From Longimicrobiales bacterium (GTDB lineage: Bacteria > Gemmatimonadota > Gemmatimonadetes > Longimicrobiales > Gaopeijiaceae): a DNA stretch of 64,000 nucleotides. The notes beneath the pieces are model-generated. The model worked only from the letters and a program-made list of their open reading frames with translations, made no database searches and was not told the DNA's origin. Position 1 is the stretch's first letter, and the number at the start of each line of letters is the position of its first letter. The DNA lies in contig CBDDCX010000008.1 in the NCBI GenBank assembly GCA_965226375.1, forward strand, positions 2,206,798 to 2,270,797, in the 5' to 3' direction. Shown here in pieces: positions 1 through 64,000 of this stretch. The position numbers were made by a program, and so were the translations under genes.

Positions 1-401
1 ATGGATTCCGCCGCGTCCCACTGACTCTCGGGCAACGCCTCGAGCCCCGCGCGCATGATCTCCGCTGAAAAGGCGGCCGCGGCCAGCGCAACCGTGGTCG
101 CCGTGACGGTGAACATGGAGACGCTAAGACCGACTACCTCAAAGGCGAAAAAGACCACCATCAGCTTGATCAGAAAGGGAACCCGCCGGAAGGTCTCGCT
201 GAACCCGACGGACAGGAGGCGGGCGGGCCACAAGTCAACCACATGGCGGTTACGAATGAAGGCAAGCAGCGAGCCAACGGCGTACCCGACAACGCAGCCG
301 ACGATCGACAGGCCCACGGTCACGCCAAAGGCCTGGGCCAGAAACGCCATATTGGAATACGACAGGAAGAGTGGCAGCTGCTCCAGGAGGGACCCACCCA
401 T
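1..401 (-). CDS. Polar amino acid ABC transporter permease, 5' part (runs off window start)
   Basis: Manual translation MGGSLLEQLPLFLSY...ETFRRVPFLIKL...AEIMRAGLEALPESQWDAAES (EAA loop); ATG overlaps TGA of the upstream permease. Confidence 0.85.
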   Translation of the reverse strand, partial: MGGSLLEQLPLFLSYSNMAFLAQAFGVTVGLSIVGCVVGYAVGSLLAFIRNRHVVDLWPARLLSVGFSETFRRVPFLIKLMVVFFAFEVVGLSVSMFTVTATTVALAAAAFSAEIMRAGLEALPESQWDAAES

Positions 402-1078
402 CAGACGAGCCTCGCCTTGACGCGGAACACATAGCGTCCGATGAGCCACAGCACGGCGCTGGCGATGAAGGTCAACACCACATAGAGGACCGCCGATATC
501 GAGAAGACCTCGAAGGAGCGGAAGGTCTCGGCGCTGACGTTGTAGGCTCGGCCCGTGAGCTCCTCGAGACCGAAGATCGACGCGATGGAGGTCGTCATCG
601 TCAGCAGGATGTACTGGTTGCTCAGCGGCGGATAGAGGACTCTGATGATATGGGGCAGAATGACGTACCACGTCATCTGTGTAACGCTCATGCCGAGCGT
701 TTCCGCCGCCTCGATCTCCGCCTTGCGAACGGACTGGAAGCCGGCGCGCAGGGTTTCCGTCAGGTACCCGCTGACGTTGAGCGTCAATCCCAGCAGCACT
801 GCCTGGTAGGAAGACAGAAACACACCCATTTCCGGCAGGGCGAAGAACAAGAAGAATATCTGGACCAGGACCGGTGTGTTCATGAAGAAGGCGACGTAGC
901 CGCTCACCACTGCGCGCAACGCCCGGTTCTTGTTATAGGACAGAACGGTCGCATTGATGGTGGCGATGGTTATCCCACCCACGAAGGCGAGAAACGCCAT
1001 CTGGAGCGCGAGCCAAGCTCCCCCGATCAGGTAGCCCGTGAATCCGACGACCTGCCCCCACTGCAGCGTGTAGGCCAC
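401..1078 (-). CDS. Polar amino acid ABC transporter permease (HisM/GlnP family)
   Basis: FFMNTPVLVQIF and ETLRAG...EIEAAETLGMS motifs. Confidence 0.9.
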   Translation of the reverse strand: MAYTLQWGQVVGFTGYLIGGAWLALQMAFLAFVGGITIATINATVLSYNKNRALRAVVSGYVAFFMNTPVLVQIFFLFFALPEMGVFLSSYQAVLLGLTLNVSGYLTETLRAGFQSVRKAEIEAAETLGMSVTQMTWYVILPHIIRVLYPPLSNQYILLTMTTSIASIFGLEELTGRAYNVSAETFRSFEVFSISAVLYVVLTFIASAVLWLIGRYVFRVKARLV

Positions 1079-1149
1079 GTCAGTCCCTGCCGGTCGCCAC
1101 TAGTCGGGGGTCCCTCGACGCCACGGTGGCGCGAGCGCGACTACCCCCA

Positions 1150-2010
1150 CTAGAAGAACGGGGTGAACGGTACTGGGGTGGCCATCGGCGCGCCGAACCA
1201 CTCCTGCCAGCGAGTCGTGATGAAACCGGACTCGTGCATCTCGTAGACGGCGACGTTTAGCCAGTCTCGGAGCGTGTCGTTACCCTTGGCGACCCCGAAC
1301 CCGGAGTAGTCGGGAGGTCGGAAGTCGGGCGTGGCGAACCAATACCAGTCGACATTCGAGAACGCCCGAGAGAGCCGGAACCCCAGCGTGTCGATCCCGT
1401 CCACCGACGCGTCCGCGCGACCCTGAGCCAGGGCCCGGTCCCGGTCGGTGTAGTTGTCGAGCAACAGGAGATTGGCCTTGGGTAACAGTCGTCTGACGAT
1501 CTCGACGGTGACCGTGCCCCGTACCTGAACGAGGGTGATGTTCTCGTCGTCGAGCTGCTGCCACGTGGTGATGCCCGTCTCCTTGCGGGTCAGGACACCA
1601 TAGCTCGACGTGTGAATCGGAACGCTGAAGTCGATGACCTTGGCCCGCTTGGAGTCCCGCGTCATCGCTCCCATGACGGCATCCACCTTTCCCAGGGCGA
1701 CAAACGGAATGCGGTCCGGTGAGCCGACGACAACGAGCTCGACCTCGACGCCGAGCATGCGACCGATCTCCGCCGCGACGTCAACCTCGAACCCGACGAT
1801 CTCGTTCTGATCATCGTACAGGGCGCGCGGCGGGATCTTGGGATTCAAGCCGATCCTGATAGTACCCGCCTTGAGAATGTCGTCGAGTGTGCGAGCCCCC
1901 GTGCTGTCCGCGGTGCGCTCCGACGCACATCCGCCCGCTCCCACAAGCGCGAGAAGGCCGAGGATGGATCCTCGGCAAATGCCTCGTGAGGCAGAACAGC
2001 GCGTCTTCAT
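1150..2010 (-). CDS. Amino acid ABC transporter substrate-binding lipoprotein (SBP family 3)
   Basis: TLDDILKAGTIRIG, GFEVDVA, RIPFVALGKVD, IDFSVP; lipobox-like AGGC; start set at MKTRC. Confidence 0.88.
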   Translation of the reverse strand: MKTRCSASRGICRGSILGLLALVGAGGCASERTADSTGARTLDDILKAGTIRIGLNPKIPPRALYDDQNEIVGFEVDVAAEIGRMLGVEVELVVVGSPDRIPFVALGKVDAVMGAMTRDSKRAKVIDFSVPIHTSSYGVLTRKETGITTWQQLDDENITLVQVRGTVTVEIVRRLLPKANLLLLDNYTDRDRALAQGRADASVDGIDTLGFRLSRAFSNVDWYWFATPDFRPPDYSGFGVAKGNDTLRDWLNVAVYEMHESGFITTRWQEWFGAPMATPVPFTPFF

Positions 2011-2204
2011 CCTAGGTCCCTCCGGGACTCGAGAAGCAGAGTCACGGCGATGGTCGCAGGGCCCCAACGTGCAGGCGGGGGGGGGAGCGGCGCCGTGGGG
2101 CCGGACCGTAGTGTACCGGTAGGCGCGACACCGGAACAGAGGGGAAAACGCGGGTCGCAAGAGACACAAGAACACGAAGGGATAGCCGAAACAGAAGCTC
2201 TGTT

Positions 2205-2263
2205 GGCTCGCGCGCTCCGTCCGCGGTTTCCTTCTTTGCCGCCAGCAGATCCGCGGTGCCGTA
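2205..2263 (+). repeat. Degenerate right half of the local attC-family repeat
   Basis: GGCTCGCGCGCT..GCGGT..TCTT.GCCGC.CAGCAGA..CGC aligns by eye with the copies at 59197-59269 and 37515-37597; GTT core decayed. Confidence 0.5.
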
Positions 2264-2401
2264 CTGATTTCGAGGGTCGGTTTGCTCCACGCCGAGACCA
2301 CCGAACGCAGCGAGGTGCATCGCGATCGATTAAGTACCCTGTCACCGAAGTGGAGCTTCGCCGTCTGAGAACTCACGGAAAGGAAGCTGAATGGCCCGCC
2401 T

Positions 2402-2905
2402 GTTAGGCTGCGGGCCCCTCTCTTGACGGCAGCGACTTCTCCATAAGGCAGGAGAATTCGTCCGAGGCGGAGACGACGTAGCCTAAGCTCTCGTAGAGTC
2501 GCGTCGCCGGGTTACTCTTGAAGACGCGAAGCCGCACGAGGTCGTGGCCTTCGTTCACCGCGATGCTCTCAACGTGTTTCATTACGGCGGTGCCAAGGCC
2601 CGAGCCGCGTGATTCCTGAGTTAGCGGGATCGTCTTGAGATACAGAGCGTCATCCTCGGCACGGACGGCAAAGAACCCGACGCGCTGGCCTTCGCGATAG
2701 ACCATCTGATACGGCTGAGGAGGGGAGGGCTGCTGGAGATGACGCGCTTCGTCCCAACCGACGGTGCCGGACATCTCTTCGAAGAAGTTCGCCTTCTTGC
2801 GGTTCCGGACAAACGCGCCATCGTGCTCGGGATCGCAGGGCCTGAGCTCGAAGGTCGGTTGAGGCACGGGCGGCGCGGGTGGTTGATTGAAGGCAGCAGC
2901 CTAAC
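2402..2905 (-). mobile_element. Integron-type gene cassette carrying the GNAT gene
   Basis: On minus strand begins GTTAGGCTGC (2905-2896) and ends GCAGCCTAAC (2411-2402, overlapping the TAA stop): perfect 10-bp R'/R'' complementarity. Confidence 0.7.
2403..2867 (-). CDS. GNAT family N-acetyltransferase
   Basis: RGSGLGT acetyl-CoA motif and LRVFKSNPATRLYESLGY. Confidence 0.85.
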   Translation of the reverse strand: MPQPTFELRPCDPEHDGAFVRNRKKANFFEEMSGTVGWDEARHLQQPSPPQPYQMVYREGQRVGFFAVRAEDDALYLKTIPLTQESRGSGLGTAVMKHVESIAVNEGHDLVRLRVFKSNPATRLYESLGYVVSASDEFSCLMEKSLPSREGPAA

Positions 2906-2981
2906 ACAACTTGAAAGCACGCCCCCTGTGGGTACCGTGGAGTTGCGAAACGACCATGGACCACAGCAGAGGGCGGCTCTC

Positions 2982-4073
2982 ATGAAGCGGAACACCAAGT
3001 ATGTGGGACTCGACGTGCACCAGGCAATGACGGTGGCGACGGTTCGGAGCCAAGGGGGACGAGTGATCGCGCGCAGCGTGATCGAGACGGGGGACGCATC
3101 GATCACGGAGTTCTTCAGTGCGATGCGCGGGTCGGTGCATGTGGTGTTCGAGGAGAGAACCCAGGCGCAGTGGCTCTACGACCTACTGAGTCCTCGTGTG
3201 GATCGGGTGGTCGTGTGCGATCGCAGAGGCGAAAAGCGTTCGGGCAACAAGGGGGACCAGGTCGATGCCGACGAGCTGTCGGAGCGGTTGCGGTGTGGCG
3301 GGCTGCGCGCGGTATACCACGGCGCACACGGCCGATCTGATCTCAAGGAGCTGACTCGAGCCTATCGCAACCTCGTCGAAGACGGCACGCGCGTGATGCT
3401 GCGGCTCAAGGCACTCTTCCGTGCGCGGGCGATCCGAACCACGGGCGGCGGAGTCTACCAGCCGAAGCAGCGCGGCGCCTGGCTCGCGCAGCTACCGGAG
3501 GGAGGAGCTCGTCTACGAGCCGAGACCCTGTACGCTCAGCTCGATGTGCTTCGGGCTCAGCGCAAGAAGACCAAGGCGGCCATGGTCGCCGAGGCGAAGC
3601 GTGATCCGGCCTTCGGGGTGCTCGAGACGATCCCCTACTTTGGGCCCGTGCGTATCGCACTGTTGCTAGCAACCATGGGTACGCCGTGGCGCTTCCGCAC
3701 GAAGCGCAACCTGTGGGCCTATGCCGGACTCGCCGTGGTCACGCGCTCGAGCTCCGACTACGAGTTGTTCGATGGGCGTCCTCGCCGGCGGCGGCGCCCT
3801 CCGCTCACTCGAGGGTTGAACCGCAACCACAATCGAGTCCTCAAGAATGTCTTCAAGGGCGCCGCCAACGTAGCCATTGGACGTCCGGGCCCATTCCTGG
3901 ACTTCTATAACCGAATGCTCGAGCGCGGGATGCGCGAGGAGCTCGCCCGTGTGACGCTGGCTCGCAAGCTCGCAGCGCTCACCCTTCGTCTACTCAAAAC
4001 CGGAGAAGTCTTTGATCCGACGCAGCTGAGTCGACCCCAAACATTGAGGGGGGTTCATCGTCCTAGGGTGTAG
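2982..4073 (+). CDS. IS110 family DEDD recombinase/transposase
   Basis: YVGLDVH, VFEE, KGDQVDA (RuvC-like DEDD), LETIPYFGP, WAYAGL..RSSS. Confidence 0.93.
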   Translation: MKRNTKYVGLDVHQAMTVATVRSQGGRVIARSVIETGDASITEFFSAMRGSVHVVFEERTQAQWLYDLLSPRVDRVVVCDRRGEKRSGNKGDQVDADELSERLRCGGLRAVYHGAHGRSDLKELTRAYRNLVEDGTRVMLRLKALFRARAIRTTGGGVYQPKQRGAWLAQLPEGGARLRAETLYAQLDVLRAQRKKTKAAMVAEAKRDPAFGVLETIPYFGPVRIALLLATMGTPWRFRTKRNLWAYAGLAVVTRSSSDYELFDGRPRRRRRPPLTRGLNRNHNRVLKNVFKGAANVAIGRPGPFLDFYNRMLERGMREELARVTLARKLAALTLRLLKTGEVFDPTQLSRPQTLRGVHRPRV

Positions 4074-4477
4074 GGGTGCAGCGCATGACCTTCGATCCCT
4101 TGGAACGTCGAATCCCTGGACGACGGTGCGGGAGGCAGTCTCAAGCAAATCCGTACGCCCGGCTCGCAGTCATGCCGAGGCACGATCCTAACTCCAGGCC
4201 CTTCCGCAGAACCCGAAGAAGTGTCAGGCCGGCCCCGAGGCTGAGTCTCAGATAGAACCATGGTTCGCGTCGTACGACCTAGGTCCACTCAATCAAGTCC
4301 AGACGGATCGACCATCCAAGTGAGGATCATCGTGGCCGACACGAAGACTGACTCATCCAGCACACCGCTCCCTGACGATCCGGTCATTCCAGCCAAGCGG
4401 AGGCTGAGTGCCAAGCCCAACACGGCTTCGCAGACAGCCGGGGCGGAGCCCGGCCTTGACACTCTCTTTCATAGAAC
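4074..4477 (+). ncRNA. Putative bridge/seek RNA region of IS110 copy 1
   Basis: ~400-nt non-coding right end conserved in both copies; complementary segments (GCATGAC/GTCATGC, ATCCGT/ACGGAT, GCCGGG/CCCGGC); CCTAAC at 4187 and ATAGAAC at 4252; exact RNA limits unknown. Confidence 0.6.
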
Positions 4478-4811
4478 GCCTAGTTGCTAGGCCGCCGTCG
4501 TGCAGCACTTCAGCGGTTCCGTAGGCGAGCGAGATGACATCCAGTCCGTCAAACCCCTCGGTGTAGAATGCCAAGGCAGCGGCCCGCCCTAGGATCGGAT
4601 CTCCGCCAGGTGGGAGGAGGATCGCGTCGGGCGCGAAGAACCGAAGGTAGCCCTCAAGACTTTCCGCCGTGGGCCGACCAGGGCCGAACAACGCTTCAAT
4701 CGAATCGAGCTGTGCTTGTAAGATCTGGCGATCCGACGGGATGCCGGCCCTCGTGTCGGGACCGCAGGCGACAATGACAACTAGCAAAGCGAAGGGGCCG
4801 TGCCTGAGCAT
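4478..4811 (-). pseudogene. Truncated SnoaL/DUF4440-like lipoprotein
   Basis: FAPDAILLPPGGDPILGRAA motif; reading frame breaks at the IS110 end before the expected C-terminal strands. Confidence 0.65.
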
Positions 4812-5021
4812 AGAGATGCGTCTCCTGATTCTAACTATCACTGCAGCACCAGCTAACGGAAGGCATGTCCTAACGAGCTCACGGACTCACGACGCGAAGC
4901 GGCCGGCCCGTTGCTCACGTTAGAGCTTCGCGTCCCCGAGCGACAGCGAGCCTGAGGGCCGTGCGTGAGTCTGGCGTTATCGGGATGTGGTCCCGGTCGT
5001 TCAAGGCGGCACGCGTCAAAG

Positions 5022-5210
5022 TCAAAGAGCGATCTGCGACCACACGAAGACGTTGGCCCACGTCAGGACCGCGAGAAAAAGGACCGCAGCGGAGCCTTGG
5101 ACAGACGTGCGCTTGGCTGTAGCCCCCACCACGAGGACGGCGAGAAGAAGAATGTTGGCGAGTTGGCCGGCGTCCCAGACAGCCCCGTTTAGGCGAAGGT
5201 TGGCGATCAT
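5022..5210 (-). CDS. Small hydrophobic protein or gene fragment
   Basis: 62 aa with two hydrophobic segments; no family recognised. Confidence 0.3.
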   Translation of the reverse strand: MIANLRLNGAVWDAGQLANILLLAVLVVGATAKRTSVQGSAAVLFLAVLTWANVFVWSQIAL

Positions 5211-5246
5211 CCAAACTAGGTGGTACCCAGCGAACGGGAGCCCATC

Positions 5247-7646
5247 ATGGAGACGCTACTTCAGGACCTCCGATTCACGCTTCGGAGCTTGCTGCGCCGC
5301 CCGATGCTTTCCCTTACCATCGTGATCACCTTCTCTCTCGGGGTCGGGGCGAACACCGCCATCTTCAGCGTGGTTCGTGGTGTGCTGCTGCGCCCCCTTC
5401 CCTTCCGGGACGTCGACACGCTCGTGCGCCTGGGCGAGTCGGGGCCGACCGGCCGCGAGTTCATCGCCACCTCGATGCCCAACTTTACGGACTGGAACAC
5501 CGCACGGTCGTTCACGGAGATGGCCGGATATTGGGCCGGGCCCGAAATCTGGGTCGGTGGTGAATTTCCCGAGCGCATCGCCATGGCCCGAGTGACCGCA
5601 AACTACTTCTCACTGGTAGGGCTCAACCCGATTCTCGGCCGCACCTTTCTTCCTCAGGAGTTCACCACCGACGCCCCGGTCGCCATCCTCACGCACCACT
5701 TCTGGGCACGGGCCCTGGGGGCCGACTCGAGCGTCGTGGGAAAGCAGCTCGCCTTGGACGGCGGTTCCCGCACGATCGTGGGTGTGATGGGGCCCGATGT
5801 CGGGCCTTCGGGCACCGCGCCCTTTCACGGGGCACTGCTCACACCGAGGGCCGAGGTGGTGAAACCCGTATGGAGGCGTTCAGCTCGCTTCCTCAATGTC
5901 ATCGCCCGCCTCCGCCCGGGGGTCACCTTCGAGGAGGCACGGGCTGAGATGGGTCGTATGGGGGCGGATCTCAATGCCCTCTACCCGGATGCCAATCCGA
6001 GAGCCCAGATCCGTGTGCTTCCGGTGACCGAAGCGTTGATGGGTACGGCGCGAACCTCGATCCTTCTCTTGTGGGCTGCCGTCGGCTCGGTGCTCCTCAT
6101 CACATGCCTGAACATCGCGAGCCTCCTACTCGTTCGCGCGGCCGGGCGTTCTGAGGAGTTCACGCTGCGTCGTGCCTTGGGCGCCAGCCGCAAACGCCTT
6201 CTAAAGTTGGCCTTCACCGAGACGTTGGTCCTCGCCACCTTGGGTGGGGCCCTCGGGGTGGGCTTTGGATGGCTGATTCAAACCCTTTTCGTGAACCTCG
6301 TGCCCGCCGGTGTACCGCGTATGGACGAGGTCCGGTTGGACGCGATCGTGCTCCTGTTCGCCGCGGCGATCACGCTGGTGTCTGCCGGCCTCTTCGGACT
6401 GGCGCCGGCAGCCAGCGTGTTCCGGACGCGCTCTCACATGCCGTCGAACACCCGCGGCGGGGGTGGGTCCCGCACCTCTTCATTTCTGCGATGGGTCGTG
6501 GGCACTGAGGTGGCCGTCGCACTCGTCCTCGTCTTCGGCTCTTCGATCTTCCTCGAGACCTTCATCGCGTTGACGAGCGTCGACCCCGGATACGACCCGA
6601 GCCTCAGTGTGACCGGCCGGGTCAGCCTCCCCGCGAGTCGTTTTCGAGAACCGGAAAAGAAGGTGCAGTTCTACCGGCAGATCGAAGAACGGGTCAGTGC
6701 GCTGCCCGGTGTCGAGGCCGTTTCGACCGCCGTACTCGCGGTCCCGACCAGGAGCGGTTTTGGAGTGGGGATCGGCGTGGATGGCGCCCTCGACCAGACC
6801 CGCGGGGACGTGTTCAGGGTCGGACCCGGCTTCTTCGAGGTCCATCGGATCACGCTGACCTCCGGGCGCCTCTTCGACACGAACGATGGCGTCCATGCTC
6901 CCCGCGTGGCCATCGTGAGCGAATCGACCGCACGGTCCCTGTTCGGCGACGAGTCCGCCCTGGGGCGGAGCGTCCGCTTGACCACACATCTCAGCCTCGC
7001 CGATGAACCGCGTCACATCGTTGGCGTGGTCCAGGACGCGAGGCTCTACGGTCCGGAGAGCCCGGTTCCCACGACGGTGTATATGCCGCTCGACCAGTGG
7101 GCGAGCGGGGGCGTCTATATCACGGCGCGAGTCGTGAGCGACCCCGCGTCGTTCGTGGGGCCCCTGAGGGAAGCGATCCACGCGGTCGACCCACTCCTCC
7201 CCGTGGGTAACCTGGGGACGCTGGAGCAAACCCTGAGCACGCGCTATGCCTCCCCGCGATTCTACACGGTCCTGTTGAGCTCCTTCGCAGCCGTTGCGCT
7301 CCTCCTGATGGCGGCAGGGGTGTTCGGCGTGCTCTCCACCACGATCGAGCAACGGCTCAGAGAGGTCGGCGTACGCATTGCGTTGGGGGCGAGTCGCGTC
7401 GACGTCGTGGGCTGGGCCATCAGGATCGGGATGATCCCTTCGTTGGTCGGGATCGCGCTGGGCCTGGCGGGGTCAATCGGTTTGAAGAGGATCCTGAATA
7501 GCCGCGTCGCAGAGCTCGAGGTCGCGGACCCGGCGATGTTCTCGCTCGGATCGGTGATCGTGATCGGGGTGACCCTCTGCGCTTGCCTTCTCGCGGCCAG
7601 ACGCGTAGCGGTGCTCGAGCCGGTCTCGGTTCTGCGAGCGGAGTAG
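5247..7646 (+). CDS. ADOP-type duplicated ABC permease (MacB/FtsX family)
   Basis: METLLQDLRFTLRSL, LGVGANTAIFSVV, REVGVRIALGA, C-terminal LRAE. Confidence 0.92.
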   Translation: METLLQDLRFTLRSLLRRPMLSLTIVITFSLGVGANTAIFSVVRGVLLRPLPFRDVDTLVRLGESGPTGREFIATSMPNFTDWNTARSFTEMAGYWAGPEIWVGGEFPERIAMARVTANYFSLVGLNPILGRTFLPQEFTTDAPVAILTHHFWARALGADSSVVGKQLALDGGSRTIVGVMGPDVGPSGTAPFHGALLTPRAEVVKPVWRRSARFLNVIARLRPGVTFEEARAEMGRMGADLNALYPDANPRAQIRVLPVTEALMGTARTSILLLWAAVGSVLLITCLNIASLLLVRAAGRSEEFTLRRALGASRKRLLKLAFTETLVLATLGGALGVGFGWLIQTLFVNLVPAGVPRMDEVRLDAIVLLFAAAITLVSAGLFGLAPAASVFRTRSHMPSNTRGGGGSRTSSFLRWVVGTEVAVALVLVFGSSIFLETFIALTSVDPGYDPSLSVTGRVSLPASRFREPEKKVQFYRQIEERVSALPGVEAVSTAVLAVPTRSGFGVGIGVDGALDQTRGDVFRVGPGFFEVHRITLTSGRLFDTNDGVHAPRVAIVSESTARSLFGDESALGRSVRLTTHLSLADEPRHIVGVVQDARLYGPESPVPTTVYMPLDQWASGGVYITARVVSDPASFVGPLREAIHAVDPLLPVGNLGTLEQTLSTRYASPRFYTVLLSSFAAVALLLMAAGVFGVLSTTIEQRLREVGVRIALGASRVDVVGWAIRIGMIPSLVGIALGLAGSIGLKRILNSRVAELEVADPAMFSLGSVIVIGVTLCACLLAARRVAVLEPVSVLRAE

Positions 7647-7712
7647 GACGGGAACGCCGCACCCCGCACCCCCCCCCAACCATGATCCAACCTTTCGCCC
7701 CTACTGCACGTC

Positions 7713-7739
7713 CTATAGTATAGCGTTGCTATACTATAG
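7713..7739. promoter_or_regulatory. Perfect 12-bp inverted repeat upstream of padR (candidate PadR operator)
   Basis: CTATAGTATAGC-GTT-GCTATACTATAG; contains two CTA-N5-TAG boxes. Confidence 0.6.
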
Positions 7740-7783
7740 CATCGCTAACCACTGGGACCGGCCTGGCCCCGAGGAGAGAACCG

Positions 7784-8110
7784 ATGGGACGCACATCGCT
7801 GGGCGAGTTCGAGCAACAGGTCTTGCTCGTGATCATGCGGCTCGGCAGCGAGGCGTATTCGGTACCGATAGTGGCCGAGCTGGGAGAACGCACAGGACGT
7901 GAAGCCGCGACCTCGGCTGTGTACATCGCCCTTCGCCGCCTCGAGAAGAAGGGATTCTTGACCTCCCGGCTCGAGTCTCCGGAGCAGAGCGGCGGGCCAT
8001 ACCCTCGGCGGTACTTCGCCCTCACGGAGGCGGCCCTGGAGCCACTCAAGGCGGCTCGGCAATCCCTACTGAGCCTGTGGGACGGACTCGAACCGGCACT
8101 AGACGACTGA
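7784..8110 (+). CDS. PadR family transcriptional regulator
   Basis: LGEFEQQVLL...VYIALRRLEKKG...GGPYPRRYFALT. Confidence 0.92.
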   Translation: MGRTSLGEFEQQVLLVIMRLGSEAYSVPIVAELGERTGREAATSAVYIALRRLEKKGFLTSRLESPEQSGGPYPRRYFALTEAALEPLKAARQSLLSLWDGLEPALDD

Positions 8111-8111
8111 C

Positions 8112-10826
8112 ATGACGAACGGGACGGGAGGTGGGTCTCCGCGCCAAGCCGGGGGAGCTGGGGCTCCCCCAAAGGCCCGCGGAGCTGAAGCTCCGCGGTT
8201 AGCACGCGGCGTGTTGCGCTGGTTGGTGCCGGATCAGGAGGTCGAGATCGCCGACGGCAAGCTCCTCGAGGGCTTCGCGCGACAGACGGAACGAAACGGC
8301 GAGGTGTCGGCCCGATGGTGGTACCGGCGCCAAGTGTGGGGATTCGCGGTGCGGGCTTTCAAGGTCCGTGGCTCGACGGAAACGGGGGAGACAATGGGTT
8401 GGATGGACGATGTGACGGGAGACGTTCGCTGGGCGTTACGGAGCCTGAAGAGGCGCCCGACCTTCACGGCCGTCGCGGTTGCGCCTCTGGCGCTGGGAAT
8501 CGGGGCGAACTCGGCGATCTTCACGCTGGTGAGCGCCCACTTCCTGGCTCCCCTGCCCTACGGCCACCCCGACGATCTGGTGCTCCTGTGGGAGACCCGC
8601 CGGAACGAGCTGGAGGTCACCACCGTGGCTCCCGGCAACTATTGGACCTGGCGGGAAGAGGCCTCGTCCTTTGTGGACATTGCAGCGTACAACGTGGACC
8701 GGGCCACTCTGTCCGGAGAGGGGGACGGGGTTGCGGAGGCGGTGACCGCAAGCGTCGTTTCGCCCCACTTCTTCGACGTGCTAGGGGTCGCCCCGGCGCT
8801 GGGTAGCGGCTTCACGGCCGAGGCGGCGCGGGCCGCCAATGAACAACTCGTGATTCTGGGCCACTCTCTCTGGACCCGCCGGTACGCCGCGGACCCGGGG
8901 ATCGTGGGACGCGACATACGGGTGGACGGCCGGCCCCACACGGTGGTCGGGATCATGTCGCCCTCGTTCCGTCAGCCCGAGCGGTCCTTGAGCTGGCAGA
9001 CCGCCGAACTTTGGCGGCCGATGCTTCTCGATGATCAGCACGACGATCACGGGTCACGCTACCTGCGGACCATCGCGCGCCGGCAGCCCGGAGTCACCGT
9101 CGAACAGGCACGCCAGGAAATGACGCTGATGGCCCGCCGGCTCGCCGAAGCGTTCCCGGAGACCAACAAGGGACGGACGGTTCTGGTCCGAACCTTGGAC
9201 GAATATCTCATGGGGACCTCCCAGGCGACGCTCATCATGCTGCTGTTCGCCGGCGCCGCGGTCCTACTCATCGTCTGCGCGAACGTGGCCAACCTGACCT
9301 TGGCGCGAGGCGAAGAGCGCAGACGGGAGTTCGCGGTGCGTGCAGCCCTTGGTTCCGGCAGCAGACGCCTTATCAGGCAAGTGGCCGTCGAGGGCATCGT
9401 TCTGGCTCTGGCGGGCGCGGTGATGGGTACCCTGTTCGTGTTCGGAGGCCGTGATCTTCTTCAGTCGATCCAGGCCGAGTACTTCTCGGGCCTTGTAGAC
9501 GTGGCCGTGGACTGGCGGATCATCGGGTTCACTGCGGCGGTCGCCGTCGCTTCGGGGGTCCTCTTCGCACTCCCCCTGGCCCGCCGGGCGTCGAAGCCGG
9601 AGCTCCGTGCCGCCCTCATCGAGGGTGGTGGGCGCACAGGCGGAAGGCGCGGCTCCCAGACGACGCGCACTCTGCTCATCGTCGGCCAGGTCGGGATCGC
9701 CACGACGCTCCTGGTGGTGGCGACGTTGCTGTCTCGCTCCTTCAACCAGCTGATCAATGTTCCCCCGGGATTCGATCCGAGCGGAGTCATCTCCTTCTCG
9801 GTGTTCCCGCCTCGGACCACCTATCCGGATATCGAAGACGCCCTTCTTTATCACCAAGAGATCATCGGCCCAATAGAAGGAATCCCCGGCGTGACGGAGG
9901 TCGGGATGGTGTCCGACATGCCCTTCACCACTGAAAACCGCCGGACCACCTTCCGTGTGGCGGGACTCGAGCACGATCCTGTGGACCCTCCTGGTTCTGA
10001 ATTCCACTTGGTCGTTCCCGAGTACTTCGATGTCATGGGAATTCCACTCCGGACCGGGACCATGCCCGAGATGCGCGAAGGCGACGGCGAGATCCCGGCG
10101 CTCATCAACGAACGGTTCGCCGAGATGTACTGGGCCGACGGGGAGCCGGTGGGAGCCACCTTCGACCTCGAGTGGCAGGACACAATAACACTCCGGGTCG
10201 CGGGCGTGGTGGGCAACATCTTGGATGACGGATTCGATGCCGCCCCCGATCCCGTGTTCTACATGCCGTACCGACGCCGGCCGAACCGCGGTATGGCGTT
10301 CGTGGTGGGCACGGCAGCGGACCCGGCTCCCCTGGTCACCAGGATCCGCGACGCCGTCGCCCGGGTCGATCCAGATATCCCCGCCGCGAACCTGATGCTC
10401 CTGGAGGACATGATGGCCGAGACGGTCACGCGCCCCAAGGCCGCTTCGCTCATCGGAATGACCTTCGCGTTCATCGCGCTGCTCGTTTCGGCCGCAGGGA
10501 TATACGGGGTACTCAGCTACGCCGTGCAGGCCCGGACCCGAGAGATCGGAATCAGGGCGGCGCTCGGAGCCGACGGACGGCAGCTCGTCTCGATGGTGAT
10601 GGGTCAGTCGACGCGGCTCGTCGCGCTGGGCCTTCTCGCTGGGCTCCTGGGAGCCCTGGCCGCCGAGTCCGCGCTGTCGAGCCTGCTGTTCGGTGTCCGG
10701 TCGTGGGCTCCGTCGAGTCTGGCGTTGGCGACGGTGGTTCTCGGTGCCGTGGGCACGGTCGCCGCATGGATCCCCGCCAGACGAGCCGTGAGGATCGATC
10801 CCAAGGAGGCGCTTCGGGCCGAGTAG
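8112..10826 (+). CDS. ADOP-type duplicated ABC permease
   Basis: LALGIGANSAIFTLV, REFAVRAALG, REIGIRAALGA, LRAE end; directly follows padR. Confidence 0.92.
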   Translation: MTNGTGGGSPRQAGGAGAPPKARGAEAPRLARGVLRWLVPDQEVEIADGKLLEGFARQTERNGEVSARWWYRRQVWGFAVRAFKVRGSTETGETMGWMDDVTGDVRWALRSLKRRPTFTAVAVAPLALGIGANSAIFTLVSAHFLAPLPYGHPDDLVLLWETRRNELEVTTVAPGNYWTWREEASSFVDIAAYNVDRATLSGEGDGVAEAVTASVVSPHFFDVLGVAPALGSGFTAEAARAANEQLVILGHSLWTRRYAADPGIVGRDIRVDGRPHTVVGIMSPSFRQPERSLSWQTAELWRPMLLDDQHDDHGSRYLRTIARRQPGVTVEQARQEMTLMARRLAEAFPETNKGRTVLVRTLDEYLMGTSQATLIMLLFAGAAVLLIVCANVANLTLARGEERRREFAVRAALGSGSRRLIRQVAVEGIVLALAGAVMGTLFVFGGRDLLQSIQAEYFSGLVDVAVDWRIIGFTAAVAVASGVLFALPLARRASKPELRAALIEGGGRTGGRRGSQTTRTLLIVGQVGIATTLLVVATLLSRSFNQLINVPPGFDPSGVISFSVFPPRTTYPDIEDALLYHQEIIGPIEGIPGVTEVGMVSDMPFTTENRRTTFRVAGLEHDPVDPPGSEFHLVVPEYFDVMGIPLRTGTMPEMREGDGEIPALINERFAEMYWADGEPVGATFDLEWQDTITLRVAGVVGNILDDGFDAAPDPVFYMPYRRRPNRGMAFVVGTAADPAPLVTRIRDAVARVDPDIPAANLMLLEDMMAETVTRPKAASLIGMTFAFIALLVSAAGIYGVLSYAVQARTREIGIRAALGADGRQLVSMVMGQSTRLVALGLLAGLLGALAAESALSSLLFGVRSWAPSSLALATVVLGAVGTVAAWIPARRAVRIDPKEALRAE

Positions 10827-10927
10827 CGGCCTCGGGGGCGCCGCCGGCCATCCACGACCCTATGTGGTTGTGTTCACATTCCATTATACCTACATTGTGC
10901 GTATCACAATGTGAGGAGGGGAATGGG

Positions 10928-11818
10928 ATGAGAGGGATCCAACAAGTCTGGCTCGCCGGTGCCTTGCTGGTGGGGCTGACACCCACCGTGCAGGGCCAAG
11001 ACACGCGCAACATGAACCCCGTATGGTCGCCCGACGGGAAGTTGATCGCTTTTGTGAGCAACCGTGACGGGGGCCCCGACATCTACCTGATGGACTCCTC
11101 CGGGGGATCGGTCGAGAACCTGACCGCGGACGAAGGCTTCGATCTAGGCCCGTCGTGGTCGCATGACGGTCGCCGGATCGCTTGCGTCTCGAATCGGGGC
11201 GGTGACAACGATCTCTATGTGCTGACGCTCGACGGCAGCGAGGTCACGCAGGTGACTCGCCGGGGAGACGTCCTGATGTCGCCGACGTCCTGGTCACCGG
11301 ACGACGAGTGGCTAGCCTTCTCCATCGGCACGCACCAGGATGCCAACGTCCACATGGTTCGCCTCGACGGATCCGAGACAATCGGACTGACGGAGGCACC
11401 CGGCCTCGACGCGGCACCCTCCTGGTCACCCGACGGATCGACCATCGCCTTCGTGTCGAACCGCTTTGGGCCTCTCGACATCTACACCGTGGATGTGGCG
11501 AGCCGCCGAGTCGAGAAGCTCACGGGCGGCTCCAGCGAGGAAGGCCAGCCGAGCTGGTCTCCCGACGGCCAGAGCCTCGCGTTCTTCAGCCGTCGAGACG
11601 GCAACTCGGAGATCTACGTTGTCCGAGCGGACGGAACCGGCGAACGGAACGTCACCGGCGACCCGGCGAGTGACTCCGGCCCGTATTGGGGATCGGACAG
11701 CACACGACTTCTCTTCGTTTCCGACCGTGGTAGCGGCAGCCAGGATGTCTACGTCCTTGACTTGGCCAGTTCCGAGGTGGTTCGTCTTACCGCCGGGTCT
11801 CAGGGCGTAGAGAACTAG
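10928..11818 (+). CDS. Secreted TolB-like PD40-repeat beta-propeller protein
   Basis: Signal peptide followed by repeated P.WSPDG..IAF.S.R units. Confidence 0.88.
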   Translation: MRGIQQVWLAGALLVGLTPTVQGQDTRNMNPVWSPDGKLIAFVSNRDGGPDIYLMDSSGGSVENLTADEGFDLGPSWSHDGRRIACVSNRGGDNDLYVLTLDGSEVTQVTRRGDVLMSPTSWSPDDEWLAFSIGTHQDANVHMVRLDGSETIGLTEAPGLDAAPSWSPDGSTIAFVSNRFGPLDIYTVDVASRRVEKLTGGSSEEGQPSWSPDGQSLAFFSRRDGNSEIYVVRADGTGERNVTGDPASDSGPYWGSDSTRLLFVSDRGSGSQDVYVLDLASSEVVRLTAGSQGVEN

Positions 11819-11889
11819 GCTGTCAGCAACCCGACCGGGGCCCCGTGCGGGACCTACGGCCAGCCACGATCCGACGAGGAACCACAGCT

Positions 11890-13437
11890 ATGACAGGCAA
11901 ACTCATGTATTCGTCTCACGTCTTGTGCTGGCTGGGGCTCGCTTTGGTGGCGACACCGTATTCGTCTCACGTCTTGTGCTGGCTGGGGCTCGCTTTGGTG
12001 GCGACACCGGCGCTCGTCCGCGGCCAGGCCGGGGAGCGCCCGCCGGTGTGGTCGTCCGCCGAGACCTTCGGGGCCACGGAGTTATCGGGCGACCTGGAGG
12101 TCGCTCGAAAGGCCCTGGTTGAGGCGCACGCCGGCTTCAACCGGTACTCGAGCGCCGCCGAGACCGAGGCGGCGTTTCAACGAGCGGAGCAGTCCCTCCG
12201 TGACGGCATGACCGAGTTGGAGTTCCTGGGACTGATACGGGACGCCGTGGCAGTCTCGAGGGATGGTCACACGAGGGTCTCTCCCTCACGGGAGCTCGCC
12301 TCGCTTGTGAGCGAGTCTTCGTACGTGCTTCCGTTGGATCTGGAGATGCGCGAAGACGGCGCGTACGTGAAGAAGTCGTACGCCGGCGCAGGTGGTCCAC
12401 CTCCTGGAGCTCGGGTGCTGAGCATCAACGATGACGGCATGCAGGACATCCTGACCCGATTGCTTGCCGCCCACCCCGGGGACGGGTCCATCCAGACCGG
12501 GAAGCTGCATCGACTCGGTCGACCGCTCACGTTCTCGGACTACTATATGTCCCAGTTGGAGCCGACCGAACGATACGACGTCCGATTTCAGGCCCTGGAC
12601 GGCGGCCCCGAACAGCGAGTCGCCTTGGAGGGGATGACCCCGGCCGAGTTTCGCATGCGATCCGGGGCGGGACGTCATGGAGCGCCGCAGGCGACTCCCC
12701 CGATCGAGTTCACTTCACGGGATGGTATCGGGGTACTCACGGTGCGCAGCTTCGGCGCACCGATCTACGAGACCGCAGGCCTCGACTTTCCGGAATTCCT
12801 TCAGCGGACCTTCGAACAGCTCCGCAACACTGATGCAAAAGGGCTCGTCATCGACGTGCGTGGCAACGGAGGGGGTACGGACCGATACGGCCTCCTGCTC
12901 GCCAGCTACCTGCTCAGCGAGCGCTTTCAGTACTACGAGCGGCTCGAGGTGAAGACGGCGTCCTTCCCCTTCCTGACGTCCCTCGGCACGGGCGTTCCGG
13001 ACATCCCGATGGACCAAGTCCGTTCGAACGACCGGGGAAATTATGACTATCTCGATCACTCGAACCTCGGATCGCACGAACCGCAGGGCATGAGGTTCGG
13101 CGGCCCGGTCGTCGTCCTTCAAGATGGCGGGAGCTTTTCGGCGACGAGTGAGTTTCTCTCGGTCGTGCGCCACGCGGATCGGGCCGTCTTCGTCGGAGAA
13201 GAGAGCGGGGGAGGCTACTACGGCAATACGTCCGGCCTCGGCGCTACCGTCACCCTTCCGGCGACCGGCGTGCGGGTCCAGATCCCGATCGTGGGCTACT
13301 GGATGGCCGTGCCCGGCCAAGAACCTCGGGACCGTGGGCTCATCCCGGACCACCGGGTCGATTCCTCGATCGAGGAGCTACTCATGGGTACGGATCGGCC
13401 CCTGGAGTTCGCCCGCAACCTGCTGTCACAGGGTTGA
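11890..13437 (+). CDS. S41 family peptidase
   Basis: DGHT, LVIDVRGNGGG, SFSATSEF, VGEESGG, RGLIPD. Confidence 0.88.
   Translation: MTGKLMYSSHVLCWLGLALVATPYSSHVLCWLGLALVATPALVRGQAGERPPVWSSAETFGATELSGDLEVARKALVEAHAGFNRYSSAAETEAAFQRAEQSLRDGMTELEFLGLIRDAVAVSRDGHTRVSPSRELASLVSESSYVLPLDLEMREDGAYVKKSYAGAGGPPPGARVLSINDDGMQDILTRLLAAHPGDGSIQTGKLHRLGRPLTFSDYYMSQLEPTERYDVRFQALDGGPEQRVALEGMTPAEFRMRSGAGRHGAPQATPPIEFTSRDGIGVLTVRSFGAPIYETAGLDFPEFLQRTFEQLRNTDAKGLVIDVRGNGGGTDRYGLLLASYLLSERFQYYERLEVKTASFPFLTSLGTGVPDIPMDQVRSNDRGNYDYLDHSNLGSHEPQGMRFGGPVVVLQDGGSFSATSEFLSVVRHADRAVFVGEESGGGYYGNTSGLGATVTLPATGVRVQIPIVGYWMAVPGQEPRDRGLIPDHRVDSSIEELLMGTDRPLEFARNLLSQG
11907..12008 (+). repeat. Perfect 51-bp tandem duplication in the signal peptide
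   Basis: YSSHVLCWLGLALVATP encoded twice by identical DNA. Confidence 0.9.
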
Positions 13438-13492
13438 GGCGCGGATCCATTACGGGCACGGGAAGCTCGCTGCGATACGCGTGATCGCCGGC

Positions 13493-14185
13493 CTACTCCA
13501 GTATCGTCGCAAGCTCGTCGAGCGGCTTCTTGATCTTGGCGATGGCCGGGACCGTGGCGTTCTCCCCAGGGTGGCCGACCGCGAGGATCATCACCGGTTT
13601 CTCGGAATCGGGGCGGTCGCAGAGCTCGTTTAGAAAGCTCATAGGGCTGGGCGTATGGGTCAGCGTGACCAGACCAGCGTGGTGCAGCGCGGCGATCAGG
13701 AAGCCGGTGGCGATGCCTACGCTTTCCGAGACGTAGTAGTTCTTGTACTGCTGACCGTCCTCGAAGCGTCCGTATCGCTGCGCGAAGATCACGATGATCC
13801 AGGACGCGAGATCGAGATGCGGCTTGCTGTCGTCGGTGCCCACAGGCTCGAGCGCCTTCAGCCACTCGTCGCCCGCCCCCCCGGAGTAGAACTTCTTCTC
13901 CTCCTCCTCGGCCGCCAGCCGAATCCGGTGCTTGTGCTCGGCATTGGAGATGGCCACGAAATGCCAGGGCTGATGGTTGGCCCCACTCGGAGCGGTTCCA
14001 GCCGCAAGCATGCAACTCTCGACCACCTCGCGTGCCACAGGCCGTGTTGAATAGTCTCGAACCGAATGTCTCCGCTTCATGAAGCCGTAGAAGTTCTGAG
14101 CGGCGTCGAGCATCTGCTCGTCGGACATATCGTGCCGATCCGGGAGCGGAAGGGGTTCGAAGGAAAGCCTCTCCTGCGTGAACAT
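13493..14185 (-). CDS. Nitroreductase family, iodotyrosine deiodinase-like
   Basis: RRHSVRDYS, AGTAPSGANHQPWHF, RLAAEEEEKKFY, EWLKALEPVGTD..KPHL. Confidence 0.85.
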   Translation of the reverse strand: MFTQERLSFEPLPLPDRHDMSDEQMLDAAQNFYGFMKRRHSVRDYSTRPVAREVVESCMLAAGTAPSGANHQPWHFVAISNAEHKHRIRLAAEEEEKKFYSGGAGDEWLKALEPVGTDDSKPHLDLASWIIVIFAQRYGRFEDGQQYKNYYVSESVGIATGFLIAALHHAGLVTLTHTPSPMSFLNELCDRPDSEKPVMILAVGHPGENATVPAIAKIKKPLDELATILE

Positions 14186-14289
14186 CGACGTACTCCTCAA
14201 GCGATCTGTGAACGTGCGGTCGGGTGCTTCTATACACCCACCCAGCGATGCCACGCAACCTGTCCATCGAGACCAGGTGAACGATGCGC

Positions 14290-16332
14290 CTACCCCGGCA
14301 GCTTGAGCGCCACCAGACGACCGGGCCTGCCGACCTGCACCACGATGTGCTGCCTCCCCTCGTGAATGTAGGTCATCATGCCGTACTGACCCGGCGCCGG
14401 AAGCTCGACCTCCCCTACCGCCTCACCGGTACGCTTGTCGTAGGCGTTGAGCACCGGCGGTCCATTGGATCCCTCGGTCGCGTACAAGAGGTCACCCGCG
14501 ACCATCTGGATCGAGTTGCCGCCGCCACCGGTCCTGGAGAGATCCACACCCTGTAGAGCCGGATGGTTCTTGACCGCGTCCGGAGTGTCACCGATGGGAA
14601 TCCACCAGAGGCGCTCTCCGGTGTTCATGTCGTACGCGGAGAGACGGTTGTAGGGCGGCTTCCAGAGAGGGAGCCCCTGGACCGGAGGCATCCCACCTCC
14701 GGGGCCTGCGACCCATTCTGAGATCGTCGTGCCGGTGGTCCTGGGGTTGTCCGGCTCATCCGCTTGATGCCCCGGAATCACCATGCCGCCGCCGCAGCGG
14801 CGGGACGACGGTACGTACATGATCCCCGTCGTCGGATCCATGGTCGCGGGATTGGTGATGTTCAGGCCGCCGTAGCAGCGGATGTTGTCCTCGAAGCCGG
14901 TGTTGTGATCGACCTGGAGCCGAGGCAGGAACGGGCCACCGACCCGGTATTCACTGATGATCTCCCGCGCCTCTGCCCTGAGCTCCGGCGTGAAATCAAT
15001 CAGATCCTCCTCCGGAAGCCCGAGGGGCTCGGACGGTTCCGGCCAGGTGGGGATGGGCTGGGTCGGAGAGGTCCAGTTCCCGGGAACCTCCGTCTGCAGA
15101 ACGGGCTTCTCTTCGATCGGCCAGATGGGATCGCCCGTCTCCCGATTGAAGGCATAGATGATCCCCGTCTTGGTCGTCTGGACCACCGCTGGAACGGACC
15201 GTCCGTCCACCTGTAGATCCGCGATCATGGGAACGTTCGGAAGATCATAGTTCCACTGGTCGCTGTGGACCGTCTGGAAATGCCAGACCCGCTCGCCGGT
15301 CTGGACGTCCAGTGCGATCACGCTGGTTCCGAACAGATTGTCTCCCGGACTGAAGCCAGCGAAGTAGTCGATGGTCGGAGGATTGGTCGGAATGTAGACG
15401 ATGCCGCGCTCACGGTCGGCGGACATTGGGGCCCAAGACGAGACATCGCCCGTCCGCTGCCATGCGTCGTTGAGCCAGGTCTCGTGGCCGACTTCACCCG
15501 GACGCGGAATGACGTGGAACTTCCACTTGAAGTCGCCGCTCTTGGCGTCGAAGGCCAGGATGTCGCCCGGCACGTTCTCGATGCGCGTCTGGTTGTAGCC
15601 CTGCTCCGCGGAATTCCCCACGATCACGACGTCGTCCACCACGATCGGGGGCGACGAGGTGGTGATGAACCCCAACTCTCGTGGGATCCCGTAATCCGGA
15701 TCGTAGGCCTGGTCCCAGTCCTGCCACGGGCCCCAGTCTTCCAAGAGGTCGGGGAGCATGTCCACGATTCCGGTTTGGGCGAAGCCCGACAGCGGTACAG
15801 GGGTCCCGAAGCCCTCGATCGGACGGCCGGTCTTGGCGTCCAGCGCATGCAGGAAGAAGCCGGGTGACGTGTAGTAGATCACGCCGCGTCCGTCGACTTC
15901 GGCGTAGGCGACACCCTTGCCGTAATTCTGCCGCATCGAGCGCTCCCACCGGGTGGTGTGAGGCTCGCGGTAGGTCCAGAGCGTCTCGCCCGTCGCGGGG
16001 TCGATCGCGGCTACCGCACGGCGCTGCCCGGCCACCGTGTAGAGAACGCCGTCCACGTAGGTCGGCGTGGACTTCATCTGATAGTCCACTTCGGGACCGA
16101 AGTTGTCGGTTCTCCAGATCCACGCCACCTCGAGGTCCGCAACGTTGGAGCCGTTGATCTGGTTGGCCGCGGAGTACCGAGTACCCCAGGCGTCCCCACT
16201 CTGGTAGCGCCACTCCCCGTCCGGGTTGTCACGATCCTGTGCTGATCCGACCACAGGGGCAGCCAGGAGCCAAGCGAGGATGAGGGCTGAGATTAACGAG
16301 AGCCGGGAGATCGTACGGGATGACGAAGACAT
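14290..16332 (-). CDS. PQQ-dependent (glucose/quinate-type) dehydrogenase
   Basis: GTRYSAANQIN..NVADLEVAW, WHFQTVHSDQWNYD, KPPY..LSAYDMNTGE. Confidence 0.88.
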   Translation of the reverse strand: MSSSSRTISRLSLISALILAWLLAAPVVGSAQDRDNPDGEWRYQSGDAWGTRYSAANQINGSNVADLEVAWIWRTDNFGPEVDYQMKSTPTYVDGVLYTVAGQRRAVAAIDPATGETLWTYREPHTTRWERSMRQNYGKGVAYAEVDGRGVIYYTSPGFFLHALDAKTGRPIEGFGTPVPLSGFAQTGIVDMLPDLLEDWGPWQDWDQAYDPDYGIPRELGFITTSSPPIVVDDVVIVGNSAEQGYNQTRIENVPGDILAFDAKSGDFKWKFHVIPRPGEVGHETWLNDAWQRTGDVSSWAPMSADRERGIVYIPTNPPTIDYFAGFSPGDNLFGTSVIALDVQTGERVWHFQTVHSDQWNYDLPNVPMIADLQVDGRSVPAVVQTTKTGIIYAFNRETGDPIWPIEEKPVLQTEVPGNWTSPTQPIPTWPEPSEPLGLPEEDLIDFTPELRAEAREIISEYRVGGPFLPRLQVDHNTGFEDNIRCYGGLNITNPATMDPTTGIMYVPSSRRCGGGMVIPGHQADEPDNPRTTGTTISEWVAGPGGGMPPVQGLPLWKPPYNRLSAYDMNTGERLWWIPIGDTPDAVKNHPALQGVDLSRTGGGGNSIQMVAGDLLYATEGSNGPPVLNAYDKRTGEAVGEVELPAPGQYGMMTYIHEGRQHIVVQVGRPGRLVALKLPG

Positions 16333-16612
16333 GGTTCTCCTCACCGGAAAAGCCGGTACCACAAAGCGGCCCTCAGAAGCACCCTAGACGTCGTTGGCTG
16401 CCCCCAGGCGGGCCGTCAAATCCGAGCAGGCATGGGTAGTACACACTCTGGAACTCAGCCAGTGAGACGAGGGTCCGGTCACGGACTCCCCTCGCTCCGA
16501 CCGCCCCTGCCCCATGCCTCCCCCCGGCGTAAGTTGCCCGAAGACTCGGCGCCTGCAGGATCAGGGAACGGGGACGAGCGTCCGAACTCATGCGCAACGG
16601 CGGAGGACCGGA

Positions 16613-17749
16613 ATGAGGCAGTTACATCGCTCGCACAGGCGAGTCCATCGAACAGCGGGAGCCGCATCGATCCTGGCCCTGGGGTGTGCGTCGACCCTGG
16701 CCTTGGGCGCGGAGCTGCACGCCCAGTCCGCCACCACCAACCCGTACCGCGTCACCTTCGGCTGGGAGAAACTCCCCCAAGGAAGAACACTGGGAATCGT
16801 GAGCGGAGTCATCCCCGACCCGGACGGACGGCACCTCTGGATCCTGGACCGGTGTGGCGCGAATCAATGTGCCGGAAGCGACCTGGACCCGATCCTGAAA
16901 TTCGACCTCGACGGCGACCTGGTGGATAGTTTCGGGGCGGGTCTCTTTGCCTTCCCGCACGGTTTCGCACTCGATCATGAGGGATTCCTTTGGGTCACCG
17001 ACGGCGGATCCCATGGAGACGCTCGCGCGACGTTGGGTGAGAGCATGGGCATGGGTCACCAGGTCCTCAAACTCACGCGGGAGGGCGAAGTGGTGATGCG
17101 GCTGGGCGAAGCCGCAGTGTGGGGGGACGACGAGACGCACTTCAATGGGCCCTCCGGCGTCGCGGTCGCACCGAACGGCGACATTTGGGTCGCAGACGGG
17201 CACCGGGGCGGGAACAACCGCATCGTCCGGCTCACCCGTGAGGGGGTGTTCGTCCGCGCGGTCGGTGGAGGTGTCGGTTCGGAGAGCCGAGAGCCCTCTC
17301 GATTCAGCGACCCGCACGATCTCAAAATCGACTCCCGGGGGCGGGTGCTCGTCGCGGACCGCGGCAACAGCCGAATCCAGGTCTTCGACCCAGAGGGTGA
17401 CCTTCTCTACATCTGGACCCACTACGGCAAGCCGAGCGGGCTGTTCATCGACCGCAACGACATCCTCTACGCGAGCGATGGCCTGTCCGGGGACCTTCGC
17501 ACCGGCCCCCCCGACCCGTGGCGGAGCAATTTCGGCTGGGAGAAAGGCATCCGCATCGGAGATCTGAAGACCGAGCAGGCCTGGGTGGTGCACTTCATTC
17601 CACAACACGACGAGAACATCGGACCGGAAATCGAGTTCCTGGGGGTGGATCTCGAAGGCAACATCTACGCGGGGACGATCAACCGGATGCGCCTGGTGAG
17701 GTACGTGCCGTTCCGGCCACCCACGGTCGGGGGACGACAGATCCGGTAG
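16613..17749 (+). CDS. NHL-repeat protein (peptidyl-alpha-hydroxyglycine amidating lyase-like)
   Basis: FPHGFALD, FNGPSGVAVAPNGDIWVADGH, VADRGNSRIQVFD. Confidence 0.85.
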   Translation: MRQLHRSHRRVHRTAGAASILALGCASTLALGAELHAQSATTNPYRVTFGWEKLPQGRTLGIVSGVIPDPDGRHLWILDRCGANQCAGSDLDPILKFDLDGDLVDSFGAGLFAFPHGFALDHEGFLWVTDGGSHGDARATLGESMGMGHQVLKLTREGEVVMRLGEAAVWGDDETHFNGPSGVAVAPNGDIWVADGHRGGNNRIVRLTREGVFVRAVGGGVGSESREPSRFSDPHDLKIDSRGRVLVADRGNSRIQVFDPEGDLLYIWTHYGKPSGLFIDRNDILYASDGLSGDLRTGPPDPWRSNFGWEKGIRIGDLKTEQAWVVHFIPQHDENIGPEIEFLGVDLEGNIYAGTINRMRLVRYVPFRPPTVGGRQIR

Positions 17750-17782
17750 GGCCCGGGTATGCTTCATCTTCATTTACTCGTG

Positions 17783-18849
17783 ATGGGGTATTGCCTTAAG
17801 TCCACCGCCCACTACATGTTGTGGTCATGGCGGTTCCGGCTTCTCAGCTCCGTGGCGGCGTGGACTATCCCCGTACGCGGCTGGAGTTGGACGAGTTCTT
17901 CCCCGACGATGCGGCATGCCTGGAGTACGTGGAGGGTCTGCGCTGGCCGGAAGGGTTTGTGTGCGTGGGCTGTGGCGGGTTGGGAGAGGTCTGGCGAGCA
18001 TCGCGGGGGCGTCTCGTCTGCCCACACTGTCGAAGGCAGACCTCGGTGCTGGCGGGAACCGTGTTCCACCGCACGCGCTCGCCCCTGCGTCTGTGGTTTC
18101 TCGCTGCCTGGGAGCTCACGAGCCAGAAATACGGAGCCAATGCTCTCGGGCTCCAGCGCGTGCTCGGACTGGGAAGCTACAAGACAGCGTGGGTCTGGCT
18201 CCACAAGCTCCGCCGGGCCATGGTCCGACCGGATCGCGACCAGCTGAGCGGCGTTGTGCAAGTGGACGAGAGCTATGTCGGGGGCGTGGAGGCTGGAGTG
18301 CGGGGCCGCGAGACGATCAAGAAGGCCATCGTCGCGATCGCCGCCGAGGTCGACGGACGCAAGATCGGGAGAATACGGCTGCGTTGGGTGCCCGACCTCT
18401 CCGCTCCGGTTCTGCGAGGCTTCGTCAAGGATAGCATCGCACCGGCAAGCACGGTGCATACCGACGGATGGCCAAGCTATCAGGGACTCGCCAAACTGGG
18501 CTTTCGCCACACGGTCACGAACCTCTCGACCTCCGGCGATCCCGCTCACGTGCTCATGTCGGCCGTACATCGGGTGGCGTCTCTCCTCAAGCGCTGGGTC
18601 CTCGGAACCCTCCAAGGAGGGATCGCCCGCGAACACCTCCCCTACTATCTGGACGAGTTCACCTTTCGCTTCAACCGACGCACATCCCGGGCTCGCGGCC
18701 TGTTGTTCTACCGCTTGCTTGAGCAGGCTGTTCAGTGTGCTCCCACGCCAGCTTCGGCCCTTTACCTCGGCACCGGACGTGGGAAACGGCCCGCAGAGCC
18801 CCGGTAACCACTATATCTTGGGGTCGGTGGACTTAAGGGAATACCCCCT
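17783..18849 (+). mobile_element. IS1595-family element A, copy 1 (1067 bp)
   Basis: Terminal IRs ATGGGGTATTGCCTTAAGTCCACCG / CGGTGGACTTAAGGGAATACCCCCT; 8-bp TSD TACTCGTG. Confidence 0.95.
17821..18807 (+). CDS. IS1595 family DDE transposase
   Basis: Zn ribbon CxxC..CxxC, VQVDESYVGG, HTDGW, YLDEFTFRFNRR. Confidence 0.95.
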   Translation: MVMAVPASQLRGGVDYPRTRLELDEFFPDDAACLEYVEGLRWPEGFVCVGCGGLGEVWRASRGRLVCPHCRRQTSVLAGTVFHRTRSPLRLWFLAAWELTSQKYGANALGLQRVLGLGSYKTAWVWLHKLRRAMVRPDRDQLSGVVQVDESYVGGVEAGVRGRETIKKAIVAIAAEVDGRKIGRIRLRWVPDLSAPVLRGFVKDSIAPASTVHTDGWPSYQGLAKLGFRHTVTNLSTSGDPAHVLMSAVHRVASLLKRWVLGTLQGGIAREHLPYYLDEFTFRFNRRTSRARGLLFYRLLEQAVQCAPTPASALYLGTGRGKRPAEPR

Positions 18850-19372
18850 TACTCGTGAATTCCACCGCCTGGAACTGAAAGCACTGCCGCCCAGACCCAT
18901 GGGCCCATAGGTTGCGGAGTTGGCCGTGCGCAACAACCCGCTCGCCCACCCGGCTCGGCGTGACCAAGCCCAGGCGATGGCAAGGCTGGCAGCCCTCCTG
19001 AATGAGCGTAGGGACCTGGGGTCCGCCCCCGGCGTCCTCGTCGGAATCTCGCTCAAAGTGCGCACATAACTCATAGCGGATGCTGTCCAGCGGTTGGTAG
19101 CCGTAGATCTCCGAGGTTACGGGGTCAGCGATGCTGATCCTCACGCCGGCCTCGGCAGCCAGGTCGTCAAGGGACCCCGGCAACCGGGAGTGCCGAGTCC
19201 AGTAGAGATCGGTGGCAACCGCGATGCCATGCAGGTCCGCCACCCGTCGATTGTCGAGCCGACGCGCGCGTTCCTCGCTCGGGGACCCCATGATAAAGAG
19301 TCCGGTCACGACCGCCCCGATAACCGCTGTCACCGAAGCTCCAAACAGCACCGATTCGGTGGAGAGCTTCAT
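18833..19372 (-). CDS. Conserved hypothetical protein with one N-terminal TM helix; last codons replaced by IS1595
   Basis: GSP.EER..RLD.RRV.DL, DPVT, YELCA.F, WAHGSGRQCF; removing the IS restores ...EFTSK-stop. Confidence 0.7.
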   Translation of the reverse strand: MKLSTESVLFGASVTAVIGAVVTGLFIMGSPSEERARRLDNRRVADLHGIAVATDLYWTRHSRLPGSLDDLAAEAGVRISIADPVTSEIYGYQPLDSIRYELCAHFERDSDEDAGGGPQVPTLIQEGCQPCHRLGLVTPSRVGERVVAHGQLRNLWAHGSGRQCFQFQAVEFTSKGVFP

Positions 19373-20010
19373 TCCGCGACCTCCCTACCGATATCCCGGA
19401 GGAAGTAGCCGAACACCGTGCCGGTGATTGACCCGACCGTGAGAACCTTCAAAACGAAACGGGTCGTCATCTCTCCGCCGAGTAGGTTGTAGACGATGCT
19501 CGTAGCGACGCCGATCAAGATGCCTGCCCCCACGAAGAGGGTCAGGTAGGTCAGCCACCGCCGCACCTTGGAGAGCCGTCGGCTCGGATCGAGCCGGACC
19601 GCCCGATCGTTGGTCCACGAGATGAAGGCGAAGACCGGAAACGCCACGACCAGGAATGAGATCGACCAGCGCATCGTCTCTCGACTCCTCGCCAAAGCCC
19701 ACAACGGATCGACGGCGGGGTCCGGGAACGCCCGGTGGATGAATTCGAACAGAAGGCTGCCCAGGCTGAACGCGCTCACGTAGAGCGTGCTGAACAGCAC
19801 GAGGTACACGAAGGCCTCGCGGGCAGACAGATACGGCTTCGGCCGGGGGACGGGGATCGGAAAGGTCACGTCGGCGAACGCTCCCAGGGCGCCTCGCACC
19901 TGGTCGGTCGGCCACCCCGTCTCGAGGAGAACTCCCTCGAGTTGCTCACGTGGCAAGCCCCGCTCGAGACCCTCCTTCAGGAATCCGGAAAGTTCTTCGT
20001 TGATGGCCAT
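19369..20010 (-). CDS. DUF5671-like membrane protein
   Basis: FPIPVPRPKPYLSAREAFVYL, SKVRRWLTYLTLF, four TM helices. Confidence 0.75.
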   Translation of the reverse strand: MAINEELSGFLKEGLERGLPREQLEGVLLETGWPTDQVRGALGAFADVTFPIPVPRPKPYLSAREAFVYLVLFSTLYVSAFSLGSLLFEFIHRAFPDPAVDPLWALARSRETMRWSISFLVVAFPVFAFISWTNDRAVRLDPSRRLSKVRRWLTYLTLFVGAGILIGVATSIVYNLLGGEMTTRFVLKVLTVGSITGTVFGYFLRDIGREVAE

Positions 20011-20075
20011 CGGTGCTCCTCCTTGGATGTCGAACTCAGTGAGACCGCGGTAGCCCCGTCCGGGCCGATCCCGGT

Positions 20076-20117
20076 GTTGACGTTGTCAATATATACCCAA
20101 GAGTTGACGCTGTCAAC
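20076..20117. promoter_or_regulatory. Two palindromic boxes between divergent genes (candidate TetR operators)
   Basis: GTTGACGTTGTCAAT (20076-20090) and GTTGACGCTGTCAAC (20103-20117). Confidence 0.7.
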
Positions 20118-20138
20118 ATCTTCATCCATGTTTGGCGC

Positions 20139-20747
20139 ATGACCGACCAAGCCAGCGCATACCATCACGGAGATCTCCGGGCGGCACTGCTCGCGGAAGC
20201 CGCCACCATGATCACAGAGGGAGGGGCTGCGGGGGTAACGATGCGAGAGATCGGCCGACGCCTGGGCGTGTCGCGGTCTGCACCCTATCGTCACTTTGCG
20301 GACAAGTCTGCACTCTTGGTGGCGGTCGCCGCGGCAGGATTCAACCGTCTGAGGGGTCGCCTGGAAGCGATTGAAGCGGGCGCCCCGCGAACCAGCGTGG
20401 AGCGGCTACGTCGCCTTGGTGGGGAGTACGTGCGCTTCGCTCTCGAGAACCCCGCGCACTACCGACTGATGTACGGGAGGGAGGCGCTCACTCGCGAAGA
20501 GCTGCCCGAGTTGAAGGAGGCGGCAAACGCCTTGTTCGAAGAGTTGGTTGGCGTGTTTCGGTCTTACCAACGCAGCGGCACGGTCAAGCGGCAGGATCCT
20601 AGAGCGCAGGCCTACGTGGCTTGGAGCGCCATGCACGGGCTGGCCTCACTGATGATCGAGGGACAGATCCTGGCTACCGTCGACATTGATGCGCTTGTCC
20701 GGCAGACGACCTCGACCCTGTTGGACGGGATGCGCGTTCGCCGCTAA
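20139..20747 (+). CDS. TetR family regulator
   Basis: YHHGDLRAALL...GVSRSAPYRHFADK; WSAMHG. Confidence 0.92.
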   Translation: MTDQASAYHHGDLRAALLAEAATMITEGGAAGVTMREIGRRLGVSRSAPYRHFADKSALLVAVAAAGFNRLRGRLEAIEAGAPRTSVERLRRLGGEYVRFALENPAHYRLMYGREALTREELPELKEAANALFEELVGVFRSYQRSGTVKRQDPRAQAYVAWSAMHGLASLMIEGQILATVDIDALVRQTTSTLLDGMRVRR

Positions 20748-20871
20748 CCGAACGGCGTGGCCGGGATCGGCCTCCAGTATCATCGACGCCTCATGCGTGC
20801 CCCCGCGATGCTTGCCGCAGTCTGCATCACCTCGGCACTTTGCTGGGCGTCACACCCACCCGGAGGCCCAC

Positions 20872-22056
20872 GTGTCCGACATTCCCGCCTACGAGCGCGA
20901 CCCACTCCTGACGCGACTCGACACCGAGGTCGTGGGCGCCGGCAAGCACGAGGGTCGGCCCTTCGTCGTCCTCGCCGACACGGTCCTCTACCCCGAGGGC
21001 GGGGGCCAGCCGTCCGACCGGGGGACTGTGGGCGGGATTCCCGTCCTCGACGTCCGGAATTCGCGCGGTGAGATCCGGCACGTCCTCGCCGGCCCCGCTC
21101 CGTCGGGGCGCTTGACCGTCGAGCTCGATTGGCAACGGCGATTCGACCACATGCAACAGCACACGGCGCAGCACCTGCTCACGGCTATCGCCGACCAGCT
21201 GTTCGGGTGGGCAACCGTCGCATTCCACCTGGGGGATCGGATCTCGGACATCGAGCTAGACTCCCTGGGCCCCGCCGCGGGCGAGCTGACCGAGCTGGAA
21301 GAGGCCGTCGCCGCCGAGATCCGGAGGGCCCGACCCGTGACCACGCGACGGGTGAGCCAGGAGGAGTTCGCTGGACTGCCCATCCGCACTCGGGGGCTCC
21401 CCGAAGGACATACCGGAAGCATCCGGCTGGTCGAGATCGAGGGAGTCGATCTCAACACGTGCGGTGGGACCCACTGCAGCTCCACGGCCGAACTGGAGGC
21501 CCTCAAGCTTCTGGGGACCGAGTCCACCCGAGGTGGGGTGCGCCTCTTCTATGCGGCGGGCGCGCGGCTGCGCCGGCTTCATGGGGCGCATCATGATCGC
21601 AATGCCGAACTGCGTTCCTTGCTCGGAGCGTCCGATGACGATCTGGTGGGCAGCCTGACCGCGAGGCTCGCGCAGTTGAAGGACGCGGAGCGCGCGGTCC
21701 GGAACACGGAGGAGGAACTCGCCGTGTCCGCCGCCGCGGCACTCGTAACCGGTCCCGACCGCGTCTTGTCGGGCCACTGGGATCAACGCGATCTAGCCTT
21801 CCTTCAGAGTGTGGCAAGGGAGGTCGGCCGCCTGGACCCCGATCGTGTCGTACTCCTGACCGGGGGCGAAGGGGAGGACGGCGCGTTCGTCATCGGCGCC
21901 GGGGAGCGGACCGGCACGGACCTTAAGGCGGTCGGCCCGCGGGTGGCAGACCTGTTCGGCGGCAGAGGCGGCGGCTCCGGCGGCATCTTCCAGGGCAAGG
22001 CCACAAGGCTGTCTCAGCGGGGAGTTGCAGCCGATCTGCTGCGCAGCCTGGAGTAG
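20872..22056 (+). CDS. Alanyl-tRNA editing protein (AlaX-like) with DHHA1 domain
   Basis: LYPEGGGQPSDRG, HMQQHTAQHLL, CGGTH, GGRGGG; GTG start with GGAGG RBS. Confidence 0.88.
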   Translation: MSDIPAYERDPLLTRLDTEVVGAGKHEGRPFVVLADTVLYPEGGGQPSDRGTVGGIPVLDVRNSRGEIRHVLAGPAPSGRLTVELDWQRRFDHMQQHTAQHLLTAIADQLFGWATVAFHLGDRISDIELDSLGPAAGELTELEEAVAAEIRRARPVTTRRVSQEEFAGLPIRTRGLPEGHTGSIRLVEIEGVDLNTCGGTHCSSTAELEALKLLGTESTRGGVRLFYAAGARLRRLHGAHHDRNAELRSLLGASDDDLVGSLTARLAQLKDAERAVRNTEEELAVSAAAALVTGPDRVLSGHWDQRDLAFLQSVAREVGRLDPDRVVLLTGGEGEDGAFVIGAGERTGTDLKAVGPRVADLFGGRGGGSGGIFQGKATRLSQRGVAADLLRSLE

Positions 22057-22121
22057 CCGGATTCATCCCCAGTACTCGATGCGGATTCGGCCATCACAGC
22101 CAACACCGGAAGGAAAAGCGC

Positions 22122-23315
22122 ATGGCATTCGGAGTCAGTAGCGGAAAAGCACCCGAAGCGGGCAAGACGCAGAAGGAAATCGTCAAAGCGATTACCGGGG
22201 AGACGATCGCGGCCCTGGTGATCGTGGGATGTCTATTCGGAGCCTTCGCGTGGAAAATGGGGCTGGCGCACACGCTCAAGACCACGATGGCGACCGCCCA
22301 CGATCTGATTCTGAACACCGTCTTCTTCCTGATGGGCGTCATCATCATCGCGGGTGCTTTCACCTCAGTGATCTCGGAGTTCGGCATCGTGAGTATCGCC
22401 AACCGGATTCTGTCTCCGCTTATGAAACCGCTCTTTGGGCTACCCGGCGCGTCTTCGGTCGGCGCGGTCGCCACCTATCTCTCGGACAACCCCGCCATCA
22501 TGCCCTTGAGCGCCGACAAAGCGTTCCTGAAGTACTTCAGGAGATGGCAGGTCACGACGCTGGTGAACCTGGGAACGGTCTTCGGCATGGGGCTCATCGT
22601 TACAACCTTCATGTTGGCTCTGTCATCGGAGACCGAATCATTGGGCAGAGCGATCCTGCTGGGTAACGTGGGCGCCATTCTCGGCGGTATCGTCAGCGTC
22701 AGGCTGATGGGGTACTTCGGCAAGAAAAAGTACGGCGAAGAGGAGGGCGTGGTCTCAGAAACGGAGGAGGGCTACGACATATTGCACTATCGGGAAGTAC
22801 GTCCGGGTAACGTTGCGCAGCGGGTGCTGCAGGCCATGCTGGACGGCGGCGCCCATGGTGTCAAAACCGGTTTCGACATCATGCCCGGAGTCATCATCAT
22901 CACCACCATCGTCATGATGCTCGCATACGGACCAAGCGATGGTGTGTATACCGGAGGGGCCTACGAGGGAATCGCTTTCTTTCCCTGGATCGGAGCGAAG
23001 CTGTCGTTCATCATAGAACCGTTGTTTGGATTCTCCAATCCGGAGGCCATCGCGTTTCCGGTTACCTCACTGGGTTCGGTCGGCGCCGCGATTGCCATGG
23101 TTCCGCAGTTCCTCGAGAGCGGCATCATCGATGCCAAAACAATCTGTGTTTTCACCGCCATCGGCATCTGCAACGCGGGCTTCCTGAGTACTCACGTGGG
23201 CATGATGGACGGCATAAAGGAGCGGAGCCTTACCAACGTGGCCATCGCCACCCACTTCTTCGGCGGTCTCTGTGCCGGAGTGCTGGGACACATGCTCTTC
23301 CTCTTGCTTGGATGA
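22122..23315 (+). CDS. Multi-pass membrane protein (GATE/nucleoside-recognition-like)
   Basis: LMKPLFGLPG, TYLSDNPAI, NLGTVFGMG, many TM helices. Confidence 0.7.
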   Translation: MAFGVSSGKAPEAGKTQKEIVKAITGETIAALVIVGCLFGAFAWKMGLAHTLKTTMATAHDLILNTVFFLMGVIIIAGAFTSVISEFGIVSIANRILSPLMKPLFGLPGASSVGAVATYLSDNPAIMPLSADKAFLKYFRRWQVTTLVNLGTVFGMGLIVTTFMLALSSETESLGRAILLGNVGAILGGIVSVRLMGYFGKKKYGEEEGVVSETEEGYDILHYREVRPGNVAQRVLQAMLDGGAHGVKTGFDIMPGVIIITTIVMMLAYGPSDGVYTGGAYEGIAFFPWIGAKLSFIIEPLFGFSNPEAIAFPVTSLGSVGAAIAMVPQFLESGIIDAKTICVFTAIGICNAGFLSTHVGMMDGIKERSLTNVAIATHFFGGLCAGVLGHMLFLLLG

Positions 23316-23352
23316 ATCTCCGGTCCGAAGGGCCTGCTATTTCGCTGGTAAC

Positions 23353-23483
23353 TTAGGCAGAGTCCATCCGGTCTCCCAAGGACTCGCTACCTCGAGGGGC
23401 GGACACCGCAAGGCGATTACGGCCCTCGCGTTTGGCGTTGTAAAGCTCGGCGTCGGCACGTCGCAGGACCTCGTTGGGAGCCT
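23353..23483 (-). pseudogene. C-terminal fragment of a GGDEF diguanylate cyclase
   Basis: LRRADAELYNAKREGRNR; upstream part replaced by the IS481 end. Confidence 0.75.
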
Positions 23484-23612
23484 TGAGCCCGAACCCTGAT
23501 GGGTAACAAAAACTGAACCTTGATGGGTTACAGTTTTGGGTTACGAGAAGAGGAGCCATCGTGGTCTAGGATGGCTCCTCTTTTTAAGGGTAGTGTCGCG
23601 ATATTTGTGTAA

Positions 23613-24679
23613 AGGGGGTATTCCCTTAAGTCCACCGACCCCAAGATATAGTGGTTACCGGGGCTCTGCGGGCCGTTTCCCACGTCCGGTGCCGAGGTAA
23701 AGGGCCGAAGCTGGCGTGGGAGCACACTGAACAGCCTGCTCAAGCAAGCGGTAGAACAACAGGCCGCGAGCCCGGGATGTGCGTCGGTTGAAGCGAAAGG
23801 TGAACTCGTCCAGATAGTAGGGGAGGTGTTCGCGGGCGATCCCTCCTTGGAGGGTTCCGAGGACCCAGCGCTTGAGGAGAGACGCCACCCGATGTACGGC
23901 CGACATGAGCACGTGAGCGGGATCGCCGGAGGTCGAGAGGTTCGTGACCGTGTGGCGAAAGCCCAGTTTGGCGAGTCCCTGATAGCTTGGCCATCCGTCG
24001 GTATGCACCGTGCTTGCCGGTGCGATGCTATCCTTGACGAAGCCTCGCAGAACCGGAGCGGAGAGGTCGGGCACCCAACGCAGCCGTATTCTCCCGATCT
24101 TGCGTCCGTCGACCTCGGCGGCGATCGCGACGATGGCCTTCTTGATCGTCTCGCGGCCCCGCACTCCAGCCTCCACGCCCCCGACATAGCTCTCGTCCAC
24201 TTGCACAACGCCGCTCAGCTGGTCGCGATCCGGTCGGACCATGGCCCGGCGGAGCTTGTGGAGCCAGACCCACGCTGTCTTGTAGCTTCCCAGTCCGAGC
24301 ACGCGCTGGAGCCCGAGAGCATTGGCTCCGTATTTCTGGCTCGTGAGCTCCCAGGCAGCGAGAAACCACAGACGCAGGGGCGAGCGCGTGCGGTGGAACA
24401 CGGTTCCCGCCAGCACCGAGGTCTGCCTTCGACAGTGTGGGCAGACGAGACGCCCCCGCGATGCTCGCCAGACCTCTCCCAACCCGCCACAGCCCACGCA
24501 CACAAACCCTTCCGGCCAGCGCAGACCCTCCACGTACTCCAGGCATGCCGCATCGTCGGGGAAGAACTCGTCCAGCTCCAGCCGCGTACGGGGATAGTCC
24601 ACGCCGCCACGGAGCTGAGAAGCCGGAACCGCCATGACCACAACATGTAGTGGGCGGTGGACTTAAGGCAATACCCCCT
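23613..24679 (-). mobile_element. IS1595-family element A, copy 2 (transposase 23655-24641)
   Basis: Same IRs and protein as copy 1; TSD TTGTGTAA. Confidence 0.95.
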
Positions 24680-24822
24680 TTGTGTAAAAGGGGGTGAGGG
24701 GTCCGGGGAGGGTGGACAGCCCGGGAAAAAGAGAGGAAGCTCCTTGTGAATGTTCATCATGACACGAACCCGGGGAGTCCGGGCCTGCGCCAGCAGGTCC
24801 GGAACCGGAAAGGAGCTTCCTC

Positions 24823-26004
24823 ATGGAAAAGATGGTTGAAGTTGAGCGGGCCACGCAAGAAGAGTTACGGCAGGATTTGAAGTCGTTGTTTCAGGGCGCG
24901 ATTCGTGTTACGCTCGAGATGGTGCTGGAGGAGGAGTTGAAAGCGATGGTCGGAGCGCGTCGTTTCGAGCGGGTCGGCAGCCGGAAGGACCACAGGAACG
25001 GCACGTACCTCAGGCGCCTGCTCACGAGCTTGGGTCAGATCGACGTGATGGTGCCGCGCAGCCGGGAAGGCGGCTCGCCCGCCGACGTGATGGGCCGCTA
25101 CCGGCGCAGGAGTGAAGAAGTGGACGAGATGATGGTGGAGGCCTACGTGAGCGGTGTGTCGCAGCGCAAGATGGGCGACGTGACTGAAGCACTGCTGGGT
25201 GAGCGCGTGGGACGCTCGACGGTAAGCCGGGTCGCGAAGCGGCTCGATGGGGCTGTAGAAGCGCTGCGGAGCGCACCCATCGAGGGGCCTCACCCCTATC
25301 TGTATCTGGACGCGACGTTCCTCGATGCGCGCTGGGCCAGGAAGGTCGAGAACGTGAGCGCGCTCGTGGCCTACGCGGTGGATCCGGACGGTCACCGCCG
25401 GCTCCTGGCCATCACGCTAGGCCCTGAGGAGTCAGAGGACAGTTGGTCGGAGCTCCTCGAGCAGCTCCTGGAGCGAGGTCTCAGCGGCGTCGAACTGGTG
25501 ATCGCCGACAAGCACGCGGGCCTGGCAGCTGCGGTGCGCCGCTTCCTGCCTGAGGTGCGCCGTCAGCGCTGCACCGTGCACCTGCAACGCAACGTGCTGG
25601 CCAAGGTCCCGCATCGCCTGCGCAAGCGTGTGGCGCGCGAGGTTGCCGCCGTCTTCCGGGCCCCCGGGCTCGCTGAGGCGAAGAAGCGCCTGGCCGAGAT
25701 CACGACGCGCTGGCAAGAGGAGCTCCCCGAGGCAATGAAGGTGCTCGAGCGGGGCTTCACGGCCGCCACCCAGTTCTACGCGTTCCCCGAGCCCCACTGG
25801 GCCAGGCTACGCACCACGAACAGCCTCGAGCGCCTGCACACCGAGATCAAGCGTCGGATCCGGAGCGCCGGCGCCTTCCCCGACCGAGCCAGTGCGCTCC
25901 GCCTCATCACCGCGGTTGCTCTGAAGACTACTGCGGTCTGGAGCGAACGCCGCTACCTCGATCTCACGCTTCTCGAACCCAAGGAGGTCGCCAAGGCAGC
26001 CTAA
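24823..26004 (+). CDS. IS256 family (mutator-type) transposase
   Basis: RNG.YLRRL.T.LG, LYLDATF, LVIADKHAGL, QRCTVH, RTTNSLERL. Confidence 0.95.
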   Translation: MEKMVEVERATQEELRQDLKSLFQGAIRVTLEMVLEEELKAMVGARRFERVGSRKDHRNGTYLRRLLTSLGQIDVMVPRSREGGSPADVMGRYRRRSEEVDEMMVEAYVSGVSQRKMGDVTEALLGERVGRSTVSRVAKRLDGAVEALRSAPIEGPHPYLYLDATFLDARWARKVENVSALVAYAVDPDGHRRLLAITLGPEESEDSWSELLEQLLERGLSGVELVIADKHAGLAAAVRRFLPEVRRQRCTVHLQRNVLAKVPHRLRKRVAREVAAVFRAPGLAEAKKRLAEITTRWQEELPEAMKVLERGFTAATQFYAFPEPHWARLRTTNSLERLHTEIKRRIRSAGAFPDRASALRLITAVALKTTAVWSERRYLDLTLLEPKEVAKAA

Positions 26005-26057
26005 CCGAAGCATCGAGGAGCTTCCTCTCACTTTTACACACAACTCGGGACTTGACC

Positions 26058-27064
26058 TTTTTAAGTGCATCCAACCGAGAGAGACAGGGCCAAAGTAGAC
26101 GGCCCAGACGTCGTGGTCGATCTCTTCGAGGCCGATGTAATCTCCGCCGAGCAGGTGAGAGACGTTGATCCAGCGTGAGTGCCATCGGATTCCTCCGTTC
26201 GTTGAGACTTTGCGGACTTCGAAGTGAGCAGGGTAGTCGGGTGTGGTCAGCTTCGAGGGAAAGGACCGGGTCGAAGGTTGATAAGCAGAGACAGGTGGCT
26301 TTTGAGCGAGCGCTTCGTGGGGCCGGATCTCGTTGAAGTCGGTAAGGAAGGCGTTGAAGCGTTTCTGCTGGGCGGAGCGGTTTCCGGCCGGCGGGATGGT
26401 GGCTTCGGCCTTGAGGTCTTTATGCATGCGTTCGTGACGGCCATTCTGCTGGGGTGAAGCCGGCTCGATGAGGTCGGGCAGGATACCGAGCTTGATCCAC
26501 CAGACCGAGAGACGAGAGAGTCGGCCGAGGGCGATGGAAGCGAAGGGGGTGCCGTTGTCGGTGCGGATGCGAGCGGGGAGCCCGTACTTGCGGAAAAGGC
26601 GAGTAAAGACGCGACGGGAAGCAGAGTAGGTAGTGCCCTCGAGCCCCTGGCAGGCGAGTAGATAACGACTGAAGCCATCCTGGACGGTGAGTGGGTAGCA
26701 GTAGCGACCGTCGAGGGTCTTAAACTGACCCTTGAAGTCAGCCGACCAGATGGCGTTGGGTGCGTCGAAGGGAGCTGTGGGCCTGCCGGGATGCGGACGC
26801 CTACGACTCCTGCGCGGCTTCTTCACGAGTCCCTCACGGAGGAAGTATTTGTGGCTCAGTGGTGTGTGGATGCGCCCGGACACGATGCGGGCGATCTCCG
26901 AGGCCATCAGGTCCTTCGGATTCGTAGCGCTCGATCCACTTGTAGCCGGTCTTACGGCTGACGCCGTGGCGCAGGCAGAGCTCGGTGTGCGAGAATAGGC
27001 CACCCGTGGCCTCGAGAATGAATCGCTTACATTCGTTCATGGGATCGGTCTCCAACCATGGCAT
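26058..27064 (-). pseudogene. IS481 transposase with internal deletion/frameshift near 26840 and IS256 insertion
   Basis: MPWLETDPM..GVSRKTGYKW in one frame; WSADFKG, RTDNG, PQQNGRHERMH in another. Confidence 0.85.
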
Positions 27065-27153
27065 AGCACCTCCTTGTGGAGGGCCATGTTAGGATCTGAG
27101 ACGGTCACCCATCATGGTTCAGTAAACTGTTACCTATCATGGGTCAGCGTACC

Positions 27154-28455
27154 AGTCCCCGAACTAACAGGAGGTTGGCCGCATTGAGTGCGGCGATAGC
27201 CAGCAGGGGCGAAGCGGCGCCCAGGAAGATGGTGAGGGCTCGCCCCGCAGTACCTACGGTCTCGTCGTGGAGCGAGTTGACCCCATATCCGAAGTGGTCC
27301 TTCCCGTTGGGATAGACGTTCCCCTCCGGGAACTCCCGGGCAAGCTCCCTGCCGATCTCCTCGACCTCGGTGCGAGCGGACTCGACCGAGGATCCGTCGG
27401 ACAGGCGTCCCACCAGCGTGAGCGAACGAGTGCCTCGGAGCTCGTACCGGGAATGCTCCAACTCCAGCGGTATCCAGAGTTCGATCTCGCCTGAGCCATG
27501 TGCGACACCGCTCAGCGGTTCGGGGGGCTTGTAACCCCCACCGAGAACTCCGACCACCGTGCGAGCCTGAGTCGAGCCCTCTGGGATCGACTTGCCCAGG
27601 ATGTCCGGGTCCGAACCGTAGCGGGACCACCGTGCGAGCCTGAGTCGACTGGGATCGACTTGCCCAGGATGTCCGGGTCCGAACCGTAGCGGGAAGTCCA
27701 CGAGGCGTGGCTGAGCAGCACCCGAGAGCCCCCAGCGTACTCGTCAGGCAGAAATAGCCGACCCAGCTCGAGAGGGGCGCCCAGGATGGCGAAATAGTCC
27801 TCGGTCACGCCGCCCATCCCGATGATCTCAGGTCCTCGGCCCTCGTCCGAAAGGAGGGCGCTCAGCTTGTGGAAGCCCCCAGGCCGTCGAAGGAGCGGGC
27901 CCTCTCACGCAGGTCCCTGAAGTTGGGAAGGCTCACACCGGCCAGGTGTTGGAGCTGGGGCACATCCTCACTCCACTCGCGCCCAGGGAAGGTGACCCCG
28001 ACAGCGACGATCTGGTCGGGATCTTGGTATGCGAGAGGCCGAAGCATGACCGAGTCCACGACGGTGACGATCGCCGTCGTGACTCCGATTCCGAGGGCAA
28101 GAGTGGCCACGGTCAGCACCGTGAACCCGGGTCGCCTTCTCAAACCGCGCATCCCCTGCCGTACATTCGTCACCCAGTCACCCATGCCGCTTCCTCCCTT
28201 TCCCCTCCACGTCCGCATCGGGTCATAGGACCCGTCTCGCTCATTTCTCGCGCGCAGTCTGAGAGCGCCCGGCATCCACCAACGCAGCAGGGATACAAGA
28301 ACGTCCTCGAGGTAGGCGATTTCCGCCGCCGTCCGAGAGGCGTCGCCCTCGAGGCGAGCACGGTAATCCTCGATCAGATCTCCCCTCACGAACTCGGCAC
28401 CCGTGCCGCGGATCAGCGCAGCGATGGGTCGTGCCAACGGAAGGGCCGTTCTCAC
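27154..28455 (-). pseudogene. ADOP-type permease, N-terminal part only; frameshifted and truncated at IS481
   Basis: LALGIGVTTAIVTVV..LRPL; pieces in three frames; local duplication at ~27557-27693. Confidence 0.8.
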
Positions 28456-28457
28456 AG

Positions 28458-28814
28458 CTAGACCTCGGCTCCGGTCGTCTCTTCGAGCCGCTCATCCAGA
28501 CGGCCCAGAAGACCGTGCGACATGGACCGGAATATCCGAACGGCCTCGCCCAGAGCTTCCAGTCCCAAAGGCTCGAGTCGATAGAGACGCTTGCGACGCC
28601 CCCCTCGCTCCGCGGTCGGATCACCCACCCACGAGTGCACCAGCCCCTGGTCACGGAGGCGATCGAGAACGGTGTAGACCGCCCCGGACGAGACGGTGCG
28701 TCCCGTCCGTTCCTCGATCGCGTGGCGAATCGAGACACCGTAGGCCTCCTCACTCTCCAACTGGAGGAGGGCAAAGAGGACGGACTGCTCGAATTCCCCT
28801 AGGGTCTTGGGCAT
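28458..28814 (-). CDS. PadR family transcriptional regulator
   Basis: LGEFEQSVL, GAVYTVLDRL, ERGGRRKR. Confidence 0.92.
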   Translation of the reverse strand: MPKTLGEFEQSVLFALLQLESEEAYGVSIRHAIEERTGRTVSSGAVYTVLDRLRDQGLVHSWVGDPTAERGGRRKRLYRLEPLGLEALGEAVRIFRSMSHGLLGRLDERLEETTGAEV

Positions 28815-28832
28815 GATATCGCCGGGCTAAGA

Positions 28833-28878
28833 ACTACAGTGTAACATAAATCGGAGAACCATTAGTACTACAGCGTAG
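28833..28878. promoter_or_regulatory. Paired ACTACAGYGTA boxes upstream of second padR
   Basis: ACTACAGTGTAA (28833) and ACTACAGCGTAG (28867); same CTA-N5-TAG form as 7713-7739. Confidence 0.5.
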
Positions 28879-28972
28879 GGGATGTGTCAACGGACCGCAG
28901 CGATACGCTGCGAGCATACCCCTCCGGCGATGCCCGTCGCTACTACAGCCCCCCCCCCCCCCGACAGCTCGG

Positions 28973-30253
28973 CTACCGACCGTACCGATCGTAGGGGACC
29001 AACCGCCCTTCTGCCCGCAACCGCGCCGCGGTCTCCTCCATGCCGTGCATGGCTCGGAGCAGGTTCAACCCGGCAATCTTCTTGAGCTCGCCCTCGGTGT
29101 ACCCCCGGCTAAGTAGCTCGGCAAAGAGGTTCGGGTACGTGGTCAGGTCCTCCAAGCCGACGGACATCGCGTCGGGCGCGTCGGTGTAGTAGTCCGATCC
29201 GATCCCGATGTGATCGATGCCGGCCACGTCGCGGATGTTGTCGATGTGGTTGGCCACGTCGGCCACCGTGCCCCTGGGCTTCGGATTCCGCTGGTCCCAG
29301 GCCGCCAGCCGGCGGTCGATCTCGGCCACGTCGTTCAGTTCCGCCCGCAGGCGTTCGGCCTCGGCCAGGCGAGCCTCCACCCAGGCGGGGCCGTCGGGGG
29401 CGATGAAGTCGGCGATGAAGTTGACCATCACCACACCGCCGTTGGCGGGCATCAACGCGAGGACGTCGTCAGGCACGTTCCTCGGATGTGGATTGAGGGC
29501 CCGAGAGCTCGAGTGTGAGAAGATGACCGGGGCTTCGGTCACCCGGAGCGCATCCTTCATCGCCTCGGCGCTCACGTGCGATATGTCCACGAACATACCG
29601 ATCCGGTTCATCTCCCTCACGATCCGTTCACCGAGCTCACTGAGTCCGTTGTGGATCGGGTAGTCCGTTGTGGCGTCCGCCCAGTCGTTGGTCGCGCTGT
29701 GGGTGAGCGTCATGTAACGCACGCCCAACTGGTGGAACATGCGAAGGGCCGACAGGGAGTTCTGGATCGCGTGGCCGCCCTCGAACCCAATCAGTGAGGC
29801 GATGCGCAGCCCCTCGCGATGGATGCGCTCGATATCGTCCGCAGTGGTCGCGAACTCCAGATCGTCCGGATAACGCTCCACGATTCGGTAGACCATGTCG
29901 ATGGAACGCAGGGCGTGTCTCAGCGACGCCCCTGTTCGCATCGAGTCGACGGCCACATAAGCGGACCAGAACTGGGCCCCCACCTGTCCCTGCCGCAGAC
30001 GCGGAATATCCGCAGAAAGACGCGGTGCGGTCTCATTGAGATCGACTCGGCCGGCATCCCCGGCGAGCACCTCCTGGATGCTGTAGACCAGGTCGTTGTG
30101 CGTATCGATGAGAGGGACCTCAGCGAGGATCGCCCTGGCCTGAGCGAGCAGCGCGGCATCGGGAGGATCCCAGCGCTCCTGGGCCTCGACCTCGGACCGA
30201 AGCGGACCGGCCACGGCAAGCACGAACAGAACGAACAGGATCTGACGAAACAT
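28973..30253 (-). CDS. Membrane dipeptidase (M19 family)
   Basis: IDTHND, GAQFWSAY, GFEGGH, MTLTH, DISHVS, IFSHSS, GIGSDY. Confidence 0.92.
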   Translation of the reverse strand: MFRQILFVLFVLAVAGPLRSEVEAQERWDPPDAALLAQARAILAEVPLIDTHNDLVYSIQEVLAGDAGRVDLNETAPRLSADIPRLRQGQVGAQFWSAYVAVDSMRTGASLRHALRSIDMVYRIVERYPDDLEFATTADDIERIHREGLRIASLIGFEGGHAIQNSLSALRMFHQLGVRYMTLTHSATNDWADATTDYPIHNGLSELGERIVREMNRIGMFVDISHVSAEAMKDALRVTEAPVIFSHSSSRALNPHPRNVPDDVLALMPANGGVVMVNFIADFIAPDGPAWVEARLAEAERLRAELNDVAEIDRRLAAWDQRNPKPRGTVADVANHIDNIRDVAGIDHIGIGSDYYTDAPDAMSVGLEDLTTYPNLFAELLSRGYTEGELKKIAGLNLLRAMHGMEETAARLRAEGRLVPYDRYGR

Positions 30254-30482
30254 GACGTACCTCCACCTTGGAGTTCGGCGTACCCACAACCGCTGGCGCG
30301 CCGAGTGATTCTAGGGTGCGACCCGCCCCTGTGCACCGGCCTGGGAGTTGCTTCTATTGAATCCACGCTTGTCTCTTCATTGTCCCAGGATTCACGAAGA
30401 CCGAGGGCGGCCCACGATCACAACCCCGACGAACCCTGCTGACAGAGGACCTCTGAGCGCCGAGGAACACGACACGCTCCGG

Positions 30483-31001
30483 ATGGCCAACGAGGGTCTG
30501 AACAAGCGGATCCTCGGCGCGGCGAAGCTTGCGACCGTCAACGGGTGGAGCCTTGCCGTCTTCGGAGGCCTGTCCGTAATGGTCGGGCTCATCAGCCTCA
30601 CGAGTCTGGTGATCGGCGCGGGGCTGCTCGCCTTCGCCTGGAACGAGTTCCGGGGCCGAGCTCTTCTCCGGAAGCTCGATCTCGACGGGCCCAGGATCTT
30701 GGCGTGGAACCAGATCGGCCTGGCCGGCGGCGTGTTCGTATATTGCGCCTGGAGCTCCTATCGGGTGTGGGGGAGTCAAGGGGAAGAACTCGCGCTGCTC
30801 GAGGTCGCCCTGGGTGTCTCTCCGGAAGATGTGGCGCTCCTGACAGTCTTGGTCTACACCATCGTGTTCGTGGTGACGGGGCTCGTGCTGGCCGTCACCG
30901 CACGCTACCACTTCGTTCGCTTGAGGCGTCTTGAACAGTACCTCGGGGAGACGCCGGAGTGGGTCGTCGACATCCAGCGGTCTATGGCGCGGCCCGGCTA
31001 G
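30483..31001 (+). CDS. Hypothetical membrane protein (start uncertain)
   Basis: Four hydrophobic segments; co-oriented with the PKS gene. Confidence 0.6.
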   Translation: MANEGLNKRILGAAKLATVNGWSLAVFGGLSVMVGLISLTSLVIGAGLLAFAWNEFRGRALLRKLDLDGPRILAWNQIGLAGGVFVYCAWSSYRVWGSQGEELALLEVALGVSPEDVALLTVLVYTIVFVVTGLVLAVTARYHFVRLRRLEQYLGETPEWVVDIQRSMARPG

Positions 31002-31055
31002 GGGGGCCGGGACCCGCCAGCTAGCGCTCGAGGTTGGCGTCACGCATTGTGGCGC

Positions 31056-32105
31056 ATGAACCCCGCCGACCCGCGAATCCTCTCGTTGGCTACCGCCTAC
31101 CCACCGCACGTCCTCGATCAGCGTGAGGTGGCCCAGGCCGCAGGGGGGCTCTTTTCCGACGACTTCTCAGACTTCAGTCGTCTGGTGCCCATCTTCGAAC
31201 ACGCCGGCATCGAGACCCGCCACTCCTGTGTACCGATGGAGTGGTACCTCGAACCGCACGATTTCACCGAGCGGAACCGCATCTATTTGGAGAACGCTGT
31301 GGATCTCCTGGAGCGGACCGCCGTGGACTGCCTGCAGGAGGCGGGACTGTCCGCCGAGGACATCGACATGATCGTGACGGTCTCCAGCTCGGGCATCGCC
31401 ACGCCCAGCCTGGACGCGCTCCTCATGGCCAGGATGCCCTTGCGCAGTGACGTGGGCCGTCTGCCGATCTTCGGGCTAGGGTGCGCGGGCGGCGTCTTGG
31501 GGCTGTCCCGGGCGGCGGCCCTCTGCCAGGCCCATCCCGGCTCCAGGATCCTGTTCCTCGTGGTGGAACTGTGTGGCCTCACGTTCCGCCATGGTGATCG
31601 CTCGATGAGCAACGTCGTAGCGACCGCCCTCTTCGGTGATGGAGCGGGCGGCGCCATCCTCTCCAGTGAGGGTGAGGGTCCCGCCGTTACCGGTTGGGGC
31701 GAGCATTGTTTTCCGGACTCTCTCGGGGTGATGGGTTGGGATGTACGGAACGACGGGCTGGCGGTCCTTTTCTCACGTCACATTCCGACCATCGTTCGAG
31801 ATGAAATGGGACCCGTGGCACGCGAGTTCCTGAAGAAGCACGGTTTGGGGCTGGAGGACGTGTCGAGGTTCGTCTGTCACCCGGGCGGCGCCAAGGTGAT
31901 CGACGCCCTGGAGGAGATCTTCGAAGTGGGAGAGGGGGGATTGGCGGACAGCCGGGCGGTGCTTCGCGAGCACGGCAACATGTCGGCCGTTACGGTCATG
32001 TTCGTGCTCGAGCACGCTCTGAACGATGGGGCCCAGGGGCACCTTCTGCTGTCCTCTTTGGGACCGGGTTTTACGGCCGCCTTCGCGCTCGTCGATGTCC
32101 CATGA
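31056..32105 (+). CDS. Type III polyketide synthase (BpsA/SrsA-like)
   Basis: Catalytic triad motifs GLGCAGG, CHPGG, HGNMS; ALFGDG; GPGF. Confidence 0.93.
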   Translation: MNPADPRILSLATAYPPHVLDQREVAQAAGGLFSDDFSDFSRLVPIFEHAGIETRHSCVPMEWYLEPHDFTERNRIYLENAVDLLERTAVDCLQEAGLSAEDIDMIVTVSSSGIATPSLDALLMARMPLRSDVGRLPIFGLGCAGGVLGLSRAAALCQAHPGSRILFLVVELCGLTFRHGDRSMSNVVATALFGDGAGGAILSSEGEGPAVTGWGEHCFPDSLGVMGWDVRNDGLAVLFSRHIPTIVRDEMGPVAREFLKKHGLGLEDVSRFVCHPGGAKVIDALEEIFEVGEGGLADSRAVLREHGNMSAVTVMFVLEHALNDGAQGHLLLSSLGPGFTAAFALVDVP

Positions 32106-32629
32106 CGCTGGGCGTTGTCGAGTGGGTGGTGGCGCTCGTGGCGCTCCAACGCCTGGTCGAGCTGGGCTGGTCGCGGCGTAACGAGAAGGGGCTGCTCGCG
32201 CGGGGCGGGAGGGAGGTCGGCGCGCGGCACTACCCCCTTCTGGTCCTTCTCCACGCAGGCTGGCTGGTGAGCCTGTTGGTCTTCGCACCGCGCGGCGCCG
32301 TGAGCCCCATACTGCTCGGCGCGTTCGTCGCTCTACAGGCCGGACGTCTCTGGGTTATCACCACCCTGGGGCCATACTGGACGACCCGGGTCATCACGGT
32401 GGCCGACGCTCCGCTGATCCGCACCGGGCCTTACCGCTGGCTCAGACATCCCAACTACTGGATTGTGGTGGGAGAGATCGCGCTGCTTCCGGCGGCCTTC
32501 GGTGCCTATGCTGTGGCGGTGGTGTTTTCGATCCTGAACGCCGTCCTGTTGCTGTATCGCGTCCGGGTGGAGGAGGGCGCCCTGACAGAACGTCGACAAA
32601 CGCCATCGGGGACGACAGACGACTCGTAG
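32102..32629 (+). CDS. ICMT-family methyltransferase (BpsB/SrsB-like)
   Basis: QRLVEL..SRRN, WTTRVI, GPYRWLRHPNY; ATGA overlap with the PKS. Confidence 0.9.
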   Translation: MTLGVVEWVVALVALQRLVELGWSRRNEKGLLARGGREVGARHYPLLVLLHAGWLVSLLVFAPRGAVSPILLGAFVALQAGRLWVITTLGPYWTTRVITVADAPLIRTGPYRWLRHPNYWIVVGEIALLPAAFGAYAVAVVFSILNAVLLLYRVRVEEGALTERRQTPSGTTDDS

Positions 32630-32647
32630 TGACCCGCCGACCGTGGT

Positions 32648-33160
32648 TCAACAAGAATTCCGTGCGTAGCGAAGCGAGAACGCAGGTTCGGGCGACTCCA
32701 CATCACCATAGACGTGTGCGATGAGGGAGTCCGGTGACGCGTGTAAATACTCGATCGCTTGTGGGAAGTCGTGCTGCGGATTCTCGAATCGAAGGAGTGT
32801 TGCCGAAACCTCAGTCGCCCGGAAGTCTGCCGGGCTCTGTCCAGACGGATAAGCCGAAAACGTGAGGTCGCCGTCCTTTTGATGCAGTACCACCAACTCG
32901 TACCCTCGGGCCACGCCGCCGCGGACACTGCGCGACATCCCCACCATCATTCCACCCTCCGGTGCCATCCAGATCTCATCCGTGCGGGACTGACCGGACG
33001 TGGCCACCCAGCACCCCGCGAGCCAAGCAGCGGTGTCCACAGCATCCTGGGCTCGGGCCCCGATTGGCGTAAGAGCAAGCAGCAGGAGAGCCCACACGGG
33101 GTGCAGCACCGATCCAAAGGTGGGCGTCCGCAGCTCCAGGTTTCTCGGCAGTAGGTCCAT
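32648..33160 (-). CDS. Conserved exported protein (DUF6265-like)
   Basis: AWLAGCW, E.WMAPEGG, FENPQHDFPQ.I.Y. Confidence 0.75.
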   Translation of the reverse strand: MDLLPRNLELRTPTFGSVLHPVWALLLLALTPIGARAQDAVDTAAWLAGCWVATSGQSRTDEIWMAPEGGMMVGMSRSVRGGVARGYELVVLHQKDGDLTFSAYPSGQSPADFRATEVSATLLRFENPQHDFPQAIEYLHASPDSLIAHVYGDVESPEPAFSLRYARNSC

Positions 33161-33281
33161 GAATCCACGATAGACTCGCACATGGCCCCCGCAACAGGAG
33201 CTGCAATCGGCCGACCCCATTCCCGTGGACAGCGCGGGCCGCCCGCCTTCCACTCGATCCGCCATCCCACTACAGTCCAAC

Positions 33282-34583
33282 GTGCTCAATCGCGTCCGTG
33301 TTTCCCTTAGAGCTCTCCGCCACCGCAACCTGCGCCTGTTCTTCGCCGGGCAGGGGGTCTCGCTGGTGGGCACCTGGATGCAGCACGTGGCCATCAGCTG
33401 GCTCGTCTATGAGCTCACCGGCTCCGCGCTGGCCCTCGGGCTCATCGGTTTCGCCAACCAGTTCCCCATCTTCATAGTCGCTCCTTTTGCAGGAGCCCTC
33501 GGCGATCGATGGAGCCGGTACCGCATGGTGGTCATGGCCCAGATCGCCGCCATGATGCAGGCGGTGGTCCTCGCGGCCCTCGTTCTTACCGGGGCCGTGC
33601 AGGTCTGGCACCTGGTAGCTCTCTCGGCGGTGGCCGGCCTCATCAGTGGAGTAGACATCCCGGTCCGACAGGCCCTCTTGGTGCGGCTGGTCAAAGGCCA
33701 AGAGGACCTTCCCAACGCCATCGCCCTCAATTCCTCGATGTTCAACTCCGCACGGCTGGTGGGCCCGGCGGTAGCGGGCGTGCTGATCGGCTGGGTGGGT
33801 GAGGGTCCCGTCTTCGTCGTCAACGCGGTGAGTTACCTGTGCGTCCTGGGAGCCCTCGCGGCGATCCGACTCGAGGGGAAACCAGCGGAGCCCGCCGGGC
33901 CCGTCCTCCAGAACATTGCCCAAGGATTCGCCTACGCTTTCCGCTTCGTGCCGATCCGCGATCTGCTCACACTTCTCACGTTGGTCTCCCTCGTGGGGGT
34001 GCCGTACGTGGTGCTGCTTCCCGTCTTCGCCAGGGACATTCTCGGCGGCGGGGCGAGTACGCTCGGCCTCCTCACGTCGTGCGCGGGCTTCGGGGCAGTC
34101 ATTGGCGCCCTGTCGCTGGCTTCGCGTAACACCGTGGTCGGGCTGGGGCGTGTCATCGTACGCGGGTCGACCTTGTTCGGGGTCACTCTGGTGGCCTTCG
34201 CGTTCAGTGAGATCCTCTGGTTGTCATGTGTCCTACTGGTGGCGAGTGGCTTTGCCGTGATGGTGGTCACCGCCTCCATCAACACCATGCTCCAGACCCT
34301 GGTGGAGGAAGACATGCGCGGCCGGGTCATGAGCCTCTACACCGTGGCCTTCATCGGTATGTCCCCGATAGGCAGCTTGGCGGGCGGCGCCATAGCCGGC
34401 CGGGTCGGAGCTCCGCTGGCGGTCGCCTTCGGCGGGCTGGCATGTTTGGCTTTGGCCTTGTGGTTCAGGCGACGGCTCGCCCCGCTCAGAGAGATCGTGT
34501 ATCCAGTCTATGAGCGCATGGGGATTCTACCCGAGGTGGCTCGGGGGCTGCACACCGCGACCACATTCCGGCCGAAGAGCTAG
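33282..34583 (+). CDS. MFS transporter
   Basis: RNLRLFFAGQGVSLVGTWMQ, NAIALNS..FN.ARLVGP, RGRVMSLY. Confidence 0.9.
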   Translation: MLNRVRVSLRALRHRNLRLFFAGQGVSLVGTWMQHVAISWLVYELTGSALALGLIGFANQFPIFIVAPFAGALGDRWSRYRMVVMAQIAAMMQAVVLAALVLTGAVQVWHLVALSAVAGLISGVDIPVRQALLVRLVKGQEDLPNAIALNSSMFNSARLVGPAVAGVLIGWVGEGPVFVVNAVSYLCVLGALAAIRLEGKPAEPAGPVLQNIAQGFAYAFRFVPIRDLLTLLTLVSLVGVPYVVLLPVFARDILGGGASTLGLLTSCAGFGAVIGALSLASRNTVVGLGRVIVRGSTLFGVTLVAFAFSEILWLSCVLLVASGFAVMVVTASINTMLQTLVEEDMRGRVMSLYTVAFIGMSPIGSLAGGAIAGRVGAPLAVAFGGLACLALALWFRRRLAPLREIVYPVYERMGILPEVARGLHTATTFRPKS

Positions 34584-34594
34584 CCGAGCGAGTC

Positions 34595-35133
34595 CTAAGG
34601 CAGCGCCATCGCCGCCAGCATGTTCGGGATCTGCACCACGATGTGTTGCTTGCCGTTGTGCATGAACGTGCTCAGCCCGTAACGAGGATTACCCGGCAGC
34701 TCGACCTGCGCGATTCGCTCGCCGGTAGCCTTGTTCACCGCGTACAGGTAAGGCGTACCGTCGCTGCCGTTGCCGGTGTGGATGAGTAGCGTCTTGGTCA
34801 CGATCTGAGCCGCCTGACGCCCCGTCCCCGTGTTGGGTATGTCGAGCCCTGCGAGCGCCGGATTGTTCTTGACCAGGTTCGGCGTGTCTCCTACCGGAAT
34901 CCACCAGAGATGCTCACCCGTGTTCATGTCGATCGCAGTGATCTTGCTGTATGGCGGCTTGAAGATCGGCATGCCCCGGATGCGTCCGAATCGGGCGGAG
35001 CGGCCCACGGCGAACTTGTTGATCGTCGAACCCGTCGGAACTCCCCTCTCTCCATCCATCTCCTCACCTGGAACCATGATCCGGGACGAGCACCCTTTCT
35101 GGGACGTCACGTACAGGATCCCTCGGTTGGATG
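34595..35133 (-). pseudogene. C-terminal fragment of a PQQ dehydrogenase paralog
   Basis: GILYVTSQKGC...KPPYSKITAIDMNTGEHLWWIPVG parallels 14290-16332; 5' part absent beyond the intron. Confidence 0.85.
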
Positions 35134-37033
35134 ATCGGGATAGGGGAGGACCGGCGATCCCGGTCCTTCCCCTCCCACACCACCAGGCATGCGGGTCCGC
35201 ACCTGGCGGTTCGGTGAGTTGAGGTCAGTACGGCGTGAGCCGGGGCACACCCAGCTCGTCGAAGTACGCCCCTGGCAAGGCCGTGTGCAGGGCGTGGTGC
35301 GCGGCCACGTGCCACCAGCTTCGCGCGAACCGAGCAGCTCGCCAGGCGAGGTTCTCGCTCACACCGCGAGCCCTCAACTCCCGGTACGCTGTCCTTCCCC
35401 GTTTCCACTGGCGTAATTGCAACGTACGCAGCCGGCGGTGGATCCATTGGTCCAGGTCTCGGAAAACCCCCGGTGTATCCGCTAAGCCGAAGTATGCCTT
35501 CCACCCCAGCACGTAGCGCCGTAGCTCTTCCGCCACCTGTTGCAGGCTCCGCCCGCCACTCCGGCTTGTAATCTGCCGGACTCGCTCCTTGAACTTCGTC
35601 AGGGCCTTCTTGCTGACCCGGCGCTTCACGACCTTCCCTGCCGCTACCCAGAAGCTGTAGCCCAGGAACTGTCGATCCCACACTCGCGCCACCGCGCTCT
35701 TTTCCTCGTTGACCTGAAGCCGAAGTTTCCCGTACAAGTGCCTCAGCGCCTGCATCACACGTTGTCCTGCCCGCCTCGACCGCACGTATACATTGCAGTC
35801 ATCGGCGTACCGGACAAACGCGTGTCCGCGTAGCTCCAACTCCTTGTCCACTTCGTCCAGGAGCACGTTCGCCAGCAACGGCGACAACGGTCCGCCCTGA
35901 GGCGTCCCCATGTGCCGCTCCATCACCACCCCGTTCGCCATGACTCCGGCTTCCAGGTAGCGACGGAGGATCCGCAGCATCGCCTTATCCTCGATCCGCT
36001 TTGCCAGCCGCCCCATCAGCACGTCGTGGTTCACCCGGTCGAAAAACTTCTCCAGGTCCACATCCACCACCCATCGTCTCCCTTCCTGGATGTATTGCTG
36101 CGCTTCGCGCACCGCATCGTGTGCTCGGCGCCCAGGCCGGAAGCCGTGGCTGTGCCGACTGAACGTCGGGTCGAACCTCGGTTGCAGCACCTGCAGGATG
36201 GCTTGTTGGATGAACCGGTCCAGCACGGTCGGAATCCCCAACTCCCGGACCCCTCCCCCACTCTTCGGTATCTCCTGCCTTCGTACCGGCTTCGGTTGGT
36301 AGGTCCCCGCCAGCAACCGCTGTCGGATCTCCCCCCAGTGCCTGCGCAAGTACTCTGGCAGCTCCTCCACGCTCATCCCGTCGATGCCCGGACTGCCCTT
36401 ATTCTGCCGCACGCGTTTCAACGCTCCTACGAGGTTGGCACGCCCGACCACCTCCTCCATCAGGAGATGCTCGCTTCCTGAGCGCTCGTCTCCATGGGCC
36501 ACCGTTCCGGCTTCGCCACTCCCCTCTACCTTCGGGGCTTCACCCCTATCCTCCAGCGGGAGCTCCAGTTGCCTGGACTCCTGGCGCATGGCCTTCTCGA
36601 GATCCACGGTCGTCACACTCTCCTCTCCGTTCGGCCCTTCGTCCGACAAAGCTGGGTCCAAGCGCATCATGCACTTCGTCGGCCTACTATGGCCTCTGCT
36701 GACTTCTCGCTCCGCCGGCAGGCCCAACAGCGCAATGCCGGCGTCGCCCTTTCAGGCGTCAGGCGAGACCTCCCCGGGTAAGAACGATGACCTTCCCCGC
36801 ACAATCGCCGGATCTACGCCGCTTCCCCTTGGTCGCAGGAGCTTCGCGGTCAGTGGTCCGCTCGCCCCGGTCCGCAGCACCTCGTATCCGGTTCCTGTTC
36901 GTCGACTCACGGGTTCGTTTCACGCTTCGTTCAGCGTACGCCTCACGACGAACGCCTTGCGCTTCCCTTCGGTCCCTGCGACCAGGTTCCGGGAGGACTT
37001 TCACCTCCAAGTCATCGCCCATGCCGGGCCCAC
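35134..37033 (-). mobile_element. Group II intron, class IIC (1900 nt)
   Basis: 5' GTGGGCCCGGCATGGG..GGTGAAAGTCC; domain V AACCGCCAGGTGCGGACCCGCATGCCTGGTGGT (CGC triad); 3' end CTATCCCGAT; inserted just after a terminator hairpin. Confidence 0.92.
35225..36589 (-). CDS. ltrA: Group II intron reverse transcriptase/maturase, no endonuclease domain (start uncertain)
   Basis: NKGSPGIDG, RELGIPTVLDR, GTPQGGPLSPLLAN, RYADD. Confidence 0.93.
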   Translation of the reverse strand: MRQESRQLELPLEDRGEAPKVEGSGEAGTVAHGDERSGSEHLLMEEVVGRANLVGALKRVRQNKGSPGIDGMSVEELPEYLRRHWGEIRQRLLAGTYQPKPVRRQEIPKSGGGVRELGIPTVLDRFIQQAILQVLQPRFDPTFSRHSHGFRPGRRAHDAVREAQQYIQEGRRWVVDVDLEKFFDRVNHDVLMGRLAKRIEDKAMLRILRRYLEAGVMANGVVMERHMGTPQGGPLSPLLANVLLDEVDKELELRGHAFVRYADDCNVYVRSRRAGQRVMQALRHLYGKLRLQVNEEKSAVARVWDRQFLGYSFWVAAGKVVKRRVSKKALTKFKERVRQITSRSGGRSLQQVAEELRRYVLGWKAYFGLADTPGVFRDLDQWIHRRLRTLQLRQWKRGRTAYRELRARGVSENLAWRAARFARSWWHVAAHHALHTALPGAYFDELGVPRLTPY

Positions 37034-37041
37034 CACCGCAA

Positions 37042-37065
37042 ACAGAGCCCCCGTAGGGACTCTGT
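37042..37065 (-). terminator. Intrinsic terminator-like hairpin forming the intron 5' exon
   Basis: ACAGAGTCCC-TACG-GGGGCTCTGT followed by TT, just after the stop at 37072. Confidence 0.8.
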
Positions 37066-37071
37066 AAGTCT

Positions 37072-37476
37072 TCAAGTTGCCGAGTCGGGAAGGTGGGGGC
37101 GCTCCCTCCCGGACCGCACTCGACGCCATAACAGAAATGCGTAAGCGCCCAGGTTGATCACGACGACCAGGCCCCCGAGGAACAACTGGTCGAGCCGGGT
37201 CAGGCCGGCGGGATAGAGGAGCCGATCCAGGTAGTGCTCGATAAAGCCGCCCGTGTATCCTTGTGCCCCTCCCATACTGCGAAAGCGAACTTCGATCGGA
37301 GTCAGAGGACAAATCCCACCCGTGACCTCGATCCATGTGCCCCAAAGCGCGCATGGAATGTGCGACCACGCCATCTTCGGCCAGCGGTATACCGTGAGCG
37401 CGCCCAGTATCACGAACACGATGAAGGCGAAGTGAAGGATGACCAAGGCGTCCGCCAGGAGCAGATAGATCACCAC
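37072..37476 (-). CDS. DUF2784 family membrane protein
   Basis: HFAFIVFV, ICPLTPIE, GYTGGFIEHY...LYP. Confidence 0.85.
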   Translation of the reverse strand: MVIYLLLADALVILHFAFIVFVILGALTVYRWPKMAWSHIPCALWGTWIEVTGGICPLTPIEVRFRSMGGAQGYTGGFIEHYLDRLLYPAGLTRLDQLFLGGLVVVINLGAYAFLLWRRVRSGRERPHLPDSAT

Positions 37477-37514
37477 TTGGCCATTCTCAGGTTTCGGGAA
37501 TCCCGGTCCGTCTC

Positions 37515-37597
37515 TGCGATTCTACTGCGCGTCCAAGATGCCGACCGCAAGCGAAGCGCGCGAGCCGAATGCCTACCGCGACTGCAGCAATCGCTTG
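37515..37597 (-). repeat. attC-family repeat lacking both R boxes
   Basis: CAAGCGATTGCTGCAGTCGCGGTA identical to 54782-54759; ends GCGCAGTAGAATCGCA. Confidence 0.75.
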
Positions 37598-37873
37598 ACG
37601 GCACGCGCCGTGACCTTGATTACGTCAGGCTCCGGGCTGCAGCGAGGCGGACCGCTACATAGCGCCAACCTTCCTCGTGGCGGCGCACCACGAACGTACT
37701 ACTCACCCGGAAGGAGCCGCTCTCCAAGCCGTCCACAATCCATCACACGTTCAAGGGCCAACCGCTCTCGAAGTGCAAAGCCTCGAAGTGGCCACGTCAG
37801 GCAAGCCCGGACGCCTAACTGATGCGGACCTCGCTCCGTGTCCTTCGCTTGATTGGGATGCCTGACGTTGGAT

Positions 37874-39452
37874 CCCTCTCTGCCAACGTACGTGAGACAC
37901 GGAGCACGCAAAGAATTAGAGTAGGGCGAAGGCAGAGAAAACGAACATGTTGGGACTGCGAGAGAGAATGGCAGAGAATGGTAGTGCCCCTGGAACCGGG
38001 GAGGCCAAGCGAAGCGCGGCAGCTCCTGCGGACCCGGAGGTAGTAGATAGGCCGCTACGGCGGCGGTTCAGTCCGTCGTACAAGCTGCGGATCGTCGAAG
38101 AAGCGGACCGGTGCACCGAGCCCGGCGAGGTGGGTCAAGTCCTGCGGCGAGAGGGCCTGTACTCGTCGCACCTGACGACGTGGCGCAAGGCGGCGCATAG
38201 CGGGTCGCTGAAGGCCCTGTCGAAGAAACGCGGCCGCAAGCCGGAGCGAAATCCGCTGGATGAGAAGGTACGCAAGCTGGAGCGGCGAAACGCACGGCTC
38301 GGGAATGAGCTCAGGAAGGCACACCTGATCATCGACGTGCAGGGAAAAGTTGCGGGGCTGCTGGGGATAAGCCTCGACGACGGGACAAACTCTTGAAGGC
38401 GGCCGATGAGCTGGCTAAGCACGTCGGTGTAAAACCGGCGTGCGCGGCCCTCGAGGTCTCCCGATCGACGTTGTACCGTCGTCGAGGCCCATCAACCGGG
38501 CAACAGCAGCCCCGCCCGACGCCCGCCCGGGCATTGAGCGAGACGGAACGAGGCGAGGTCTTCGACACGCTGTGTTCGGAGCGGTTCGTGGACCGCTCAC
38601 CCGCCGAGGTGGTGGCCACGCTGCTCGACGAAGAGGTCTACCTGTGCAGCGAACGCACGATGTATCGTGTTCTGGCCTCCGAGGTGCCGGTTCAGGAACG
38701 CCGGGCGCAGCGCACCCATCCCGAGTACAAGAAGCCCGAGTTGATGGCCACGGCGCCGAACCAGGTGTGGTCCTGGGATATCACGCGGCTGCTCGGGCCG
38801 AAGAAGTGGAGCTATTACTACCTCTACGTCATCATGGACATCTACAGCCGCTACGTCGTGGGCTGGATGGTGGCGGACCGGGAGAACTCGGCCCTGGCCG
38901 GCCGGTTGATCCAGCAGAGCTGCCTGAAGCATGGCGTCCAGCCCCGGGTCCTGACCCTGCACTCGGATCGGGGACGACTCCAATGACGAGCCAATGCACC
39001 GCTCAACTTCTCGCTGACCTCGGCGTGACAATGTAAAACCCGCTCGTTGAGCCGGCCTCAGGTGTCGGATGACAACCCGTTTTCCGAGGCTCAGTTCAAA
39101 ACCTTGAAGTACCATCCCTCGTTTCCCGGACGGTTCGGGGATCAGGGCCAAGCCAAGACGTTCTGTCGATCGTTCTTCCGCTGGTACAATGCCGAGCACC
39201 GCCATGGCGGCATCTCGATGCTAACCCCCGAGCAGGTCCACTTCGGGAACGCCGATCAGGTCATTGCCGGCAGGAAATCCGTGCTCCGCGAAGCATGGGC
39301 CGCTCATCCCGAACGCTTCGTCAGAGGTGTGCCGAAGCCCAAACCGCTCCCGGAGGCCGTCTTCATCAATCCTCCCATCCCTTCCCTCACCACACAGGAC
39401 ATTGCTCTCTAATTAATCCCGTAGAGTGTCCCATTGTCGTTGACAGGTTCCG
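37874..39452 (+). mobile_element. IS3-family element, copy A (orfA 37947-38396; orfB 38393-39412 broken near 38970-39040)
   Basis: IR TGCCAACGTACGTGAGACAC / GTGTCCCATTGTCGTTGACA; near-identical to 45288-46854 with 2- and 10-nt insertions. Confidence 0.9.
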
Positions 39453-39837
39453 CTGCGCGATCAAGATGTGGACCGCAAGCGACCCCGAACACCCCATGCG
39501 CTCAAGCTACGGGTGATGCTCGGGCGGTGCGATGGCCGGACGTGGGCTGGATGGTGGCGGACCGGGAGAACTCGGCCCTGGCCGGCCGGTTGATCCAGCA
39601 GAGCTGCCTGAAGCATGGCGTCCAGCCCCGGGTCCTGACCCTGACCTTCTACTCGTTGTCGGCCAGTCGCGCCCTCACTCGTCTCGCGCCTGCAACAGCA
39701 ATCCCTGGATCTCTTCCGTCCAGGATCGAGCCATATCCCGAGTACGCAAGCTGGAGCGGCGAAACGGTTCTGACAAACTCTTGAAGGCGGCCGATGGCGT
39801 CCGCCGGCGTGCGGCCCTCGAGGTCTCCCGATCGTCG

Positions 39838-40691
39838 AGCCTGCCTCGATCGAAGGAGATCAGGCATGGCCGGGTCGTCTGCTAGGCGCTGCCAAACCCG
39901 GTCCATCGGCGGTGGATCGGCGAAGTCGCAGGTAAAGGCAGGCGTTTCTTGTGGACACAGGTTGAACACGTTGAACGTGACCTCGGCAGGTAGGTTTTCC
40001 CTAGCGAATAGCCTCAGCCTATGATCCTGCCGATCGTCAAAGGCGGGCCGCCCGGCTCGGAGGTCTTGACTGAAGTACGTGACGACGGCGGACCGAAGCT
40101 CCGCGTCAGTGATCAACCGTAGATTGCCTGTGGTTTCAAGGTCTCGGAACGTGCCGTCCCGTGGCGGTGCATTATTCACGCTCCCCAACCGTGCGACGGC
40201 GATGGCCGGATGGGTCACTCGATCTGACCTTCTACTCGTTGTCGGCCAGTCGCGCCCTCACTCGTCTCGCGCCTGCAACAGCAATCCCTGGATCTCTTCC
40301 GTCCGATCGAGCCATATCCCGAGGGTTCTGAGGCCCGCCAGGAGATCAGCCTGCCTCGATCGAAGGAGATCAGGCAGTCTATGGCAAGGCCGGAGTCTGT
40401 CGGTCGGTGAGTCGTGCCCTCCAGCAAACCAAGGAGAGCCGCAGCCGCACGGGCAGAGGTCTCCCAGTCGAGCAGTTGCTGCTGGAAGATCCGGACGTTT
40501 GCATCGAGGTCGGCTGAAACGCGCTGAAGGTAGTCAGCCTCCGCATCAGCCTCTTGCCTCCCATCCCACCACCTCTCAATCCCAAACGCCATCAGAATCG
40601 AAGCCACGATCACCACGCCCTCCACGAAGACGCGCAGCCAAGGGACCTGACGGTTCAATTCGGCACCCGCTCCTTCACGTCCTCGAACCAA
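39838..40691 (-). pseudogene. Hypothetical membrane-anchored protein, frameshifted or mis-assembled
   Basis: EGVVIVASILMAFGIERWW and TFRDLETTGNLRLITDAELR pieces separated by duplicated scrambled sequence. Confidence 0.55.
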
Positions 40692-43261
40692 TTCAACACC
40701 ACCCGAAACTGTCTCGAGTTCGTTGGGTCACTTCTGATCATCACGAATTGCCCGTCAGGCCTGACCGTCCAGTTGCCGTCCTGGAAGAAGTCGTAGGGGC
40801 TCGAAAAGAGAGTGATCGGCTCACTGAGAACCTCGAACACGGGCGACGTGCGCACGTTCACGGCCATGATGGAGTTGCCGGTCCGGTAGAAGAGTTCGGT
40901 GCCGTCTGCCGACCAAACGGGATCCGTCCCGCCTCCCTGGGACACGAGATGTCGTTCATCCGGTTCGGGGTAGGCGACCGCGTAGACCTCGTTGACGCCG
41001 GTCGCGTCGGAAACGTAGGCGACCCAGTGCCCGTTCAGCGAGATTCTCGGGATAGCCTCCCAGGCGTCGTCCGCGATGAGGTCCTCGACCGTGCCGTCGG
41101 CGATGCTCACCGTGGCAATACGTCCGCTGCCGTGAGCCAGTAGCCGGTTGTCGGGCGTCCACGAGTGGGGGAAGATCCCGATATGATCCGGTCCACCGAT
41201 CGGTACCGCGGGGTTAACGAACGGGTAGTCACGCACCCGCCAATGGGGTGGATTGGTCGAGTTGTAGAAGGCCACCCGACTTCCGTCCGGCGCCCACACC
41301 CCCCATCCATCGTGGTCCTCGGTGGGTTGGCGCTCGGCGATGCCGCGGTCCAGATCCACGATCCAAAGGTCCGAGGGACGTGGATCGACGGTCACTGCAA
41401 GACGAACGCCGTCCCTGGAGAGGCGCGGGAATCGATACCCTCTGGGGTCCACGGCTACGGGCGTTTCCCGCCCGTTACGGTCGACGAGCACGAGTGTCCG
41501 CTCGAAACCACCTCGCACGAACACCAAAGTGCCGTTGTCCGAGACGGCCAGGTTCAGGGCTCCACCGCCGGGACCCCGGAACACGTCCTCGATCGCGGGA
41601 ATCGATGGCCCGTCGAGCTCCAGCCGGTCCAGGTCGAAGGGCACCAAGAGAGCTCTCTCCTGACCGCCGTTATACATCAGGTGACCGGTTGGCAGGTATC
41701 GGGCCTGCCCTCCGGCGAAGACGTATCGATATTCCCCCGAGCGTAAGTCCAAGACCGCGGTACCGCTCCGGACCGTGATCAGGGCCTGTTCGCCGCCGGG
41801 AAGGACGTGAGGCCACAGAGGTCGAGCTCCGACGATGTCGGCCTGATCCTCTCGCCCCCTGACCCCGACGAGGACGCCCGGCAGCGGGTATTCCACGGGC
41901 TCTCCACCGGCCACCGGCACTCTGTACACCGATTCACCCACGCAGTAGAGAATCGTCTGGTCGACTCCCCAGCTCGCGCCGCCGCTGACCCCTTCCGGCA
42001 GCCGAGCTACACGGATCGGTGCTCCGCCCGAAACGGAGACCCTGCGAAGCTCGGATTCCGTGAAGAAGCCGACCCAAGCGCCGTCCGGAGAGAAAAACGG
42101 CTGGCGAGCCCCTTCGGTGCCTGGAAGGGCCTCAAGATCGAAAGAATCCAAATGCCTGAGATACAGCCGTGTCTCGGTACCCTCCTCTCCGATGTAGACC
42201 AGCTTGGATCCGTCGCGAGAGATGTCGAGCGCGTACGTTTGCCCTCCGCGGACTCCGAGGCGTTGGCTCTCAGGAAGGGAGATTTGCATGCGCGTCGTCA
42301 TGCTGGGTGTGGGAGTACGCACCCACCCGAAGACCGCTAGAACGGCAGTCGCCACAGCCGTAGCGGGCCATGCGTAGCGCCTGAGGCTCAAGACCGCGGG
42401 CGGTGACGATCGCCCCGGAAAGGTGAACGAGGGGTCGTTCAGCGCCTCGGCGAATCGGCCAATGGTCGGGAACCTGTCGGCGGACGTCTTCGACAGCGCC
42501 ACATGCAATGCGGCATCTACGTTGCCCGGCACCGCACTGCGCTCAGCGACGACGGACGGAGGCTCGCCCGTGATGATCTTGCCCAGGATCGCTTGCGCCG
42601 TGCTCCCCGTGTACGGCGGCTCACCCACCAGCATCTCGTACAGCACGCACCCGAGGGCGTAGGTGTCGGTGCTCGGCCCGACAGTCTGATCGCCCGTCGC
42701 CTGCTCTGGGCTCATGTAGTGGGGCGTGCCGAGGCTCAGTCCGGTCTCGGTGAGACGACCGCCACCGGCAACGCCGACTGCGAGCGCGATCCCGAAGTCT
42801 GAGATGACAGGTTTGCGCTCGATTAGAAGCACGTTGCCGGGCTTGATGTCCCTGTGGATCACACCCTGTCGGTGTGCGTAGTCGAGTGCCTCAGCGACAT
42901 TCGTCGCGATGCCGACCGCCTCATCCACCGGAAGTTGGTGCTCACGGTCCAGCCTTCCTCGCAGGCTCTCTCCCTCCACATAGGGCGTGACGTAGAAGAG
43001 AAAGCCATCGGCTTCGCCGGAATCATGCAGCGGCAGAATATTGGGGTGCGTCAGGTTGGCCGTCGTCTTGATCTCGGCCAGGAACCGCTCGGCGCCAACG
43101 ACGGCTGCCAACTCGGGCTTCAGAACCTTGAGCGCGACCTTGCGCTCGTGCTTCAGATCGTCGGCCAGGTAGACCGTGGCCATCCCGCCTTCACCCAGCT
43201 CACGCTCGATGGCGTAGCGGCCTTCCAGAGCAGCGTTCAGGCGGGTGACTGGATCGGACAT
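40655..43261 (-). CDS. Hanks-type Ser/Thr kinase with TM helix and TolB-like propeller
   Basis: GEGGMATVY, VALKVL, HRDIKPGN, DFG, GTPHYMSPEQ; SPDG repeats. Confidence 0.93.
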   Translation of the reverse strand: MSDPVTRLNAALEGRYAIERELGEGGMATVYLADDLKHERKVALKVLKPELAAVVGAERFLAEIKTTANLTHPNILPLHDSGEADGFLFYVTPYVEGESLRGRLDREHQLPVDEAVGIATNVAEALDYAHRQGVIHRDIKPGNVLLIERKPVISDFGIALAVGVAGGGRLTETGLSLGTPHYMSPEQATGDQTVGPSTDTYALGCVLYEMLVGEPPYTGSTAQAILGKIITGEPPSVVAERSAVPGNVDAALHVALSKTSADRFPTIGRFAEALNDPSFTFPGRSSPPAVLSLRRYAWPATAVATAVLAVFGWVRTPTPSMTTRMQISLPESQRLGVRGGQTYALDISRDGSKLVYIGEEGTETRLYLRHLDSFDLEALPGTEGARQPFFSPDGAWVGFFTESELRRVSVSGGAPIRVARLPEGVSGGASWGVDQTILYCVGESVYRVPVAGGEPVEYPLPGVLVGVRGREDQADIVGARPLWPHVLPGGEQALITVRSGTAVLDLRSGEYRYVFAGGQARYLPTGHLMYNGGQERALLVPFDLDRLELDGPSIPAIEDVFRGPGGGALNLAVSDNGTLVFVRGGFERTLVLVDRNGRETPVAVDPRGYRFPRLSRDGVRLAVTVDPRPSDLWIVDLDRGIAERQPTEDHDGWGVWAPDGSRVAFYNSTNPPHWRVRDYPFVNPAVPIGGPDHIGIFPHSWTPDNRLLAHGSGRIATVSIADGTVEDLIADDAWEAIPRISLNGHWVAYVSDATGVNEVYAVAYPEPDERHLVSQGGGTDPVWSADGTELFYRTGNSIMAVNVRTSPVFEVLSEPITLFSSPYDFFQDGNWTVRPDGQFVMIRSDPTNSRQFRVVLNWFEDVKERVPN

Positions 43262-45287
43262 CAGTTGGGCACCAGCCGCTTCAACTCCTCGAAGAAGTTG
43301 GTGACCATGATGAGGTTCTGACTTTCCGCAGTTAAGCCTAAGCCGCGGCCCATCAGAAACCGCTGATCGTCCAAAGAAACGTCGTAGAAGTCGGTCCCCT
43401 CATCGTCGTAGTACTCGGGTGGTACCGTGAACAGCGTTTGCTGCTCTACGACCCTGAACCCTGGAGTAGTCTCGATCTGGACGGCGACCAATGCGTTGTT
43501 CGGGTCTAGGAAGAACAGTTCACGGCCACTGTGCGCCCAGACGGGGCGGCGTCCTCCGTCGGTAGAAATCCGGACTCTCGGCGAGTCGACCTCGGGGAAG
43601 GAAAGCACGAACACTTCATGACGGCCTGTCTCCTCTGAACTGTAGGCAAGCCACCGCCCGTCCGGTGAGAGGGCTGGTCCCTGCTCGGCCCACTCGGTCG
43701 CCACAAGCGGGAAGGGCAGGCTATCCACACTCGGGCGAAGAGCCCAGACGTCACGATCTCCTGTGGCCCTCTGAGCCACGGCCCCACTTGTGCGAAGAAC
43801 GAGCCAGTCCCCATCGGGGCTCCACAAGCCTTGTGCGAATGACTGCCCCGCGTCGAGCACGAGTTCTGCATCTCCTGTTCCGTCCACACGCTTGGACCAT
43901 ACCCTGGTGTGGGGCTCGAAGTACATCACAGTCTGACCATCGGGCGTCCACCACGGTACCGCTTCTTGACCCTGGGTGAGCGTGAGACGCTCCAACGGAC
44001 CCTCGGGCAGCTGCTTGATCCAAATGTCGTTGTTTCCCTGAGTCCCAATGCGTAGCGCCACCCTCCTGCCGTCAGGCGAGAGACTCCACCCTGAGTTCCC
44101 ACCGCCGCGATTGAACTGCCAGCCAGCGTCGACCGGGGTCGCCACACCCGAGCGCGTCACCCAAACCAGCTCAGTGTCGGATGCCTCCTCTGACCCCCGG
44201 GTGGAATACAAGAGCGTTCCCGTCTGGGACACAGCGAAGATCGGCCAACCCTGCGCGACCATAAGTCCATCCGCCACCGGGATCGCCGCCCCCGTAACCT
44301 CCAACTTCTCTACATCGAAAGGGGCAGCCAACAGGGTAGCTCCGTCGGCGTCCTTGAACAGCAGGTGACCCGAAGTGCTGTATCGTGGGAACATGCCGGG
44401 CGCGAGGTCATCGACTTCCCCCGTGTCCATATTCAGCACCTTGATTCTGGCATCGAGGCCTCCAGCCAGGCTCTCCGTGTAGACCACGGCGCGGCCCCTT
44501 GGCAGAACATCTACGCCCCAATGCTCCAGGTCTCCAGCGGCAGTGTCCACCTGGGTGACGATCTCGGGCGATCCACCGCCCGAAGGAACGCGACTCAATC
44601 CATAGGCCATGTTGGTGTAATAGACCCACACACCATCGTGACTCCACCGCACGCCGACGTTGCCCCTGACGGAATCGATGAGCGTTCGCGACACACCCCC
44701 TCCTATCGGTACGACGCGAAGCCCTGACGTCGCGATGGCCACTTCTCGACCATCAGGAGAAACCGCCGGGAGGCGAGCCCCGTCAGTATCACGGATCGGA
44801 GTGGCATCCAACGCATCCCACCGTCTTGCCCACAACTGAGAGACGCCATCGCCATCGCCTCTGTAGACCATCAGCGATCCGTCGCTCGAAATGTCGAACA
44901 CCCCTCCGCTGGGACGAAAACCCTGATCGGCGGAGAGCCGCACGGAAATGCGAGTTACGGACGGTGGCGGCTCGGGGCGCAGCAGCGTCCAGCCGAAGCC
45001 AAAGGTAGTCACAGCGGCGAGCGTAGCGAACGCTATCGCAAGCCGCTTCCACGGCCCGCCAGCAGCCCCACCGACCCCGGCCACAACCTCCCCATACCGG
45101 AAGTGCTCATCCCCCAGTGCTCTCACGAAGTCTTGTGCCGACGTGAACCGATCCGCCGGTAGCTTCTCCAGTGCCTTGCGGAGCGCGGCGTCCACGTTTG
45201 CCGGAATCGCCGGACGCTGCTCAGCAGCCGACACCGGCTTGCCCGCGATGATCTTGCCGAGCACGGCCTGGGCCGTGTTACCCGGAT
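43261..45287 (-). pseudogene. Paralogous kinase-propeller gene lacking most of the kinase domain
   Basis: Starts at the IS3 end with PGNTAQAVLGKII..LEKLPADRF; propeller intact. Confidence 0.85.
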
Positions 45288-46854
45288 CGGAACCTGTCAA
45301 CGACAATGGGACACTCTACGGGATTAATTAGAGAGCAATGTCCTGTGTGGTGAGGGAAGGGATGGGAGGATTGATGAAGACGGCCTCCGGGAGCGGTTTG
45401 GGATTCGGCACACCTCTGACGAAGCGTTCGGGATGAGCGGCCCATGCTTCGCGGAGCACGGATTTCCTGCCGGCAATGACCTGATCGGCGTTCCCGAAGT
45501 GGACCTGCTCGGGGGTTAGCATCGAGATGCCGCCATGGCGGTGCTCGGCATTGTACCAGCGGAAGAACGATCGACAGAACGTCTTGGCTTGGCCCTGATC
45601 CCCGAACCGTCCGGGAAACGAGGGATGGTACTTCAAGGTTTTGAACTGAGCCTCGGAAAACGGGTTGTCATCCGACACCTGAGGCCGGCTCAACGAGCGG
45701 GTCACGCCGAGGTCAGCGAGAAGTTGAGCGGTGCATTGGCTCGTCATTGGAGCTCCCCGATCCGAGTGCAGGGTCAGGACCCGGGGCTGGACGCCATGCT
45801 TCAGGCAGCTCTGCTGGATCAACCGGCCGGCCAGGGCCGAGTTCTCCCGGTCCGCCACCATCCAGCCCACGACGTAGCGGCTGTAGATGTCCATGATGAC
45901 GTAGAGGTAGTAATAGCTCCACTTCTTCGGCCCGAGCAGCCGCGTGATATCCCAGGACCACACCTGGTTCGGCGCCGTGGCCATCAACTCGGGCTTCTTG
46001 TACTCGGGATGGGTGCGCTGCGCCCGGCGTTCCTGAACCGGCACCTCGGAGGCCAGAACACGATACATCGTGCGTTCGCTGCACAGGTAGACCTCTTCGT
46101 CGAGCAGCGTGGCCACCACCTCGGCGGGTGAGCGGTCCACGAACCGCTCCGAACACAGCGTGTCGAAGACCTCGCCTCGTTCCGTCTCGCTCAATGCCCG
46201 GGCGGGCGTCGGGCGGGGCTGCTGTTGCCCGGTTGATGGGCCTCGACGACGGTACAACGTCGATCGGGAGACCTCGAGGGCCGCGCACGCCGGTTTTACA
46301 CCGACGTGCTTAGCCAGCTCATCGGCCGCCTTCAAGAGTTTGTCCCGTCGTCGAGGCTTATCCCCAGCAGCCCCGCAACTTTTCCCTGCACGTCGATGAT
46401 CAGGTGTGCCTTCCTGAGCTCATTCCCGAGCCGTGCGTTTCGCCGCTCCAGCTTGCGTACCTTCTCATCCAGCGGATTTCGCTCCGGCTTGCGGCCGCGT
46501 TTCTTCGACAGGGCCTTCAGCGACCCGCTATGCGCCGCCTTGCGCCACGTCGTCAGGTGCGACGAGTACAGGCCCTCTCGCCGCAGGACTTGACCCACCT
46601 CGCCGGGCTCGGTGCACCGGTCCGCTTCTTCGACGATCCGCAGCTTGTACGACGGACTGAACCGCCGCCGTAGCGGCCTATCTACTACCTCCGGGTCCGC
46701 AGGAGCTGCCGCGCTTCGCTTGGCCTCCCCGGTTCCAGGGGCACTACCATTCTCTGCCATTCTCTCTCGCAGTCCCAACATGTTCGTTTTCTCTGCCTTC
46801 GCCCTACTCTAATTCTTTGCGTGCTCCGTGTCTCACGTACGTTGGCAGAGAGGG
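45288..46854 (-). mobile_element. IS3-family element, copy B, intact (orfA 46781-46332, orfB 46335-45328)
   Basis: WSWDIT, LHSDRG, DNPFSEAQFKTLKY DDE motifs; orfA/orfB TTGA overlap. Confidence 0.93.
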
Positions 46855-49507
46855 CTGCGAGATCGACGAGTGCGACGTCGCTGTCGATGAAACGGTTGAT
46901 GCCACCACTTAGGTAGGCAACAGTGAAGAGGACACCCAGACCGTTGGGGAGAGCGTGAGGTAATAGGTGAGCCCTTTCACCTTTAGCGGTATCAACGATC
47001 GTTACCTGTTCAATGGGACCCCCATCCGCTCGCAACCGGACGAGCCCGTCGAGGCTCACCGCGTAGATGTAGCCGTCCGGCCCCCAGCTGAGACTCCCGG
47101 TTGTAGAAAGGAGCCGGATGTCCCCATCTGACTCAGCCACGGTGATAGGACTACCCCCGGCCAGCGAAAGCACCTTTACCGCCGGGGCCGTGAAGGAGAG
47201 TCTCTCTCCGTCCGGGGAGTACGTCTGGTTTCGAGCTCCCTGCGTACCAGGCAGAACCGTGGCCTCAAGCTGGTCGAGGCGTTTCATCCAAAGGGGGTAT
47301 TCCCTTAAGTCCACCGACCCCAAGATATAGTGGTTACCGGGGCTCTGCGGGCCGTTTCCCACGTCCGGTGCCGAGGTAAAGGGCCGAAGCTGGCGTGGGA
47401 GCACACTGAACAGCCTGCTCAAGCAAGCGGTAGAACAACAGGCCGCGAGCCCGGGATGTGCGTCGGTTGAAGCGAAAGGTGAACTCGTCCAGATAGTAGG
47501 GGAGGTGTTCGCGGGCGATCCCTCCTTGGAGGGTTCCGAGGACCCAGCGCTTGAGGAGAGACGCCACCCGATGTACGGCCGACATGAGCACGTGAGCGGG
47601 ATCGCCGGAGGTCGAGAGGTTCGTGACCGTGTGGCGAAAGCCCAGTTTGGCGAGTCCCTGATAGCTTGGCCATCCGTCGGTATGCACCGTGCTTGCCGGT
47701 GCGATGCTATCCTTGACGAAGCCTCGCAGAACCGGAGCGGAGAGGTCGGGCACCCAACGCAGCCGTATTCTCCCGATCTTGCGTCCGTCGACCTCGGCGG
47801 CGATCGCGACGATGGCCTTCTTGATCGTCTCGCGGCCCCGCACTCCAGCCTCCACGCCCCCGACATAGCTCTCGTCCACTTGCACAACGCCGCTCAGCTG
47901 GTCGCGATCCGGTCGGACCATGGCCCGGCGGAGCTTGTGGAGCCAGACCCACGCTGTCTTGTAGCTTCCCAGTCCGAGCACGCGCTGGAGCCCGAGAGCA
48001 TTGGCTCCGTATTTCTGGCTCGTGAGCTCCCAGGCAGCGAGAAACCACAGACGCAGGGGCGAGCGCGTGCGGTGGAACACGGTTCCCGCCAGCACCGAGG
48101 TCTGCCTTCGACAGTGTGGGCAGACGAGACGCCCCCGCGATGCTCGCCAGACCTCTCCCAACCCGCCACAGCCCACGCACACAAACCCTTCCGGCCAGCG
48201 CAGACCCTCCACGTACTCCAGGCATGCCGCATCGTCGGGGAAGAACTCGTCCAACTCCAGCCGCGTACGGGGATAGTCCACGCCGCCACGGAGCTGAGAA
48301 GCCGGAACCGCCATGACCACAACATGTAGTGGGCGGTGGACTTAAGGCAATACCCCATTCATCCAAAGCTGGATGCGCGAGCCAGTTCCCGCGGAGGCAG
48401 CGGCGAAAACGAAACTGGAGCCATCGGGAGCGATCGCGATGTGCGAACCGAACTGATCGGACAAGCTCCGTCCCGCAGGTAACGAGATGCTGTAGCGGCT
48501 AACAGTCTTCGTTGTGGGCCGAAGCCAACCCCACGCGGCAGCAACCAGCGCGAAGATTGCCACAACACCGACCACAGTGAACGGCACGGAGACCGGTCGA
48601 GCGGTAGACTTCTGAGCGGTATCTGAGCCAGATCCCACATAAGGAGGGGCAGGTCGGGTTGTATGCTCGAAGTGGTCGTCTGCGAGCGCCTCCGAAAACT
48701 GAGCGGTCGTCCCAAAACGGTCCGCCGGAAGCTTCTCCAGAGCCCGAGAAAGCGCCGCTCTATGTTGTGGGGCACGGTCCCGCGCACTGTCGTGATCGGG
48801 GGCGCGTCAGAGGTGAGGATTTTGACCAGCACCGCTTGGGCAGTGGATGCCAAGAACGGCGGGTCCCCTGAGAGCATCTCGTAGAGCACACAGCCGAGCG
48901 CATACACGTCGGACTGTGGGTCCACATCCCGGTCGCCCGTCGCCTGTTCGGGGCTCATGTAGTGTGGCGTGCCGAGGCTGAGTCCCGTCTCCGTGATGCG
49001 CCCCGCACCCGCCTGAGCCACGGCCAGGGCGATCCCGAAGTCGGCGACGAGTGGCTCACCCTGCTCGCTCAAAAGGATGTTACCGGGTTTGATGTCGCGA
49101 TGGACCACGCCGTGCCCGTGCGCGTAGTCGAGTGCGCCTGCGACCTTCTGCGTGATCGCCAGTGCGTCGTCCACACCGAGTTGCTTCTCACGGTCGATGC
49201 GTTCCCTGAGTGATTCCCCTTGCACGTAGGGCATCACATAGAACAGGAACGAGTCCGCCTCGCCAGAATCGTGGAGGGGCAGAATATGCGGATGAGTCAG
49301 GTTGGCGGTGACCTCGATCTCAGCGAGGAAGCGTTCGGCCCCGACTACAGCCGCCAGTTCCGGCTTCAAGACCTTGAGAGCCACCTCGCGATTGTGCTTC
49401 AGGTCCTTGGCCAAGTAGACCGTAGCCATCCCGCCCTCGCCCAACTCTCGCTCGATGGTGTAGCGGCCCCCAAGAGCAGCATTGAGTCGTTCGAGAGCAT
49501 CGGACAT
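46855..49507 (-). pseudogene. Third kinase-propeller paralog: frameshift near 48750, IS1595 insertion, truncated by IS3
   Basis: Full kinase motifs 49507-48780; continues ..LW|MKRLDQLEATVLPGT across the IS; ends VDLA at IS3. Confidence 0.85.
47292..48358 (-). mobile_element. IS1595-family element A, copy 3 (transposase 47334-48320)
   Basis: Same IRs and protein; TSD TCATCCAA. Confidence 0.95.
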
Positions 49508-49662
49508 GGGCACTCCGGGATCAGACCGAGGTCAACATCCAAGAGCTTCCCGGTAGGCGCAAGCCGAACGCCGGAGAGTGACCCCTACACGTATAAGCCG
49601 TGCCAGCCCCGGCGGGCGAAGTAGGCCCTGCCCTTCGGTCGGTTGCCGGCTTCAGACATCAC

Positions 49663-49917
49663 TCAGGCCGGACCCCACTCGATGTTGTAACGCTCGTAGG
49701 CATCGCGCACGACTAGCCTTGCCTGCTCGTCGCATAGACGATCTGAGCCATCCTCGTATAAGACGCGGTACTCGAGGTCATAGTTAGGTCCGGACGGCCC
49801 CTTCTCCATACGCCACAAATCACCCACGATCTCGGCGTCTTCGCATTCTGGCGACTGGCGAAGCTCTTCGTTCAGGATCTCCAGCAAGCGCTGCGCTGAG
49901 ACTACTTCACGCTCCAT
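49663..49917 (-). CDS. Small acidic hypothetical protein flanked by direct repeats
   Basis: 84-aa ORF with protein-like composition; ~29-bp repeats at 49633 and 49932. Confidence 0.6.
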   Translation of the reverse strand: MEREVVSAQRLLEILNEELRQSPECEDAEIVGDLWRMEKGPSGPNYDLEYRVLYEDGSDRLCDEQARLVVRDAYERYNIEWGPA

Positions 49918-50019
49918 GACTGTCTTCCGTGCTTCGGACGGTTGCCGGCTTCACCCATCAGCTCCGCGCACCCTAAGGAAGGTCGATTTCACTGCTTAGG
50001 AAAAGGCCGAGCTCGAAGA

Positions 50020-50193
50020 TCAACCTACAAGGATCGCAAAGGCGAGGGGGACCGCCCCAACCACCCCCAACCAGAGAATGACCATCCCAAGAGCCCTTCC
50101 CGTGGATTTCCCGTCCGACTGCCATTGGACCCAGAGAATGTAAGAAGGAACTCCAAAGTAGAAGAGAACGAGCATCCACGTTCTCACGTCCAT
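50020..50193 (-). CDS. 57-aa two-TM protein (not in the ORF track)
   Basis: GGAG RBS; MDVRTWMLVLFYFGVPSYILWVQW...ALGMVILWLGVVGAVPLAFAILVG. Confidence 0.55.
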   Translation of the reverse strand: MDVRTWMLVLFYFGVPSYILWVQWQSDGKSTGRALGMVILWLGVVGAVPLAFAILVG

Positions 50194-50218
50194 GTGCTAC
50201 TCCGGGATCAGACTGTGG

Positions 50219-50386
50219 TCAACATCCGAGAGCGGTCCAGTAGGCGCAAGTAGAAGTGTGTCCAGGGGCTGTTAACGGCGTTCTGAGCGTATCCGATTTT
50301 GCCTTCAGCATCTTCACGGCGGGCTGGGAGCCAGTGGCCACCGTCACCGCCGTGAGGGTCGCGGCCGCGGCAAGTAGTCTTCGCAT
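50219..50386 (-). CDS. 55-aa putative secreted peptide
   Basis: GGAGGTG RBS; MRRLLAAAATLTAVTVATG...CAYWTALGC. Confidence 0.45.
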   Translation of the reverse strand: MRRLLAAAATLTAVTVATGSQPAVKMLKAKSDTLRTPLTAPGHTSTCAYWTALGC

Positions 50387-50539
50387 GAGACTCACCTCCA
50401 TATCGAGAGTCGGTGGGTGTCGAGCCCTACCGACCGTCTTCTGTCGTGTGTAGATGGGGGACGTGCGCGGAAGCGGATCTTGCACACGTATCGATCGTCA
50501 GGCGGAAACCCGACGGTGGGTAGGCAGCGGGAGACCTCG

Positions 50540-52788
50540 TCAAAGCGCCCACAGGTAGGTCAGCTTCACCACGCCGGTCCGCCTGTCCAATGCCGACTCC
50601 CGGAAATTGATCCCGTCTTCGAAGAAGTACCCGGTGTTGAATACCACGAACAGATCCGACCCCGGCGTGTGGATCCAGTTGATCCGCATGTTGGCCTGGA
50701 GCTTCTTCGAGTCGTTGTCGTACTGGATCAAGGTCTCGGCGAAAAGCTCGCGGTTTATGGCCATCAGGATGTTGGCGCGCAAGATCGTGGTCGAGAAGTC
50801 GCCGTTGGCCACTGGCAGGCGGATGATGTTGTGATTCGCAGTCAGTTGGACCTCGAGGTGCCTCGAGAACTTCATGGTGGGCCCACCGCCGAACGTGGTC
50901 CGCGTGCCGCCGAAAAACCCGCCATAACTGAGCGCCAATGACCCCGCCAACGGCCGGCTCCAGTAGGGCCGGTAGCTCAGGTTTCCGGTCGTGAACGTGT
51001 AGTCCCCCGCAGCGATCGTCACGTCGTCCCGAATCTGAAACGGGACTTCGAGACGTTCGAAGCGACGCGTCACGCCGCCCCCGCCTCGGTCCGCGTTCTC
51101 GAGCGAGAACGAGAAGTCGGAACTCAGTTCGGTCGACTGCTTTTCGTGATCCTGACCCTCGATGTAGTCGCCGCCAACGGACAGGGAAACCTGGCGAACG
51201 AACCGGTCACCCCGACCGATGCGTGGCGAGATCCCCGCCTTCCCGCTGTAGCTGATCATGTTCCGGCGGCGTACGAACCCGATCCCAGGATCGAAGTCGT
51301 CCCCGACGTTCAGATAGCCCAACTCGAACAGATAGAGATCCGTGTCGATGGTCAGATCCGCGGCGCCGGCGAACGAACGGCCGTCTCCGTCGGACGACCA
51401 GACGCTCGTGGCCCAAGCGTCGAACGTGCTTCCGCTCCAAAAGCGGGCCGCCACGTCCCCGCCCAACGCGCGATTGTGTTCGCCGCCGCCTTCACGATTC
51501 GTGAACAGCGTGCCGAGGGTCAGTCCTGGCAGCACCTCGCCCCGGATGCGGGCGACGCCGAAGTTGGTCCCCGGATCGTCGATCTCGTTCCTGGTCTGGA
51601 GATCAAGCACACCAACCGAGATCGGACCGGCCTGCCCCGTAGTCCGTGCCCCCGCCAGAATGTCGTTCGTAATCCCGATGCGACGGCTGAAGAATGTCTC
51701 TGTGCCCCGCGATCCGAACTCGAACAGGCCCGACCGCTCGAGAAAGAACTCACGTTTTTCGGGAAAGCGCAGGCTGAATCGAGTGAGGTTGATCTGGACG
51801 TTGTCCGCCTCCACCTGGGCAAAGTCCGTGTTGTACGTGAGATCGACCGTGAGGTTGGGCGTGATGCCGTACTTCAGCCCTGCCGGCCCGTCGCTCTCTT
51901 CTCATCGAGACCGAAGTCGGTGTCGGTGTCATTCTCGACGCCTTCCACACCCAGGTTGACCTTCTGGGCGCCGGCGAGCCCATAGGGTTTGATCTCCAGG
52001 TTCCGCCCGGGACGCACGTTCTCGAGGCCGACGATCGTCGCGTACTGGGACGAGTGCGGAAGACCCCAGAAACGCTTGTAGTCGAGATCGATGAGTGGCC
52101 ACATCACGATCTCGTTCTTGCGCACGATCCCCCGCTCAATCACCACACCCATCTCGATGGGCTCCGCCGGATCGAAGCGAATGGTGGTGAAAGGAATGGC
52201 CACCTCCAACACCCATCCTTCGTCGTTGACCTGACCCTGACTCTCGTAGACGCCCTCCCAGTTCCACGCAATGTCACTCTCGTCCGTGACTAAAGCGTCA
52301 CCCTGCGTTCCGAACGAATTCAGCTCGAACAGATATGCGTTCCGATCGTCGTTGTAGGAGTCCAGTCCGATATGAACGTGATCGTCCTGGGGGATGAGGC
52401 CCTCGCGCTTCATTACTGTGCGCCTGATCTTGTCAGGCTCCGAGTCGAAGAGCGTGAGCCCGAAGTAGAGGGCGCGTTCGTCGTAAGCGATGCGCACCTC
52501 GCTTCTCTCCGTGGGCTCGGCACCCTCATTCGGCACGCGCTGTTTGAAGCCGCTGATGGGCTCGATGGTCCGCCAGAACAGCTCGTCCAACACCCCGTCG
52601 ATGCTGGGACGATTTTCTACGTAGGTGGCGTGAACCAAGATGTCGCTGTTCCGTCGCGCACCTGAGGTGGAGGCGTCCCTGCCTACTTCCTGGGCGAACG
52701 CCGGCTGCAGCCATGCGCCAGCCAGAACGACCGGCACCAGGGCAGTGCCCGGGCCTTGAAACCCGAAAAGAGGGCGCTTCAGGAGCAT
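50540..52788 (-). pseudogene. CBM9-like/DUF5916 outer-membrane protein, frameshifted near 51890
   Basis: IDGVLDE..W, W..EVAIPF..IRF, LEIKPY, then KYGITPNLTVDLTYNTDFAQVEAD and FPEKREFFLE in another frame. Confidence 0.8.
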
Positions 52789-52899
52789 GGTTGAGGCGGC
52801 GGCATCCTCATCATGAGACGAGCCCCTCTCAAGATATTGGCCTCTGCACCCCGTCGGGCCCGTTGTCCGAGTCCTGTGCGCTCGAGTTGTTCGGCATCC

Positions 52900-53091
52900 C
52901 CCAGTCGGTTCGCCTCCCGTGACCAGGAGGATCCACGCCCCCTGGAATTCGATGACCGCAGAGGTGCCGCCGTATTCGCGAAAGAGGGCGGCTCCAAGGA
53001 CGTCTACATAGAACGAGCGAGCTCGCTCTACGTCCTCCACAACCAGAAGAAGCGTCAGTTCGACGCCCTCGACGGGAAACTCATTGGACAT
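52900..53091 (-). pseudogene. N-terminal half of a VOC/glyoxalase protein (cassette-type gene)
   Basis: LLVVEDVERARSFYVDVLG; follows the R' box GTTAGAG; similarity appears to stop after GGEPT. Confidence 0.7.
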
Positions 53092-53199
53092 GCCCTACCT
53101 CGCCCCCTTCCTCGCACTCTAACACAACTTGAAAGCACGCCCCCTGTGGGTACCGTGGAGTTGCGAAACGACCATGGACCACAGCAGAGGGCGGCTCTC

Positions 53200-54291
53200 A
53201 TGAAGCGGAACACCAAGTATGTGGGACTCGACGTGCACCAGGCAATGACGGTGGCGACGGTTCGGGGCCAAGGGGGACGAGTGATCGCGCGCAGCGTGAT
53301 CGAGACGGGGGACGCATCGATCACGGAGTTCTTCAGCGCGATGCGCGGGTCGGTGCACGTAGTGTTCGAAGAGGGAACCCAGGCGCAGTGGCTCTACGAC
53401 CTACTGAGTCCTCGTGTGGATCGGGTGATCGTATGCGATCGCAGAGGCGAAAAGCGTTCGGGCAACAAGGGGGACCAGGTCGATGCCGACGAGCTGTCGG
53501 AGCGGTTGCGGTGTGGCGGGCTGCGCGCGGTATACCACGGCGCACACGGCCGATCTGATCTCAAGGAGCTGACTCGAGCCTATCGCAACCTCGTCGAAGA
53601 CGGCACGCGCGTGATGCTGCGGCTCAAGGCACTCTTCCGTGCGCGGGCGATCCGAACCACGGGCGGCGGAGTCTACCAGCCGAAGCAGCGCGGCGCCTGG
53701 CTCGCGCAGCTACCGGAGGGAGGAGCTCGTCTACGAGCCGAGACCCTGTACGCTCAGCTCGATGTGCTTCGGGCTCAGCGCAAGAAGACCAAGGCGGCCA
53801 TGGTCGCCGAGGCGAAGCGTGATCCGGCCTTCGGGGTGCTCGAGACGATCCCCTACTTTGGGCCCGTGCGTATCGCACTGTTGCTAGCAACCATGGGTAC
53901 GCCGTGGCGCTTCCGCACGAAGCGCAACCTGTGGGCCTATGCCGGACTCGCCGTGGTCACGCGCTCGAGCTCCGACTACGAGTTGTTCGATGGGCGTCCT
54001 CGCCGGCGGCGGCGCCCTCCGCTCACTCGAGGGTTGAACCGCAACCACAATCGAGTCCTCAAGAATGTCTTCAAGGGCGCCGCCAACGTAGCCATTGGAC
54101 GTCCGGGCCCATTCCTGGACTTCTATAACCGAATGCTCGAGCGCGGGATGCGCGAGGAGCTCGCCCGTGTGACGCTGGCTCGCAAGCTCGCAGCGCTCAC
54201 CCTTCGTCTACTCAAAACCGGAGAAGTCTTTGATCCGACGCAGCTGAGTCGACCCCAAACATTGAGGGGGGTTCATCGTCCTAGGGTGTAG
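53200..54291 (+). CDS. IS110 family DEDD recombinase/transposase
   Basis: YVGLDVH, VFEEGT, KGDQVDA, WAYAGL..RSSS. Confidence 0.93.
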   Translation: MKRNTKYVGLDVHQAMTVATVRGQGGRVIARSVIETGDASITEFFSAMRGSVHVVFEEGTQAQWLYDLLSPRVDRVIVCDRRGEKRSGNKGDQVDADELSERLRCGGLRAVYHGAHGRSDLKELTRAYRNLVEDGTRVMLRLKALFRARAIRTTGGGVYQPKQRGAWLAQLPEGGARLRAETLYAQLDVLRAQRKKTKAAMVAEAKRDPAFGVLETIPYFGPVRIALLLATMGTPWRFRTKRNLWAYAGLAVVTRSSSDYELFDGRPRRRRRPPLTRGLNRNHNRVLKNVFKGAANVAIGRPGPFLDFYNRMLERGMREELARVTLARKLAALTLRLLKTGEVFDPTQLSRPQTLRGVHRPRV

Positions 54292-54695
54292 GGGTGCAGC
54301 GCATGACCTTCGATCCCTTGGAACGTCGAATCCCTGGACGACGGTGCGGGAGGCAGTCTCAAGCAAATCCGTACGCCCGGCTCGCAGTCATGCCGAGGCA
54401 CGATCCTAACTCCAGGCCCTTCCGCAGAACCCGAAGAAGTGTCAGGCCGGCCCCGAGGCTGAGTCTCAGATAGAACCATGGTTCGCGTCGTACGACCTAG
54501 GTCCACTCAATCAAGTCCAGACGGATCGACCATCCAAGTGAGGATCATCGTGGCCGACACGAAGACTGACTCATCCAGCACACCACTCCCTGACGATCCG
54601 GTCATTCCAGCCAAGCGGAGGCTGAGTGCCAAGCCCAACACGGCTTCGCAGACAGCCGGGGCGGAGCCCGGCCTTGACACTCTCTTTCATAGAAC
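54292..54695 (+). ncRNA. Putative bridge/seek RNA region of IS110 copy 2
   Basis: One visible substitution versus copy 1; CCTAAC at 54405, ATAGAAC at 54470; TTGACA close to the right end. Confidence 0.6.
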
Positions 54696-54786
54696 CAATT
54701 TGCGATCCTGCTGCGCCTCAATCTGGCCAACGCCATCGAAGTACGCGAGCTAGATGTCTACCGCGACTGCAGCAATCGCTTGTTAG
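54696..54786 (-). other. attC site core, separated from its R' (53117-53123) and native R'' (58454-58460) by two insertions
   Basis: Rebuilt: GCCTAAC-AAGCG-ATTGCTGC...GCAGCAGGATCGC-AAATTG-GTTAGAG, ~100 bp imperfect palindrome. Confidence 0.82.
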
Positions 54787-54817
54787 GGCAATAATATAGT
54801 TGGCTAACCCATAAATT

Positions 54818-56516
54818 TTATTCGTCGTTGCCTGATGGCTCCTCGGGTGCCTCCTCAAGTCCGTCCATGAATTCCGTCTGCAAGTGCTCGGGCGATAGAG
54901 GAAGGTCGCTGACTCGGGTAACGGGAACGCCCACCTGTTTCCCGAGTTTCTCGATGTCCTTGTCGTCGGAATAGATTTCCGACGCGCCAGAGACCTTAGC
55001 GATCGCAACGATCTGGCGATCGAACTTGAGCTTCGCCCACGTCTGCGCACCGGCCTTCGGTGGTTTGTTGCCGAGTTCGCCCCTCAGCATGACCGCCACT
55101 TCGATGGCGGCGCGTTGGTCGAAGGACTCAATAATGAAGACCGCCTGGCGGTTTAGCGTCTCGACGATCCCCGTCGCTTCTTTTGGCGCCAATGGGGTAT
55201 TGCCTTAAGTCCACCGCCCACTACATGTTGTGGTCATGGCGGTTCCGGCTTCTCAGCTCCGTGGCGGCGTGGACTATCCCCGTACGCGGCTGGAGCTGGA
55301 CGAGTTCTTCCCCGACGATGCGGCATGCCTGGAGTACGTGGAGGGTCTGCGCTGGCCGGAAGGGTTTGTGTGCGTGGGCTGTGGCGGGTTGGGAGAGGTC
55401 TGGCGAGCATCGCGGGGGCGTCTCGTCTGCCCACACTGTCGAAGGCAGACCTCGGTGCTGGCGGGAACCGTGTTCCACCGCACGCGCTCGCCCCTGCGTC
55501 GAAGGCAGACCTCGGTGCTGGCGGGAACCGTGTTCCACCGCACGCGCTCGCCCCTGCGTCTGTGGTTTCTCGCTGCCTGGGAGCTCACGAGCCAGAAATA
55601 CGGAGCCAATGCTCTCGGGCTCCAGCGCGTGCTCGGACTGGGAAGCTACAAGACAGCGTGGGTCTGGCTCCACAAGCTCCGCCGGGCCATGGTCCGACCG
55701 GATCGCGACCAGCTGAGCGGCGTTGTGCAAGTGGACGAGAGCTATGTCGGGGGCGTGGAGGCTGGAGTGCGGGGCCGCGAGACGATCAAGAAGGCCATCG
55801 TCGCGATCGCCGCCGAGGTCGACGGACGCAAGATCGGGAGAATACGGCTGCGTTGGGTGCCCGACCTCTCCGCTCCGGTTCTGCGAGGCTTCGTCAAGGA
55901 TAGCATCGCACCGGCAAGCACGGTGCATACCGACGGATGGCCAAGCTATCAGGGACTCGCCAAACTGGGCTTTCGCCACACGGTCACGAACCTCTCGACC
56001 TCCGGCGATCCCGCTCACGTGCTCATGTCGGCCGTACATCGGGTGGCGTCTCTCCTCAAGCGCTGGGTCCTCGGAACCCTCCAAGGAGGGATCGCCCGCG
56101 AACACCTCCCCTACTATCTGGACGAGTTCACCTTTCGCTTCAACCGACGCACATCCCGGGCTCGCGGCCTGTTGTTCTACCGCTTGCTTGAGCAGGCTGT
56201 TCAGTGTGCTCCCACGCCAGCTTCGGCCCTTTACCTCGGCACCGGACGTGGGAAACGGCCCGCAGAGCCCCGGTAACCACTATATCTTGGGGTCGGTGGA
56301 CTTAAGGGAATACCCCCTTGGCGCCATTCTTACCAGCGCCTCACTGAGGGAGGGCGTGGGAATGACGATTTTCGTGCCAGACCGATCCAGTTCGGATATG
56401 AGGTATTCTACGCGCTTCCGAGGTTCCACAACTGGCTTGCCGGAGGGGTCCCGCGGCGGCCCAGGGGCTCCGGGTTGGAGGAGTAGGATAAGCATGGAAG
56501 CGTCAATCACTACCAC
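54818..56516 (-). pseudogene. PIN-domain (VapC-like) nuclease interrupted by IS1595 A copy 4
   Basis: Joined across the TSD: MVVIDASMLI..IPTPSLSEAL..KFDRQIVAIAKV.GASEIYSDDKDI. Confidence 0.85.
55192..56318 (+). mobile_element. IS1595-family element A, copy 4, with in-frame 60-bp duplication (transposase 55230-56276)
   Basis: TSD TGGCGCCA; 55441-55500 repeated at 55501-55560. Confidence 0.95.
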
Positions 56517-57255
56517 TGGCTAACCGCCCTCGCCTGATTTCCCCTAGTTCCTCATAGGCCCCATCGTCCCATTCTCCCGCAATCGCGCGAAGCTCCGTCA
56601 GGGCACTCCCTAGCGTCGTAGGCTCAAGCCTTCCAAAGCTATCGATGCGGAAATGCTTGAGGAGCCACCGCCCTTCACCATCCCGTATCCAATATCCCTG
56701 ACCACCGAGGCGCACTGGCTCGAACAGATGGTGAGCCAAGCTCTTCGCAAGGTGCCTATTGGTGTGGCAACCAGCGATTGGTTCACCTTCGTACTCCATG
56801 AGCACCGGGATACTGTCCCCTGTGCCTCCCACGCGAACGACTACGCCGGAGATACTTCCGGCCTGGTTCACAGCGGAGAAGACCTCCTCCGCTTCCTCCC
56901 TACCCGGAAAATCCAGAACCTTGGCGCCTCTCTTTCCCTTTCTCAGAACCGCCCGCGCGTTGTCCTCTCGAAGGAATTTGTTCACCATCCGATAGGCGGT
57001 CTGCGCATCGCGCGGCGCTCCTCCGAGGCGAACGGCCTCCGTCCGTGCATGAACCTTAGGAATCGCCTCGTGCTCGATCTTCTGTACAAGGGTCGTGCTT
57101 CCTTCCTCGATCTGCACCAGGTGGACGGACTTCGGCTCTCCGAGGATCGCCGCTAGTCCCGCCAGATACTCAGCGAGGCGTGCCATAGGCATCGTCTCGG
57201 GCGTGAACGCCTCGATCTTGAAGAGATACTCGCCGGGTATCGGCCCGTTAGTCAC
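56503..57255 (-). CDS. Uncharacterised 250-aa protein, partner of the PIN nuclease
   Basis: Clean ORF overlapping the PIN start; beta-rich C-terminal half (possible OB-like fold, inference). Confidence 0.8.
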   Translation of the reverse strand: MTNGPIPGEYLFKIEAFTPETMPMARLAEYLAGLAAILGEPKSVHLVQIEEGSTTLVQKIEHEAIPKVHARTEAVRLGGAPRDAQTAYRMVNKFLREDNARAVLRKGKRGAKVLDFPGREEAEEVFSAVNQAGSISGVVVRVGGTGDSIPVLMEYEGEPIAGCHTNRHLAKSLAHHLFEPVRLGGQGYWIRDGEGRWLLKHFRIDSFGRLEPTTLGSALTELRAIAGEWDDGAYEELGEIRRGRLASGSD

Positions 57256-57404
57256 GTCGTCCCCGGCCCTTTGCTGTTGGCATTCTCCCCTACTTTTTGC
57301 TTCAACGCCTTCTTCATGCGTTCCAACCCCGCGCTTGGATCTCGGATCCGCTCGGGACTACGGTCCGCGTCTGAGGTGGGGGTGGGCTTCTTTGTTTCGC
57401 TCAT
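57252..57404 (-). CDS. 50-aa charged ORF coupling transposase and cargo (not in the ORF track)
   Basis: MSETKKPTPTSDADRSPERIRDPSAGLERMKKALKQKVGENANSKGPGTT; ATGA and GTGA overlaps with both neighbours. Confidence 0.6.
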   Translation of the reverse strand: MSETKKPTPTSDADRSPERIRDPSAGLERMKKALKQKVGENANSKGPGTT

Positions 57405-58375
57405 GAAACGCACAACTCCTGTCCGGTCAACTCGGAGTACCTGATTCGCCTGTCGATGATCCCCTTGAGGGCTGTAAGGAACCGACCGGAATCGGTATCC
57501 TCACGCATGTTGAACCTGAATGCCTGCTCATCAAGATAGCGGGTGACGTGGAACGGCTCTATGGACACGTACGTCCCGCCGATCGTCCGCTTGAGCAGGG
57601 ACCAGAAGTTCTCGATTCCGTTCGTATGGACGCGGCCCCTAACGTACTCGTGAACGTGGTCGATGACCTCGTGCATGTACTCGGATTTGAGCCCGTAGTA
57701 GCCCCAATGCCGGTCGGTGAACAGCCTCGCCCCTTCCTCGACGTTGTCCCGGACGTGGCCCTGCATGGTCCGCTTGGTCACGTCCGAGAGGACGCGGGTA
57801 CGGACAAGAGAGTGCGGGGCGTTATGGGGCCGCTCAAGGAGTCCCATGACGGCGGTTTTGTCGTGTCCTCCGGTCCCATGGATGACTCGCTTCCGCTTGG
57901 CGATGTGCATGTTCTTGGCCTTCCCGCCGATGTAGGTCTCATCGACCTCCACCTCGCCGTCCATCTTCTCGAAAGAGCCCATGCGCAGGGCCTCGCGGAT
58001 GCGCTGAAGCATGAACCAAGCAGTCTTCTGGGTTACGCCAATATGACGGCTCAGCTCATAACTGGAAATACCGTTCTTACAGTTCACGAGTAGCCAGACA
58101 GCGGGGAGCCATTGGGAAAGTTTGATCGGGCTGTCCTCGAAGATCGTTCCGACCTTGATGGAGAACTGCCTACGGCACGCCTTCTCGCGACACCTCCACC
58201 GCCTCTGGTTCTTGAACCAATAATGCCGACCCACTGTACCGCATTTCGGGCAAACCTGTTCGCCATCCGGCCAACGGGCATCCGCGAGGAACTGGATCGC
58301 GTCTTCCTCGTCGGCAAAGAACCGGGCCGCTTGCAGGAACGTCGCTGGAGCCTTCATTTCACTTTCGTTCGCCAT
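57401..58375 (-). CDS. IS1595 family transposase (distinct from element A)
   Basis: CPKCG..CREKAC, VEVDETYIGG, LFTD, HTNGIENFWSLLKR, YLDEQAFRFN. Confidence 0.95.
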   Translation of the reverse strand: MANESEMKAPATFLQAARFFADEEDAIQFLADARWPDGEQVCPKCGTVGRHYWFKNQRRWRCREKACRRQFSIKVGTIFEDSPIKLSQWLPAVWLLVNCKNGISSYELSRHIGVTQKTAWFMLQRIREALRMGSFEKMDGEVEVDETYIGGKAKNMHIAKRKRVIHGTGGHDKTAVMGLLERPHNAPHSLVRTRVLSDVTKRTMQGHVRDNVEEGARLFTDRHWGYYGLKSEYMHEVIDHVHEYVRGRVHTNGIENFWSLLKRTIGGTYVSIEPFHVTRYLDEQAFRFNMREDTDSGRFLTALKGIIDRRIRYSELTGQELCVS

Positions 58376-58453
58376 CGTCTTCTCGGTAGAGGGTTGTTCG
58401 ACTACCGAAATATACGGTCTTTCTTTGGATTAGTCAAGTATGTTGTTGCCCTT

Positions 58454-59203
58454 GTTAGGCTGAATCCTGCCCCGACCCTGTACTATCTCAATTGGGCGTC
58501 GAATAGCGCGAGCATTCTGTTCCAGGATTCTTCGGCGAAGCTCTCGTTGAAGACTTCGGGACGGGTGTCGTTGAAGAAGGCGTGGTCGGCGCCGTTGTAG
58601 ATGTGGATTTCGATTTCTTTCCCGACGGCTTTCAGGTCGGCTTCGAGTTTGTGGGCAACGGCGGGAGTGACAAACCCATCGTTTTCGGCGAAGAAGCCAA
58701 GCACCGGCGCGTGCAGGTTGGCCAAGTCAGGGTGCACTTCCGAGTGAATGCCGTAGTAGTTGACGCACGCGCCGACTTTGTTGTTCGCGCAGGCCGCGTA
58801 GAGCGACAACTGGCCGCCCATGCAAAAACCGACTGTGCCGACTTGGTCGCCGGTCGTAGCATCGAGTCCGAGTAGGTAGTCGACGGCGCCGCGCATGTCC
58901 AGTTCTGTGCGATCGATGTTGAGCGCCATCATGAGCTTACCCGCATCGTCGGGGCTGGTGGTCGATTCGCCATGGTAGAGGTCCGGCGCAAGCGCAACGA
59001 ACCCCACTTTGGCAAGCCTGTCGCACACATCTTTGATGTGGTCGACAAGACCCCACCACTCCTGCAAGACGATGACGCCGGGGCCACGGCCGGAATCGGG
59101 GATAGCGAGGTAGCCTTTGCACCTGCCGCCGTTGCTGGGGAACTCAACCATTTGACCTGCCATTAGCTCGCTGCAGCCTGACACCGTGAGGATTCAGTCT
59201 AAC
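58454..59203 (-). mobile_element. Integron-type gene cassette carrying the dienelactone hydrolase gene
   Basis: Starts GTTAGACTGAATCCT, ends AGGATTCAGCCTAAC (14/15 complementary); attC sequence on both sides. Confidence 0.8.
58483..59163 (-). CDS. Dienelactone hydrolase family protein
   Basis: LQEWWGL, ALAPDLY, GFCMGG, AdHAFFND. Confidence 0.92.
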   Translation of the reverse strand: MAGQMVEFPSNGGRCKGYLAIPDSGRGPGVIVLQEWWGLVDHIKDVCDRLAKVGFVALAPDLYHGESTTSPDDAGKLMMALNIDRTELDMRGAVDYLLGLDATTGDQVGTVGFCMGGQLSLYAACANNKVGACVNYYGIHSEVHPDLANLHAPVLGFFAENDGFVTPAVAHKLEADLKAVGKEIEIHIYNGADHAFFNDTRPEVFNESFAEESWNRMLALFDAQLR

Positions 59204-59269
59204 GCATTGCGATTCTGTTGCGCGGCTAAGATGGTGACCGCCGGCGAAGCGCGCGAGCCTAATGTCTAC
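59197..59269 (-). repeat. attC-family site, right two-thirds with R' GTTAGAC
   Basis: GTAGACATTAGGCTCGCGCGCTTCG...GCGCAACAGAATCGCAATGCGTTAGAC, homologous to 54696-54786. Confidence 0.78.
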
Positions 59270-59574
59270 TAACCCAGAGAGCCGCCCCAACGAAAATTGA
59301 AATCCCGAAAAATTTGCGAGGGCAGATGTAATGACGAGATGACGCGAGCTCGTTGAAGAATCTTTAGGCTGGTGAATGATCGAGGGCAAAGTTGGAGCGG
59401 GAAGAGGCCAACGACCGGAGGGCCAGAGACTGCCAGGGTAGCGGAAGACGTACATGTAGGCGTTGAGCCGTTGGACTGTCCCTACTGCCATGCGTGGGGC
59501 GTTTGAATATTGCCGGAACCCACGAAGGCCCTCGCCTGATAATCATGCGGAAATGGAAGCTCGAAACGGCTTCA

Positions 59575-59602
59575 GCTTAACATAATAACGATTATACGGA
59601 CC
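59575..59602 (-). other. dif-like XerC/XerD recombination site
   Basis: GGTCCGTATAA-TCGTTA-TTATGTTAAGC versus E. coli dif GGTGCGCATAA-TGTATA-TTATGTTAAAT (9/11 in each arm, 6-bp spacer). Confidence 0.85.
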
Positions 59603-59734
59603 TTGTGAATCCATAAATTCCCTTATTTCAAGCGGGAAACTGCGGATTCCAGCGGGGCCGCTCGCGCCGAGGAGTACCCGCCGAGCCGGAGGGCTAGCCC
59701 TCCAGACCCGATCCGTCCGCCGCCCGCACCGCGT

Positions 59735-59880
59735 TCAGCTGGCGAGCGCCCGCGGGAACAGAATGTTGTCTCCAGATGGATGTGTTGGTGCAGGGACGTC
59801 TCCAGGTCGGCAAGGCCGAACCACAACGCTCTCCACGTGTTACACGCGCCCTCCGGCACCTCGTAACCATCGGTCAGAGC
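59735..59880 (-). pseudogene. C-terminal fragment of iron-sulfur cluster repair di-iron protein (Ric/YtfE)
   Basis: LTDGYEVPEGACNTWRAL..L..LE..LHQHIHLE then frameshifted NILFPRAL. Confidence 0.75.
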
Positions 59881-59971
59881 GGGGTCAACGCAGGCGCAGC
59901 GGGTCGAACCTGAACCGTTGGCCCCCCGCAGCATCTGCGATAGATTCGTACTCCCTCAAAAAGGAACACAC

Positions 59972-60664
59972 ATGCGATTTCGGTTACAGTCAGCTGCGGC
60001 TCTCGGCTTGGTCATCACGGCCGGGTGTCAGGCCGGTGGAACGGCCTCTCTGGACACGGACATCCAGAAGGCGAGCTATGCCATCGGCACGGAGATCGGC
60101 ACGAACTTCGAGCCGAGCAAGGAATTTTTCGATCTCGCCGCCGTGGTGCGGGGCATCGAGGATGCCCTCGCCGGTAAGGAGATGGCCGTAAGCGCGGATT
60201 CGCTTGCCGTGGCCCGGCAGCGTGTGGGACAACTGGTTCAACAGGCACAGGTTGCCGCTCAGCAGGAAATCATGGATACCAACGCCGCCGAGGGAGAGGC
60301 CTTCCTGGCCGAAAACGCGACCAAGGAGGGGGTCATAGTCACGGACAGTGGTCTCCAATACGAGATCCTGACGCAGGGAGACGGACCTCAACCCACTGCC
60401 GAATCGCGTGTAAAGGTCCACTACCGCGGCTCGCTGATCGACGGCACCGAGTTCGACAGCTCATACGAGCGTGGCGAACCCACGGACTTTGGTGTGAACG
60501 GGGTCATCGCCGGGTTCGGAGAGGGTCTCCAGTTGATGCCGGTGGGCAGCCACTACCGCTTCTTCATCCCCTCGAACATCGCGTACGGCATGCAGGCTGC
60601 CGGTAGCATCATCGGGCCCAACGCGACGCTGATCTTCGAGGTCGAGCTCAAGGAGATCCTTTAA
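59972..60664 (+). CDS. FKBP-type peptidyl-prolyl isomerase (FkpA-like)
   Basis: KASYAIG, TDSGLQYE, VHYRGSLIDGTEFDSS, IPSNIAYG, LIFEVEL. Confidence 0.93.
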   Translation: MRFRLQSAAALGLVITAGCQAGGTASLDTDIQKASYAIGTEIGTNFEPSKEFFDLAAVVRGIEDALAGKEMAVSADSLAVARQRVGQLVQQAQVAAQQEIMDTNAAEGEAFLAENATKEGVIVTDSGLQYEILTQGDGPQPTAESRVKVHYRGSLIDGTEFDSSYERGEPTDFGVNGVIAGFGEGLQLMPVGSHYRFFIPSNIAYGMQAAGSIIGPNATLIFEVELKEIL

Positions 60665-60723
60665 AGGGGCTGACGTAAAGTGACCCGGAGCAGGCCGAAA
60701 TCGGTGACGGCTCTGGCGAGAGT

Positions 60724-61245
60724 CTAGCCCGCCAGGATCCCCTCGATGAATTCCGATTTGCCCGCCGTATAACCCTCCAGGTCTATGCCCTCTCGGCCGG
60801 CGAGATCACGCTTGAGCGCCGAGTACGCCTCGCGGTCGGCCTCCTCTTCGCGCAAGTGGTTCCGGAGGGCGAGGTGCCGATCCAACTCCCGACCGCCTTC
60901 TACGGACACGTAGAGATGATGCGGCGCCCAGTCCCTCTTGGGATCCCTGAGCGGGACATCGGGCCCCCTCCGTCGGAAGGCCTCCTGACCCATGACACCT
61001 CGATCTCCCTCATATATGTAGCCCAGGTGGGCGAGTTGTCCGATCATACGACCCAACTGGGACTCGTCTCCGATCACGACATGGATGTCGAGGATCGGCT
61101 TGGCTGCCAGCCCGGGAACGGCCGTGCTCCCTATGTGCTCGACCCTCACGATCCCGCTCTCTTCAGACAGCTCCTCCAGCAGGCACGCTTTGACCTCTTC
61201 GAACCACGCCGGCCACGCCGGGTTGTTGTCTGATATGGTGATCAT
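60724..61245 (-). CDS. GrpB family protein
   Basis: EHIGSTAVPGLAAKPILDI, HLALRNHLR, Y..LKR.LA, YT.GKSEFI. Confidence 0.9.
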   Translation of the reverse strand: MITISDNNPAWPAWFEEVKACLLEELSEESGIVRVEHIGSTAVPGLAAKPILDIHVVIGDESQLGRMIGQLAHLGYIYEGDRGVMGQEAFRRRGPDVPLRDPKRDWAPHHLYVSVEGGRELDRHLALRNHLREEEADREAYSALKRDLAGREGIDLEGYTAGKSEFIEGILAG

Positions 61246-62717
61246 GGCACTTCGGCCTCCGCTTCGATCTCGACGAGATACTCATCCCCTATCAACCCCG
61301 CATGAATCAATGTGTTGGCCGGAAGGATCGAGCGAAACCGTTCACCGTGAGCACGCGCTACGGCTTCCCAATCATCGAGGTTGGGTACGTACACTCGCGT
61401 GCGGACCACGTCTTCGAGACGACCCCCGAGGGATTGGAGCACCCCTTCGATCTTGTCGATGACGAACTGCGTCTGGGCGGCGGGATCCGCTCCGCCGATG
61501 GCACGGTTCCCGTGCGTAGCGGTGGTCCCCGACACCCAGATGCGCGACCCCCGGCGGACCGCTCGACTGAACCCGGCGAGGTCCTCCCACGTGGTGCCGG
61601 TCAGCACCAGGCTGCGCCCATTCTCGCGCGCCTGCACGGTGTAGGGAGGTGGAAACGAGTCGAAGTGATGACTCAGATCGCCAGCGGCGGTAAGAAACGG
61701 CGGCTTCCGGTACTCGTCACCGCAGTCTCCCGGAACACCTCCCATATCCGATAGCGCCGTCTGGATTTCCGACACATCCTCATCGTCGAGAGAAAAGTCA
61801 AAGAGCCTGAGGTTGTCCTCGATATGGTCGCTCTCGCCAAGCCGCGCGCCAATGATGACGCCACCTACGGCAGGCTGCTCGAGAATCTGGCGGCAGGCCA
61901 CGTTGGCCATCGAGACACGGTGTTTGTCGGCCACACGTCTCACCGCTTCGAGAAGGCGTTGAAAGGCATCCCAACCCCCCGCGGCGTCGACGAACCGCCG
62001 GTACTTCATCTGCGACCAAGTATCCAGAGAATCCACATCGGGCTCGGGAACCCCCAGCCACCGCTCGGTGAGGAGGCCACCGGCCACCGTACCGAATGCC
62101 AAGAGCTTGACGCCGTGCTGCACACACAGATCGGTCATGCCCCTACGCGCCCGCTGATCGATGAGGGAGTAGCAAACTTGATTGGAGACCACCTCGATCC
62201 CGCTGTGCAACACGATGCTCAGGTGGGCGGTGTCTACGTTGGTCAGGCCGAGATGGCCGATCAGACCCTCGTGCTTCAGCTCCTGGAGCCAGAAAAGACA
62301 GTCCAGCCATCCAGGATCAGCATAATTCCAGGCATGGAACTGCAGGAGGTCGATGCGCTCCGTCTCCATCCGGTCCAGGGATCGTTGAACGGCTGCCCTT
62401 ACGTCGTCGCGTGTATGGTGCCCCGGCTTGGGTACCCACTTGGTCAGAAGCTCGACCGCCGGGTCCCCTCCGGTCCGTTTCCGGAAGCGGCCGGCGATCA
62501 CCTCGGACGAGCCATAGTGGTCGGCCATATCGTAGGTCGTGAAGCCCGCCTCGACGTACGGCGTCATGGCCTCGGACGTGGCGTCGGGATCCAGGTCGCT
62601 CCCGTCGCGTTCCATGTCGGCGATCTGCCAAAGGCCGGTCAGGACCCGTGAGATGCTGAACCCGGGAGCGAGCTCGATTCGCTCGACTCGTCCGTTCCGC
62701 TCGATACCCTCGGTCAT
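61242..62717 (-). CDS. Aldo/keto reductase fused to a C-terminal RidA/YjgF-like domain
   Basis: GLWQ, DMADHYG, LLTKW, IDLLQFHAW; VSGTT, DVVRTRVYV, LVEIEAEA. Confidence 0.88.
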   Translation of the reverse strand: MTEGIERNGRVERIELAPGFSISRVLTGLWQIADMERDGSDLDPDATSEAMTPYVEAGFTTYDMADHYGSSEVIAGRFRKRTGGDPAVELLTKWVPKPGHHTRDDVRAAVQRSLDRMETERIDLLQFHAWNYADPGWLDCLFWLQELKHEGLIGHLGLTNVDTAHLSIVLHSGIEVVSNQVCYSLIDQRARRGMTDLCVQHGVKLLAFGTVAGGLLTERWLGVPEPDVDSLDTWSQMKYRRFVDAAGGWDAFQRLLEAVRRVADKHRVSMANVACRQILEQPAVGGVIIGARLGESDHIEDNLRLFDFSLDDEDVSEIQTALSDMGGVPGDCGDEYRKPPFLTAAGDLSHHFDSFPPPYTVQARENGRSLVLTGTTWEDLAGFSRAVRRGSRIWVSGTTATHGNRAIGGADPAAQTQFVIDKIEGVLQSLGGRLEDVVRTRVYVPNLDDWEAVARAHGERFRSILPANTLIHAGLIGDEYLVEIEAEAEVP

Positions 62718-62726
62718 GGGGCGGCC

Positions 62727-64000
62727 CTACTCCGGCGGAAGTTTCGAGAAGAGCGCGTCGACATCGACACCTTCGGAACGGAGGCCCCGGAGCTCCTTGA
62801 AGTAGACGCCCGTCGCGACCGCCATGACCACCAGCCACAACGGGGTCGAATGGAAGTACCACGCGTCCACATCAGCGGTCAGATCCTTCCACACATGGAC
62901 GACCAGGAAGATCGAGAGCATCACGATGCCCGACACCGCTACCACGACCTGCAGGGTGCGCGAGGGTAGGACGCTCACGTCCCGCGCGATCTCCGGGTTC
63001 CGCCGGGGAAGCGCGAGAACGGCCAGGCACATGACCAAGAAGTTCACCAGCATCGACGTAACCAGAATATCGATGCCCAGGAAAAAGTCACCGGCCATGT
63101 GGCTGCCCAGAATGCCCACCGACGCCATGAGACCGCTGAGGACAATGGCCACATAAGGCGTGTGCCACTCGGGGTGCACCTTCGCCACACCCCGGGGGAA
63201 TATCCCGTCCTCGGCCCACGCGAACATCAATCTCGACACGGCAAGTAGCATGGCCGGCAGATCGTTCATCAGCGCGATGGCGGCTCCCGCCACAATGGCG
63301 ACGGTCCAAGCCGGCGGCAGGAGATACCCCAACAGACCGGGAGCCGTGAGGTCCTGTGTCTGCGCCTGCTCCGCCACGTAGCTCCAGGGCACGGCATGGT
63401 ATACCGCCGCCGTGAACAGCATGTAGAACGTGCCGACCGTGAGGACGGCGATCCCGATGGCCAGCGGCAGGGTGCGAGACGGGTTCTTTGCCTCACCGCC
63501 GGCCTGAGCGATCGAATCGAATCCGATGAAGCTCGAAAAGAGCAGAGCCGACGCCGCCAGATAGGTGCCGATCCGGAAGGGAGGAGTGACGGCATCGGGA
63601 ATGGCCCGCCCTTCCCGGAGCTGGACCGCCGCTGCGAAGTCCTGGTGATCGAAAGCGAAGCCGGCAACGATGACCACCGCGCCCAGCACGAACATCAGGA
63701 ACATCAGCGGCACGAGCGTCCGCTCATACAGCCGTACACCCCGCAGGTTGACTCCAACGAAGGTCCACAGGAAGGCCAGAGCCAGGGTCACTCGCACGAA
63801 ACCCCCGTCGAGACTCTCGGCAAGCGGCTCCCACCCCACGGCCGTGGCGATGTCCCTCAGAAACGGAATCATCACATACGACACCACACCGATCGCGATG
63901 CTGAGACCGAACCACTGAGAGGAACTCGCCACGAATCCCAGATAGGGACTCAGACCCCGGCTACCGTAGACATAACTCCCACCTGCACGCGGCATGGCGG
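62727..64000 (-). CDS. APC family amino acid permease (5' end outside window)
   Basis: MPRAGGSYVY, FIGFDSIAQAGGEAKNP, SRLMFAWAEDG. Confidence 0.9.
   Translation of the reverse strand, partial: AMPRAGGSYVYGSRGLSPYLGFVASSSQWFGLSIAIGVVSYVMIPFLRDIATAVGWEPLAESLDGGFVRVTLALAFLWTFVGVNLRGVRLYERTLVPLMFLMFVLGAVVIVAGFAFDHQDFAAAVQLREGRAIPDAVTPPFRIGTYLAASALLFSSFIGFDSIAQAGGEAKNPSRTLPLAIGIAVLTVGTFYMLFTAAVYHAVPWSYVAEQAQTQDLTAPGLLGYLLPPAWTVAIVAGAAIALMNDLPAMLLAVSRLMFAWAEDGIFPRGVAKVHPEWHTPYVAIVLSGLMASVGILGSHMAGDFFLGIDILVTSMLVNFLVMCLAVLALPRRNPEIARDVSVLPSRTLQVVVAVSGIVMLSIFLVVHVWKDLTADVDAWYFHSTPLWLVVMAVATGVYFKELRGLRSEGVDVDALFSKLPPE

Follow-up and report, generated by a model that had tools for sequence, protein, structure and literature searches.

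An IS110-family element with predicted guides for integron crossover sites and a candidate leader frame across its joined ends

The element, its two copies and its relatives

The window, i.e., the whole stretch of 64,000 nucleotides of Longimicrobiales DNA that was analyzed, contains two copies of an IS110-family element. Their features and the remnants of the sites that they interrupt are as follows.

2899..2905, plus strand: left target, the bottom strand of an R' crossover heptamer; core AC at 2904-2905
2906..2981, plus strand: left end of 76 nt, with a 6-bp sub-terminal repeat at 2912-2917 and a long hairpin pairing the recombinase Shine-Dalgarno sequence; open in the recombinase frame
2982..4073, plus strand: IS110-family DEDD recombinase of 363 amino acid residues (D11, E57, D92, D95; S257)
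4121..4270, plus strand: two-loop bridge RNA, target loop followed by donor loop (11 of 24 pairs compensatory)
4322..4477, plus strand: leader, with GAGG at 4322-4325, GTG at 4332, and an open frame of 48 codons and 2 nt up to the right terminus
4456..4477, plus strand: right terminus, with TTGACA at 4456-4461, the sub-terminal repeat at 4466-4471 and core AC at 4476-4477
4478..4530, minus strand: remainder of the interrupted attC-like site, with a degenerate R''
53117..53123, plus strand: left target of copy 2
53124..54695, plus strand: copy 2, with left end at 53124-53199, recombinase at 53200-54291 (G59 intact), RNA at ~54339-54488 and leader at 54550-54695
54696..54788, minus strand: remainder of the interrupted attC, with R'' at 54782-54788

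If the core is assigned to the right end, the element proper spans 2906-4477, and the second copy spans 53124-54695. The first-pass annotation had reported two copies, the first at 2901-4477. Both copies were present, but positions 2901-2905 are the target sequence CTAAC and the element starts at 2906. The two copies differed at 9 of 1577 nt. Eight of these differences were clustered at 3048-3215, among them G59R, and at several positions of this cluster two other sequencing runs showed the base of copy 2 only. The cluster reflects either recombination with a relative or an assembly error. The residue that G59R gives the recombinase of copy 1 was absent from all 82 aligned relatives. The genome of the organism contained eight left ends and six right ends of the element. 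It also contained a bridge RNA copy without recombinase at G000:C8:1779375-1781190 (RNA at C8:1779375-1779540), whose right guide was one base shorter; this copy is a relic interrupted by other repeats.

Similar to the IS1111 group, the element possesses a long downstream region, its non-coding right end being 404 nt versus 76 nt for its left end. Its sub-terminal inverted repeats were 6 bp long, below the IS1111 range of 7–17 bp (usually 11–13 bp), and those of some relatives were 7 bp. These repeats covaried between the two ends (TTTCA/TGAAA and TCTCA/TGAGA types). Site and orientation were fixed, the shared core was short and no target was duplicated beyond the core, as is characteristic of IS110 elements. 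The core had been described as AAC. It is instead AC: the insertions of sister elements follow GAC, and the core of more distant elements is AG. In the relatives L106 and L138, the last 17 nt of the right end were tandemly repeated, with two and seven copies, respectively, possibly from repeated abortive excision or re-insertion.

Both PF01548 and PF02371 matched the recombinase above their cut-offs. D11, E57, D92 and D95 were kept in 81–82 of 82 aligned rows. Position 257, the presumed catalytic serine, was serine in 68 and threonine in 14 of the 82 aligned relatives, and the threonine may reflect an alignment shift. The structural model had a pLDDT of 95, and its best fold match was IS621 (Foldseek E 4e-14, TM 0.67, 21% identity). 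The NF033542 score was 118, below the cut-off of 140, and thus the recombinase is a divergent member of the IS110 family.

The relatives compared were from 78 genome loci, taken from the best 80 of 113 matches, and from 80 metagenome loci, the best 80 among at least 500 matches. They were 46–93% identical and, where named, were mostly from Gemmatimonadota, with some from Acidobacteriota and other groups. Of 301 genomes of the phylum, 17 contained a match at E 1e-20. The term clade is used for relatives with 52% identity or more and the term sister clade for those with 46–49%, a division made by identity, not by target. The Acidobacteriota sister elements L069-L084 aimed at a different conserved site, which was twice near Xer-like recombinase genes.

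Other mobile DNA was also found in the window. A group II intron with a reverse transcriptase was located at 35225-36952 on the minus strand, its 5' end near 37030, where it follows a terminator-like hairpin rather than attC. In addition, other insertion sequences (IS1595, Mutator and rve-type) were densely clustered at 23655-27003, 45328-48320 and 55230-58375.

Guides of the bridge RNA and insertion sites

The predicted two-loop RNA takes up ~150 nt of the 404-nt right end and consists of two stems with internal loops, of which 11 of 24 consensus pairs were compensatory among 35 sequences. No Rfam family matched at the element, and the z-scores of single-sequence folding were unremarkable (0.33 and -1.44). 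Four candidate guides were placed in it.

4145..4154, plus strand: right target guide, complement of the core and the right target; handshake bases at 4155-4156
4184..4192, plus strand: left target guide, with CCTAAC at 4187-4192
4216..4224, plus strand: right donor guide, complement of the core and the first left-end bases (7 of 9 matching by eye)
4252..4258, plus strand: left donor guide, identical to the right terminus of the element

The first-pass annotation had pointed out CCTAAC at 4187-4192, ATAGAAC at 4252-4258, a terminal hairpin and TTGACA at 4456-4461, all of which were confirmed in the sequence, and its left target and left donor guides were rightly placed. The right-hand guides, which it lacked, were found 5' of the left ones, at 4145-4154 and 4216-4224. 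The guide order from 5' to 3' is hence right target, left target, right donor and left donor. In seekRNAs the top-strand guide likewise comes first (PMC11187229). The chances of the CCTAAC and ATAGAAC matches in a shuffled right end were 0.11 and 0.015, respectively. The earlier caution that such short matches might be accidental was justified for each match by itself, but conservation and covariation raise both above chance.

In permutation tests, which relatedness among the elements inflates, of the 8 positions compared between the right target guide and the right flank, 5.68 matched versus 2.70 when permuted (63 clusters at 97%; none of the 5000 permutations exceeded 3.46), and 5.32 versus 2.63 matched at 90% clustering (n = 24). 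The left target guide matched at 4.51 of 5 positions versus 3.69 when permuted (n = 59), which is the covariation of CCTAAC at 4187-4192 with its targets that had been proposed as a check. L165, L106 and L138 were dropped from these tests because their right flanks were element sequence, and 4 of 144 anchors were moved by one base on the basis of the core only. The right donor guide matched at 1.90 of 2 positions versus 1.63 at 97% clustering and was indistinct from shuffles at 90%. The left donor guide was invariant among the clade and ended in AG in the relatives with an AG core, where by eye it changed with the element end. Covariation of the donor guides is limited because the element ends barely vary. 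Moreover, the mean number of handshake pairs was 0.64 before exchange and 2.43 after exchange (53 elements), a bias that has been described for IS621 (PMC13626964).

The fit of the element's own right guide to six sites of its own genome, compared in register, was loose, with 2, 6, 4, 6, 2 and 3 of 8 matches. One contig from an RNA run contained another insertion, whose flank, as read from a loose contig end, fitted 8 of 8 positions, and two other runs showed mostly a different guide variant. The placement and covariation of the guides bear out the earlier proposal of an IS110-family recombinase with a 3' RNA carrying target and donor guides for the IntI crossover box. The bridge RNA is very probably aimed at integron crossover sites. 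By analogy with the IS110 family, the RNA would be produced and bound by the recombinase.

On the minus strand the empty sites read GTTAGGC and GTTAGAG, as first reported, and minus-strand genes begin just beyond them. For instance, beyond the left target of copy 1, a minus-strand GNAT gene has its start at 2867. Starts led by a Shine-Dalgarno sequence were found in 30 of 103 left flanks versus 10% at random; a looser start test that omitted the Shine-Dalgarno sequence was weak (54 of 73 versus 56% at random). Given that both window copies directly precede minus-strand gene starts and that Shine-Dalgarno-led starts are enriched in left flanks, the orientation points to insertion at the R' box, antisense to the cassettes. 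The core AC flanks the bond cut by IntI.

Insertion after CTAAC, as originally described, held for five of the eight left ends in the genome, whereas the other three lacked CTAAC; all eight followed AAC. Among the distinct left flanks of relatives of at least 52% identity, 112 of 126 ended in CTAAC and 124 of 126 in AAC. Targeting is relaxed. In a crude arm-pairing test, 14 of 73 sites scored at least 10 versus none of 73 on the upstream side, and the strict partner heptamer was present downstream of 30 of 81 sites versus 6 upstream. Many sites are therefore partial or look-alikes. The two window sites scored just 4 and 3 in the arm-pairing test, yet both fold with paired R boxes; R'' of site 1 is degenerate. 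The possibility that insertion leaves attC intact found no support, as the R boxes no longer pair when the occupied site is folded (-16.4 versus -18.1). Unoccupied target-like sites were located at 59197-59230 and 4829-4925 of the window, of which 4868-4925 folds as an attC-like hairpin. An integron integrase above the TIGR02249 cut-off was identified on another contig of the genome. A scan of the genome for CTAAC/GTTAG found few candidate attC-like sites and no large array, and a genome-wide attC heuristic returned noise only.

An IntI 3' end was 108–219 nt from the right end in 6 of 19 loci of one guide class versus none of 54 others, the class having been defined after the data were seen and including the mislabelled L136. 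Three of these six integrases passed the TIGR02249 cut-off. In L120, L137, L030, L037, L145 and L156, the 3' end of an integron integrase faced the attI-like site, in cassette orientation. Most members of this guide class fell in a nested group with 98% support in a quick, midpoint-rooted tree of 59 rows that left out the window's own protein. The preferred target of the lineage is the IntI crossover box of attC; the members of one nested subclade are inserted at attI-like sites. A 42%-identical relative with an AG core (L167:370-390) was inserted three bases after a CTAAC heptamer, with a matching left guide, and is perhaps another independent move onto integron sites.

Reading frame and hairpin at the joined ends

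The last 146 nt of the right end form a reading frame that begins with GTG at 4332, is preceded by GAGG and contains no stop to the right terminus. The final 135 nt were open in the junction frame in all 65 clade clusters, and 61 of the 65 possessed a Shine-Dalgarno sequence with an in-frame start. The left ends were 73, 76, 79 or 82 nt long (3n+1) and were open in the recombinase frame in 79 of 79 distinct variants. Thus, joining of the ends fuses the leader in frame to the recombinase. The fused leader, left end and recombinase would comprise 437 amino acid residues, 74 more than the 363-residue form. The first-pass annotation had suggested that the long RNA may hold extra domains; its 3' 146 nt appear instead to act as a frame led by a start codon, in register with the recombinase across the joined ends.

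The distance from start to end was a multiple of three in 60 of 63 cases, the spacer before the start being spread 11/32/20 over the three classes. With 589 substitutions in the leader, about 19 stops were expected and none was seen, in a comparison of up to 32 disjoint pairs that skipped pairs below 65% identity. The other leader frames are unsuitable as controls because conserved motifs impose stops in them. Single indels in the leader were multiples of three in merely 7 of 29 cases in pairwise alignments, and net length is what stays; mutually cancelling frameshifts may therefore occur. The exceptions were L132 and L162, which lacked a start, and L010, L067, L062 and L157, which were out of frame. 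The dN/dS ratios were 0.88 for the leader (22 pairs), 0.80 for the left end and 0.17 for the recombinase. The leader peptide evolves almost neutrally.

A junction frame in a different register was also present in the sister clade. Of 10 callable loci, 8, which are near-copies of each other, had a frame of 56 codons with its stop 8 nt inside the recombinase gene, and in the remaining two the frame ended within the hairpin. Five relatives of 36–44% identity shared the RNA and a buried ribosome-binding site, and two of them had the in-frame fusion.

The left end folded to pair the recombinase Shine-Dalgarno sequence in 95 of 95 distinct ends. For the specified hairpin, 85% of cells were paired and 14 of 24 pairs were compensatory, and neither any of 500 shuffles nor any slid control was as high. 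RNAalifold returned no consensus hairpin for the left end. The start site of the leader was more open than that of the recombinase in 48 of 56 cases. Promoter-like hexamers were noted by eye at 2911-2916 and 2933-2938, with a 16-nt spacer, and a promoter scan of the left end found nothing. A transcript from ~+39, past these hexamers, would partly free the Shine-Dalgarno sequence (0.54 versus 0.84 paired). An upstream start inside the left end was also considered and rejected, since some variants are without any.

Joined ends were found in one metagenome contig (L165) and in one database protein (P0165) that equals the fused product; both may be tandem dimers or circles. The junction was absent from the contigs of 4 of the 23 runs listed (RNA depth 2–6), and neither viral contigs nor 401 genomes contained the junction pattern. 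A search for longer, leader-bearing proteins found none, and the single-sequence fold of P0165 was uninformative (pLDDT 38). The literature searched, largely open-access papers, described neither a reading frame across the junction of IS110 elements nor a bridge RNA aimed at attI.

Taken together, these features suggest a mechanism in which targeting and expression would be linked. In the target loop, the left guide would read the near-constant crossover heptamer and the right guide the host-specific spacer and L-box bases, while the donor loop would read the joined ends. Exchange at the AC core would then insert the element into the IntI crossover in antisense orientation relative to the cassettes. 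In the integrated element, the hairpin would hide the ribosome-binding site on any transcript that includes the left terminus, so that read-through is silenced and basal recombinase comes from an internal start. On a circle or a tandem dimer, the leader frame, beginning 146 nt inside the right end, would cross the junction. Ribosomes on the leader would melt the hairpin and either continue in frame into the recombinase, as in the clade, or stop on its start codon, as in the sister clade. Recombinase would hence be made mostly from transcripts that already hold the bridge RNA just upstream, and insertion at the IntI crossover site would follow. Since transcription from a junction promoter would begin within the left end, past the leader start, the model needs a transcript from further upstream or round the circle. 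A junction promoter alone cannot supply a transcript that crosses the junction, and the source of this transcript is one that we infer.

Other explanations account for part of these observations. The fusion may matter as a protein: circles would make a longer recombinase whose 74 extra residues, mostly basic and of low complexity, alter its activity, e.g., by favouring insertion or the binding of folded attC. In accordance with such a role, the in-frame fusion was maintained across 53–99% identity, 47 of the 50 clusters with less than 79% identity had a leader net charge of +4 to +15, the first leader codons had a dN/dS of 0.57, and P0165 shows that the fused product can be encoded. However, dN/dS over the whole leader was close to one, the charge was not kept in the element's own subclade (-3 to +2 in 10 of 11), and the sister clade has a junction frame without fusion. 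A protein role is thus considered unlikely. It is also rather improbable that the right-end frame acts in the integrated state, by shielding the 3' end of the RNA against Rho or degradation or through read-through of the terminal hairpins, with the left-end frame as a by-product of hairpin and repeat constraints. Hairpins were indeed predicted inside the leader (mean z -2.0; 29 of 65 below -2), 44% of shuffled left ends stayed open and one other left-end frame was open in 59 of 79 variants. Against this possibility, no conserved stop was found past the right end (2 to >100 codons), all gaps in the left-end alignment of the clade were whole codons, at several places, and the register with the recombinase start was held in two clades by two different means.

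It is very improbable that the element is an ordinary IS1111-type element whose sole switch is a junction promoter and whose open frames arose by chance in GC-rich DNA, as none of the expected stops was seen in the leader and nearly all clusters possessed the Shine-Dalgarno-led in-frame start. Junction promoters are the known switch (PMC12288879), a correctly spaced TTGACA was present in 42 of 74 clusters, and 28% of shuffled leaders stayed open. The -35 hexamer, however, departed from TTGACA in 32 of the 74 clusters, and the -10 position of the window's element is weak.

The whole explanation, i.e., RNA-guided targeting of the crossover together with translation of the recombinase gated by circularization, is preferred and seems reasonably probable to us. 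The guides are shown by covariation, and the target preference and the conservation of the frame and the hairpin are shown as well, while expression, translation and timing are deduced. Within it, the leader probably serves as a translation switch. A stricter version stands at about even chances: the split frame, once joined on the circle, would drive the recombinase only from transcripts carrying the bridge RNA, with the 437-residue form made by circles only. In the same version the lineage would be an independent integron parasite whose left guide is constant on the IntI heptamer and whose right guide is swapped between attC families and attI.

Comparison with known elements and significance

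Among the matches listed, the closest named elements were ISSso6 and ISAzs32, which are distant (26% and 23.5% identity, respectively). Similar to the element of this study, the ISSso6/ISAzs32/ISEc45 branch of IS110 has a 3' non-coding region and the same N-terminal motif. To our knowledge, no integron targeting is known for this branch. The best plasmid matches among those listed had ~30% identity or less over most of the recombinase, and none of the matches listed (40 of 94 and 60 of 1281) belonged to the ISKpn4/ISPst6/ISPa21 clade.

RNA-guided targeting of attC is already known from ISKpn4 and ISPst6, in another lineage and reportedly at the other attC end. As described in PMC11187229 and PMC3001079, the IS1111-attC group (ISKpn4, ISPst6, ISPa21 and ISPa25) also has an IS110/IS1111-type recombinase, a guide RNA downstream of the gene, the top-strand guide 5' of the bottom-strand guide and antisense insertion in attC. 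By their description (PMC3001079), those elements insert near the 5' end of attC, different from this lineage, whose insertions are at the R' box on the 3' side and, for one subclade, at attI-like sites. Their proteins start with a DLAK motif (PMC11187229), whereas the recombinase of this study starts with GLDVH. Their sub-terminal repeats are 11–13 bp and those of this element 6 bp. Because the known IS1111-attC elements are near the attC 5' end, the lineage at the R' box looks like a second, independent integron-site lineage at the other attC end, set apart by its described site and its N-terminal motif.

IS621 and ISCro4, as described in PMC11208160 and PMC13626964, share with this element the fold, four guides in two loops, a 2-nt core and the handshake bias. 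Relative to those accounts, the RNA here is in the right end, the guide order is reversed and the core is AC. The switch known for IS621 and ISCro4 from the same texts is the junction promoter, to which a junction-spanning reading frame would be added here. The nearest precedent for translational control is ISPpu9, an IS110 element in which 5' structure silences the transposase mRNA and activation is post-transcriptional, no junction promoter being needed (PMC12288879). That activation is by an antisense RNA, whereas a leader assembled at the junction is proposed for this element.

The silencing of integrated bridge recombinases and their activation on the circle have so far been explained by junction promoters and handshake pairing. 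A junction-assembled leader would be a separate layer of control and, if true, part of an end annotated as non-coding is coding. The annotated gene and the whole right end, cloned alone, would then miss the native control. In addition, the dozens of natural right-guide variants form a ready reprogramming series. For integron biology, the element adds to the RNA-guided lineages at IntI sites a second one, which is apparently independent.

Follow-up and report, generated by a model that had tools for sequence, protein, structure and literature searches.

How genes become joined to attC sites is a long-standing question of integron biology. The known invaders of attC are IS1111 elements, whose IS1111-attC group was reportedly treated by Tetu and Holmes (2008) and by Post and Hall (2009), and group IIC introns, for which Leon and Roy (2009) are said to have proposed a role in cassette formation; to our knowledge, none of these invaders has passenger genes. 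Siguier et al. (2009) reportedly described 'transporter' forms of the IS1595 family that do carry passenger genes. Most attC sites have 5-6 nt between L' and R'.

The IS1111-attC group comprises ISPa21, ISPst6, ISKpn4 and ISPa25 (PMC11187229) and inserts 'near the 5'-end' of attC (PMC3001079). Group IIC-attC introns are described as retroelements at the 5' end of attC, which target the bottom strand and lie antisense (PMC3001079). The IS1595 family is characterized by a transposase with Zn-ribbon and DDE domains, TIRs that start with GG and an 8-bp TSD (PMC8101967). In descriptions of chromosomal integrons, CALIN and solitary attC sites, a cassette is a gene plus an attC, and arrays frequently contain IS (12% of CALIN and 23% of complete integrons) (10.1101/030866). 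A Shewanella survey places IS1595 in arrays, with most IS in coding regions and none interrupting an attC (PMC9229058). We found no published report of recurrent IS1595 insertion in attC R boxes.

We analyzed a 64,000-nt stretch of a Longimicrobiales genome (the window) that contains one attC with an IS1111-type element at its R' end, an IS1595-family element (element B) at its R'' end and a third IS nested in element B. The junctions that a sequence-only reading had assigned to these three elements are exact to the base, including the core AAC and the TSDs. The attC and its neighboring cassette genes are arranged as follows:

52912..53091, minus strand, VOC/glyoxalase cassette gene, a 5' fragment of ~60 codons fused in frame to a CBM9-like gene
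53117..53123, minus strand, original R' GTTAGAG, moved 1.57 kb away by the IS1111-type element
54689..54788, minus strand, attC in its present form, in which R'' CCCTAAC is regenerated and L''/L' and the central part are intact
58451..58460, minus strand, stub of the original R'' GCCTAAC (58460-58454), with the other copy of the TSD
58483..59163, minus strand, dienelactone hydrolase cassette gene (PF01738, 185.7 bits)
59197..59292, minus strand, upstream attC, 3' part only (profile positions 29-99; 39.2 bits), without R''/L''

Scripted removal of both outer elements yields a 100-nt attC, close to the ~100 bp originally proposed, which scores 54 bits against a profile from 34 attC candidates of other genomes. 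It consists of R'' GCCTAAC, a 5-nt spacer, L'' ATTGCTGC, L' GCAGGAT, a 9-nt spacer and R' GTTAGAG; L'' and L' pair at 6/7 positions, and L'' carries an extra base at its position 4. The occupied form is recovered at full length (61.8 bits, E 6.7e-14) by a covariance model built from 28 sites other than the window attC. Folding of the single strand, also suggested as a check, gave modest energies (z -2.9 for the emptied and -1.3 for the occupied site), and with z 0.2 at the occupied locus L055 folding energy by itself does not discriminate. In the 28 family sites, which were preselected for L pairing, all four central R pairs are conserved in 28/28 and the L pairs in 27-28/28, and compensatory changes are present. 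Arrays of this family follow over-cut-off TIGR02249 matches in genomes G070, G011, G597 and G504, with intI pointing toward the array, unlike the systems of Cury et al. (10.1101/030866). The genome of the window has one over-cut-off IntI, on another contig, and with its dispersed remnants resembles CALIN cases in which IntI is encoded elsewhere. On sequence grounds, these 100 nt form a true attC, one of a Gemmatimonadota family that occurs in arrays linked to IntI.

A textbook attC is described with an extrahelical G on the bottom strand (PMC3518468). The window attC and 25/28 family sites have a C at this position, the family L'-R' spacer measures 8-9 nt instead of the usual shorter one, and there are three extra paired bases. 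The C and the long spacer are a lineage variant and not special to the window attC. An attC scan with an L'-R' spacer of 5-7 nt returned no sites at all and missed the rebuilt one too, because the family requires 8-9 nt. Recombination of the bottom strand by IntI is a further property expected of attC sites.

The hydrolase gene stops at 58483, and R'' follows 23 nt downstream. The G|TT of the upstream attC at 59203|59202 opens the cassette, whose ends are complementary over 13/14 nt (start, GTTAGACTGAATCC; end, GGATTCAGCCTAAC); the window attC closes what reads as a real hydrolase cassette. The flanking genes had been named as a dienelactone hydrolase and a VOC gene. The first name holds, but the second belongs to a 60-codon fragment within ORF 51874-53091, which matches Glyoxalase at aa 14-60 and CBM9_1 at aa 164-316. 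Empty alleles of the hydrolase cassette, suggested as a check in related genomes, were found neither in 60 relatives nor among the joints listed (15 of 22).

The three elements carry the following features:

53124..54695, plus strand, IS110-family element of IS1111 type, sharing its core AAC with the target (53121-53123, 54693-54695)
53200..54291, plus strand, DEDD recombinase, 363 aa (over cut-off for PF01548, 33.5 bits, and for PF02371, 41.2 bits)
54363..54410, plus strand, predicted target-binding loop of a seek/bridge RNA (MFE fold)
54779..54786, plus strand, TSD copy of element B
54787..58450, minus strand, element B, IS1595 family with passenger genes, 3664 bp; TIRs begin with GGC and have 4 mismatches in 18 nt
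54818..56516, minus strand, passenger gene with a PIN domain, which the nested IS divides into 56516-56319 and 55191-54818
55192..56318, plus strand, nested IS1595-family element of another group, TSD TGGCGCCA
56503..57255, minus strand, passenger gene, 250 aa, coupled translationally to the PIN gene
57252..57404, minus strand, 50-aa ORF directly downstream of the transposase
57401..58375, minus strand, IS1595 transposase of element B, 324 aa (PF12762, 131.8 bits; PF12760, 44.7 bits)

The element at the R' end has the hallmarks of the IS1111 group: a DEDD transposase, sub-terminal inverted repeats (TGAAAG/CTTTCA), a short left end, a long (400 nt) non-coding right end and no TSD. It is oriented antisense to the cassettes, and the genome contains 8 left and 6 right ends. 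Two segments of the right end, GCAAATCCGT (54363-54372) and ATCCTAAC (54403-54410), match the R' end, one on each target strand, and are largely unpaired on opposite sides of one internal loop in an MFE fold; over the whole region the fold is not significant (z 0.37). A variant in G011 (93% identical at the amino acid level) carries GCAGAGACGT. In that genome, 9/9 sites with the matching spacer, one of them differing by a base, are occupied, compared with 0/7 others (p 9e-5), and the guides co-vary with the target spacer between G011 and the window. We strongly infer that the element is RNA-guided, and regard the G011 split of guide and target as a clean natural case in which a bridge RNA has been reprogrammed against a repeat of its host.

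The insertion point is the 3' GTT triplet of attC, the integrase crossover, in the window, at C7:273723, at the nine sites of G011 and at L009. As a result, the present R' of the window attC is the IS end GTTCTAT, and the AAC/GTT triplet is the only R pairing left. The element resembles the IS1111-attC group in its IS1111 type, its right-end RNA with two guides that match an attC end, the order of these guides (top-strand match, then bottom-strand) and its antisense orientation (PMC11187229). It enters at the 3' R' crossover triplet, however, at the other end from the insertions described for that group (PMC3001079). A comparison of its transposase with 72,556 plasmids gave a single match at E<1e-10, an archaeal IS110 at 28%, so the element probably represents a lineage of its own that came to use attC by convergence.

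Element B and the nested IS both have Zn_ribbon_IS1595 and DDE_Tnp_IS1595 domains, TIRs that start with GG and 8-bp TSDs, in line with the IS1595 family. The TSD of element B, CTTGTTAG, lies at 54779-54786 and 58451-58458, its only two copies in the window, and on the cassette strand consists of CTAAC from R'' and AAG from the spacer. It thus duplicates most of R'' and regenerates a CCCTAAC box, as had been noted. This box was said to lie directly behind the PIN gene, which is so, but the gene is broken by the nested IS. PIN homologs at loci L054 and L060 are uninterrupted, 186 aa long and match PF01850. There are 44 left ends of the nested IS in the genome, and its copy in the window has a 60-nt in-frame duplication. 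The 250-aa passenger has no Pfam or PADLOC match, its atlas neighbors are unnamed, and its single-sequence model is of low confidence (pLDDT 41). Related elements have similar ORFs of 44-66 aa downstream of the transposase. The transposase of element B has no plasmid match at E<1e-60. Like the IS1595 'transporter' forms, element B has its passenger genes after the transposase. It shares with group IIC-attC introns entry at the 5' end of attC and hence a place in the cassette; in contrast to them, it has a DDE transposase, an 8-bp TSD, either orientation and passenger genes. Whether other copies of element B lie in attC sites had been posed as a check. The near-identical one, a 2538-bp element without the nested IS in G133 (L054), is found at a non-attC site, and relatives do occupy attC.

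Outside the window, 11/33 resolved insertions of IS1595 relatives are located in an attC R box (10 Gemmatimonadota genomes), with four of the 11 being weaker cases (three supported by a single end and one half site). The R box is always rebuilt, the transposases are 46-85% identical, the upstream genes differ, and both orientations occur. This count includes L199 as an attC case, earlier placed as non-attC, and, as non-attC, L058, whose TSD is CTAACAAG but which gives no attC score; L202 and L212-L214 (Gemmatimonadota), whose ends are unresolvable, were left out beforehand. L207 and L208 were considered as R'' hits shifted by one base and rejected, as the model shows arrays running the opposite way, which makes them R' hits. 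In G597, R'' is followed by CCCG, and both elements sit at the R' end instead, again with a rebuilt box. A double hit on one attC arose independently in G011 (L055), with a different element. These cases bear out the proposal that attC is an insertion hotspot. The other 22/33 insertions lie outside attC R boxes, and identical or 98%-identical elements occur both inside and outside attC (L061/L062; window/L054). On a quick tree, the attC label is not clustered (7 changes, with 63/500 shuffles as low), and three small clades are wholly attC-associated (L198/L200/L201, L205/L206 and L207/L208). A paired TSD was present at 29 of 80 metagenome loci, in no case at an attC, and the covariance model detected a site at 0/80; as this model is lineage-specific, the result says only that the pattern is not evident there. 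Among the 80 viral matches listed of 94, nine had a TIR-like extension, none at an R box. To date, the IS1595-at-attC pattern is limited to a single phylum.

A shared attraction of hairpins, as the sequence-only reading had it, is not supported by these data: the IS1111-type element appears RNA-guided, with 3/5 resolved copies in its own genome in guide-like non-attC sequence, the IS1595 relatives follow an 8-mer, and the nested IS, of an unrelated group with different target preferences, is at attC in 0/44 cases. We lean, with some reserve, toward two independent sequence-directed mechanisms that meet on one attC through motif preference and survival in a harmless site. Two elements would share this attC because each finds a suitable R box in it and insertion there breaks nothing; identical elements outside attC make this a better explanation than common hairpin recognition. 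The IS1111-type recombinase would use its right-end RNA to pair with the R' box and adjoining spacer and recombine at the AAC/GTT triplet, where IntI crosses over. The element would become the head of the next cassette, leaving attC with GTT and without its other R pairing. IS1595 subgroup transposases would favor CTAATTAG, the palindromic, AT-rich 8-mer consensus of non-attC TSDs, a preference established statistically whose mechanism we infer. Such 8-mers are very rare in GC-rich genomes (CTAANNAG has only 35-235 occurrences per genome). R'' plus spacer reads CTAACAAG in 23/28 family sites and may be one of the few non-coding, repeated sources of the preferred 8-mer, and the choice of attC end by IS1595 relatives tracks the CTAATTAG-like preference. 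With GCC at both ends of the element and an 8-bp duplication, insertion restores the R box; insertions would thus be harmless and persist, with element and cargo placed inside the cassette boundaries, from where IntI might move them together.

Nulls calculated from the composition of the window's own genome only predict far fewer insertions at 20 attC sites (0.4-1% with an 8-mer weight matrix, ~3% with a looser class model) than the 33% seen. CTAACAAG has two positions disfavored by the preference, TAACGAAG, the target used twice in G597, is a poor motif match, and inside arrays R boxes are hit over other sites 11:1, with motif supply about even (p 0.003). To explain these figures, motif preference would have to be joined by a strong effect of survival or by an added structural cue. 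Such a cue would exist if the IS1595 subgroup, perhaps through the small ORF after the transposase, recognized the extruded attC hairpin or the IntI-bound site and then used the nearest acceptable 8-mer. The 10- to 80-fold enrichment over the motif nulls, the R-box excess, the poor motif in G597 and the wholly attC-associated clades (n=3) are consistent with this, yet we regard it as rather unlikely: two-thirds of the insertions (22/33) are elsewhere, some of them identical to attC-inserted copies, the attC label is scattered on the tree, end choice tracks the 8-mer, and if 15-20% of the sites usable in CTAA-poor genomes were attC, the excess would weaken to p 0.007-0.05.

It is less likely still that insertion is just motif-biased and that single-copy elements entered genomes within horizontally moved cassettes, which would make the route into cassettes the cause of the attC pattern. 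Most genomes do have one or two copies, and L060 and L200 are complete IS-bearing cassettes within arrays, but no two genomes have the same gene and IS cassette in common, the copy in the window's genome sits in an isolated, decayed cassette, and an identical copy in G070 outside the array (L061) is compatible with local transposition.

Of the junctions for which read support had been made decisive, 58450 is spanned by a Logan contig with no difference, whereas 54695 and 54786 are bridged by none of the 32 pieces listed of ~1250. Other Logan contigs span both nested-IS junctions, and contigs of two runs stop matching at 52911; the runs behind the Logan contigs may be the source sample. Although local oddities (the 60-nt duplication absent from run contigs, the unsupported junction at 52911) and the two unbridged junctions would fit a chimeric assembly or a fortuitous resemblance to attC, such an origin is very improbable given the exact 8-bp TSD, the score of the attC model, the contig across 58450, the same IS1111-attC junction at C7:273723 and the equivalent double insertion in G011, which involves a different element.

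A route for IS cargo into cassettes is real as geometry read from the sequence: by inserting into R'' and restoring the box, an IS1595 element places its passenger genes directly before an intact attC, which makes the route concrete and testable. A fully intact IS-bearing cassette in G018 (L060) represents a complete natural substrate. The idea that the cargo of element B became part of the hydrolase cassette stands in this geometric sense; neither a moved IS-bearing cassette nor an IS-free cassette of the cargo was found in 91 genomes, and movement of IS-bearing cassettes remains a proposal. The window copy is probably stuck, because the upstream attC has no R''/L'', R' is replaced by an IS end and the PIN gene is broken.

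A more far-reaching reading, which we hold doubtful, is that the IS1595 subgroup actively seeks attC, by its fold or with a small accessory protein, and systematically turns defense-like cargo (PIN pairs, methyltransferase-Mrr fusions) into cassettes. If so, the subgroup would represent a third class of attC parasite, for which attC would be a safe harbor and which would be a working source of new cassettes, alongside a separate IS1111 lineage programmed to enter at the integrase crossover as a cassette does.

The sequence-only reading had placed two unrelated IS families in one attC, between the dienelactone hydrolase gene and the VOC gene, and all its junction coordinates are borne out by the window sequence:

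53124-54695, IS110-family element; an AAC triplet is common to element and target on both sides
54787-58450, element B, an IS1595-family element carrying a 250-amino acid gene and a PIN gene; flanked by two copies of CTTGTTAG
55192-56318, nested second IS1595 element, of another group, splitting the PIN gene; flanked by two copies of TGGCGCCA

Removal of both outer elements in silico yields the proposed 100-nt attC, with R'' GCCTAAC, a 5-nt spacer, L'' ATTGCTGC, L' GCAGGAT, a 9-nt spacer and R' GTTAGAG. Contigs from sequencing runs, which may represent the source sample, cross 58450 and both nested-IS junctions; no piece bridging 54695 or 54786 is found among the run-contig matches listed. The VOC cassette gene breaks off after ∼60 codons at 52911, where it joins a CBM9-like gene; contigs from two runs (X15 and X16) diverge from the window at this position, and the break may stem from mis-assembly or from a private deletion. 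Perfect local duplications in the window (55438-55497, 11907-12008, and 38857-39643) are possibly long-read assembly errors, and the 60-nt duplication at 55438-55497 is missing from the run contigs and is found in hardly any other nested-IS copy. Across the genome (G000), the 8-bp flanks agree in only 22 of the 38 nested-IS copies that have both ends, a sign that IS-mediated rearrangements or mis-joins are numerous.

The site is an attC. Its repeat family forms head-to-tail arrays in relatives, and the arrays come after integron integrases scoring over cut-off in G070, G011, G597, and G504; in these four genomes intI is also oriented toward the array. Among 28 array sites, pre-selected for L pairing, the central R pairs are kept in 28 and the L pairs in 27–28, and three extra spacer bases are paired, with compensatory changes. 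The family differs from the textbook attC by an 8–9-nt right spacer and by C as the extra base. With a profile from 34 candidates in other genomes the rebuilt site reaches 54 bits, and with a covariance model the occupied site reaches 61.8 bits; a genome scan for attC is by itself non-discriminating, with only two matches in the real genome and matched random sequence (4.2 Mb) also giving two. The ends of the hydrolase unit are complementary, as in a true cassette, and the attC upstream of it retains its 3' part only. The genome's IntI lies on a different contig: an intact-looking gene (L001, G000:C4:70278-71400) ends on a GTTAGAT core followed by a same-strand attC-like remnant. The 22 attC-like matches in this genome are scattered and many are decayed. 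At G000:C7:272152-273805 the same IS1111 element occupies R' of a second attC of the family, ∼4 kb from another integrase-like gene, below the TIGR02249 cut-off.

The IS110-family element is built like the IS1111 elements described in PMC11208160 and PMC11187229, with its repeats sub-terminal and its right end long. In that end, GCAAATCCGT and ATCCTAAC match one target strand each, lie opposite each other across one predicted loop, and follow the order reported for IS1111 seekRNAs. A 93%-identical variant in G011 carries GCAGAGACGT instead; in the stretches fetched, it occupies 9/9 attC with the matching spacer, one of which deviates by a single base, and 0/7 with other spacers. Two of the five fully resolved copies in the genome of the window lie in attC and three in guide-like non-attC sequence, which argues that sequence, not the hairpin, is recognized. 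Insertion takes place at the GTT triplet of attC, the IntI crossover (PMC3518468), whereas described IS1111-attC elements enter near the 5' end (PMC3001079). A search for related transposases on plasmids found none. The element looks like another lineage converged on attC.

Element B has one copy in its genome, and relatives were therefore collected elsewhere: from 301 family genomes, 314 by end pattern, 401 phylum genomes, 401 second-family genomes, 401 class genomes by pattern, and 80 metagenome loci. Once the window and the four copies whose ends could not be resolved are set aside, 11 of 33 Gemmatimonadota insertions occupy an attC R box, spread over 10 genomes; nine of these insertions are in R'':

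R'', both ends and full site: L055, L060, L198, L200, L206
R'', half site: L201
R'', one end only: L062, L199, L205
R': L207, L208

Counting paired target site duplications (TSDs) only, 8/21 Gemmatimonadota insertions are at attC versus 0/29 metagenome loci. As had been noted for the window, the TSD regenerates the R box; at every attC-side junction seen, the element's terminal GCC/GGC plus the duplication restores it. At L062 the remainder of the attC is lost. L055 (G011) is a second double insertion, with a different element (75% amino acid identity) and a different cassette, and is unsurprising since IS1111 fills most suitable sites there. Elsewhere, the relative at L204 lies among tandem repeats of the word it targets, and metagenome loci L120 and L123 have back-to-back elements with one common TSD.

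The suggested attC hotspot recurs; the hairpin as shared cue is not supported, and the results favor sequence preference by IS1595. The consensus of 39 non-attC TSDs is the palindromic CTAATTAG; CTAA is rare in the Gemmatimonadota genomes studied (CTAANNAG occurs 142 times in that of the window and 35–235 times in ten others); in G597, where R'' is followed by CCCG, both IS1595 elements went to R'; identical elements lie inside and outside attC; the attC label is unclustered on a quick tree of the relatives; and the nested IS is in attC in 0/44 cases. CTAACAAG opens 23/28 family attC sites. Against sequence preference as the full account, a weight matrix expects 0.4–1% at 20 attC sites (genome of the window, crude gene mask), R-box insertions within arrays outnumber others 11:1 where both kinds of site offer the motif about equally often, and the sequence hit in G597 matches the motif poorly. 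The attC excess stays significant for every null of 15% or less (p 0.007 at 15%) and weakens at 20% (p 0.05), related genomes being not fully independent; what sequence preference leaves over must reflect survival of harmless insertions or else a structural cue. CTAACAAG also occurs within the element tails of L055 (at 10850) and L200, where it lies 48 and 30 nt, respectively, before the right end and may be left over from R'' insertions in the past. It occurs 100 times in G005; the sole non-element occurrence seen in L058 sits in a repeat that is also present three times in G000 and is probably the end of a multicopy IS.

The cargo had been proposed to have become part of the hydrolase cassette. 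The geometry agrees, as an R''-inserted element and its cargo have the cassette gene on one side and an intact attC on the other, and L060 (G018) is a complete IS-bearing cassette (attC 64.2 bits, fold z −6.3), but 91 genomes yielded neither a moved copy of such a cassette nor a PIN-gene cassette free of the IS. The unit in the window is probably immobile, because its R box now pairs at the triplet only, the upstream attC is incomplete, and its PIN gene is disrupted. The cargo arrived together with element B, since L054 (G133) has the same cargo at a non-attC site. The 250-amino acid and PIN pair recurs at L060:4090-6848, where the next gene encodes an N6/N4 methyltransferase with a fused Mrr-like domain; the transposases of the two elements are only 70% identical, and the shared pair suggests cargo exchange between elements. 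A small ORF (44–66 residues) follows the transposase in 10/11 Gemmatimonadota elements examined, one being a shorter 28-residue piece; in the window it spans 57252-57404, and the motif L.R..L.VPK is frequent in such ORFs.

Precedents exist for IS1111 elements and group IIC introns in attC and for passenger-bearing IS1595 elements. The literature searched, which excludes subscription papers and ISfinder notes, holds no report of IS1595 in attC, nor do the available portions of PMC9229058, PMC12444791, PMC11089894, PMC11616780, and 10.1101/030866; the first, a survey, states that no IS was seen to interrupt attC. The IS1595/IS1111 double insertion in attC is a real feature, and IS1595 insertion in attC is lifted above anecdote by recurring over the phylum.
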